This document shows positions 1 to 64,000 of a stretch of 64,000 nt of DNA, piece after piece. Both the position numbers and the translations under genes were made by a program. Origin of the DNA: Eledone cirrhosa (Eukaryota); contig OZ024741.1 in the NCBI GenBank assembly GCA_964016885.1, positions 334,800,001 to 334,864,000 of the forward strand, given 5' to 3'. The notes under the pieces were generated by a model. The model saw nothing but the letters and a program-made list of their open reading frames with translations. It was not told the DNA's origin and did not search any database. How positions within the stretch are numbered: the first letter of the stretch is position 1; each line of letters starts with the position of its first letter.

Positions 1-475
1 TATTAGACACACACACACACATATATATATATGTGTGTGTGTGTGTGTGTCTAATAAGGTCATAAGTACTGCCTCACTGTATAGCTCTTTGGGTGAATGT
101 TTCTACAACTTGGGCTGAGCAATGCCTTTGTGAGTGTAATTTGCTTGATGGAAACTGTAATGAATCTCATCATCATCATCATCATATATTCACTTTCCAT
201 ATTGGCATGGGTTGGACAGGTCATTATCATAAAAAACTAGATTGGTTGGAGATCCACATCTAGCTCATACATTCCACATCATACATTTCCCGTTTCATGT
301 TGTTTCTCCAGCTGGCTCCTTCCTTAATGTCAACCACTTTACAAAGTGTACCGGGTACATCTTTTCATGAACCAGCACTCCCACTTTACTGAGTGTATGG
401 TGTGCATTTTATCATGGCGCCAGCACTGGAGAGGTTGTCATATGCTTGGCCAGTTCTCTCTACCCCATATTATCA

Positions 476-512
<37 letters not shown>

Positions 513-515
<3 letters not shown>

Positions 516-705
516 GGAGTAAGTAAGACCCCGACGGCTGAGCTCAAGCCGTTTCGACGGCTAATTCTGTACAGCTAATTCCGTCGAAACGGCTTGAGCT
601 CAGCCGTCGGGGTCTTACTTACTCCTATTACCCACTCTACTACCCTAAGTATTGAGTACTTTGGTGCGTTATGGTCCACCTGGTTCCTTACCACTTTTCC
701 CTCGC
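513..705 (+). mobile_element. fold-back element family A, copy 1
   Basis: Inverted arms 513-560 / 581-628, then an unpaired tail, with (TA)n on both sides. Homologous to 48650-48854, 59197-59371 and 45683-45751. Confidence 0.8.
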
Positions 706-1116
706 TATATATATATATATATATAGAAGTGGTTACACAACAGTTAGTTCACCATACTGAGAACAATTGTTTCACCTTAGTGGATCCTCAGCTTGTAATG
801 GACATGGTTATACGGAACATATATCATTTCATTTTTCATTTCATTTTACGTCCACTTTTCCCTGCTTGCAAGGGTATATATATATATACTGTTTATACTT
901 GTGAAAAAGTGGAATTTTGTTACCATCTTTTAAAGGTTAAATTTATGGTGCACACTATTACATGGGTACTACTTTTGAGGGACTTCAAATTCAAGATGGA
1001 ATTGAACTTGCTGTATCAGTAGCAGAAGCTGAACTGATCTCTAAATGAATAAAAACAAATAGAAACAAAAACACAATTAATTATAGTAATATTACTGATT
1101 CTATGCATCAAAATTC

Positions 1117-1418
1117 CATGTGTCTAACACCTGTGGACATGCCTACAAAGTCAGAAAACAGCACAGCTCCCATGACTTTCGGAAACATTTTTTCATGCTC
1201 AGAGTTCCTGAAGCATGGAACAAACTACCTGCATCAGTTGTTCCTGAAATTCGCCAATACTACACCTGATATTCCCACCTCCATACACACACACATATGT
1301 ATATCATGACTCATACACAGTACACTTTCCTGACATAGGTAGATTATTCTTTCTACTATACATGCACCATTGACGAGTTGTAGTGCACCTGAGCACTGTA
1401 CACAATAATTTCATTATA
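1117..1418 (+). mobile_element. CR1-clade LINE 3' end
   Basis: Homologous to the reverse complement of 60006-60350. Another piece lies at ~41625-41835 (-). Confidence 0.8.
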
Positions 1419-1761
1419 ATTTAAAACAACTATAGGGTAAATCTTTAGTTTCAGACTTGTATTTTCAATATATATTTGCCTTATCCGTGAGATAACTAGG
1501 GTCGACTTATACGAGGCCTATGGTAAATTCAATATTTTTTGGCCAAAAATGGAGTCGACTTTTACATGAAATCAACTTTTACTCAAGTATGTATGAAATA
1601 TATATATATGTGTACGTATGGGTTTACCGAACATTTATTATAATGTTCGGTTTGTTTGTAAACAAACAGCCCGAATTACACCGTACAGTGTTCAGGCATA
1701 TATGACACTTATATGTCTGAATTATTGTCGGCTTTTTGCTTACATTAATTTCTCTATTTTC

Positions 1762-1801
<40 letters not shown>

Positions 1802-1827
1802 CAAGGATAGCAGACATTAAATGATGA

Positions 1828-1861
<34 letters not shown>

Positions 1862-2904
1862 CAGTGATAGATGGTGGGAAGATGTGGTTTAATAATCAGC
1901 AAGTAGAACAAATCTGTGTAATCCATATATCCAAACAGAATCAAGAATTAAAACATTGGGTAGAGTGGAAGAACACATAAAATATAAACAGACACACTAT
2001 TATGAAATTTGAGGATATTTATTGGACTAGAAAAGATACAAAGATAGACTTAACACCTTGATGGTAGGATGATGCTATGATGATGATGATTATGGTGATG
2101 ATATAAAGCTCATGATATGATGATAACAGTGATGATGATGGTGGGGGTGATGATTTGACACAAGTAGTTTCATGATAATGATGGTGATGATGGTGAATAT
2201 TATGATGATGATAATAATTGTTTCTACTTTTGGCACAAAACCAGCAATTATTCCAGTGCATTACTGGTACTCTATTTTACCGACCCCGAAAGGATGAAAG
2301 GCAAAGTTAACTTCTGCGGGATTTGAACTTAAACCGTAAAGGGCCGTAACTCTATGCTGCTAAAAATGGCGTCCGACCCTCTACCAATATTGCCAACCCA
2401 CCACCTTTTGATGATATGATAATAATAATATATGATGATGATGATGATGATGAGGAAGAAGACTCTGACTAGTGTCTGTTTTGTGTTTATTATGCCATAT
2501 TAATTTCTGTATTGTAACAGTAAAGACATTTCAGCTCCAGGGACAATCAATGAGTCCCAGACTAACAGTCAAATGTCCTTAATTGGTAGTTTACAATTTA
2601 TATAAAATCCTGCAAGATTTTCAAATACTGAAGGATGGAGGGCAAAGGTAATTTATTGTTTTCAACAAAAGATGAAATAAATAAGGAAATATTTTCAATA
2701 TAAATATAAAAGTAATCTTAGAATAGAAGTTAAAATTGAGCAATAGTTATTTTGTCAATAACTCATGTACATATGCCAGAGAAAAACGTCTGTGGGTATA
2801 TATATGTATATAGATATATCCAAAATTAAAATTAAGGGTTGTCATGTCTGAGAGACATGCACCATATCCACTGTAGAATAAGCTCAAAGATTAGATCCGA
2901 GCAT

Positions 2905-3087
2905 TACATATCAACTAGAAATAGATTGACATATAAATATATAAAATAAACATATGAAACAATCACAGGGAATAATTTGTAAAGAATGTAAGCACACATA
3001 GCTAGGTAGGTAACTAATTAAAGTTTAACTAGTTTCATATGTTTATTTTATATATATATATGTCAATCTATTTTTATTTGATATGTA
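2905..3087. repeat. inverted repeat (fold-back)
   Basis: Arms ~2905-2960 / 3032-3087. Confidence 0.7.
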
Positions 3088-3377
3088 TATAGATATATAT
3101 GTTGACTCTTTATAGCATATATGTTGACTCTTTATAGCATATATATATGTTGACTCTTTATAATATATACATATATGTATATACACATTTCAAGAGTAAC
3201 CAATCTTAAGGAGAGATGGAGATAGGAGAGGATATATGAGAGGAGAGATTGGTGAGTTAGTTAGAAGCCAACGCGTAAAGGCATGTGCTCAATGTGCAAT
3301 ATGCAGTAGAAAGCAGCTAGGTGGCTGGGTTCATGCAGAAGTTAGGAAATATTCATTAGTTAAGAGCTGGAAATATT

Positions 3378-4313
3378 CATTAGTTAAGCAAAACAAGACC
3401 ACAAATTTCACAAGGAAGACATTATTAAAAGATTGTCAACATATTTTAGTTTGATGTAAGGAATGTAGAGAATAATAATAATAATATTAATAATAATTGT
3501 TTCTACTTTAGGCACAAGGCCAGCAATTACCCAGTGCATTACTGGTACTTTATTTTATCAACCCCGTAAGGATGAAAGGCAAAGTCAACCTCGGCGGGAT
3601 TTGAACTCAGATCATAAAGGGACGTAACTATGCTGGAAAGCATGGTGTCCGACCCTCTACCGATACTGCCAATTCAATGTCCGTTTACAATTGTTTCACT
3701 ACTCCATATAATATTTCTGGATCAGATGACTATATATCATAATTGATCTGGTTCAGTTGAAAATAATTAACATATTTAAAAAACAGAGCGGCTCCACGGA
3801 ACTTCAAAGGAATATAAATTAAAATAATGAGAGAATGTTACATATGTAACATTCTCTCATTATTTTAATTTATATTCGGTGGATTGGCAGTATCAGTAGA
3901 GGGTCGAACACCATGCTTTCCAGCATAGTTACGTCCCTTTACGATCTGAATTCAAATCCCGCTCAGGTTGACTTTGCCTTTCATCCTTACGGGGTCAATA
4001 AAATAAAGTACCAGTAATGCACTGGTTAATTGCTGGCCTTCTGCCTAAAGTAGAAACAATTATTTTAATTTATATTCCTTTGAAGTTCCGATGAGCCACT
4101 CTGTTTTTTAAATATGTTAATTATTTTCAACTGAACCAGATCAATTATGATATATAGTCATCTGATCCAGAAATATTATATGGAGTAGCGAAACAATTGT
4201 AAACGGACATTATTATTATTCTCTACATTCCTTACATCAAACTAAAATATGTTGACAATCTTTTAATAATGTCATCCTTGTGAAATTTGTGGTCTTGTTT
4301 TGCTTAACTAATG
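3378..4313. repeat. long palindrome with a SINE inserted in each arm
   Basis: Spacer-less centre TGTTACAT|ATGTAACA at 3843/3844. The arms match once the SINEs at ~3480-3676 and 3878-4061 are removed. Confidence 0.9.
3878..4061 (+). mobile_element. SINE family 1 copy with long TSD
   Basis: ATTATTTTAATTTATATTC duplicated at 3859-3877 and 4059-4077. Confidence 0.9.
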
Positions 4314-4319
4314 CATATA

Positions 4320-4376
<57 letters not shown>

Positions 4377-4821
4377 GAATATGTGTTCCTACATGCACAA
4401 GATGCTAAGGGACACATGTATTGTCCAACCATATGCCAATGTGGTTCAATGGCAGGTTAATAAATTAACGAGCCAGAACATATATAATCAAGGTTTAGCA
4501 AATAAGGAAAAAGTTTCAAAATAAATTTTAAAAGATTAACTTTACTTACTATAGTTACCATTACCAAATCGGTTTTGAATCTCAAAAATGAACGGAGTCC
4601 ATACGGCCTTCGTTGCAAAGAAAGATTCTCGTCAGAAGGTTCTTTTCATTCAAAATATATAAAATTCTTGAATTTAAATTACGAACTAGCGCTATCCAAA
4701 ACTGTTCCCGAGATGAGAGTAAATGAAGTGGAATCAATTTTTTAAAGGGCCGAGTGCAAAGATAGAGGCAGAGGCAGGGTGGTCAGTCGGCTACCGCTAT
4801 AACTAGCAGCAGTCAGAATGA

Positions 4822-4854
<33 letters not shown>

Positions 4855-4860
<6 letters not shown>

Positions 4861-5141
4861 TTGGGGAGGGTCATATTTGCGTAATATTGCCAGAATTAAT
4901 AACAGAACACACTCACTGTTTGGTTGGTTTTCGCTTCTCGCTGTCTTTTATATACGAGTAAGTTAGATCGCAGATATATATATATAAAAGACAGCGAGAA
5001 GCGAAAACCAACCAAACAGTGAGTGTGTTCTGTTATTAATTCTGGCAATATTACGCAAATATGACCCTCCCCAAATATAACAATATCTGTTTCGACACAC
5101 GATTTCATATAAAAAACCTCGCAAAACTAATTCATCGCCGC
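4855..5141 (+). mobile_element. fold-back PLE 3'-terminal fragment
   Basis: Arms ~4855-4954 / 4982-5080. 5061-5141 encodes MTLPKYNNICFDTRFHIKNLAKLIHRR, homologous to the PLE end at 23996-24078. (TA)n on both sides. Confidence 0.85.
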
Positions 5142-5349
5142 TATATATATATACATATATGTATATATTATAAAGATATATATTATATATATTATAAATA
5201 TATATATATATGTGTGTGTTGGTGTGTATATGTGTGCGTGTTTATATATGTGTGTGTGTATATATATATATGTGTGTGTATAGATATATGTATATAGATA
5301 TATATGTTGACTCATTATAGTATATATATATGTTGACTCTTTATAATAT

Positions 5350-5382
<33 letters not shown>

Positions 5383-5390
5383 ACTGACTA

Positions 5391-5446
5391 ACTGCCTGAT
5401 GAGGTCATAGCCATTCAATGGTTATCATCGAAATATATATAGCAGT
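5391..5446 (+). ncRNA. minimal type I hammerhead ribozyme
   Basis: ACTGC-CTGATGA-GGTCATAGCCAT tca ATGGTTATCATC-GAAA-TATATA-TA-GCAGT. Perfect stem I and a palindromic stem III, inside a ~110 bp insert in (TA)n. Confidence 0.85.
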
Positions 5447-5512
5447 AAATAAAGGATTATGAGTTCATGCAATTGACTTATGTTTCGTCACTATATTTAT
5501 ATATATATATAA

Positions 5513-5544
<32 letters not shown>

Positions 5545-6717
5545 TGGTGTGTATATGTGTGTGTGTGTGTGTGTTGGTGTGTATATGTGTGTGCGTGTAT
5601 ATATATATATATATGTGTGTGTGTTTATATATGTGTGTGTGTGTTTATATATATGTGTGTGTGTATATATATATATGTGTGTGTGTGTGTATATATGTGT
5701 GTGTATGCACATCCATATATCAAAGCAATGTGGTCACATTACATGTGAAAGTTGTAAACAATTAGGCTACATATGCACATGCACACATACATGCATACAT
5801 AAACATAAACAAACATATATATATATATATACATAAGACGCATACATATGTACATACAAGTACATGCATACCACAATCAAACACACACACACATACACAG
5901 CTGTACACACACACAAATACATACATGCTACAATCACATACACACACATGCATGCTATTAAAACACATGTCCCAGGGCTTATAGTTACTCTCTGTCTCTC
6001 TCTATCTATCTATCTATCTCTCCTCTCTCTCTCCTCTCTCTATATACCTCTCTCTTCTTCTCTCTCCCCTCTCTCTCTCTTCATCAATCTCCTGTCTGTC
6101 ACTCCTCTCTCCCGCTCTGCTCTCTCTCCCTCCCTCTCCTTTCTCTCCATCTCTCTCTACCCCTCTCTCTCTCTACTCCTTCTCTCTCTACGTCACCCCT
6201 CTCTACCTCTCTGTACCCCCTCTATACCTCCTCTCTCTATAGCCCCTCTCTCTCCCCTTCTCACTCTCTCCCTTCACCACTCCTCACAACCACTTCAATT
6301 AAATACTACTACAGATCTGAGATCCCTGAGATCTATTGCCAAACTCTAGTGACTAATTTAATAAAAAACATCACTGTAATATTTACCAATTATCGCTCTT
6401 CCCTTACCATTTCTGTTTCATTGTCTACTCTTGGAAACTTAACACATTGCACAAGCCTACCATTGTGTTTGTAGTTTTTTATCCTTCTTTCTTTCTTCAT
6501 TTGCACTCCACCCATTATGAATGCATGTATGTATAAGTGCCTGTGCATAGATATATATATATATACACTTTTTCTCATATATATTTATATACACACACAC
6601 ACTCACACTCGTATATATATATATATATACACACATACATGTGTCTCTGCATATAGTATGTTGATTGATTTATTGTGTTCAGTTGCTTTTATTATCCTGT
6701 GGTCCCTCCTTCTGGGT

Positions 6718-6758
<41 letters not shown>

Positions 6759-7068
6759 GTTTGTAGTTTTCTTTTCACTTATCTACTTGCTCTCATTGTG
6801 TAGATAACTGATAACTGATGAGAGGCTTTTTCAAAAGAAATCATATCTATCAAATATCTATTTTATTTCATAACCATATCTTTGTTTCCTACATTTTTTA
6901 TTGTTTAATTTATTATTTATTGTTTTTATTATTTTTTTGTTATTGTTTATTGGGCATAAACACACACATACATATGTACACATGCACATAAACACACACA
7001 TATATATACACACACACATCATATATGAAGAGTAGAATACACTGTTATTGCATTTAAATACATATATA

Positions 7069-7121
<53 letters not shown>

Positions 7122-7182
7122 GAACATTTATTCATACACACACATTATATATATATATATAAACATTTATTCATACATACAC

Positions 7183-7242
<60 letters not shown>

Positions 7243-8404
7243 TACACACATATTCTCTTAATTTTCTCCGGTTTCAGTCATTTGACTGCGGGCATGCAGT
7301 ATTTTTTCATGTCTGGTACTCCCATAAAGCTATTGTTTTCTGTTTTCTTAATCATCAGCCAAAGATTCTGATTTTATATAAATATGATTTGATAGCAATG
7401 ATTTATTCCTGAATAAAAAAAATAATAAAGGACTGAAATGAATCTTTTTATACGAAATGCCCCAAATTCATGATCATAGGTAAGGGTATGCATGAACACT
7501 GAATTGACTGGGTAGCTGAAGCTGGTGCAGTAATGAATCAGATCCAACAATTTTTGGATTTTTATTCATTCAACCTCCTGCCTTCCAGCAGTCATGAAAA
7601 TGTCCCTGAGATATTGAACACCTCCACCTGTTTCATACTCAATAAGCTGAGCTGATCCAGAGAGATCAACTGCTTCTCTGGATCAAGGGATTACAAATCT
7701 GGTATTATGGGCATATGGTTAGAATGTCTAAGGAAAGAATTACTGGACAGATTTTATGGACAATACCAGCTGGCAGGATACCCAGAGGTTAACTACAAAC
7801 AAGATGGTTGGATAACATCCATGATCTTTGGAATCCAGCCAGATAATTTGGAGACAGAGTTGCTTCTGATAGGGCTCTATGTCCGAGGACTGTACAACCA
7901 ATGGTGCTCCCAGGAATAAGTGGGCAAAGAAAAAGATACTAAAACATCTGAAACTACGTAAATTTTTGTAATATGAAACTTTTTATTGTCAAGACTTCAT
8001 ATTTGAATTAAAACTTTCCATCACAATTTTACGTAAGATCCTTTTGTAAAGATATGTTCTTAACATAATCTTAATAATGAAAAGGTCAGTTATTTTACTG
8101 TAGTGTATTTCATTAGAAACGTGGCAATGAAAGGGTTAACTAAAAAGAAAGGATATAAACATTGTCTCATAAAAGGATCCCATGGTGAGTATTACATCCA
8201 TCATGTGGTCCACTAGGTTTTATTCTGCTTTATCAGAAAAAATGACCTTAAAATGCTCGGGGGGTTGTTTTTTTTTTGTCACCTTTTTAACTCTTACTTA
8301 CTATCGACAGTCGATCGGCTTTCGTCAAATCAGACGAAGGAAACAATGTTTCTGTTGGTCTTTCCAATTATTAATATTCTCTATCGGTCGCAACTCGAGG
8401 TAGA

Positions 8405-8527
8405 AGGAGCAACTTGAAATAAAGTGCCTTGCTCAAGGACATATCAAATCGTCCGGTCCAGGAATTGAACTCACACTCTCACGATTGCGAATCCAAATCT
8501 CTTACCACTCAGCCACACGCCTTCACT
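8405..8527 (-). mobile_element. tRNA-derived SINE family 2 head
   Basis: Minus strand GTGGCTGAGTGG...GAGTTCAATTCC. Similar copies at ~11588-11710, 36566-36686 and 54960-55075. Confidence 0.7.
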
Positions 8528-10243
8528 AACTTGCTATCACACTGCTTTATTGCTATGTATCACTAGATCCCTCTCACAACATTATACATCTCTATTGCTA
8601 TCCTATCACATTACTCATGCTGCTTCCTATTCAGCCTCTTACCTGAACAGAAGACAGAAATATAACACATGATTATCCTCTCTGAATTTTGAAACTATTT
8701 GAAAATCTTCAGGTATGCCACATGATGACTTCAATTATATTATTTGGGAAATGTTCATATTCCAATGTTATGGATTAGTGTTGCGGTGGGTGGGGGTGAT
8801 TTTTCATGATAAATTACACCCAGTACACTCTGTAAAATTGTTGGCAATTTGAGACAACATAGCATAGCGAGGACAATAAAGATTTATCAAGGACATGATA
8901 AACCTTTCTCATGTTGGCACCATAATAATTTACAGCCAGAATACTCCCTTGAAAGATTTATCTTATGAAGGGCATCTAACTATAAAAACTCCAGTAAAAA
9001 TATAATGTACGCACAAGATGTGGTTCTCTGAATAATCTTAGTGAGAAGACACTTTGAATAATTGCTAACTTATCCATCAGTCCATCTCATACCAACAGAA
9101 AATCAGACATTGAATTATGATGATCATAATGATAATGATGATGATGATGAAATATGCCATTACAACTAAAACCTGGATCCTTATCTAATGGGGGGAGTTA
9201 ACATTTTACTGGCTTGGCTACCACAATTTTTCTGGCATTCTAACAAAAGATGTCATTAAATCTTGCTTCGTTAAAGTTGAACCACTCTAATTTGAGCCAT
9301 GCTAATGAGCTGCTGATTATAGAAATTTTACTTCCCAGCTTGTTTTTTTTCTTTCTTTTTTACATTCAAGGGAAGATTTAGTCTTGTATCTAACTATATG
9401 TAAGTTGATAGAGGAGTAGGGAGTAAAATAATTGACAATATATAAGAAATATTTCAAGCTAAGTAATTTACAGATGGTTGAAATAATCCTCAGAATAATC
9501 CACATCTAATGAAGAAATTATATATATATATATATATATGTGTGTGTATTATGTATATATATATATATATCCACACATACACATATATATATATATCCAC
9601 ACATACACATATATATAGAGTGAATTTTATTTATGGTTTGGTGCTTATGGTGTGTATATATATTGATGAGAGTAAAGAGTAGATTGCGTATGTATGTGTG
9701 CGTAAGAAAAGCCCTGGTTCTTTCCCCCCATTTAATCCTCACACCCCATTCCATCATATCCCACCCCTTCATCCATCTAACCATCCATTACATCTATCTA
9801 TTCACCCTATTCTCTCTACCTTCTACCCTTCTACATCTCCCCACCCCTCCCGTTTCAATATAATCTTTTACTTTTTCCTTTCTTTCCGTCTTTTCATCAT
9901 CATTGTCACTAAACTTTTACTTCACTTCATTGTCAGCCATCCCTGTTTCTGTTAAATTACGTTTCCTCAGCATTTCACCTTCACCTTTCTTTATCTTCAC
10001 GCACTCTGAAGCTCAATTTATATATCTTTATTTATTTAGTTTTTTTTGCTGCCTGTTTTCTTTTGTTTTTTCTTTCCTTCTTTCTTTATTTTTATCATCT
10101 TCACTTCATTTAAGGCAGTGCTCAACATCAAGTTATGTTTCATCATCCTGGCAATCTCCTCTCTCTTTTCCAGTCTTTTGATGATGGATATATAATACAC
10201 ATCATCATTATCATAAACATATGTCCATTTTCCCATTTATATA

Positions 10244-10285
<42 letters not shown>

Positions 10286-10386
10286 CATACTTACACTTAC
10301 ACAAATGTATGTCAAATAGTTATAAATTTATAACTATGTGAATATATACATACATACACATGCATTCTTGAGTGTGTGTGTGTGTG

Positions 10387-10440
<54 letters not shown>

Positions 10441-10926
10441 CATATATGTACATACACATATAAATATAGGAGAAAGTTGTAATATATATATATAAGGATA
10501 ATTTTCCTTTTGTTCCTTGACTACACTTACCTTCCATTTTACAACAATAACAGCAATAACCACAACAACAACAGCTGCAACTCATTTAATCAATAGTCCA
10601 GTGCAAATGATGAGGAAGAGGTTGAAAATGAACAAAAGAAGAGAGGGAAATATACGGCTGACAATACACACACATCACAGACACACACACACACACACAC
10701 ATTTACATACACACACATACAGAGATATATGCACATGCAAATGCATATGCAACACTTAGATGTATTTATACATGTACACACACATAGATACACACATATA
10801 CATATGCACATACAGCTACATACACACAAATACATATACACACACACACATACATATACACACACACAGATAGATATATACACATATAGATACATACACA
10901 CTCACATACACACACACACACACACA

Positions 10927-10958
<32 letters not shown>

Positions 10959-12723
10959 TATATATATAGACACACACATACACAGATATATTCACCCCCA
11001 TATAGATATTTATATATGTATACACTCACACATGAACACACACACATATATATACACACACACACCAAGATATATACACCTACTAATGATATTCCCAATG
11101 AATCTCCAACTATCAATGTTTTTATCAATATTTTTTTTCTTTAGATTTATTTCATGAAAATTAACCCCTTAGACACAAAATAGAATTACATTTGTGATGA
11201 GCCTTTAGAAGTTTGCCTATAATGTTTGTTCCTTGAATATAAGTTTTGTACCTTATATACTAACTAGGCAGTATAATTAGGTAAGCAAATGTCTGTCTTG
11301 AGCCGAGGGCCTCATCAGACCTGTGCTTTTCCTGGTTTATATGTTGTTAAGTGATTAAAAGTACAAGACTTGAAATCCATCCCCCAGGCCCTGGACAGGA
11401 TACCAGTCCACCACAGGATTAAAGTCTGTCTTGAGCTCAGAAGCTCACCAGGCAGGTATTTATGCTGGTTTCTGTGGTGTGAAACAACTGTGATTACAAG
11501 ACTCCCCCATGGACAGGACACCCGTCCATCACAGGGTTAAACCCCCTCAGCTATTGCAGCTGGTATTCATATTCAGCTGTGTATACTGGATCAACATGAA
11601 ATTAAGTGTTTTGCTCAAGAACACAACACAGAATCTGGTCCAGGAATCAACCCCATGACATTATGAGTGCAAGTTCAACATCCTTACCACTAGGCCACTC
11701 ACATCCACATAACTAGGAAAAAGTCAAAATTAATTGTTTGCTAGAAGATAAATTTATCCCTTTGTATAAAAAAATCACATTAAACTGCTTCTGGTTCATC
11801 AGGTGGATTGACAGCATCGGTAGAGGGTCGGATGCCATGCTTTGCAGCATAGATTACGTCCCTTTACAGTATGAGTTCAAATCCCACCAAGGTTAACTTT
11901 GCCTTTCATCCTTACGGAGTTGATAAAATAAAGTACCAGTAATGTATTGGGATAATTGCTGGTCTTGTGCCAAAAATAGAAACAATTATCATCATTTAAC
12001 CTTTTAGCATTTGAACCAGCCATATCCGGTTATAGCCTGTTCAAACAGGCTATAACCGGTTGCTCATACTGATGTTACGGTATTGTTATCAGAATCTCAT
12101 AGATTCAATATTATGTGAGATAGTTATGTGAGTAACGCCATTACAGTGAAAATATAATAGCATATATAGAGTAATGTAAATGCTAAAGGATTAATGTACA
12201 TTTTCCCAGCTAGCAAGAGCTTGAAAAGGTTTTAAGGGACCAAGTCAGTACTTAAGCAAAGATAGTGACCTCATAGATGGGCCACAGATTTACATATCAT
12301 ATACTCACATTCTCGCACTCTACTTGCTGCATTTTATCGTGACACCAGCACTAGGGATGTTGTCATATCTTCAATACAGTCAAGGAATCCTCCCAACCTT
12401 TTGTTTGGCAAGTTTTCTATGATAAGATGTCCTTCTACGATATAAAACTGTTTATTTTATGTATGAATATATATATATATCATCATTGTTTAACGTCCAT
12501 TTTCTACGTTAGCATGAGTAATATATACGTATGTATATGCATATATGTGTAAATATGTGAGTATATATATGTGTATATATATATGCGTATATGATTGTAT
12601 ATATATACATATATGTGTATGTATGTGTGTATGTATATGTGTATGTATATATATGTATTATATATGTATAATATATGTGTATATATATATATATATATAT
12701 GTATGCATATATATATATATGTA

Positions 12724-12758
<35 letters not shown>

Positions 12759-12798
12759 GATATTAAACAAATGGAAACTATATTTATAAAACCATATT

Positions 12799-12864
12799 TA
12801 TTTCATTATACATATTTCGGGGATACCATATTAAAAATATGGCATGCCTTCTTCAGATAAAATA
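12799..12864 (-). ncRNA. hammerhead ribozyme, inverted copy (left arm of fold-back)
   Basis: Near-exact reverse complement of 13514-13579. Confidence 0.78.
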
Positions 12865-13513
12865 CAATATATAAACAGTTTTATAAATAATTTTGACGTA
12901 CCATAAATAAAGCAACCGTTATGTAGGAAGCCGATTTGGTAGTGAGATGTTTATAAATATTTAGTGTTAAGCACAGTTAAAAAGAAAGACGGAGAAAAAG
13001 AAGAAATGTATGTAAAGAAAAACAGAGAGAAATAGAGAGAGATAGGGGAGAGAGAAATAGTGAGGAGGTGAAAAAAGAGAGGCAGCTGAAGGCAACAGAT
13101 GAATAATAATAATTCATCATACAAATTGAGAGATTTAGGAGGGAGGGAGTACTGTAATTATTTAGTTATAGTGTTAAGGACAGTTAGGGAGGAGACGGAG
13201 AGAAATAAAAAATGAAGAGAAGACAGTACTCCCTCCCTCCTAAATCTCTCAATTTGTATGATGAATTATTATTATTCATCTGTTGCCTTCAGCTGCCTCT
13301 CTTTTTTCACCTCCTCACTATTTCTCTCTCCCCTATCTCTCTCTATTTCTCTCTGTTTTTCTTTACATACATTTCTTCTTTTTCTCCGTCTTTCTTTTTA
13401 ACTGTGCTTAACACTAAATATTTATAAACATCTCACTACCAAATCGGCTTCCTACATAACGGTTGCTTTATTTATGGTACGTCAAAATTATTTATAAAAC
13501 TGTTTATATATTG

Positions 13514-13579
13514 TATTTTATCTGAAGAAGGTATGCCATATTTTTAATATGGTATCCCCGAAATATGTATAATGAAATA
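13514..13579 (+). ncRNA. minimal type I hammerhead ribozyme (right arm of fold-back)
   Basis: TATTTTAT-CTGAAGA-AGGTATGCCATAT tttta ATATGGTATCCCC-GAAA-TATGTA-TA-ATGAAATA. Confidence 0.8.
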
Positions 13580-14689
13580 AATATGGTTTTATAAATATAG
13601 TTTCCATTTGTTTAATATCGTATATCTACTCCAAAACTTGTCGAGTGCTTTATATCAGTTATAAAATATTTACTTGTTGTAACCCAACAATTTTAAATAA
13701 AACTTTTGCATATATATATATATATATATATATATGCATATATATATATGTGTCTGATGGTAGCTAAGATGCTTCCACAGGTAGTATGCCAGTTGAACAC
13801 TCTATGCTCTTACAGAGCAGAGTATGATAGAATAGAAAACAAAAAATCAGTGATGCATCTGAACTCAATTAATTGTGTGTTACAAATGTTTCCCCGGCAG
13901 ACAGCTCAAGGCGCGATCATTGTGTAGATCTGTCTGATTCTGGACCTGCAGGTTCGACGGACACGTCTAATGATTTCGGAGCATATTCTCTCACTGGGGT
14001 ATCTGACCCTCTAGGCCAGTACCGTCAAAAACTTCATCCTCTTTGCGTGTCCTGTGATATATTCATATATATATATGCATACATAGATACACATGCATAT
14101 ATACACAAGAAGCTACTGCAGTTTCCATCTACCAAATTCCACTCACAAGGCATTGGTGAACCAGAGGCTGTAGTACAAGACACTTGCCCAATGTACCACA
14201 CAACAGGAGTGAACCCAAAACCCTATGTTCGTCAAACACCTTAACCAAAGAGCCATGCCCCGTCTTCTACCCCTCCTCCTATTCTCCTACAAAACTGATC
14301 TTGATTAATTTTGCTCGATGTTGCTATAATATATGACGATCTTCATGTGAAATTCAGAAGTTTGTGAATTTCAAAAATTAGATTTTAGAAAATTAAAACA
14401 AAATTTTAAATACATTATTATTGCTTTTTTTTTTTTTTTTTTTTTTTTGTTATATATATATATTTGTGTCATTTTCAAATTTTTTCCGAATTTAAGTTTA
14501 AATTTAAAAAAATTTTTTTTGTTTAAGTTTTTATTTAGTAAAGCCTCGATAAATTACATTTGAAAAGTTTAATCTCAATTTTTATAAATGGGCAATTTTT
14601 GAAGAGAGATATGACAGGCAACTGAAGTGAAGTTCTAATTGATCATTAATGAAAATATGGAGTAATTAAGGTGATCAGAACGTGTACAT

Positions 14690-15734
14690 AATTATATGTT
14701 TGTGTGTGGAGTGGGGGTGTATGTATGGGAGGATGTGTATGTGTAAGTGTATGTGTTGTGTGGAGCGAAGTGTATAAATGTGTGGGTGGATGTGTGGGTG
14801 TAGGTATCTGTGTGTGTATGTAGTTTTGATTGTGTGTTTGTATTTATCTGCATATGTGTGTTTGTGTGCAAATGGTTGTATATGTGTGAATACATGTGTG
14901 TCTGTCTGTCAGTATGTGTGTGTGTGTATTTCTGGTTGTGTGTTTGTATTTATCTGTGTATGTGTTTGTGTACACATGGTGGTGTACACATGGTTGTATA
15001 TGTATATGTGTAGATAAGTCTGTCTGTCTGTCGGTGTGTGTGTTTATCTGTGTATGTGTATGTGTGTGTGTGTGTGTATTTCTGGTTGTGTGTTTGTGTT
15101 TATCTGTGTATGTGTGTATTTCTGGTTGTGTGTGTGTGTGTTTATCTGTGTATGTGTGTGTGTGTGTGTATTTATGGTTGTGTGTGTGTGTGTTTATCTG
15201 TGTATGTGTGTGTGTATTTCTGGTTGTGTGTGTATTTATCTGTGTATGTGTGTGTGTGCACATGGTTGCATATATGTGGATACGCATGTGTTTGTGTGTG
15301 TGTGTGAAATTGTATTTTTGTTTGTGTGTCTCTGTGTTTGTGTGTGTATGTGCATGGTTGTATGGGTATGTGTGTTTGAGCATAGATATTTCTATGGCTA
15401 TGTTTATGTGTGCGTGAATAGATTTAAGAGTATGTGTGTGAGTGTATGTGTGCTCATTCATGTGTGTGTTTCTGTGGAGCATTTATGTGTATCCATCTGT
15501 ATTTGTATCTATTTGTGTGTGTTTGTTTGTGTGTGTGAATGTATGTATGTTTGTTTGTGTGTGTGAATGTGTGTGTGTTTGTGTGTGTGTGTGGGTGTCT
15601 GTGAATGTATGTATGTTTGTTTGTTTGTGTGTGTGTGAATGTGTGTGTGTGTGAATGTATGTGTTTGTGTGTGTGTGTGTGTGTGTGAACGTGTGTGTTA
15701 ATGTATGTGTGTTTGTTTGTTTGTGTCTGTGTGA

Positions 15735-15769
<35 letters not shown>

Positions 15770-16962
15770 TATGTGTGTTTGTGTGTGTGTGTGCATGTGA
15801 ATGTATGTGTTTGTGTGTGTGTGTGAATGTATGTGTGTTTGTGTGTGTGTGTGAATGTATGTGTGTTTGTGCGTATGTGTGAATGTGTGTGTGTGTGAAT
15901 GTATGTGTGTTTGTGTGTGTGTGAATGTGTGTGTGTGAATGTATGTGTGTTTGTTTGTGTGTGTGTGTGAATGTGTGTGTGTGTGTGTGAATGTGTATGT
16001 GTGTTTGTTTGTTTGCATGTGTGTGTGTGAATGTGTGTGTGTGTGTGAATGTGTATGTGTGTTTGTGTGTGTGTGAATGTGTGTGCATGTGTATGTTTCA
16101 ATATTTCTATTTAATCAGTGAGGTTTCTAGAGATACAGGTGTATATGTGTTTGTGTATACACCTGAGAACATATGTGGGTTGTACTTGTACTTTTATTGT
16201 GTGTGTGTGTGTTTGTTACGCATGTCTCTAATTTGATTGTGTGTATGATGTGTGTGTATATCTATAATTTGATTGTGTGTATGTGAGTATATCTGTAATT
16301 TGATTGTGTGTATGATGTGTGTGTATATCTATAATTTGATTGCGTGTATGATGTGTGTGTATATCTATAATTTGATTGTGTGTTTTTGTGTATGTCTGTA
16401 TCTGTAATTATATTGTGTGTATGTGTGTGTGTGTATGTGTGTGTGTGTATGTAATTTTATTGTGTGTATGCATGTGTGTATGTGTATATCTATTTTGATT
16501 GTGTATGTATATGTAATTATATTGTATGCATAAATGTATCTGTAATTTTATTGTGTGAATGCATGTGTGTGTGTGTATATGTGTGAATCAGTAATGTTAT
16601 AGTGTGTATGTATGTATGTGTATGTATCAGTAATGTTATAGTGTATATGTATGTATGTGTATGTATGTGTATCAGTAATGTTATAGTGTGTATGTATGTA
16701 TGAGTTTGTATGTGTATGTGTATGTGTGTGTATGTATGTGTTTGTATGTGTATGTGTATGTGTGTGTATATATGTGTTTGTATGTGTATGTGTATGTATG
16801 TATGTGTTTGTATGTGTATGTGTATGTATGTGTATGTATGTGTATGTATATGTATCAGTAATGTTATAGTGTATATGTATGTATGTGTATGTATGTGTAT
16901 CAGTAATGTTATAGTGTGTATGTATGTATGAGTTTGTATGTGTATGTGTGTGTATGTATGTG
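14690..16962. repeat. compound (TG)n / (TATG)n microsatellite field
   Basis: Direct reading of the sequence. Confidence 0.95.
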
Positions 16963-17109
16963 TAAGGTATCAAACCAGCAGAGTTGATAAACTTCAGATA
17001 GAATTCTCTGCAGCATTTATTCCAGTTCTATGTTCTAGAGTTCAAACTCTACTGAGGTCTATAAATACCAGTGCTGTACTGAGGTTGATTCTTCTTTTAT
17101 CTCTCTCTC

Positions 17110-17700
17110 CCTCATCCCCCACTGCCTCATCTCCCCCCCCCCCCCACCATGCCGCCTCTTTCCCCCACTCTCCCAACTCTGCCTCCCACACACACTCTGC
17201 CTCATCTTCCCCCATACTCTGCCTCATCTTCCCCCACTCTGCCTCATCTCTCCCAACTCTGCCTCATCTCCCCCCATTCTACCTCATCTCCCCCCACTCT
17301 GCCTCATCTTCCTCCACTCTGCCTCATCTCCCCCCCCACTCTGCCTCATCTCCTCCCACTCTGCTTCATCTTCCCCCACACTGCCTCATCTCCCCCCACT
17401 CTGCCTCATCTCTCCCCAGTCTGCCTCATCTTCCTCCACTCTGCCTCATCTCCCCCCATTCTGCCTCATCTTCCCCTCCTCTGCCTCATCTCCCCCCACT
17501 CTGCCTCATCTCCCTCATCTCCCCCCACTCTGCCTCATCTCCCCCTCCTCTGCCTCAACTCCCCCCACTCTGCCTCATCTCCCCTCATTCTGCCTCATCT
17601 TCCTCACTCTGCCTCAACTTCCCCCACTCTGCCTCATCTCTCCCCACTCTGTCTCATCTTCCCCCACTCTGCCTCATCTCTCCTCACTCTCCCGCCTCTC
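17110..17700. repeat. ~20 bp pyrimidine-rich minisatellite
   Basis: CCCCACTCTGCCTCATCTC units. Confidence 0.9.
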
Positions 17701-17727
17701 CCCTTGCTCTCCTGCTTATATATATAT

Positions 17728-18346
17728 AAAAGACTAGAGGTGTGACACACGAGTTGTGATATATTAGTAAAAGGAAAAGAAAATGCTGACAAATTTTTCC
17801 CAGTGAAAAATAGTTAAATTAGGAATAAGTATAAATTAGTAATAAGTATTGGTTAGTATTAAGTATTGGTTAGTAATAAGTATTGGTTAGTATTCAGTTT
17901 TAGTTTTAAGTTTTTACCGGTTGCACATTTCTAATGATTTTCAAAAATAATTTTGAGATAGAGTGCTCGTGATGTTTGCTCTAATTTGATCAGTTTTGGA
18001 AATTCTTCCTGTTTTATGTTAAAAAAGTGGCTCCAGAGGTATTAAGATTTGGTTGGTTGTTGAATGTCACGTGAATGAGTACTATAAATTTCGCACCAAT
18101 TCGTGTTGCAGAAATACTTGTAGTCAAAACAATTTTGATTGGTCGGTAGAGGTTACGTGAATGTATGTTTGTCAAAGAGTGTCATTTTTCGCCTGATTGA
18201 GAAGTCACTGAAAAATAAGTCTTTTAAGACAAATATGTGTATGTGTGTAGTAAAGAGGTTCATTGTTGTGATAATGGTCAGTAGGGATGTATGTGTGAAT
18301 TGCAGGCATGTTGAAAGGTCAACAGTTCAGGTGTCTATTAAGACAA

Positions 18347-18400
<54 letters not shown>

Positions 18401-19584
18401 CAGAGTGGTTCGTGGTCGAGGGAATAAATTTGGTCAGTAGGAATGTGTGTGTACGTGTGTGGGGGATATTTTAACATGTTGAAAGATATTTTTCAGCTCT
18501 TGTCTTATACGGAGAAGTATGTGTGTGTGTGTGTGTATGTCTGTTTGTATGTTAGTGTACGCATGTGTATGTGTGTGTGTATGTGTGTATGTATGTGTGT
18601 GTGTGTGGATGGACCAGTATTTTTGTGATACTGGTAAAAATGATGTACATTATTCGATATTTTCAGTAATTTGCAAAAAACGATTCTCTCAAAAGAACAT
18701 CAAAAATATTAATAATAAAAGGGGTGAAATGATGTATAGAATTGTCATAACACCAAGATATGTGTGAGTGTCCAGATTGTACGTACTGCAAGGGGAATCC
18801 ATTAGGCCCTGCCGTATGGGAATACTTGTGTACAAATATGTATGTGCCCATCAGTGTGCAATGCATGTGTGCATATATGTATGTGTGTGTGTCGGCACGT
18901 TTATATCTATAAACATCAAAAGGTATGCAAATTTGTGTATATTTGTGTTGCACCATAGAACATGTGTGTTTACGTATGTCATTATGTTTATATGTAGATA
19001 GGAATGTATGTAGGACGTATGCTGATGTAGGTATGTATGTTGACGCGTGTATGTGGTGGGTTCGTCTTAGGGAGAAGTGTTTAGACGGGGTCCGTATTTG
19101 TTAATAAAGTGAGATTCCTTGCTGATGCGCTGGGTGTGGGTGGCATTATCTTTAAATATGTAGAGGGGAAAGATTCTAAAGTTGGCATGATTTGGGGCAG
19201 CACAGGTATCAATGTGTTCACTCAGTGGTATTTTTCTGTATTCCCGTATTTTAATTTGGGATCTATGGACAACACGAATTGGCGCAAAATTTATAGTACT
19301 CATTCACGTGATATTCAACAACCAACCACATCTTAATACCTCTGGAGCCACTTTTTTCACATAAAACAGGAAGAATTTCCAAAACTGATCAGATTAGAGC
19401 AAACATCACGGGCGCTCTATCTCAAAATTATTTTTGAAAAGCATTAGAAATGCGCAACCGGTAAAAACTTATAACTAAAACTGAATACTAACCAATACTT
19501 ATTACTAATTTATACTTATTCCTAATTAAACTATTTTTCACTGGGAAAAATTTGTCAGCATTTTCTTTTCCTTTTACTAATATA
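17728..19584 (-). mobile_element. 5'-truncated PLE with an inverted subterminal repeat
   Basis: Minus-strand 19270-19067 encodes a GIY-YIG C-terminal half (VHRSQIK..EYRKIPLSEHIDTC..FRIFPLY..R..KESHFINKYGPRLN). Inverted arms at 17761-18108 and 19270-19583. TA repeats on both sides. Confidence 0.8.
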
Positions 19585-19587
19585 TAT

Positions 19588-20877
19588 AAGAAATTCCAAA
19601 CATGGAAGCACGGCCTAGAATCAAAAGGCCTTAAAATTAACCTGGCTAAGACTAAAGTTCTAGTTTGTAAGAAAGAAAATAAGGCGGCGGTCCCTTCCGG
19701 GAAGTGACCATGCACAGTGTATAGGAAAGGCGTAGGTATAAACTCCATTTTATGTCCCAAATGCAAAGTATGGGTGCATAAAAGATGTAGTGGGATCACA
19801 GGTAAGCTAACTAAGAAGATAGATTTTATATGTGGCCGGTGCTCTGGTGCAATAAGTATCAGCAAGTGCCCACAAAATACTAGCTCTTTCAATTGCGCAG
19901 AGGGTTCTATAGAAATAGTGGACAGCTTCCGTTACCTGGGTGACAAAATTAGCAGTGGGGGAGGGTGCTCTGAAAGTACAGTAGCTAGAGTCAGAACTGG
20001 ATGGAAAAAGTTCAGAGAGCTTTTCCCCTATTAGCCGCTAAAGGGTTCTCCCTAAAAATGAAAGGCAGGTTGTATGATGCCTGCATACGAACAGCAATGT
20101 TGCATGGCAGTGAGACCTGGGCATTGTGTGCAGAGGATATACGCAGACTAGAGAGGAACGAAGCTTGCATGCTCCGCTGGATGTGTAATAGTAATATACG
20201 TGAACGGCAAAGCATAAACGAACTAAGGAAAAAATTAGAAATAAGAGGGATCAGATGTTGTTTACTCGAGAGAAGGCTACGTTGGTATTATCACGTGATG
20301 CGCATGAAAGACGACAGCTGTATAACAAAGTGCAGGGCAATAAAGATAGACGGTAGCCACGGTGTAGGCAGACCCAGAAAAACCTGGGACGAGCTGATAA
20401 ATTCCGACCTCACACACTTACACCTCTCCAAGACAATGTCACTGGACCGAGACCTTTGGCGGTACTCAGTAATAGAGAAGACCCGCCTTACCTAAATACA
20501 AAGTAAAACCTACTACAGTCAGTAGGCATCTCTAACAAAATACACCCCGTCCCACCCCATCCACACCGCCCCTTTCAATGTAAAGTTATGTTGGTGCCAC
20601 AACATCCAGACCGAAACAAATGAGATCGTGTAGGTGTCACGACAAAAAAACACACAGTCCACGCTGTAATGTGGCCGTGTAGGCAACACGGTAAAAACCT
20701 CCCAGCCCCACACTGTAAATGTGGTTGGTGTTAGGAAGGGCATCCAGCTGTAGAAAACCCGCCAGACAGTCCTATGCGAGCAATGACAACCACTCTTGCC
20801 TCAAGTGGGAAAACTCCCGTCCAAACCCATGCAAGCGTGGAACATGGACGTTAAACGATGATGATGATGATGATGAT
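19588..20877 (+). mobile_element. RTE-clade LINE 3' fragment, same family as 31030-33780
   Basis: High identity to 32457-33780, (GAT)n tail. Confidence 0.92.
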
Positions 20878-21118
20878 ATATACACACGGAGACAACAACA
20901 CACATCAACAACAACAACACATACACATTCAATGCCTCTCACCACCACCACAATCTTAACAAACACACAGACACAGAAAACAAGTAATGACAGTAGCACA
21001 GAAATCACAGAAATAAGGGAAAGTAATAGCATTAAAAGGAGAAGGGAGACTATGGACAAAGAAAATAACCAAGACGAAGACACAGACACAAAATAGAGTA
21101 GATAATAACAATGAGCCA

Positions 21119-23626
21119 GTGGAAAGAGACAGGAGTAATAATGAGAGACATAGAAACAACCATGGGGCTGTTGGTGGAAATAGAAATAGAAACAACACAA
21201 CTAACAATAACAATAGCACTAGTACACATAAAGCAGCAGCCTGGAACTCTACTTTTTATAATCCCTCCGATAAGTCGTTCGACCTGCGACGAGTCCACGC
21301 CACGACTTTACCATTTAACAAACGCACGCAATTGCCATCGCAGGTCGATGAACAAACAGAAGCACAATTTAGTATAGCTAGATCCGAACTTAGAAATATT
21401 ATAGAACAGTATAGCAAGAAGCATAATAGAATGGAGGCCCAGCAACTGGGAGAAAAATCTGCAAATGGCTTGCGTAAGCTCATGCAGCGCTCGCGTAATG
21501 GAGAGATAGCATGCTTTCCAACAGACAAGTCTGACAGAATGTCGGTTGACAGCCTGCCAAACTAGATCCAGGCAATGCAACCCCACATCACTAACACAAG
21601 AGAGGTAACACCACAGGAGCATGAGGATAGAGAAAAAGCCTTCAATGCCCATATGGTGATGTGGACGAATATAATGCAGCCCAACAAAAGGACTTCCAAC
21701 AACTTCCAGGCCTGGAACAATAACGTGCCGGCGTTGTATGGGCTTCGAAAAGACCATAAAATGGGCAGTGACCCTGTCACGGGACCACCAACACGGCCAG
21801 TCTGTGGAGCTAACATTGCTAGTAACTACAGACTGTCCTACTTCCTCTCCCTGATCATACGCCCCATCATTGAAATGTCCCCAGATGTATGTGACAGCAT
21901 GGAGGACCTCCTCAGCAGAATCGGCGGGGGTAACTGATCTAGGGACCTAACAAACTGCATAATAGGTAGTATGGATGTTGTGTCCCTGTATCCATCTATT
22001 GACGTGGATTTTGCTGTGGAGAAATGCGTAGAAATGATCAGTGAGAGCAATGTTGAGTTCCGTGGGATTGATACCAATGAGCTGGGACTCCTACTTAAAC
22101 TTACCTATAGTAATAATTACCTAGACACATATGACCTTAGCAACCTGTGCCCTACAAGACCAGCAAGAGGCAGACCACCTACCATTACCTCAATGGCCAA
22201 GAAAACCCACACAGATAGATGGAGCGGGTGGACCAGAGCCATACAGACACCCAAAAACCACGATGAACTGAAGAAAATGATTGCACATGTGGTAGGGGCC
22301 AGCATAAAACTAACTCTTAAGGAACATATGTTCAAATTTAATGGAAAAACATATGCCCAAGAGATAGGAGCAGCCATTGGTGTTAGCATTGCAGGCGACA
22401 TAGCTAACTTATTCATGGCATGGTGGGACAGTAGACTTAAACTTAAACTTAAAGAACAATTAGAAGACCCCTTAACCTTGATAATGTACTCCCGCTACGT
22501 TGATGATATAAACATCGTAGTTAAGACACCCCCACTAGAGAACAGTCAGGAACTAAAGAAAAACACAATGGAAAGCATCCAGCAAATAGCTAACTCCATC
22601 CACCAGAGTATTAGAGTTACTATAGACTACCCAAGCAAACACCTCAACCATCGATTACCTGTACTAGACATAGAGCTCTGGTTAGATACCATTAATAACA
22701 AAAAACAAATCCTCCATTCCCATTATGCCAAACCCATGACTTCCAAACATCTGATCCACCGAAACTCAGCTGTTTCGGACCATACCAAAATCAACATACT
22801 GATTGCGGATTTGGTACGGGTGATGAGAAACGTGTCCCGCATGTGCAACCCCGAAGAACTAGAGAGACACATACAACACTTCATCCACCGTATGCAGTTC
22901 TCTGGTTACAATCAGAGAGATAAAATCAGAGTATATAGAGGAGCCAGAACCAAATGGGAAAAAATGGTAAATAATGACACAAATGGGACCTGCCCCTTGT
23001 ATAGGAGCAATTTTTGGAATAGAATAGAAAGAACTAGGAATAAGGCTAATAGAATAAACTCATGGTATGATAGCAATAAATACCAGAGTGTAATGTTCAT
23101 TGATACAACCCCTAGAGGTGAATTAGCTTACAAATTTAGAAGGGCCCTAGATAAACATAAACTCAATATTAAGATAGTAGAAAGACCAGGTACCTCCGTA
23201 AAAACACTTATTAGCAAGACATACCCTTTTCAAAGACCCCCCTGTATAGATAAGAAATGTATAACCTGTAAAATAAGCCCCCATATTAACTGTAAAACTA
23301 GAAATGTAGTGTATAGCATAAGATGTACTGAAGGACAATGTAGAGACAAAAATATAGTGTACATAGGTGAGACAGCTCGTAGTGTAGGGGAACGGATAAA
23401 TGAACACTGGCGAGACCTTCAAGATAGTAAAGAATCATCTGTACTCTACCAACATGCTAAAATAGAACATAAGGGTAAATTAGAGAACATAGAAATAAAA
23501 ATAGAATCTACACACAGAAAAGACGCAATGTTTAGACAAATTACAGAGGCAATAAACATAAAAGAATTACAACCAAAATTAAATAGAAAATATGAGTGGA
23601 ACAGCAACATCACAACTTACAATTAA
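21119..23626 (+). pseudogene. PLE reverse transcriptase / GIY-YIG endonuclease ORF with two in-frame stops (TAG 21563-21565, TGA 21935-21937)
   Basis: RT motifs MDVVSLYPS, YAQEIGAAIG, YSRYVDD and LPVLD. Cys linker CIDKKCITC. GIY-YIG motifs VVYSIRC...VYIGETAR...ERINEH...EAINIKELQPKLN. The segment 21971-23626 (551 aa) is open. Confidence 0.92.
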
Positions 23627-23827
23627 GGACAAAATGAAAACACACACGCACATATAACAAACAACCAACCGGTAACATGTAAATAAACAAATAAATAAAC
23701 GAATATAAACACACACAGACACCCGGATGTGGCGCATGCGCAGACTGAGCACACGACACACACACAGAAACAAAATGGCGTAGGACAGAACAAAGGAGAG
23801 GCACAAAAACAAAGAAAAGAATCCCCA

Positions 23828-23870
23828 GTCACTGAAGAGGTCACAGAATGTGTGACGAAAGAACTTTGAC
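23828..23870 (+). ncRNA. minimal type I hammerhead ribozyme in the PLE 3' repeat
   Basis: GTCA-CTGAAGA-G-GTCACA gaatg TGTGAC-GAAA-gaac-TT-TGAC: stem I, catalytic core, stem II, GAAA and a very short stem III. Confidence 0.75.
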
Positions 23871-24075
23871 AATATATAAACAACTATCTGGTTGTGGAAC
23901 CAACCAACCAACCAGAAATTTATAAATTCCTAAATTTATAAATTTATAATAAATTGAAGTGAAAGCAACTGGTGCGTGTGTTTCTTATTGGCAACATGAC
24001 CCTCCCAAAGTATAACAATATCGGTTTCAACACACGATTTCAGATAAAGAATCTTGCTAAACAAATTCAGAAACG

Positions 24076-24139
<64 letters not shown>

Positions 24140-24772
24140 GAGTGTATTTATATCTATGGATGTTTGTATGTCTGTGCATTTGTTTATGCTTGTGTGTGTG
24201 TATCTATCTCCTCTGTGTGTGTAGCTATGTTCTGTGTGTATATCTATGTCCTGTGTGTGTCTATGTCCTGTGTGTGTGGGGGGGAGGGGGGGTATGTATG
24301 TGTGTCCTGTGTGTGTATGTGTCTATGTCCTGTGAGTCTGTGTGTGTATCTATGTCCTGTGTATGTGTGTATGTATCTATGACCTGTGTATGTGTGTATG
24401 TATCTATGATCTGTGTATGTGTGTGTATGTGTATGTCCTGTGTCCCCTGCTTCCTGTATGTGTTCATGTCTGTAAGTCCTACACTCAGTAATGAAATCTC
24501 TCATCTACAGTTGGCACACTTTCCTTTATTTTCTTCCTCTTCTTTTCTCTCTCTTCAATTCTTTCTGAAGAGAGAGAGAGGGGGAAATAAAGAGAGAAGG
24601 AAAGAGGAAAAGAAAGGAAGATTGAAAGAAGGAAAAAAAGCAAGAGAGTAATGGAAGATTGAAAGAAAGAAAGAGGGGGGGGGGGGCAAGAAAGAAAGAA
24701 ATGGAAGATTGAAAGAAGGAAAGAAAGAAAGAGAGAGAGAAAGAGAGAGACAGAAATGGAAGATTGAAAGAA

Positions 24773-24839
<67 letters not shown>

Positions 24840-25619
24840 GAGAGAAAGAGAAAGAAAAATTAAAATAAAGAAAGAAAGCAATCTTTCCTAGAATTACTGT
24901 ATTTGACTCAGTGTAGCATGAAGATAGATATTAGTTTGAATTTCTCTTTGATGAAGGTAAGACTATTGTGAAGAATGCCCAATATGCTTCACAAAAAAGA
25001 CGACAACTAAAGTCGACAACACGCCTAATTAAGCCCAAGAAAACATTTCTTTTTATAAGAAGTATTGCCAATGTCTAAATTCTCTAAAACAATGTTACTG
25101 TCACTGCTTGGAAAACTGGTTATAAAATAATGGTAGGAAAAATATTTGAGAAATTTATTGTAATATAAAAAAAATCTGTTATAGTTAATATTTCTGTTAT
25201 TTTTTGTTAATTTTATAAAAAAAATGTTTTGAGCAATCTTTTTTTTACTCAAGTCAGTAAGCTTACTTGAAAATAATATCCCAAGTGATAGCCAAAATAA
25301 GCTTGTGCTTTCAAAAACATTAAAAATAATAGTTTCTTATATAGGCACAAGGCCAGCAATTTTGGGGAGGGGAAAGTAGATTAAATCGACCCCAGTGTGT
25401 TACTGGTACTTTACTTTATCGACCTCGTAGGGATAAAAGGCAAAGTTAACCTTGGCAGGATTTGAACTCAGATTATACAGGGCCATAACTCTATGTTGCA
25501 AAGTATGGCGTCCAACTCTCTACTGATACTGCCAATCCACCACCCATGAAAAAACATTAAAAATAATAAAGGTAAGGAATAAAATAATGGTATGAAGGAG
25601 AGAGTGATAGATTTAAAAT

Positions 25620-26070
25620 CTGCCTCTTCATTGCTGTAGTGGAGTCTGTGCTGCTGTACGGGTCTAAGACATGGACACTGACCAAGAAACTCACTCAGAT
25701 GGTGGATGGGTGTTACACGAGAATGCTGAGGATGGCTCTGAACATTAATCAGTATACACTGAGGATGAAAAACTCAGAGCTGTATCGGAGCCTCCCAAAA
25801 GTCAGCTCAAAAGTGACACAGAGGAGACTGAGGTTAGCTGGACATGCTCACCGACATCCAGAGTTGACATTGCACTCAGTGCTCTTGTGGGAGCCCCTAC
25901 ATGGACACACTGGAAGAGGAAGACCAAGGTTAACGTATGTTGATGCCCTAAAGACAGACACTGGTCTGTTGGAGACGCAGGACATGGCAGCGATAATGAG
26001 GGACAGAGACCGCTGGAGAGAATTCGTCCATGGATCTCGGGAATTTAACCCACCCTAGATAGATAGATAT
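25620..26070 (+). mobile_element. RTE-like LINE 3' fragment, second family
   Basis: ESVLLYGSKTWTLT, RRLRLAGH and RGRPRLTYVD motifs; (GATA)n tail. Confidence 0.85.
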
Positions 26071-26361
26071 ATATATATTTATATATATACATATATATAT
26101 ATATATATAATATATGTGCAAACATATTTCAATTATTTTGTTTGACCTGTTTGGCTTGCTTCGTCTTTTTGGCTTAGGTGGTTGATGGCTTCTTGACCGC
26201 CATCTCAGTTTGTTTGGCCTTTATAATCTATGTTTATTGCTCTGGTCTTTATTTGTTCCATGGAGCGCTTGCCAGCAGAACTCGGATATTGCGTTTCGCT
26301 TTCTTTTTAACCACAGCCGAAATACGAATCTCGCTGAAATTATATTTGTATATATATATAT

Positions 26362-27080
26362 AGGAACGAAGCTTGCATGCTCCGTTGGATGTAATATACG
26401 CGAACGGCAAAGCATAAATGAACTAAGTGAGAAATTAGGAATAAGAGGGATCAGATGCTGTTTACTCGAGAGAAGACTACGTTGGTATGGTCATGTGATG
26501 TGCATGAAAGACGACAGCTGTATAAAAAAGTGCAGGGCGATCAAAATAGACGGTAGCTACTGAGTAGGCAGACCCAGAAAAACATGGGCCGACTTGATAA
26601 AATCCGATCTCACACACGTACACTTCTCCAAGACAATGTCACTGGACCGAGATCTTTGGCGCTACATACAGAAGACCCGCCTTGCCTAAGTACAAAGCGA
26701 AACATACAGTCAGTAGGCACCTCTTAACCAAAATACACTCCCGTCCCACTACCCCTACCCCCACCACCATCTACACCACCCCTTTCGATGTAAAGCTATG
26801 TTGGTACCACAACATCCAGTCCTAAATAAATGAGGTCATGTAGGTGTCATGACAAAAAAACACAGAGTCCACGCTATAATGTGGCCGTGTAGGTAACACG
26901 GTAAAAACCTCCCAGTCCACACTGTAAACGTGGTTGGTGTTAGGAAGGGCATCCAGCCGTAGAAAACCCGCCAGACAGTCCTGAGCAAGACAACCAATCT
27001 TGCTTCAAGTGGGACAATTCCTGTCCAGACTCATGCTAGCGTGGAAGATGGACGTTAAACGATGATGAGGATGATGATGA
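26362..27080 (+). mobile_element. RTE-clade LINE 3' fragment, same family
   Basis: RRLRWYGHV, shared 3' UTR and (GAT)n tail. Starts directly after (TA)n. Confidence 0.9.
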
Positions 27081-27189
27081 TATATATTATATATATGTGT
27101 GAGAATCACTACCTCCCTACAGGCAACTGACGCTGCATACCAGGTCCGGACACGGAAGAGCCAAACTCATTTTAATCCTTTCATTACTG

Positions 27190-27390
27190 TATGAGGGTTG
27201 GCCAAAAGTTCATCAGCTGAATATGAACGAGTGATGCTAGAGCTATGAAATCTTGCATGCATTAATTTGAACTCTTCTTCTTAATAATTGCATTATTTCT
27301 TTCCAGGCTCTATGTTGAAAAATAAACCTCATTTGATCATTCCATGAGAGTATCTTGGTCAGCCTATAAACTTTTCAGTCAGCCCTCATA
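27190..27390. mobile_element. Tc1/mariner-type MITE
   Basis: TA-flanked TIRs TGAGGGTTGGCCAAAAGTT / AACTTTTCAGTCAGCCCTCA. Inverted copy at 27491-27691 and another copy at 46791-46986. Confidence 0.8.
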
Positions 27391-29099
27391 TTTCTAAAGA
27401 AATACAGTCTATTTCAATTAATTAATGAAGAATTTGGAGAGATTTTACTAAAATCCCTAATTATTTAATTACTAAAATTTTAGCATAACATACAAGAGTC
27501 ATTTGAAAAGTTCATATGTTGACCAAGATACTCTCATGGAATGACCAAATGAGGTTTATTTTTCAACATAATCCCTAGAAAGAAACACTGCAGTTATCAA
27601 TGGGAAGAGTTGAAATTAATATATGCAAGATTTCCCAGCTCTAGCATTACTTTTAAATAGTCAGCTATCAACTTTTCAGCTGAATCCCGTATGGTTCTTA
27701 TATAAAATTGTTCAATGATATCAATTTAAAAACCATGTAATTGGGTGGCTTTGGCTGAATTGGTGTCTAAAAAAGTGAAGTAATGATATAAATGCCAAAT
27801 GTAATAAGTTAATTATTTGACTAAATCCCTAAAAATTCTTAATTATTTTTCAAATTAAAACAGAGTGGACAATTTATTTGATTACAAATATCATCATAAT
27901 AGGGTTAAGCAATACATATTTCTAACATAGCGCTGCATATGTTTATACAGACTCATATATAGCATGCAGGTACACATTCACACACACATATACACATCAT
28001 CACCGTTTAACCTCCATTTTTTCATGCTAGCATGGGTTAAACAAGTTGTCCTATTGTGAAACAAGTCAGGTTGGATACCGTGTCTTGCTCATACAGAACT
28101 GTTTCTGGTGTGCATATATCATCATCATCACTGTTTAACATCCATTTTCCACTCTAGAGTGGGCTAGATAAGTTTTCCTGTTGTGAGACAAATCAGATCA
28201 GATGACCATATCTCGCTCATACAGAACCATTTCTGGCTTGGTTTCTACAGCTAGATGCCCTGCCTAATGTCAACCAAATTTACAGTGTGGGCACGGTGCT
28301 TTTTACCATGGCGCCAAAACAACCAACTTACAAATACAGTGATCATGGAGATGTATGCATGCATGTGAACAGATATGCAAACTATGCATGCACACAAAAC
28401 AAAGCATCCACATGCATGTGATGCAAGTATATACAAATGTATATATATATTTTGCCAGGTGATACTATTAAGTTAGACATGGCCTGGACCAATACTGGTC
28501 AAAACCTATCAAAGTTATATATATATCATCATCATCATCATCATCGTTTAACGTCTATCTTCCACGCTAGCATGGGTTTAGACGGGAATTGTCCCACTTA
28601 AGGCAAGATTGGTCGTCTCGCTCGTATGGGACTGTCTGGCAGGTTTTCTACGGGTGGATACCCTTCCTAAGACCAACCATGTTTACAGTGTGGACTGGGA
28701 GGTTTACCTACACGGCCACATTACAGCATATATATATATTTATATATAAGTATACAGACACACACACACATATATATATAAAGTATGTGTGCATATGTAT
28801 ATATATATATATATACACACACACATATACATACATACATACATACATACATATGTGTAGGCAGGACATTGACTAAAGACACTGTCTGTACTAATGAGAA
28901 TCTGGAAGTTGTTTGCTTGTGTTAACATTTCCAATTGGTAATTGGAAAGGATTACTGGAATTTAAATGTTATCAAGGGAGTTTACATGAAAGCAAACTAG
29001 TCATTATACATTATAACCTGTAAATAGGGGTCAGTCATAACATTATTGAAAATTCAGCCTTATTTAGGCGTCGGTGAATTACCTGAGTCATTAGAAACT

Positions 29100-29720
29100 C
29101 ATCATCATCATTAATTTATGTCTGCTTTCCATGTTGGTATGGGTTGAACATATTGTCCTGGACAAGATCTAGAGGGCCATGTCTTGTTTATGGTTAATTT
29201 TTGGTATGGTTTCTACAGCAGGATGTCTTGCCTAATGTCAACTACTTTACGGAGCATATGTGGTGTGTATTTTATTGTAGCACCAACAATACCATTTTAC
29301 AGAACGTATTAGGTGTGTTTTATTGTGGCATCATCACAACAACTTGACAGAGTGTATTGGATGTGTTTTGTCATCACATTGACACTACCACTGTAAGAGT
29401 GTACTGAGTGTGCTTTATTGTGGCACCAACACGACCGTTTTACAGATTTTACTGGGTGTCTTTTATTGTGACATTGGCACAACAACTTTACAGAGTGTAC
29501 TGGGTGTGTTTTATTGTGGCACCAACGCAACCGTTTTACAGCTTGTACTAGTGTGTGGTATTGTGGCACCAACAATACCACTTTACAAAGTGTACAGGAG
29601 TGTTTTATTGTGACATCAGCACTACGACTTTACAGAGTGTATTGGATGTGTTTTATCGTGGCATTGAAACAACCACTCTAAAAAGTGCACTTGGTGCATT
29701 TTATGGTTGCAGGTCATTGC
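29100..29720 (-). repeat. related ~48 bp tandem array with RTE-type tail, reverse orientation
   Basis: Unit ~TTTTATTGTGGCACCAACAATACCACTTTACAGAGTGTACTGGGTGTG, with the tail at 29100-29260. Confidence 0.8.
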
Positions 29721-30935
29721 AGTCTGAAACTGAACATACCTGAAAGGACCACATCTTGCTCAGCTCATATTTCCTATTTTTGGCATGGTTTTTACAGCTG
29801 GATATCCTTCCCATTGCTAACCACCTTATACAGTGCACTGAATGTATTTTATCATGGCACCATCACAACCAACAGCCTACTAATATGTAAATGGCATAGC
29901 ATTCTACAGACACATGCATCCTTAAAATAATTCTCTGGGTGACAGTGTGTGACAAAGCTGTCTCATGCTGGAGCACAACTCTCTTTTTATTTTCTAGTTG
30001 AGGAGACTGGAGCTACATGATGAAAAAGTGTTTTACTCAAGGACAGAATTCACCACCAGAAATTGTACTCATGGTGGAGGCCCATTATAGATGGTAGGGA
30101 GCAGATGAGGGAGGGTTTGGAGTTTATAATACAGAAAGGTACAACAAAATCACTGAACCACATTTCCAGCATAGTTCCTGAATTCCATCTATGGGGAGGG
30201 AACAGGAATTTTAATTAAACAAATTTCAATTGGATTATAATATAATGTTTGCAGTAAAAAAAAAAAAGGAGGAATCAAGGGCCAAAACACTTGCTTGATG
30301 GGAGCTACTCCTCTGAAGATACTCCTGCTATCTGCTCGCCCACCCTCTTGCAAGTTTCCACCTTCTTTGCAATAAAAAAAGAGAAAAGTAAATAGTGAAA
30401 GTAAGGTAAACAGAGGAAGAGGGCGCAGTAGACACTAGGAGGTATATCTCAGTTGTGCCCATAGATAAATAGTGAAGTTATTGCTGTGGAGAGCAGCCAG
30501 TAACACCCGCTACATCAGCTACTCCACCTCACACAGCTCCTTCCTCAGGTATGATGCACACTTCATAATTTTATTGACTCTCTTTTATTGATTTCATTTG
30601 GAGGACAGAGGCCATGCTGAGGCACTGCCTTCAAGAGGTTTAAGTTAATCATATCATCCCCAGAAATTATTTAAGTCTGGTACTTTTCTTTATTTATGTC
30701 TATTTGTTGAATAATTAATTTAACCTTTGGCATAAAGAGACTTAACACAACGGTTTTCGCTAATAGGTGTAAGCAAATTCACACATTTACACGCACACTA
30801 ATTTATCAATATATAAACTACATACATATATATGCACACATGTACCTATATATAGGTTGATATATTTTTATATATTGATATAGATACATAAATATTTCTC
30901 AGTCTCTCCCCCTCCCTTTCTCTCTCTGTTTTATT

Positions 30936-30980
<45 letters not shown>

Positions 30981-31029
30981 CAAATACTTATATATATATA
31001 TATATACAAATACATATATATATATATCC

Positions 31030-33780
31030 CTCCCCCATGAAGAATGCACCTCCCAACATAGCCTAGTAGTTAGTGACCTCATAGTCAGGAATAGACGTAC
31101 TCAACGACAGAAGAGGCCTACCTTGAGGAGAATATGGAAGTTGAAGGACTCCATAGCCAGTGACAAATTTAAAAGCTTATTACTTGATGCCTTTGACAAT
31201 AAGGAAGAGCAATTAGAGATGTGCGATATAGAGGAACAGTGGCAATTCTTGAAAGTGAACCTGCTGAAAGCAACGGATGAAGTCTGTGGCTGGAGCAGAC
31301 CTATTGGCAGGAGGAGAGTAACTTGATGGTGGAAAAGTAAGGTGGAAGAGACAACCAAGGCCAAAAAGCAGGCTTGGAAAGTATGGCAGGATGGAGGAAG
31401 TAGAGAGCACTATCAAGTGGCCAGGAGAGAAGCTAGGAGACAAGTGTATCTTGCAAAAAGGGTAGCAGAGGATAGAAAGTTCAAGCATGTTCTACAATGT
31501 GCAGACCAAAAATGTGAGGTGTTCAGGATTGCTAGACAATGTGTCAAGGAAAACCATGTGTCCGTAATGATAACGGTGTACTTGCGCTCACTGATACTGA
31601 TAAGAAGATAGCCTGGAAGTGTCACTATGAGAGACTATTAGATGAGGAGAATAAATGGGAAAAAGATAGTCTGCCCCAAATCGATCCAATAGAAGGACCA
31701 GCGGTGCAAGTTAAAGGTAGTATAATAAGTAAGGCAATCAAAGATATGAAGACAGGCAAGGCAGCTGGGCCTTCGGAGATAGTTGCTGAGATGTTGAAGG
31801 CATCTGGTATGGTGGGACACACTACGGTCACCCGTATAGTTAACCAAGTAATACAGAATGGGGTCATACCAAAAGACTGGCGTAGCAACATCATCATTAA
31901 CTGCTACAAGGGTAAAGGGGATGCTCTAGATAGGGGAAACTATAGAGGCATTAAGTTAGTTGACCAAGTCATGAAGGTCACAGAAAGAGTTATAGCGCAA
32001 ATAATCAGAGAGCGAATTGATCTAGATGAAATGCAGTTTGGGTTTGTGTCAGGTAAAAGTACCACAGACGCTCTTTTCCTTGTACGACAACTACAAGAGA
32101 AGTACCTAGCTAAAAGTAAACCCCTCTACTTAGCTTTTGTAGACCTGGAGAAAGCCTTTGACAGAGTCCCCCGCTCCATTATCTGGTGGGCTCTTAGAAA
32201 ACTAGGTGTAGATGAATGGCTTGTGAGAGCTATACAAGCTATGTATAATGAAACAGTCAGTAAGGTTAGAATTAACAATGAATATTGTGAAGAATTTAGT
32301 GTAAAAGTTGGCGTTCATCAAGGCTCTGTCCTTAGCCCTCTCCTATTTATTATTGCCCTTCAGGCTATAACAGAGGAGTTCAAGATCGGCTGCCCATGGG
32401 AACTCCTATATGCAGATGATCTAACGCTCATAGCTGAATCAATGGCTGAACTAGAAAAGAAATTCCAAACATGGAAGCATGGCCTAGAATCAAATGGTCT
32501 TAAAGTTAACTTGTCTAAGACTAAAGTTCTAGTTTGTAGAAAGGAAAATAGGGCACAGGTACCCTCAGGGAAATAGCCATGCTCAGTGTGTAGGAAAGGA
32601 GTAGGCAGAAATTCCATTTTATGTCCCAAATGCAAAGTATGGGTACATAAAAGATGTAGTGGGATTACAGGTAAACTATCTAAGAACGTAGACTTTATAT
32701 GTGGCCGATGCTCAGGTGCAATAAGTAGCAAGTGTCCACAGGATACTAGCTCCTTCTATTGCCCAGATGGTTCTATAGAAATAATAGACACTTTCCGTTA
32801 CCTGGGTGACGAAATCAGCAGTGGAGGAAGGTGTTCTGAAAGTACAGTAGCCAGAGTCAGAACGGGATGAAAAAAGTTCAGAGAGCTTATACCGCTGTTG
32901 GCTACAAAGGTTTCTCTCTAAAAATGAAAGGCAGATTGTATAATGCTTGTATACGAACAGCAATGCTACATGGTAGTGAGACATGGGCATTACGTGCAGA
33001 GGACCTGCGCAGACTGGAAAGGAACGAAGCATGCATGCTCCGTTGGATGTCTAATAGTAATATACATGAACAGCAAAGCATAAATGAACTAAGTGATAAA
33101 TTAGGAATAAGAGGGATCAGATGCTGTTTACTTGAGAGAAGACTACGTTGGTATGGCCACGTGATGCACATGAAAGATGACAGCTGTATAAAAAAGTGCA
33201 GGGTGATCAAAATTGATGGTAGTTACAGAGTAGGTAGACCCAGAAAAACCTGGGACGATCTAATAAATTCTGACCTTACACACTTGTACCTCTCTAAGAC
33301 AATGTCACTGGACCGAGATCTTTGGCGCTACACAGTAATACAGAAGACCTGCCTTGTCTATGTACAAAGCGAAACCTACAGTCAGTAGGCACCTCTTAAC
33401 CAAATATACACCACAATCCACTACCCCTACACTATCCTCTCACTCCCACCAACATCACCCTCTTTCTGCAAAGTTGGTACCACAACATCCAGTCCAAATA
33501 AATGAGATAATGAGATCAAGATTGTGTAGGTGTCACAACAAAAACACACAGTCCACGCTGTAATGTGGTCGTGTAGGTAACACGGTAAAAAGTTCCCAGT
33601 CCACACTGTAAATGTGGTTGGTGTTAGGAAGGGCATCCAGCCGTAGAAAACGTGCCAGATAGTCCTATATGAGCGAGACACGGTCACCCGACCAACCTTG
33701 ACTCAAATTGGGACAACCCCCGTCTAACCCATGCTAGCGTGGAAAATGGACGTTAAACGAAGATGATGAGATGATGATGA
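31030..33780 (+). mobile_element. RTE-clade LINE, 5'-truncated, decayed ORF (end of APE, RT, PHD-like finger)
   Basis: YKGKGD, NYRGIKL, QFGF, AFVDLEKAFDRV, GVHQGSVLSPLLF, LLYADD, FRYLG, HGSETW, RRLRWYGHV and GRPRKTW motifs. Stops and frameshifts near 31324, 31550, 32574 and 32870. (GAT)n tail. Confidence 0.93.
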
Positions 33781-33805
33781 TATATATATATATATATATA
33801 CATAT

Positions 33806-34106
33806 AATGTAGGAGGTGAGTTTTATTGTAGCACAATAAAGCAATGCAAATATCGGATAAGTAGCACTCTACAGTTTGTAGGATTGGAGTATAAATAATA
33901 TAAGATCAAAAGATGGTTAAAAGAGTTCCAAGTATTTTATGTTGATTTAAAACTTCACTGCTCACAAGTGTTTTTTAAGCTTCATATCATGTCTCCCTAT
34001 TTTATCTGATGAGAACGCAGATATCATCCCATGATGATATTTGTTTTTGAAATGCGCATAATAAAATACTTGGAACTCTTTTAACCATCTTTTGATCTTA
34101 TATTAT
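33806..34106. mobile_element. fold-back element with HHR
   Basis: Arms 33895-33940 / 34061-34106 with the HHR between them. TA-flanked. Confidence 0.8.
33998..34068 (+). ncRNA. minimal type I hammerhead ribozyme
   Basis: TATTTTAT-CTGATGA-GAACGCAGATATCAT...ATGATATTTGTTTTT-GAAA-TGCGCA-TA-ATAAAATA. Perfect 8 bp stem I and palindromic TGCGCA. Predicted cleavage after 34060. Confidence 0.87.
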
Positions 34107-34635
34107 ATATATATACATATACATCATCACCGTTTTACGTCCGTTCTTCCACGCTATATACACACATATATATATATGTGTGTGTGAGAGAGAGAGAAAG
34201 AGAAAGTGAGAATTTATATGATTAGGTGGATATTAATGCTTGCCTGTGTGTGTGTGTTAGCGCATGTGCGTTTGCCTGTGTGTTAGCATGTGTGTTTGTG
34301 TATGTGTATGATAATGTTTGTGTAAATTCATGCATGCTGATATGAAAATGCCCTCCGACATTATTGAAATACATAATAGAAATGCCCCCTCATGCATATT
34401 TCTTCTTGGCTAAGAGAAAAGTTTATCTCTCTCTCGCCTTTTCTGCCGAAATAATATTGTCAATTTGTGCACTTGAAGATTTTTTTGCAGACTACCTTCC
34501 AGTTGCATTAATCTTTCATGCAAGACTTGCCAATAAAATGGTGATCTTTTATGATTATAAGGGAGAGTGAGAGGGGAGGGGGATAGTGAGAGGAGGAGAG
34601 ATTAAGACAAAGAGAGAGAGACAGAGAGGGGGAGT

Positions 34636-34700
<65 letters not shown>

Positions 34701-36764
34701 TATAAACAAAACAAAACATAAAATTAAAGTTAAAATAAAAATAAAGAAAATATGCCAGTAGTAGTAGTAATAATAATGGTTTAACATCAGTAAAAGCGAT
34801 GTTTGAAAACTGGCAGCTATAATGGAAATAAAAGTGGCTGGGATGTTTAAAACAAAAAAGCAAACTAGCAAATGTGTCCAGGCAATTAAAAGATTCAATC
34901 AAATCTTAACTACTTTAAAAGATTAACTGGGAAACTTATTCCTCAGCACAGAATCAAGTTAAAATTAGGTCAGATATTCAACTAGAGCTTGGTAGCTTTT
35001 TTATTTTTTTTCTATTCATTTTCTTTCCCTTTTCCCCACCTTTTGTTCTTCAACTGGTTTCTGTTATTAGACTGTGGCCATGCTGGGGCACTACCTTCTT
35101 TAAAATCTACTTTAAAAGATTAACTGGGCATCTTATTCCCCAGCATTGTAACAAGTTAAAATTAGGTCAGATATTCAACTGGTTTCGGTCATTAGACTGT
35201 GGCCATGCTGGGGCATTTCCTTCAAGGCTTTCTTTTTAGTCTATCCTATTGAACCCCAACACATATTCTGTTTTCAAGCCTAGTACTTATTTTATGGCTC
35301 TCTCTTTTGTCAAACTCCTAAGTTACAGGACATAAACACACACATACACACACATACATGCACACACAAATATACAATGAGATTCCACCCAGTTTCTGCC
35401 TACCAAATTCCAATCACAAGGCGTTGGTCAACCATGAGGCTCTAGGGGAAGACACTGTGCAACCCAAGGTGCTGTACAGTGGGACTGAACCGAGAACCAC
35501 ATAGTTGTAAAACCATGCTAATGCCATGTAGAGCTACTCAGCCATGACTGCACCCATTACTAAACACCCATGACTAAAGCTATGTCTTTGCCATATATTT
35601 ATTTATTGTTTATTTCTTCTTCTTCTTCTTCTTCTTCTTCTTCTTCTTCTTCTTCTTCTTCTTCTTCTTCTTCTATTTGGAAGGGCTGAGTCTTCAAACA
35701 CTCCTTCCATCGGGTCACATCAGAAGCAACCTCTCTCCAATTGATCCGGCTGGATCCCCAAATGAGTCCAGCTGAGCCCATGGATATAATCCAACCATCT
35801 ATCCCTAGGTCTATCCCTGGATCTCCTGCCAATTGGTTTTGCCTGTAAAATCTGTGCAGCAATTCTTTCCTGGTGCATTTTTATTTATTTATTTATTTAT
35901 TTGTTTGTTTATTGCACTCCAATTAGCTGTACAGTGAGTGTATGTACACTTTGGTAGTTAAATCCTTTCCTGATCAAACCACTGTACTTAATAAATCTAT
36001 TTTGGAATGCCACTTGCTGTACTGTATTTCGCTATGATTATCTACCACCACCACCTCCACCACCACCACTACTATTTACTCATCTTCTTCATCCTCCTCC
36101 TCCTCCAGGCATCAGCTTTACTACACAGCTTAATCACTGCCACATTCTATCCTTAACAACTTCTTAACAACAACAGCTAGGCCATATAAAACCTCAACAA
36201 TCCTACACCTCCCCACTAAATCTCAACAATCCCTCCACTTCTCCACAAACCCTATTTCTTCATCCGTGCACTTTATATTTTATTTTATTTTTGTTTTATT
36301 TTGTTTTATTTTATTTATCCCTCTTTTATTCCTTTCTACTGGTTTATAGTAATTGGATTACATGACTATGCGTGGGCGTTGCTTGCAAGCCTTTTAGTCA
36401 ATTATAGCAACCCCGGTACTTAGCCTGGTACTCATTTTATCAATGCCTGCTTATCAAATACCATTCTTCCCTCTCCTTGTCACAAATGCTGTCTAAGGGA
36501 AAGGCAAAGGCTGATACATTTTGGCACCAGTAGCATTGCAACTAATTTCTGCAGTTGAGTGAATTGGAGCAACATAAAATAAAGTGTATTGCTCAAGGAC
36601 ACAACACACTGCCTGGTCCAGGAATCAAATTCACAACCTCATGATTGTGAATCAAGCTCTCTTACCACTAAGTCATGCACCTCCACTATAAAGATAAAAG
36701 AAAAGGAATCAATCGACAAGATTCCAGACCTTATTCACTTACCAAGTGGGGTGGAGCTCATCAA

Positions 36765-37100
36765 ATTGGACCCTATGGTACATAGACCCAGTTGTAGATA
36801 GACTCAGTTATATGTAGACCCAGTTGTACGTAGACCCAGTTGTACATAGACTCAATTGTATATAGACCCAGTTGTACATAGACCAAGTTTACATAGGCCC
36901 TGCCATACATAGACTCATTTGTATACCGACCCAGAGTAGACTCAGCCATACATAGACCTAGTTATACATGGTCAGTTATCACAGACTCAGTCAGGAACAA
37001 ACCCAGTTAGGCTGAAGCCCAGTTAGGCTCCAAACTCAGTGAGAGATGCAGGCCCAGTTAGGCTAAGTAATACACAGATTCAGTAATCCATAGACTTAAT
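36765..37100. repeat. ~16-18 bp minisatellite
   Basis: Variants of TAGACCCAGTTGTACA. Confidence 0.75.
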
Positions 37101-37417
37101 TATTTATAATTGACCCAGTTTCTTCAACTCTCTGTCTCTTAATGCCATTGAAATCAGAATGAACTCCAGCTCTATGAGTCTTTGTGCTTGTGACAAAATT
37201 TCAACTGTTTTTTTTTATTGTATGTATGAAACTTCAACATTGATAACGTTTACACATATTGAATCTACATATTGGAGTATATAAATATTTTTTGATATAT
37301 GCAACACCCTGATGCAACTTTTCTTGGTGAACACGTCCCCCTACCATACACATACTCATCCCTACCTCCCCAGTTTGTCCAAGGGCACAACTAGTGCCCT
37401 AATGTCGTAATGAGGTA

Positions 37418-38340
37418 GTGCTGGTGACATGATAAAATACACACAGTACACTCTGTAAAGTGGTAGAGCTGGTGACATGATAAAATACACCCAGTTCACT
37501 CTGTAATGTGGTAGTGCTGGTAATATGAAACAACCAGCCCACTCAGTAAAATGGTAGTTCTTGTGTCATGATAAAACACATCCAGTCCACTGTGTAAAGT
37601 GGTAGTGCTGATACCATGATAAAACACACCTAGCACACTCTGTAACATGGTAGTATTGGAGCCATGATAAAATACACCCAATCCGCACTGTAAAGTGAAA
37701 GAGCTGGTACCATGATAAACACACCCAGTACACTCTGTAACATGGTAGTGTTGGTGACACAATCAAACACACCCAGTCCACTCTATAAAGTAGTAGTGCT
37801 GTTAACCATGATAAAATACATCCAATCCACTCTGTAAAATGGTAGTGCTGGTGCTACTATAAAACACACCCAGTCCACTCTGTGAAGTGGTATTGCTGGG
37901 AGACATGATAAAATACACTTAGTCTACTCTGTAAAGTTGTAGTGCTGGTAGCATGTTAAAATACACCTAGCCCACTTTGTAAAGTAGTAGTACTGATGCC
38001 ATGATAAAATACACCCAGTTCACCCTGTAAAATGGTAGGACTGGAGACATGATAAAATATACCCAGCCCCCTCTGTAAAGTGATAGTGCATATGCCACAA
38101 GAAAAAAACTTCCTGTCCACCACCCTGCAAGAATGTAGTGCTTATGTCATTAGAAAATGCTTCCAGTACACACTATAAAGTAGCAAGCATTAGGTAGGGC
38201 ATCCAGCCATTGAAACCAAGTCTTGGACAGACAGAATGATGAGCAAGATGTGGACACCTGACTAGGCTAGTCCTAGAACATGACAACCCATCTAACCCAT
38301 GTAAGCATGGAAAATAAATGTTCAATGGTGATGGTGATAA
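37418..38340 (+). repeat. ~48 bp tandem array (~15 units) ending in an RTE-type 3' tail
   Basis: Unit ~CATGATAAAATACACCCAGTACACTCTGTAAAGTGGTAGTGCTGGTG, followed by TAGG..GGGCATCCAGCC..AACCCATG..ATGGTGATG. Confidence 0.85.
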
Positions 38341-39155
38341 TACAACTAAAACAGCCAGCGAACTCCAGTTTTACCAATGTTTATTACTGGGCTTGCCAAC
38401 TTTTTCATTACAAAAGACCCCTTTTATTTAATTGAACTTTCTCAAGCCCCTCTACAATTACTCACCTTCAAGGTTGTTATATTGTTAGAATTACAAACAA
38501 AATACAGGAATGTTTATACTTAGAGAATTTAGGGACAACCAGTAGTATCAGTGCTGCACTTATTAAACCCTAAGCTAAATATGCTATGGATTATGGCCAC
38601 ACACCCACGGGGACCTCATTTTTTAAAGTATAATTTTATCATTAGTTTTTATTCTTTAACACTAAATCATCAAAATCGCTTGGCGATTTTGAGAGAGAGA
38701 GAGTCTGCGGTGCCGAGACCACTAATTATAGGAGTACTTCATACATGGGAAAATGCAAAGTGGGTATAGAGATATCTAAAAAAAATCCCCACTGCAGGGC
38801 CAAACGGTTTTTCAGCTTACTGAATACATAAGCCAAAACCGTTTGGCGCCACCATTTTACATATCTCTTTTTCTCACTATATATATATATATATATATCA
38901 TCATCATCATCATCATCATCATCTAACGTCCATCTTCCATGCTAGCATGGGTTGGACGGGTTTGTCCCACTTGAGGCAAGATTGGTTGGGTGATCGTGTC
39001 TTGCTCATATAGAACTATTTCTAGCAGGTTTTACATGGCTGGATGCCCTTCCTAACGCCAACCAAATTTACAGTGTGGACTGGGAGCCATTTTACCGTGT
39101 CTCCTACTCGACCGCTTTACAGTGTGGACTGGATATATATATCATTATTTATTCA

Positions 39156-39344
39156 GGGCGGTGAATTGGCAGTATCGGTAGAGGGTCGGACATGCTTTCC
39201 AGCATAGTTATGTCCCTTTACGATCTGCGTTCAAATCCCGCCGAGGTTAACTTTGCCTTTCATCCTTACGGGGTCGATAAAATAAAGTACCAGTAATGTA
39301 CTGGAATAATTGCTGGCCTTGTGCCAAAAGTAGAAACAATTATT
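39156..39344 (+). mobile_element. tRNA-derived SINE family 1 (representative copy)
   Basis: A box TGGCAGTATCGG, B box GTTCAAATCC, TSD TTATTTATTC. Other copies at ~2213-2407(-), 3480-3676(-), 3878-4061(+), 11802-11989(+), 25329-25545(-), 41238-41377(-), 41394-41614(-), 47697-47833(+), 47846-48037(+), 49801-49919(+), 50312-50497(+), 50497-50635(+), 52904-53062(-), 62383-62520(-) and 63155-63308(-). Confidence 0.9.
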
Positions 39345-40396
39345 TATTCTTTATCATTAACATTAATATATAAAAAAAATAATATAATCATGTATTATCA
39401 TTTTAAATTATTTTACCCCTTTTTTTTATAGAAGGACCTCAAATTCCATCTAGTTAAAGCTTTCAACCAGTGAAAGTCTGGCTCTGAATAGTGTGTGTGT
39501 ATTATGGAGGGATAATGAAAGGTTCATATATTCATGGGTTTCTTACGAAGGTCATGGGACTGTTATGTATGTATCCATGGGTATCTCGTGATGGTCAGGA
39601 GTATACAAGAATTTTAAAAGATTCCAGGAATGCAGGAGAACACTATCAGTCATACATATTCCCTCGATAAAAACAATATGGGTTATTTCCCTTAGACGTT
39701 TCTTCATTCTAGCCTGGACATTTGTGTTTGTAGAATCACGTTCCTGTGTGTATGTGATTACATGTAGGTGTGTGTATAATGTGATTAGTTTATGTGCACT
39801 ACGTAAATGTGTGTGTAGTTTGTGTGTATTGTGTGTGTGTTATGTGTATGTGCATTGCATGTATGTGTGTAATTAGTTGTGTGTATTTGTAAGTAAGTGC
39901 ATATATGTATTTTTGTATATTGTGTGGGTGTATGTAAATCTGTGAAGGTGTTTGAGTGTGTTGTGTGTATATGTGTGTATATGTGTGAGTGTAACTGTAT
40001 TCACATGGAAAGTTATGAATGTATGTATGTTTATTTACTGTATGTATTTGTGTAAAAGTTGATACCATGAATAACATTTGACAGCCCCCCCCCCCCCCCC
40101 CTCACACATACCCTCTGCAAAATGAAAGAAAGAAATTGTATTTTCCCATATATTTCATGTAAGCGGGAACACTAGGTCCTTACAAAAAACAGAGCAATAT
40201 TTGTGACTAAAAGTTTATCCTAAACATCAATGTTACAACAAAGAAATAAATATTTCTCTGTAATTATGTTTTGATGCATTAATGTGAAAATATTTATAAG
40301 AGCTACGTGGCTATATTAATGTGTTTTGGTTGTAGGGAGTGTATTTAGGATTCTGTTTTTCAATAGGGAATTTTAGATTGTAGTGGAAATTTCAGA

Positions 40397-40962
40397 GAGC
40401 CAGAGTTGTGTTTTCATTGTTTAGCTAAGGTAACACTGACTAACAGACTGTTGACTACTGAGGATCAGAGTTGTGTTTCTACTACTCAGCTAAGGTGATA
40501 CTGACTGACTGCTGAGAGTCAGAGGTGTGTTTTCACTGCTCAGCTAAGATGACACTGAGTCACAGACTGTTGAGAGTCAGAGATGTTTCTTCACTGCTCA
40601 GCTAAGGTGACACTGACTAACAGACTGTTGAGAGTCAGAGATGTTTCTTCACTGCTCAGCTAAGGTGACACTGACTGCCAGACTGTTGACTACTGAAGAC
40701 TAGAGGTGTGTTTTCACTGCTCAGCTAAGGCAACACTGACAAACAGACTGTTGAGGGGTAGAGGTGTGTTTTCACTGCTCAGCTCAGGTAACACTGACTA
40801 ACAGACTGCTGAGGACCAGGTGTGTTTCTGCTGTTCAGCTGAAGTGACACTGATTAACAGACTGCTGACTATTGAAGGCCAGAGGTGTGTTTTTACTGCT
40901 CAGCTAAGGTAACACAGTCAAACAGACTGTTAATGGGCAGAGGTGTGTTTTCACTGCTCAGT
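40397..40962. repeat. ~55-65 bp minisatellite, ~10 units
   Basis: Unit ~AGAGGTGTGTTTTCACTGCTCAGCTAAGGTGACACTGACTAACAGACTGTTG. Confidence 0.85.
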
Positions 40963-42947
40963 TAACTCCTGTTTAGTATCAACTTCGAGCTGACCAGGGA
41001 AGAACAATCCAAAGAGAGGTGGTGTAGGATCAATGACTAACTCACTGATCATTTGCTGTAGGTGTGTGGGTCACTGTTGAGTTTAGTACCTAAAGATGTT
41101 AACACCTCAAAACAAAAGATGTATATAGGGGAGGTAACTTTGGTAGGCATCTGCGTGTGCATGCCCGTATATGACTGCTTATATGTATGTATGTATATAT
41201 ATATTGTGTGATTGGATGTATGTGTGCATTATAATAATAATTGTTTCTACTTTAGGCACAAGGCCAGCAAATACTCAGTACATTACTGGTACTTTATTTT
41301 ATCGACCCCCCACAAGGATGAAAGGCAAAGTCAACCTCGGCGGGATTTGAACTCAGATCGTAAAGGGACGTAACTAAGGATGATAATAATAATGATTTCT
41401 AGTATAGGCAGGCTCAAGGCCAGTAATTTGGGGGGGGGGGGGGAAAGTCGATTAAATCGACCCCAGTATGTTACTGGTACTTTATTTTATCGACCTTGTA
41501 AGGATGAAAGGCAAAGTTAACCTCAGCGGGATTTGAACTCAGAACATAAAGTGCCATAAATCTATGCTGCAAAGCATGTCGTCCGACCCTTTACCAATAC
41601 TACCAATCCACCGCTAATAACAAAATTTATTGTCTACAGTACACCGGTGCACTACAACTCATCAAAGGTGCATGTATAGTACATAGAATAATGTACAAAT
41701 GTCCGGAAAGTGATCAATGTATGAGTCATGATATACACACAGACACACGCACACACACACACACAGATGCCAGTGTGTGTACAGAGGGGGAATATCAGGT
41801 GTAGCGTTGGCGAATTTCAGGAAGCATGGAAGTTTATGGTTGAATGTATGTGTGAATGTATATATGTACGTGTACTGGCCAGTCTAGCTTCACTCCCTGT
41901 CACTCCAACACTAATACACACATACTCAACAACTAACTACTAACGACATCATTTAATACTACATCCCCCCTTGTACTACCAATAGACACACATCCACACA
42001 CATCCACACACACACACTGCCATTCAGGCTCCCTTCCAAATCCCTTCTGTTCTGAGTATGCCACCACCTCTCTCCTTCTTCTTCCTCCCCTTCCCTCACC
42101 TGACCACTCACTAACCGCACTCGCCCAATACATATCTCTTGTCACTGGATTACACGTGGATATTCAGATATGCACACACATGCTCATACACAGACATACC
42201 CATACATAAATATAGACACATTCACCCTCACACAGATGCACATAAAATAGTTCCGCTACAGACAATATATAAAGTCACAAACACACATGTGGAGATACAC
42301 ATACACACACTCATCTGACACATCTGAAAATACACACACACACAAACGTATCACTCACATTCATAGAAACAATAGAAAAAAGTCACATACACACACGTAT
42401 GCACACATTCACATGCATACACACACAAGAACTCACAGACATACACCAGTGTGCACACACCAACAATATAAGACTTAGAAACATCCACGTGCTCACACAT
42501 ATACACTAACAGAAGCAGTAATGCACACCTACCAATTTTATCCCATGACACACCTGGACCCTCCACTTCAGCCCTCCCTCCTGAATGCTGAACCACTCAC
42601 CTACCATCCCCAACCTTATTATTTCTTCCTAATTTTCTTTTTTAAACTTTCACGTAACAACTTCCATGTATCTACCTATTCTCTCCCTATCTTAACTTAC
42701 CTGACAAAGGTTTTCTATCCAAAACATAGAACCATCCTCCACTTCCTCTAAGAGTGAACCTAATAAGACTTTCTATTTTTGCATCCCTGTGTTTGTTTTG
42801 TTTTATTTGTTGAATCGGCCACCTGACTAAGGAAACTTCTTGTTGAGTCAAACATTGAATGTTAAAACTATGCTCGATATACAGTACTCATAACCTCTAC
42901 TTGGGTTATCTTAAATGATATCTCGTTAACTTATATATATTTATATA

Positions 42948-43220
42948 GGGAGTGAAACGAGCAGTTACTGTAGGTTCACCCGACTGAGCACTCTATGTGT
43001 AGTTTCCAGTCTGTAAGGAGTTGTAGAACTAAACAGTGTAAATATAATAATACAAGGACGATTTGTTATGCCTTCGTTATGTTTATTGATTAGCTCAAGG
43101 TTTGATTTTTTTATTCCAGAGTCAGGCTAGATCGATACAGATCAAGCTGATCAATAGCGAAACGTGCGTACTACTCAATAAACATAATGAAGACATAACA
43201 AATTGTCCTTCTATTATTAT
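42948..43220. mobile_element. fold-back element with decayed HHR
   Basis: Arms ~43044-43093 / 43171-43220. GCTA...TAGC-GAAA-CGTGCG-TA-CTACTC is retained, but the CUGANGA core is missing. Confidence 0.65.
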
Positions 43221-43221
43221 C

Positions 43222-43575
43222 ATTTTTTGTTGAAAGATGGGTGAGAGAGGCAAGAATGGCCCGAGTGAATGGGCCTACTCTGAGTATATGCCTGTAAATT
43301 GAAGGTGGAAAACTGGGAGAGGGCACTTGCCCTGGTGGTCAGGGTCACCGTGGCTTTTTTTAATGGGCTTTCTCCACGATGGCCCTCGGAAGTCTCCCCC
43401 ACCCCTATTGGGAAATTTTTCATTGTTCTTTTATTACATCCTCTATTTTTTGTTTTTTTACACGCAGAAATGCCCATTTGTACCGTCCTGTATTGGCCTG
43501 TACTGTCCTTAATGTCTACTTTGTGTAAACCCTTGTGGTTAATAAAGAAAGTATTATTATCATTATTATTATTAT
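43222..43575 (+). mobile_element. probable LINE (L1/Tx1-like) 3' end
   Basis: Short ORF-end-like segment, T-rich 3' UTR, AATAAA and an (ATT)n tail. Confidence 0.4.
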
Positions 43576-44062
43576 TTATATATATATATATATAAGTCTG
43601 CATGTATGTATGATTGTATATATAACTAATTCTTGTTCTCTTCCACTCTCTCATAGATTTTTTTCTCTCTCTAAAAGTGTATGCATGCAAATACATGCAC
43701 ACTCAATGTACACATACCTAAATATATACACCACACACACATGTTCACATGCATATATAGACACACACCCATATATATATATATATATATATATACATAC
43801 ACCTATGTATATATATATATATATATATATACATACATACATACACATACCTATGTATATATATATATATAAACACACACACGCACACCCCTGTGTTTAC
43901 CCTGAACTGTGTTCTTGTTATGAAACAATCTGTCATTAATCCTACCACATTTTACTTTTTCTTTGATAAAACCTCTCAGGATAGAACTTTCAACAAAGAC
44001 TTTTTTATAAAAGAGAAGGAATTGGGATCTCATTGTTTTTAGTTGCCACTGCTCATGTCATT

Positions 44063-44064
<2 letters not shown>

Positions 44065-44104
<40 letters not shown>

Positions 44105-44117
44105 TGTATGTATATAT

Positions 44118-44149
<32 letters not shown>

Positions 44150-44151
44150 GT

Positions 44152-44193
<42 letters not shown>

Positions 44194-44195
44194 AC

Positions 44196-44227
<32 letters not shown>

Positions 44228-44274
44228 GTATACACATATATATGTATATATATATATATATATACATATATATG

Positions 44275-44306
<32 letters not shown>

Positions 44307-44482
44307 CATACATATATATGTGTATATATATATATACATATATGTATGTATATATATATACATACATATATGTATATATATATATATATATTGGTAAACG
44401 AATATATATATATATAGATATATATATATATACATACATATATGTATGTATATATATACATACATATATGTATATATATATA
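44065..44482. repeat. compound (TA)n microsatellite
   Basis: Direct reading of the sequence. Confidence 0.95.
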
Positions 44483-45642
44483 CCCACACACATATCTGTT
44501 TTCTCATTCTATATACACACGCATACACACACTTGCACAAATATATTTTATTTTTTATTTTTATATAATAAGCTTTCTCAATCCCTGACTTTTCAACAAT
44601 AGTCTCTCCTCTTCCTCCCTCTTCCCCCTCCCTTATTTTTTTAAAAATAAGCAATCTTTTGATGAGTGACAATCCTATCCCCTCTCTACAGCTGCTGCTG
44701 TTTATATAATTATTCTTATTTATTTTGATAATCTTTGAATTCTACAAGATTTATGTACATGTCTGTCTATATGTGGAATGGAGTCTTGTGCTATGTTTTA
44801 GGAGGTTGCTGGGTTTTTTGCCATTGTTTCGTATTTAAAAAAACACATCCATTTTTTTTTTATTCTCTCTCTCTAAACATCTTTTTGTGCCTCATTCTTT
44901 TCAGATGCAGTAAAACTTGTATATTTTTATGAAAATAAAAACAAAAAGAGTCAAACATGCTGGATTGTATATTGGTTTTGTTATTAACTCTGTCTTTGTG
45001 TGTGTGTGTCAAAATGCAGATGTTAAAATGTAAAACAAAATGAAACTATGTTTCACTTTGTGTTTGAGAATTATATGGAAAAAAAAAAAAAATATATATA
45101 TATAAGATTACCAGTGTAATCTCTGTGTGTGTGTGTGAATGTGTGTGTGTACGTATGTGTATATGTATGTATGTGTATGTGTATGTGTATACAAATATGC
45201 ATATGTCTATACATGTATGTATGTATGTTCCCTTTTTACTTTTAATTTAAAGTTTATTTTTGACTGGCCACCTTCCCAGTGGCAAGGCTGTAATGATAAG
45301 GGACATTTTTGTCACCTGTGTAAGCATTCATCCTTTGAATTGTAAGAATGTTTCACAAATTTTGAAGGTTAAAGCAGTCATTTGTAGTTTATCTATGCAT
45401 GAGATTGTGTGGGTGTGTTTGTGTGTATGCAATTGCTATCCCAAAGTTTACTTGGAGAGTGATACTCTGGTAGAAAACCCGAAGATAAATCAGTTGCAGT
45501 CGGTCCAACCTATGTTGGGCCATCAGGTTTCCCTGCTAGTTTTGCCTGAAAAGTGGATGTGGTTCTGTGCAAACCACATCCACTATACTCAAATTCATTC
45601 ACAGGAACTTCTTAGACCCTATCTATGCATGATCAGTGTGTG

Positions 45643-45682
<40 letters not shown>

Positions 45683-45684
<2 letters not shown>

Positions 45685-45751
45685 CAAAGGAAGTGTGGTA
45701 AGGAACCAGGTGGACCATAATGCACCAGAGTACTCAATACTTAGGGTAGTA
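45683..45751 (-). mobile_element. family A tail-only copy
   Basis: Reverse complement of the copy 1 tail (~638-705), lying between two (TA)n tracts. Confidence 0.75.
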
Positions 45752-45783
<32 letters not shown>

Positions 45784-46046
45784 ATATACACACACACGTA
45801 CATATACACATATTACATTTGTGTGTTCCAAAATCATTACCTAGACTACCTGACAGTTTGACTAGTTTACTCTCTATATTTTCATGTTGTTTTTTACTTT
45901 ACTTGCACTACCTTTTATTTTCTATGTCTATCCCTTATGATCTTGTCTCCATTTTTGTACTCCTGAAGAAGGGCTAAAGCCCAACACGTCGAACTTTCTT
46001 TCCCCTTTTCCATATAAAGTGTGAAACTAATAAGACTTTTTGTACC

Positions 46047-46105
<59 letters not shown>

Positions 46106-48649
46106 ATATATATATATATATATATATGATATCATGATCCATTAGCATCTGTTTTCTTTGCTTGTAAGTATCGGGTGAGTTGTTACAGACTAATCAGTTA
46201 GAGACAATGTCAGACATTGACCTCCCAGACAGGCTGGAGGATTGCACCTTGCTTACATTCCTGCTCTCCAGAAGTGCACCAGAGGCACTTTAGCACAACA
46301 TCAACATTAGGAAGGTTGTCATGCCCTTGACGCATTTGAAGAGTCTTCCCGATCCCTTCTTTTGCAAGGTTTTTTTTTATATCTGCATGATCTTCCTATC
46401 ATCAACCACTTTACCGAGTGTACTAGGTGCATTCTGTTTTGTTACCGACATTACGGGGGTTGTTGTACCCCTGACACAATTGATGAGTGATCTTCATCCC
46501 TTTTTGGGGGACATTTTCTGTGGTACCAACAATAGAGAGGTATTTGTGTCATGACTAAAGGCTTCTCTCAACCCTCTCCTGTATGGTTTCTATGGCTGGA
46601 AGCTGTTCCTAACACTAACCACTTTACAGGGGGTGCTGTGTGTGGTTTATCATGGACCCAGCACTAGGGAGGTTGTGGGTCATAGACACACCTAAAGGGC
46701 TCCCTCTACCCTATGAGGGGAGGTACCTGGAAAAAGGATGGGGGCAAGGCAAGAAGGATAAATGTATCATGAGTAAGTGACACGTGTGATTGAGGGTTGG
46801 CTGAAAAGTTCATTGGTTGCTTATGAAGGAATGATGCTAGAGCTGTGAAATCTTGCATTTATTTCAACTCCTCTTGTTAATAACTGCATTACTTCTTTCC
46901 AGTGACTATATTCAAAAGTAAACATAATTTGTTCATTCCATGACAGTATCTTGGTCAGCCTATGAACGTTTCAGCCGACCCTTGTATATGAGGTGTGTGT
47001 GTGAAAATATCTACCATTAATACCATTTGTAAAAGCTGTTGAAATTTACTGGAATGGAGATGGGGTAGGTGGCAAATAAACTTATCATGCCAGTTGTAAC
47101 CATTCAAACGTAACCGTTCCTTTTTTTTTCTACCTATCTATCTTTCTATCTATCTCTTTTTTTTTGTTTTAGCTTAGCCATCTAATATCACATAACTGGA
47201 GATAATCTTAGATATAATTTGTTTAAAACGCTAGGTATTCTCAGGTCTTGAATAATCCCCCCCCCCCACCCATTAATCTTTTAGATTGTTCTAGCCCCCT
47301 CCCCTTCTATTAAATTTTGTTAATCTATCTCCAGCGAAATTTTATTGTAAGTGATTCATATTGATACAGCAGTTGGAGAATCTAATAATACTCTTATTTT
47401 ACATTTAAAAAAAAAACGTTATATATGACAAAAAAGAACATTACAAGAAATCCCATATTTTCGAACGTACACTATACAATTACCGATTCCCCCCACTCCC
47501 CGTTTATAAGAATGTAAGCAAACGTCTACCCCCTCCCCCTGTTATTTGGGACGACCTAGAGTAATTCATCTGTTTTTTTCTTGCAGAACAAACGACCACG
47601 TAGAACAGTGTTCCTCAACCTTTTTATCCTTGTGGAACTTTTATAATAGTTTTCATGTCTCAAGGAACCTCTGCATAAACATTTTTATATACCATTGGAG
47701 TTACGGCCCTTGCCATTCTGAGTTCAAATCCCGCCGAGGTTAACTTTGCCTTTCATCCTTATGGGGTCGATAAAATAAAGTACCAGTAATACACTGGGTA
47801 ATTGCTGGCCTTGTGCCAAAAGTAGAAACAATTAATATCTATCATGGGCGGTGGATTGGCAGTATCGGAAGAGGATCTGACGCGATGGTTTGCAGCAAAG
47901 AGTTACGGCCCTTTATGGTCTGAGTTCAAATCCCGCCGAGGTTAACTTTGCCTTTCATCCTTACGAGGTCGATAAAATAAAGTACCAGTAATGTACTGGT
48001 TAATTGTCGGCCTTGTGCCCAAAATAGAAATAATTATCAATATATATCACTTTTATATTTTTATTATAGTTCACGTGGTAAACATATTTTTTTCGGATAA
48101 CTGGTTTAAGGAAAAATGACCTCCTTTTTTGTCAAATTTATTTACGATGACGAAAAACAAACAAACAAAAAACAAAAACAAATACAACAAAATTAAAAAG
48201 TAAAAATCAAACTGTTCCTTCATGAGATCTCGGCGTAGAGATGGATAACGACCTAGTTTTAAATAATATAAGAGGTTGAAGCTTTTACTATAATAACCAA
48301 GGATATTCCAACAATATACTGTCTGTGTATAGTAAAATCACGAATATAGAGAATTAAACAAATCCGGGGAACACCGGTGAAAACACTGATGTAGTGGTTC
48401 GATTGAAAGTTATATGAGCGAAGATTTTCCACGATCTTTATTTTTAAGATCATGTATGGTCCAAGGGAGACAACTTTGTGCAAACTAAACATCTTACACA
48501 TACACACATTTTCGTAAAGCTGGACAATTTATTCTACACTCAATACGAATCAATGGTCCTTGGAATTTTGAAACGAAGATTTTGGTGTGTGTGTGTGTGT
48601 GTGACACACATGGATGTACATATTAGAGGTGTATGTGAAGGATATATAT

Positions 48650-48852
48650 ATAGGAAAAAGTATAACCCCGACGGCAGAGCTCAAGCCGTTTCGACGGCTA
48701 TTTCTGGACTCAAATAGTTCAGAAATAGCCGTCGAAACGGCTTGAGCTCTACCGTCGGGGTCATACTTTTTCCTATTTCCCACTCTACTACCCTAAGTAT
48801 TGAGTACTCTGGTGCGTTATGGTCCATCTGGTTCTTTACCACAATTCCTTTG

Positions 48853-48854
<2 letters not shown>
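48650..48854 (+). mobile_element. fold-back element family A, copy 2
   Basis: Arms 48650-48706 / 48720-48776, same tail as copy 1, TA-flanked. Confidence 0.8.
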
Positions 48855-48914
<60 letters not shown>

Positions 48915-49343
48915 TTGGTGTTGGTGGCGGTGGAGTCATGGTCTTTAAACTGGTGGTGATAGTATAAGAGGAACTAATATTGATAGTTGATGATGGTGTC
49001 GGTGATAACAGAAGCGGTATTGATTTGTGTGTTTGTACACACACACACACACACACACGCACACACACACACATACACACATATAAAGAACAAAATGAAG
49101 TTTCACATTAAGTTTCTTATTGATTATGTACAGTTATGACTGCTTCACAGATGGGTGGCTCAGGATCCAGTTAATGTTATAGACTAGACTGCTGCCCTCA
49201 TCTGCTCATCAGACTTGTTAATCAAGCAAAACCAAAATCTCATGTACTTTGATTTATTATAGAAATGACTTCTAGAGAACAAGAACTATTTCATTCGTAA
49301 GAAATGATGATACACAAATACACATTTATGTGTGTCAGAATAC

Positions 49344-49559
49344 TTAACCCTTTAGCATTTAAACCAGTCGTATCCGGCCAGAATTCTCTCACCTCTTTCT
49401 CTTCAAACCGACTGTAACTGGCCATTCATAGTGATGTTAAGGTATTGTTCTCAACCTAAATAATATCAAAATCTCATAGATTCAATATTATGTGAGGTAA
49501 AACCTTTACCATGAAAATATAATAGTATTTATAGGATAATGTAAATGCTAAAGGGTTAA
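49344..49559. mobile_element. piggyBac-type MITE
   Basis: TTAA-CCCTTTAGCATTTA ... TAAATGCTAAAGGG-TTAA. Second copy at 11996-12194. Confidence 0.85.
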
Positions 49560-50636
49560 ACATTGCTATACCAATGATAGGAACTCGGGCAGTGTGGGAG
49601 AATGTTTTCTGATGAGCAGAACCCTAAGCATAACAAGCAGATTGTGAGGCCATTTGGTCTTCTGACATTCCCATGGCCCAACCCCACAGGTTCCAGCTGT
49701 GAGAGGCAGCCTGCATCGTCTGAGTCATGCTTAATGATCTCAGTATATTTATATTGCTTCAGGCAAACTACAGCATTTTATTATTATACATATATATAAT
49801 TGAGTTCAAATCCCGCCGAGGTTAACTTTGCCTTTCATCCTTATGGGGTCGATAAAATAAAGTACCAGTAATGTACTGGGTAATTGCTGGCCTTGTGCCA
49901 AAAGTAGAAACAATTATTATATATATATATATTAGGGTGGCCCTTAGCAATAGGTAATTTTCTGAAAGTTGACATTTTGCTGCTCCCACCCCCTAATCCT
50001 GTTCCAATCAACAAGAATACGCAATGATTAATTCTGTTCAAAAGCGATATACTGTTCCCTGTCTCAACCATTTTCTTTTTTCCTCTTAGAGAAATGTATG
50101 TGGACACATCCAGGCAACCCCAGCAAATGTTTAAAAACATTCTGAATCAAATTTATTAATAGTTAATTTGAAAAATTCCTGAAATATTAGGTTTTCTTAA
50201 TAAAGCACACAACTTCTATAAGAGAAACGCATTTTTATTTACAACAATAATTTCTATAGAATCAAAAACATAATGTGAACACTAAACACTGAATATTGAA
50301 CATTATTGGCATGGATTGGCAGTATCGGTAGAGAGTCGGACGCCATGCTTTCCAGCATAGTTACGTCCCTTTACGATCTGAGTTCAAATCCCGCCGAGGT
50401 TGACTTTGCCTTTCATCCTTACAGGGTCGATAAAATAAAGTACCAGTAATACACTGGGTAATTGCTGGCCTTGTGCCTAAAAGTAGAAACAATTATTGGC
50501 AGTATCGGTAGAGGGTCGGACACCATGCTTTGACACATAGAGTTACGGCCCTTGCCATTCTGAGTTCGAATCCCACTTATGGGTTTGATAAAATAAAGTA
50601 CCAGTAATGTACTGGGTAAAGTAGAAACAATTATTT

Positions 50637-50940
50637 TTATATAAGAGAGGATATAGTGGCTGTTGAGTATGTTTTACGGTTTACGGTAGCGATCTGTAAA
50701 ACAAATTGTTTCTCAGTTTCATCTTTTGTGAGAATGTAATTGTAATCCTGAATGACTTTGACACCTCTTTCTGCAACATCATTCACAACTGTCTTCTCAA
50801 GTTTTTCAAGTCTACTTTTGTTGAAGCGTCTTTGTCGAGGAAATCACTGCAGATAGAAAATCTTGTGAAGACAGAGACAAAAACTCGATGTTTGTAAAGG
50901 AAGAAAAGTCATTTTGGTGCAGAATGTACCTCTTCAGTTG
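50637..50940 (-). pseudogene. DNA transposase C-terminal remnant (hAT/hATm-like)
   Basis: Minus strand reads FTRFSICSDFLDKDAS ... VVNDVAERGVKVIQDYNYILTKDETEKQFVLQI. It lies inside the TIR end at 49932. The superfamily call is from memory of the VVNDxAERG motif. Confidence 0.6.
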
Positions 50941-51009
50941 ATTTTTTTCTTCTTCCTCTTCTTCACCTTTGTCTGCTTCCAGCATAACTTGAGCAATATT
51001 TGCCTTAAA

Positions 51010-51900
51010 CTCTCCTTGCTCTCCTTTTATCCTTGCTCTCCTTGCTCTCCTTTTCTCATTGCTCTCCTTGCTCTCCTTTTCTCCTTTATCTCCTTGCTCT
51101 CCTTACTCTCCTTTTCTCATTGCTCTCCTTACTCTGCTCTCCTTACTCTCCTTTTCTCACTGCTCTCCTTGCTCTCCTTTTCTCATTGCTCTTCTTTTAT
51201 CCTTTATCTCCTTGCTCTCCTTGCTCTCCTTTTCTCATTGCTCTCCTTGCTCTCCTTTTATCCTTGATCTCCTTGCTCTCCTTTTCTCATTGCTTTCCTT
51301 ACTCTCTGCTCCCCTTGCTCTCCCTTTCTCCTTGCTCTCCTTTGCTCCTTACTCTCCTTTCTCATTGCTCTCCTTGCTCTCTTTTTCTCATTGCTCTCCT
51401 TCCTCTCATTTTCTCATTTTCTACTTACTCTCCTTTCTCATTGCTCTCCTTGCTCTCCTTTTATCCTTGATCTCCTTGCTCTCCTTACTCTCCCTTGCTA
51501 ATTGCTCCCCTTGCTCTCCCTTTCTCCTTTGCTCCTTACTCTCCTTTCTCATTGCTCTCCTTGCTCTCTTTTTCTCATTGCTCTCCTTCCTCTCCTTTTC
51601 TACTTACTCTCCTTTCTCATTGCTCTCCTTGTTCTCCTTTTCTTGTTGCTCTCCTTGCTCTCCTTTTCCCATTGCTCTCCTTGCTCTCATTTTCTCATTG
51701 CTCTCCTTGCTCTCATTTTCTCGTTGCTCTCCTTTTCTCCTTTTCTCCTTTTCTCCTTTTCTCCTTACTCTCCCTTTCTCATTGCTCTCCTTGCTCTCAT
51801 TTTCTCGTTGCTCTCCTTTTCTCATGGTTCTCCTTGCTCTCCTTTTCTCATTGATCTCCTTGCTCTCCTTTTCTCATTGCTCTCCTTTTCTCCTTCTATC
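51010..51900. repeat. pyrimidine-rich low-complexity tandem repeat
   Basis: TTCTCATTGCTCTCCTTGCTCTCCT units. Confidence 0.9.
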
Positions 51901-52074
51901 TATGTACTTGTTTATATACAAATACAATGAGAAAAGGGGAGAAATATGAAAGCAAGGATAGTAAGGAGAGTATATATATATATATACATATCATATATAT
52001 GTATATAAATATATATTACTCAATACCAAGTACTCATTACTCTCAGCTGTTAACCACATACAGATATATGGATA

Positions 52075-52447
52075 TTAGGGTGGCCCTTGGCAATAGGTAA
52101 TTTTCCGAAAGTTCAAATTTTGCTGCTCCCACAGCGAACAATAGGTGTTTGCCCTATACCTGCGCTCTGTCCCCAGCTTTGCAAGTTGCCTTCCCCATTA
52201 TATTTATTGTCACTTATCCTTCTAATACCAAGAATAAGTCTGAACAAGTCTAATTTAAGAGAAAATTATATAAGAGATAAAAAATTTTTATCTGAAAAAA
52301 TGACTTTCCTGGTGAAAACTTTGAGGGTCGCCTTGCAGTTGTCCGCTTGACCTAAAGTTTTGCATAGATTGTTCTTTTGTTAATTGGAACAAGATAGGGT
52401 GGTGGGCGCTAAACCTTTAGAAAGTTGAAAAATAAGGGCCACTCTAA
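52075..52447. mobile_element. MITE with TTAGGGTGGCCCTT termini (hAT/hATm-like)
   Basis: TIRs TTAGGGTGGCCCTT / AAGGGCCACTCTAA. The same left end occurs at 49932. Confidence 0.75.
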
Positions 52448-52615
52448 TATATATATATATATATAATCTATTTTAGAACCATTGAGTGATAGGAAGTTTT
52501 TCAATTTGAAAGTTAAAAGCATCAACATTGTTTGACTGTTGAAATTAGTCTAAGTTAGGCATTTTAGAATTGATCAGTTAAAACAAATGATGTTGCAATT
52601 GTGATATAGACATAT

Positions 52616-52696
<81 letters not shown>

Positions 52697-53434
52697 ATAT
52701 ATAGTGTCTGTGGTGCTGAGACTGAGGAGAGCACTAATCATGTGAGTACTCGATACATGGGCAGATGTACAACGGGCACAGAGACAGAAGCTGAAACCAC
52801 TTGGTTCCACGGTCAGGATCTTATATATATATTTATCAGGGGCTTCTTAACAGTTTCTCTCTACCAAGTTTCACTCACAAGGGTTGACCTTAGGATATAG
52901 TAAATAATTGTTTCTACTTTTGGCAGAAGGCCAACAATAATTTCAGTATATTACTGGTACTTTATTTTATCGACCCTGTAAGGATGAAAGGCAAAGTTAA
53001 CCTTGGCGGGATTTGAACTCAGACCATAAAGGGCCGTAACTCTTTGCTGCCAATCCACTGCCCTTGGTTATAGTAAATAACATTTGCTCAGGGTGCTACA
53101 AATTGGGATTGAATTTTGGTTCCTTATGATTGTTAAGTGAAGTTCTTAACCATTTGGCCATGCCTACCTCTGTGTCCCAACTGTATCCCATAATGTAGGT
53201 TAACTACAGGACAGAATGTTATATGTGACTTAAACACATAATGTATGTTCCTGTGGTTAAATATGTGTTTAACTGATGGAAAACTTACATTTCCATTATA
53301 GTACATGCAAAAAAAAAAAAAAAAAAAAAAATTAGGTAGGACAACTTTAGTTGATAACACTACAATACTATATAGAATTCCACATAAAACAAGATGAATA
53401 ACTTTGCAGGCTTTACCAATATCAGAATATAAAC

Positions 53435-53581
53435 CAGTCATGGGCAAACTGAAACCTGTTTAGCTTTGTGAATAACACGCCTAATTTCAAAATTGCCTTG
53501 AATCTTTTTAGTAGTGTGGCCTGCCTTATGATGAACTACATCCTGTGTGGCCCAGCGCTCAAAAAAGTTTGTCCATGCCTG
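53435..53581. mobile_element. hAT-type MITE
   Basis: TIRs CAGTCATGGGCAAAC / GTTTGTCCATGCCTG with an 8 bp TSD ATATAAAC (53427-53434, 53582-53589). Confidence 0.85.
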
Positions 53582-54014
53582 ATATAAACCAAAAATTAAC
53601 ACACAGATACAGCATATGCTAGACTAGTTATAGTCACTGCCATGTTTCAATGATTGAGAACTTTTAAATCAGGTTTCCATAATCTATGCCACTCATCATA
53701 CTTTACAAAAACTACTAAGCACTTGAGTAATGTGCCACTAATATAACCATTCTGAAGATGGAGCTGTGAAGGCCTCAAAACACTAATATACACATGGATT
53801 TCAGAACCCTGTTGTCCAAAACTAAGCATTATTAAAGAAATAATGAGGAAATACAAGATATCCTTTATAAAAATGATCATTCTGGAGCACAGTCTTGTTT
53901 TCAATATGTATTTGTATGTTAGTGTGTGTGTGTGTGTGTGTGTATTTTTCCTCCAAAATGGCTGACTAAATGCACATGTGTTTTTTTCTCGAAAAATGTT
54001 TTTCTGTTCTTTTT

Positions 54015-54160
54015 TACCTTTCTATTTCATCTTTTGTTTCTCATTCTATCTTCTGATGAAGAACTAATATCTGAAATGCAAGGATTCTTTTCCTACTATA
54101 TTAAGCATTAGACTAATATATTTCTTCATTGTAATGTCTTGTTTGTTTTGTTGTTTCTGT
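54015..54160 (+). repeat. dispersed repeat with decayed HHR-like core (second copy 57836-57980)
   Basis: Two similar ~145 bp copies. Both carry TTCTGATGAA, followed by GAAATGC in one copy and AAAACGTTA in the other. Confidence 0.65.
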
Positions 54161-55082
54161 TTACTTTTTGCACTCACACACATATAGGCACATACACACA
54201 CACATATATATACGCACACACACACACATATATATATGCACACACACACACATATATATATGCACACACACACACACTCAAACATGACCATACACACACA
54301 CATAGCATCATAGTTTCTGCAGCTGTTTGACTCTTTGTAACATAAACACCCCTTTAACAATGACAAAGTATTTATTGGAAAAGTGTGTGTGTGCATTTGT
54401 GTATTTGCGTTTCAATGTTTTTGTGTGTGTCATTGTGTGAGCCAGTTGTGTGTGTGCACATGTGTGCCTGTGTGTGTATCCATGCATTTGAGTGTTTGTA
54501 AATGTGTCTGTACTTGAGTGTGTTCATATATTTCATGTGTCTAATTGCTTTATAATATGTGTATATCTATATTCCTTCAAGATTACAGGCACACAATTTC
54601 ATATGTATGTTTATGTATATTTGTATGTATATATATATATATATATATCATCATCATCATCATCACCGTTTTACGTCCGTTCTTCCACGCTAGCATGGGT
54701 TAGACCGGTTGTCCTGTTGTGGGCAGTGTCCGGTCGGCTGACCATGTCTTGCTCATACGGGAACTGATTCTGGCTTGATTTCTACAGCTGGATGCCCTTC
54801 CTAACACCAACCTCATTTACAGTGAGTGCTGGGTGCTTTTTCGTGGCGCCTACACGTCCACTTTACAGTGTGGGCTGGGTGCTTTTGTGCTGTGGCACAT
54901 CCACGACCACTTTGCAATGGAATGATAGGGCCCCAGTCCTATCATCTCATTTCTACAGCTGAGTAAACTGGAGCAATGTGAAATAAAGTGTCTGGCTCAA
55001 GGAAACAACACATCACCCGGTCCGAGAATTGAACTCACAACCTTTCGATTGCAAGCCCAATGCTCTAACCACTCATTCTTGA

Positions 55083-55925
55083 GTGCTACCGGTAATATGT
55101 AACTCCTGTACAACCTGTCACATGGTCGGGTTGTCAGTGCCTAAACTGGCAACGCCACGAAGCTTGCTTGATGAGGAGGGCAATGTTTTGGGCACCCTGC
55201 TGGATGAAAAACAAAACCCATCAAAAGGCGGAAGAACTCAGGAGAGTCAGCAGCCATCCAATAGGGTAATACATATATGTTGTGTGCAGATGTGTATATC
55301 CGGGGTGTGATAGACACCTAGCTCTCATATCAGGGTGTCCATCTAGGAGAGGGTAACTTCATATATAGAACCTGAAATGCAGTTATTTTCTGGTTGTCCC
55401 AATCTTTGTTGGGCCAATAGTGTCAGGCCTGCTGCTCTGAAAAGTGGGTTTAACCTTGTGCAAAACTTTATCTACTCTAAACTAATTACCACACAGGATC
55501 TTCTTGGACTCTTGGAACGGTATTAAGAATTTCAAAAAGCCCTATGGTGATGGGCATGCAGTGAAGTATACAGGCCTAACAAACTGGGAGTAGGTTATTG
55601 TTAACCTGCATGTAGGCAGCGTGGGATATTAGTCAGTTTGCCACCAATTTAGCAATGGTGCAATTTGGCAGCACTCCAGGTGACTGATCAGCCCGTTTGA
55701 AGGGAATATCACTACTCACCTGCTAGCAGGAGGGACCTAGAAAAGGTGGTCTATACAAAGTTTGCCGATTTCCAAACTGGCCAGCAACCCACGGATGTCA
55801 GTTGTACCTTATGTGAGTGAAGTACAAATGATCAAGAAAACACTCAGTAAAAAACTGGACAAATACGATGGTTTAATCTGAAGATTGCATGCTGGTATAT
55901 CTGTACACTGTTGGATTTGCCAGGC
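55083..55925 (+). mobile_element. probable LINE 5' UTR and start of APE endonuclease, decayed
   Basis: GC-richer segment ending in LKIACWYICTLLD (~55878-55916), which resembles the IxTWNVRTL start of RTE endonucleases. Confidence 0.45.
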
Positions 55926-56634
55926 TCTGCTCTTCTTGAATGCCACACTACTCTAATTTTCTTTCAAAAGGGATGTGACAAGCACCTTATTTTCTTTAAA
56001 CTAATCTTGGTATTTACATTTAACACGACCAGGCATAGTGACAGCAGCAGCCGCATGCAATAAAGAATAAGTGGTGGCACAAGAAGGTCTTGGAGATTCA
56101 GGTATTTGCTGACAAGTGAGACTCAAAGTTTTGTACCACCAGTTTTGTCCAGTCTATGGTCCACCTACCTCTGTCTTTATACCTTTGAGAGCAAAGACTG
56201 GTAATGTGCTTTTACCATAAGCTAGATGAAATCTGGATGTGCTAACGTCTTTGCCAGTTCACTGTAACCAAACTTTTATTTACTGTAAGGTCATCTTTAT
56301 GAAACCTGGACATGGAATCATGGCATTTGTTTAAGGTGATGTATCTGTATTGAACTTATAACATTGATTGTTCCACAGAATATATTGTAGCCCAGCACTT
56401 AGATTAATTTCACAATAAATTGGGAGTCAGAGAAAATTGATATCCAGGTGTATTGCTAACGAACATGAATGTCCGATTGTATTCTATTATGAATATTGGC
56501 TTTATACGTAAATATATATGTGGCTTCTTGACTCTCCTATATTCTGACATCTTAACCACTTCCTTACTATAATCCAAATCATTTAAAAAATAATGAAGAA
56601 TTTTAAAGGTTTCAGAACATAACTTTAAACAAGA

Positions 56635-57300
56635 TAGAAAATCAGTGCTGCAAAAACTGAGACACTCATCCTCTCAAGGAAGCTTGCACAGTGCACTCTA
56701 CTACATGTGAATGGATTTCCACTGAAGCAGGTAGAGAAGTTCAAGTATCTCAGAACCGTGTTCATGAGTGGTGGAAGGCAGGAGGCTGAATTAAGTGCAA
56801 GAATTACAGGAGCTGGTGCAGTAATGTCCCAGCTTCAATATTTAGTAATCAGAAGAAGGGAGGTAGATGTCAAAGCCAAACTCACTATCTTCAATTCGGT
56901 ATACATGCCAACCCTTCCCTATATTCATGAATCTTGGGTAATGACCAAAAGAATACGATCGTGAATACAAGCGGCCGAAATGAGGTTCCTCCAAAGGGTC
57001 TGTTACTCGATAGATTGCGTAGCTCAGAGATCAGAGAGTTGCTCCAAGTAAAGACGCTACTTCTCTGAATTGAGAGATCATATCTTTGACACTTTGGGCA
57101 TATGTGGTTTGAGTGTCTCAGGAAAGAATCACTGGACAGATTTTATGGGCAAAACCAACTGGCAGGAGACCCAGGGGTAGGCTCCGAGCAAGATGGTTGG
57201 ATAACATCTATGAACTTAGCTGTTCTCACTTGGGGATCCAGCTGGACCAGTTGGAGATGGTTGTTTCTGACAGAACCTGTTGGAAGGAGTGTCAGAGAGT
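56635..57300 (+). mobile_element. RTE-like LINE 3' fragment, third family
   Basis: LKQVEKFKYL, HESWVMT and PTGRRPRGR..RWLD motifs. Related decayed pieces at ~7500-7930 (+) and ~35680-35875 (-). Confidence 0.8.
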
Positions 57301-58729
57301 TAACATAACTAACATTTTTATTATTAAGCTGGTGTTTAGAACGTAACTTAACAAAGGTATTTACATAACACTTTTGTTGCCTTATTTCTAATAAAAGACT
57401 CTCTCTATAATTACCAAATCATTTTGAAAATAATCAAGAATTTAGTAATATAACTAACTTTATCATTATTAAGCTGGTTTTGGAACATATGAAAGTTTCT
57501 TACTTAAAATTCAATGGAAGGTTTTTAGGTAAATATAAACACTTTAAAATAAACTGACTAATATCATAAAACCAGGAGCAGTTTCATGAGAATTGGTATC
57601 AAAGTAGTTAACCATTTCCAGTAATTTACCTACAATGAGGACTTATCAACACGCTTCATAAGACATACCTGCTGTCTACTGTTACCAAAATGTCTTCTTT
57701 AAATTGTCCCCAGCCACCAGTTCATAACTTAGCAAAACATATAAATGAATGACTGATTACAGTGTTTTTTTAACAAAAAAAAAGAGTAAATAAATAAATA
57801 AATAAATAAAATCCCCCCCCCCCCCTTCTCACTCTCTATCTTTCTATTTCATCTTTTATTTCTCATCCTATGTTCTGATGAATGAATAGTGTCTAAAACG
57901 TTAAAGACTCTTTTCCTACTATATCAAGCACTAAACTAATATATTTCTTCATTGTAATGTATTGTTTGCTTTGTTATTTCACCATCATCTCATCATCTTC
58001 GTTTAACGTCCGTTTTCCACGCTAGCATGGGTTAGACGGAGCATGTTTACTATTTACACACACACACACACACACACATATTCGGGTACAACTTCTGATT
58101 TAGCCTAAGAAAATATCTATATGCGTGTGTAATTTATACAAGCATATATTTATTTTTTTATTTCCAATTGAGTTCTTAAACACGTTGGATTGATAATGTT
58201 TTCAAAAAAACTAATTAACCCGCTTGTATATTATTTTATTTTCCTCATTTCGTGGATCGTGGGTTGTCTCCCCTTCCCGCTTCATGTCGCTATGATACTT
58301 CCTCAGTCAAAAACTGCTGGAATTTCAAATTTGGCGGTCATTCGAGGTGAGAGAGCGACTTTACGGACATGATTTTTGACAGCGGTAAGAAATTGTTTTC
58401 TTATATCAATGTTTAATGGGCTTCCACTGATGATTTATAAGTGCCCACCTAAATATACTCTTACATGAATATATATTAGGCTTCTACATAAACTGGAAAC
58501 ATTCTCCCAAACTTGTAGAAAACTTATAATGAAACAATTGTTTGGAAAGAGAGATATACTTTAACTTTAATTATATCTCATAAAATAATACAACTGGTTT
58601 TTCCACATTATACATATTGTTAGCACCCTAAACACTTAAATTGGGTTTATATTTTAATATAACCTAATGTTTGTTGAGTGAGATGGTTACCAGTCAGAGT
58701 TTAGCTTTAAACTATCTCTGTTATTGTAT

Positions 58730-58768
<39 letters not shown>

Positions 58769-58820
58769 GATGATGATGATGATGATGATGATGATATACA
58801 TATATAGAGAGAGATTTTAA

Positions 58821-59010
58821 ATATAGAAATGGCTTCTACAGGACTTGAATAGTTTCATTCGAAGGAAATCATCAGGAAAGCTGATGATTTCCTTCGAATG
58901 AAACAGTTCTAGTCCTATAGAAGCCATTTCTATATAAAAAATGTATACTCTATGTATTGAGTACCTTACTTACTGTGGTTACCCAACATTTAACCCAGGA
59001 TACACATATA
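58821..59010 (+). mobile_element. fold-back element centred next to an HHR core
   Basis: Arms 58821-58875 / 58881-58935 with a GAAAG loop. The right arm begins CTGATGA-TTTCCTTCGAAT-GAAAC. Confidence 0.7.
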
Positions 59011-59166
59011 TATATCCACCAATGAACCTGCAATTGACCAAGTGTGGTTAGTACAGCTACACCTCTGACATGACCAAAGCCAAAGAGAAAGTGGTGAAGG
59101 TCAACCAGGGAAGGGTTCTTCCAATAGGAATCAGAACGCCTTGAATTGTGGATTAGACACATGCAT

Positions 59167-59196
<30 letters not shown>

Positions 59197-59197
<1 letters not shown>

Positions 59198-59371
59198 ACG
59201 AAGGAATTGTGGTAAGGAACAAGATGGACTATAACGCACCAAAGTACTCAATACTTAGTGTAGTATTGAGTATATAGACGGCAGAGCTCAAGCCGTTTCG
59301 ATGGCTATTTCTGTACAGAAATAGCCATCGAAACGGCTTGAGCTCTGCCGTCGGAGTCATACTTGTTCCTA
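59197..59371 (-). mobile_element. fold-back element family A, copy 3
   Basis: Perfect palindrome 59277-59352 centred on CTGTACAG. Tail on the left in reverse orientation. TA-flanked. Confidence 0.8.
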
Positions 59372-59506
59372 TATATATATATATATAAAATGCACAAGAT
59401 TGAATTTTCTAAGGGGTGACCAATGAGGACAATAGAAGCTTTTGTTCGTTTGCTCTATGTATTTATTTTCGTGTTTCTCTCTATAAATTTGCTATTATAT
59501 ATATAT

Positions 59507-59552
<46 letters not shown>

Positions 59553-60005
59553 GTTTATTTCACCAAGAGACAGGGAAGTTTTAAAAATTTCTAATGTTAT
59601 TCAAAAAAAGTAAATCTAATTTAAAAATTATTACACCAAAATGATTTAAGTCTGAATAAAAATCTGGTTTCGTTTAAAAAAACTAAGGAACAATAAATAA
59701 TCTAAGTACTTCTTCTTAAAAAAAAAAACATAACCACACACACACACACACATATATATATATTACTAGGCTTTCCACAAGAGAATTTCTCATTTTCATA
59801 GAATAAAATGAAATACTCTGGAGAGAGAGAGAGATTGTGTGTGTGTGTGTGTAAGGGAGAGAGAGAGAGGAGGCTGTGCTTTCTAATTGAATTTTATTCT
59901 CTAGCAATAAATTTTACTGGCTCCAAGTTTAGTCTATTATTGTTACAGTTAACTTTTCATATACAGAAACATAGAGACTAAATTCTCACCATATATACAT
60001 ATATG

Positions 60006-61290
60006 ATAATAATGAAAATATTGTATACAGTGCTCAGGTGCACTACAACTCATCAAAAGTGTATGTATAGTACATAGGGTAAGGAACAAACGTCAGGAAA
60101 ATGTACAGTGCATGAGTCATGATATACACATGTGTGCATGTGTATGGAAGGGGGACATCAGGTGTAGTTTTGGCGAATTTCGGGAAGCATGAGGGTTTTA
60201 AAGGATGCAGTGTCTCGGCAGCTAACAACTGATGCAGGTAGTTTGTTCCATGCTTTAGCAACTCTGAGCGTGAAAAAATGTTTCCAAAAGTCATGGGAGC
60301 TGTGCTGTTTTCTGACTTTGTGGGCATGTCCCCGCATGTTAGACACATGGAGATCAAAAAGGTGCTCAGGGTTGTTGTTGGCGAGATGGTTAATAAATTT
60401 GTGGGTGTTTACCAAGTCCATTGCCAGACGTTGGAGCTTCAATGAATCAATGCCCAGGGAAGCAAGGCGTTCAGAGTATGGTAGGTGTATGATGGAGGGT
60501 ATGCGCTTGGTTGCACATCTCTGAACAGTTTCCAGGTCAATGTTCTGAGCAAGATAGGGGTTCCAGACTGATGATGCGAATTCCAAGTGTGGTCATACCA
60601 TAGCTGTATACAGCTTTAAATAGATGGCTGGAGAGCGGCTAACAAAGGTCTTGCTGAGTGATGCCAAGACACCCTTGGCCTTCTTGACAATCTTAGAGAC
60701 ATGCTTTGTCCAACACAAATCGCTGCTGACAGTAATGCCCAGGTTACGTTCACAAGAGGACTTCTTGATATCAGTGTTGTGGAGGGAGTATGTGGACGCT
60801 AGAATTTTCCTCCCAAAATGCATGGTGGTACACTTGTCCACAGCCAACTTCAGTTGCCAGTCTGTGATCCATTGATGCCTTGTGTCCAGGTCTGATTGTA
60901 GGAAAGAGTTATAGATTTCAGGATCTGTCCTTTTGATTTCAAGGTACAGCTTGATGTCATCTGCATATTTCAGTACTGTGGCATTCTTTAAGTTGGCATC
61001 TATGTCATTAATGTATGCAACAAACAAAAGGGGACCAAGAACAGATTCCTGTGGTACACCAGATGACATCTCATATGGTGAAGAATGCTATCCTAGAACC
61101 GTGACTACCTCTTTTCAGCTGAGAATGAAGGATTTCAACCAGTTAAAAAGATCATCCTTCACAACCATTGCAGAGAGTTTCGCCATAAGTCTTTTGTGTG
61201 GCACAGAATTAAAAGCCTTAGCGAAGTCACGGTAAACAACATCCACTCATGAGCCGCTGTCAGTGATCCGGGTAATGTTTTCAAGGAAAT
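60006..61290 (-). mobile_element. CR1-clade LINE 3' fragment (RT)
   Basis: DFAKAFNSVPH, SGVPQESVLGPLLF, KYADDIKLY, EFASSVWNP, VQRCATK and FFTLRVAKAWNKLP motifs; short (ATT)n tail. Confidence 0.9.
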
Positions 61291-63422
61291 GAAGCTGATG
61301 AAAAGTTTTAGCACAAAATCTCTTATTTAGTTTACTGCTTCCCAACCCCACGTTCTCATTCGCTCACACAAACCAACATACACAAATATCTATCTATCTA
61401 TCTAAATTTTCAATCTATTGATCATATCTATCTATTGATCATATTGGGTCTATCTCCTAATATATCTATCAGTCCAACAATCTATCAGTCTATCTATTTA
61501 TCTATCCCTCCATCTTTTATTTATTGGTCTATCTATCTATCTATTTACTATCTATTTACTATCTATCTACCTATCTACCTACCTATCTATCTATCTACAT
61601 AGATATCCTCCTACCTATATATCTACCTGCCTATCTAACCAATTTACCTACCTACCCATCCAACTACCTAACAACCTTCCTGCCCATACATATACCTACC
61701 CATCTACCTACCTATCAACCTGCCTGCGTGGTCCAGCTCCCTTCACTAAAATTCTGCTGAGGCAGTTTTGCCTTTCATCCTTTTGCGGTTGAAGTACCAT
61801 TAAGTTAAAACTGTGTTACATAGCGTTGATTAATGTTTTCTTCATAAAGATTGTGTCGGATTTACCATTGTGCTTAGGTGTGCTTAAGCATATGGCCCTG
61901 TTGGCCAGGAAGGGTCATCTTTCAACGCCCCAAACTTTTTTTTTTTTTACTGGGCCTACCACCTTCAGGGCCCCAATTTGTCCTAAACCCAGCTCTAACT
62001 ATGTATGTCAATCGGTCACACACAACAAAGGTGTCGGAGCCTCTCTCTAATACGTTTTGAGGCAAATCAGCACACTGGCAGAATTGCCTCAGGTGTTTGA
62101 TTGGCTTTGCCAGGTTTAGAATGCCCGTGGCATGCTGCATATCATTCAAGACTCCATCATGTGTTAAAGGCAAAGATATGCCTATATATGGTATAGACCC
62201 ACAACTCTTGAGGGAGTCATAGTGGCGCCATATTGACGTATGACATTTCTTAGGGCACTTATTAAACCTGCCTGAGCCCATCCTCTCTCCACGCCTGAGT
62301 ATTGCAGATTTCTTCTAGATAAGGATAGAAAGTGAAAGAAAGGAAGTAAGAAAGAGATATAGAGAAAGTATCGACTCCAGTACATGACTGGTACTTTTTT
62401 AAATCAACCTCGATGAGATGAAAGGTAAAGTTGACTTAGGTAGGATTTGAACTCAGAGACAAGGTAGCATGAATGAATACTGCAAAGCATCTATCTGATG
62501 TTCTAACGAATCTGCCAATACGTTCTTGCAAACTGGCATAGCTTGGAAGTGTGTGTGTGTGTGTGTGCATATGTGTTTGCATATATGTGTGTGTGTGTAT
62601 GTTGAATAATTGTATGTATCCGGTTTAGAATAGGTACATTGTATTCCTGCATGTCATAAGAAACGACTAAAAGGAGTTGGTGTTGGGAAGGATATTCAGG
62701 TGTAAAATATTACCTCAAGCTCCCTCGTTCTCGTGACAACGTGGAAAAATCGACTTAAAAACGATGATATATATATATATATATATATATAAGTGTGTGT
62801 GTGTATGTGTGAATGCGTGTGTGGTCAACCCAAATAGACAGGCGCATAACCAAAAGCCTTCCAGCATGGACACATCTCGTCTTTTTAGGGTGTATGTGTA
62901 AAGGACTACATTATCAAGGTCTTTTCCTTTTTAAAAGACATTGAGTGTATGATTTGAGGGAAATTGGTTGTTGCTTTTAGCGGGTGAGGTGGCCACGCTG
63001 AAGCATCCTCTTGTTGATTAATCACAATGGCAAAATAATTGCAATAAGCCACATTCAGTTGTGTGTATCCTAAGTGAATTATGAAAATATACCAACTATA
63101 GTTGCATGTATACGTGTGTGTGTGTGAGTGTGCATTCGTTTCATAATTAATAATAATTTAGGCACAAATCCAACAATGCTGGGGGAAGGGAAAGTTGATT
63201 GAATCTTCTCCAGTGCATTACTGGTACTTTATTTTATCAAAACCGTAAGGATGAAAAGCAAAACTAATCTCGGCAGGATTTGAACTCAGATTGTAAAAGA
63301 GCCGTAACATTTCAGAATTAATAACAATCAAATCCCAGGGAAATCCCACGTTTTATAATGGGGTCGATTTAATCGACTTTCCCCTCCCCTAAAATTGCTG
63401 GCCTTGTATCTATATAAGAAAC

Positions 63423-63462
<40 letters not shown>

Positions 63463-64000
63463 TTCTGTTTTGATCTATTGATCTTCAACATCCATTTTAA
63501 ATATTTACTACGTGTATCAACTTACTATACCATATCTGATAAAGATTTTCAACTCCGGTGAGCTTAACTTGTACAAGGGAAACAACTTTTGTTGGACTAA
63601 ATTATTTTAACCATCGCAGCCTTAAGACCGATTAATTAGAACATATATCGATTGAAGTATTGCACACACGCAACCGAAATATTGTGAAGTAGTGGTGGTT
63701 TTGGTGTTGTTGGTGTTGGTGGTGATGGTGAGGATGGTGGTGGGGGTGTTGAGGTTCTTGGTGACGGTGGTGTTGTTGTTGTTGTTGGCGGTGATATTGT
63801 TGTTGTTGTTGGCGGTGGTGGTGGTTGTGAGAGAGAGAGCAGAGGTAAATACATATATTTATAAAGCCCAAATGTAGATATATTTCTTTATTTGCCACAA
63901 GGCCGTACAAGAAAAGGGGATAATACAAAGACATATGCCAGGGATTTTACATACAATCGTGTAAAAAAATTTTAAAACAAACAAATTCAACAATCGAAAT

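Follow-up and report, generated by a model that had tools for sequence, protein, structure and literature searches.

The question raised by this locus, which lies in a 64,000-nt window of the Eledone cirrhosa genome, is whether an inverted repeat, one arm of which begins near the predicted cleavage site of a hammerhead ribozyme, records self-cleavage of the RNA from which it was copied. The locus is a single head-to-head insertion of a high-copy Penelope-like element (PLE) inside (TA)n, and comprises the following features (window coordinates):

33779..33805, no strand: left (TA)n target microsatellite, seen in the sequence and matched by (TA)n or (CA)n at the 3' end of 84 of 98 unselected arms
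33806..33889, minus strand: "tail" of the long arm, 84 nt in length and spanning family positions ~172–255, delimited with tandem copies L331 and L332, where the ORF starts ~80 nt further on
33890..33940, minus strand: the part of the inverted arm common to the direct arm, family positions 121–171, starting at +1 to +4 of the cut site
33938..33940, no strand: 3-nt junction microhomology common to both arms, from the arm alignment
33938..34111, plus strand: direct (short) arm, family positions –2 to 166–171, from comparison with family copies
33998..34068, plus strand: dimer-type hammerhead motif of type I, its stem II long and its stem III palindromic, from motif, fold and variants
34107..34121, no strand: right (TA)-rich target microsatellite, from the sequence

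Family position 1 corresponds to 33941, and the predicted cut falls between positions 120 and 121 (34060/34061); position 0 is counted, which puts position –3 at a distance of 124 nt upstream of 121. Comparison of the window with itself pairs 33890–33940 with 34061–34111 (51 nt, 98%), the match stopping at 33941, and the opposite-strand arm of the original prediction is thus real. Its tail, put there at ~90 nt, does run into (TA)n and measures 84 nt. That the arm begins precisely at the cut was overstated, while a start at the cut site fits. Directly upstream of 33941 the family sequence has TAT as its last three bases, identical to 33938–33940, and since these can be read as either arm, the inverted arm starts at 121–124 and the direct arm between –2 and +1; with three shared bases, the locus by itself fixes the inverted-arm start only within 4 nt. 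The direct arm starts one base inside the major template end of the family (position –3, likely the transcription start, see below), and four contig sets of unspecified kind, aligned to the locus, gave no information on RNA ends, although of the 15 joints shown among them 7 run to 33938, beside this major end. At the junction, an end of the –3 type meets one of the 121 type. Similar joins of –3-type ends are found with 118, 125, 126 and 130, so that cleavage of the template and AT-guided truncation could each account for the window locus; taken alone, it is ordinary. For its inverted arm we favor ordinary AT-guided truncation, and consider copying of a ribozyme-cleaved template a real possibility, if somewhat short of an even one.

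On either side of the insertion lies a 3' end of a different, very abundant repeat, the two in opposed orientation (33734–33779, plus strand, and 34122–34157, minus strand), both finishing in (GAT)n beside the (TA)n tract, the right one only ~35 nt long. Two pairs of direct repeats are observed ~1 kb downstream (34910–34983/35107–35180, 74 nt, 91%; 35049–35098/35174–35223, 50 nt, 92%).

The hammerhead core is formed by CTGATGA at 34006–34012 and GAAA at 34049–34052, with stem I comprising 33998–34005 and 34061–34068 (8 bp), stem II of 15 pairs, and an 8-nt palindromic stem III at 34052–34059. Motif and fold agree with the hammerhead at 33998–34068 as originally proposed, with predicted cleavage after A34060, where the NUH triplet ends. 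The region folds with a z-score of –3.04 (0 of 200 shuffles as stable), and in the predicted dimer fold two ribozyme copies pair their stems III intermolecularly. An Rfam search of the window yielded no family at the gathering score (0 matches), and the identity of this predicted ribozyme rests on motif, fold and stem-keeping variation: CUGANGA is retained in 220 of 245 arms, and 14 common variants retain pairing at 9 of 9 variable stem positions of a structure drawn from the window copy, by one-sided changes only, with no double changes. The G10.1–C11.1 closing pair of stem II is absent, being G–U in 2 and A–U in 12 of the 14 variants by our own pairing; related minimal hammerheads, according to the accessible text of PMC4209133, cleave poorly in vitro. 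No second ribozyme cutting at position –3 was seen on inspection by eye.

In the 3.0-Gb genome, an exact 31-mer from the arm is present 6,770 times, and a family with at least this number of arms provides a countable read-out of RNA template ends. The arms end in 3' at position 163–171 or ~254, usually one of each per two-armed insertion. Longer copies continue upstream via a 3' UTR of ~1.1 kb to an ORF, and loci with long open frames carry an ORF of 799 aa, starting ~80 nt past the tail and ~215 nt downstream of the cut, and linked to the same arms. In tandem head-to-tail units (L332 and L337), the ribozyme region is present both before and after the ORF. A protein search with the ORF gave 150 scored matches at 94–100% identity, the motifs YRDD and LIY...YFG were read by eye, and the nearest Atlas clusters carry GIY-YIG, RVT_1 or HTH_animal at 0.95–0.98; Pfam searches of the ORF and of its C-terminal piece produced no significant family. 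By these likenesses the product is a predicted RT/GIY-YIG-type protein, a single ORF with a C-terminal endonuclease. Tandem (pLTR) units are present, as are a neighboring inverted copy truncated in 5' and a tail at one of the ends, and the architecture is that of an endonuclease-positive PLE. A Cys-rich linker before the endonuclease recalls Neptune and Nematis as described in the available part of PMC8557442, a likeness by description that assigns no clade.

A 1.5-kb non-coding element was considered as parent and dropped, as the sequence upstream of –1305 proved to be the ORF end. A non-LTR retrozyme, i.e., short non-coding tandem repeats with a hammerhead per unit (tandem non-coding derivatives, in the accessible text of the preprint 10.64898/2026.07.22.740005), is ruled out by the opposed arms, the one ribozyme and the protein-coding parent. 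Among individual copies, L009 has an internal duplication in the 3' UTR (–818 to –443, ~190 nt, ~80% identity). At L294:3978–4846 a tail arm is joined, inverted, to an ORF fragment ending inside the ORF at a stretch that resembles the usual 3' end of the arm, possibly by mis-initiation of reverse transcription. Head-to-tail short arm pieces in L019:1118–1500 (positions ~118–166) and L420 (121–163, the unit starting at the cut site) suggest repeated template jumps.

For breakpoint rates we used an unselected sample, the first 100 listed places of the 31-mer (contig C1, 1.6–75.7 Mb), which gave 98 distinct arms; two initial DNA searches, which favor full-length matches, were left out. Of the 98 5' ends, 36 lie upstream of –10, 30 at –10 to +1, 28 over 2–117, 2 at 121, and 2 at 125–132, so that 94 arms reach upstream of the cut site. 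Two ends at 121 compare with 0.24 per position (p = 0.025, or 0.16 with a 3-nt window). The cluster resolves to –3/–4: among 66 arms spanning it, 16 begin at –3, 7 at –4 and 9 at –5 or –2 to +1, and 34 continue. Genome-wide matches to 19-mer patterns, which demand a mismatch just before the start and hence also count point mutations in longer arms, number 5,609 at –3, 288 at 121, 181 at 126 and, with only A or G allowed before it, 142 at 118.

By eye count, among the first 100 matches at –3 there are 38 with G before the start, compared to 18.7% expected (p = 5e-6), and the base at –3 stands in a TCA context that presumably resembles an initiator. Position –3 is likely the capped transcription start of the element RNA; this reading is only likely because some of the preceding Gs (22 cases) are also readable as partner sequence or as short repetitions of the bases with which the arm begins. 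An extra G is a mark of cap copying in full-length L1 insertions (PMC11702581, accessible text), and Drosophila Penelope has an internal promoter within the pLTR (PMC2377424, accessible text). In L120, L370, L379 and L131 one extra base stands beside the –3 end, as cap copying would give, in L120 on both arms.

A peak of breakpoints at the cut had been expected over all copies. The main sharp peak is instead ~124 nt upstream of it, and what is over-represented at the cut is hairpins with both arms starting there (121/121, 13 of 30). A pattern for hairpins with both ends near 112–126 is found at 70 loci (22 for the control), and of the 50 listed, examined by eye, 11 are unrelated TA-rich sequences, 9 are irregular, and 30 fall into ten classes with 2-nt microhomology. 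Among these matches the classes count 13 for 121/121, 7 for 119/122 (equally readable as a blunt 121/122 join), 4 for 118/121, 2 each for 119/119 and 112/126, 1 each for 112/121 and 121/126, and 0 for 118/118, 122/122 and 118/126. With equal weight per ordered pair, a crude null of our own that weights all microhomology classes alike, 1.9 hairpins of the 121/121 class are expected against the 13 seen (binomial p = 1e-8); within the four symmetric classes it holds 13 of 15 (p = 9e-7).

All 13 of the 121/121 hairpins have a long and a short arm each and their own flanks, with both main subfamilies represented; segmental duplication of one copy was rejected, as the flanks differ. Several carry a rare variant in both arms (L473, L476, L477, L101), as expected from one template, and two cDNAs that both copy one RNA to its end would give a symmetric junction. 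These observations suggest that a minority of insertions was probably copied from self-cleaved RNA. Among the first 100 of 196 matches on contigs C1–C8, the symmetric hairpins are 130/130 (4), 121/121 (4), 126/126 (1) and 127/127 (1), and position 130 lies at a 4-nt palindrome in the older subfamily.

Single arms give a weaker picture. A pattern for ends at 117–132 has 731 matches, and the first 100, after removal of 29 indels or deletions in longer arms, yield 71 ends: 4 at 117, 5 at 118, 4 at 120, 8 at 121, 5 at 122, 3 at 123, 5 at 124, 5 at 125, 6 at 126, 3 at 127, 1 at 128, 2 at 129, 15 at 130, 1 at 131 and 4 at 132. The count at 121 falls to 7 once L237, a 2-nt deletion, is removed; at 7–8 of 71 (p = 0.08–0.16 versus even spread) it is second to position 130, which is 9 nt downstream and used more. 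Positions 118, 121, 126 and 130 are all AT dinucleotides.

Over 1.18 Gb (C1, C2, and C3 to 317 Mb; covering the full 60 matches at 121 and 51 distinct ones out of 52 at 126), inversion arms number 22 at 121 (19 insertions) versus 9 at the AT control 126 (p = 0.015), or, by insertions, 19 versus 9 (p = 0.044), and with symmetric hairpins excluded 15 versus 9 (p = 0.15). Both counts were corrected by eye: the one at 121 is 18 automatic calls, less L406, with L415 and the two arms each of L347 and L362 added (L418 and L420 being other ends, and L354 left out as unclear); the one at 126 is 14 automatic calls, less L391, L397, L428, two of L438, and L442, plus L435, and leaves out several (TA)n-flank ends. 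At control position 118, restricted to A- or G-preceded matches, 7 of 30 are inversion ends (6 automatic calls and L450) versus 14 of 30 at 121 over similar spans. The single-arm excess at 121 is about 1.5- to 2.4-fold and uncertain. Repeats in stem I were considered as a cause of the junctions, and explain one 58/121 junction (L108/L368), not that of the window or the 121/121 junctions.

Several other explanations of these ends should be considered. As a general rule, the original prediction that the inverted arm is a cDNA of the ribozyme 3' product is wrong (30 of 98 unselected ends lie in the upstream cluster versus 2 at the cut), while for a minority class it is probable; the 121/121 hairpins and the window locus speak for such a rule, but with nearly all unselected arms extending upstream of the cut and the major end at –3 we regard it as highly improbable. 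The most serious competitor, although unlikely, does without cleavage: on uncut RNA, reverse transcriptase would halt at the stem III foot or at another point of the ribozyme fold, leaving both cDNAs to end at 120–122. Stem III adjoins the cut, starting at position 119, two bases upstream of 121, hence stalling and cleavage predict nearly the same genomic ends; the dimer fold pairs this stem between molecules, and the 130 peak coincides with the 3' foot of stem I, the place expected for a structural stop, although the palindrome explains this peak too. Polymerase stalls, on the other hand, usually spread over several bases, and ends spread in this way are expected under stalling, yet hairpin junction lengths among the matches listed pile up at 8 (13) and 9 (7), with none at 10. 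In favor of stalling, uncut RNA is the main substrate in vitro (PMC11167929).

Less probable still is ordinary microhomology, that is, random truncation and joining at AT dinucleotides with the ribozyme uninvolved at 121. It explains the single window locus, with its 3-nt microhomology, well, agrees with the ends at 118, 121, 126 and 130 (5, 7–8, 6 and 15 of 71), and is favored by the weakness of 2 of 98 ends at 121 once microhomology is allowed for (p = 0.16), but leaves unexplained the 13 hairpins of 121/121 type against none of 118/118 and 122/122, which have the same 2-nt overlap. We give even less credence to the element's endonuclease cutting its own cDNA or DNA copy at AT-rich sites, which would make the fixed ends –3 and 121: position –3 begins with ATAT, resembling the (TA)n target, and the enzyme of the anole element cleaves AT-rich DNA within that element's pLTR (PMC11167929), but the excess of G before –3 and the extra base on both arms of L120 fit cap copying, and 118, equally AT-rich, gives no 118/118 hairpins.

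The reading we prefer, at a probability of roughly 0.55, is that the junctions mark two template ends, the major one likely the capped transcription start and the minor one likely the ribozyme cut, and that a head-to-head insertion is made by two joined reverse transcripts. The endonuclease would nick (TA)n on both strands, each nick priming a cDNA from either of two internal start sites (positions ~171 and ~254); each cDNA would then proceed toward the RNA 5' end, full run-off ending at –3, or stop early, and the AT-rich cDNA ends would anneal by 2–4 bases. Most templates would be uncut RNA, and a few percent or less the ribozyme 3' product. At the window locus, one cDNA would have run to the major end, with the other stopping at the cut site or up to 3 nt from it. 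The two 3' ends per insertion and the (TA)n flanks match the anole element, for which two internal RT starts bounding the tail and cutting of AT-rich DNA on both strands were observed in vitro (PMC11167929). For that element insertion from uncut RNA, the main in vitro substrate, is equally good, cleavage is not required, and no RNA reads began at the cut site (PMC11167929).

The counts suggest that cleavage does occur, but as a side path, most mini-copies being run-off copies of the uncut RNA 5' end. They support an origin of head-to-head repeats by two-sided priming on a sense template; for these repeats the accessible text of PMC3846280 had argued self-priming on an antisense template. The stronger statement, that the junctions are a base-resolution record of templates (capped RNA at –3, 3' product at 121) and that the 121/121 class is fossil proof of germ-line cutting, with the element's protein still binding the cut RNA and making two copies of it, has in our estimate an even chance of being right. 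The architecture, the dimer-type ribozyme and the tail are already known. In a literature search that largely excluded subscription journals, no study was found that plots genomic 5' ends or breakpoints against the PLE hammerhead cut.

As described in the accessible texts of PMC8557442 and PMC3846280, endonuclease-positive PLEs share with this family an ORF with RT plus a GIY-YIG-type domain at the C-terminus, tandem units, head-to-head arms, a tail on a single arm, microsatellite targets and a hammerhead in the pLTR. The tail is 84 nt here versus 30–40 there, and the 3' UTR here is ~1.1 kb; also unlike those accounts, the major 5' end of the family falls on a single base and shows an excess of G, and a minor end coincides with the cut site. 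The predicted ribozyme resembles the minimal dimer-type hammerheads of animal PLEs (PMC4209133, PMC6765202, accessible texts) in being of type I, with a long stem II, a conserved core and a palindromic stem III that needs a partner, and differs from them in the 8-bp stem I, the 15 pairs of stem II and the closing G–U or A–U instead of G–C. Poseidon of the green anole (PMC11167929) is similar in its two RT starts bounding the tail, the AT-rich target, the mostly uncut template and the ribozyme upstream of the RT starts; its ORF, however, starts inside the ribozyme, whereas the one described here starts downstream of the cut, and it shows no RNA ends at the cut, whereas here a class of genomic copies ends there. 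Finally, if the minor class is what it seems, the family is similar to R2 in that the ribozyme cut is recorded as a 5' end of genomic copies, with the difference that in R2 this cut is the normal full-length end, while here a small fraction of copies ends there, and the usual end lies upstream of it.
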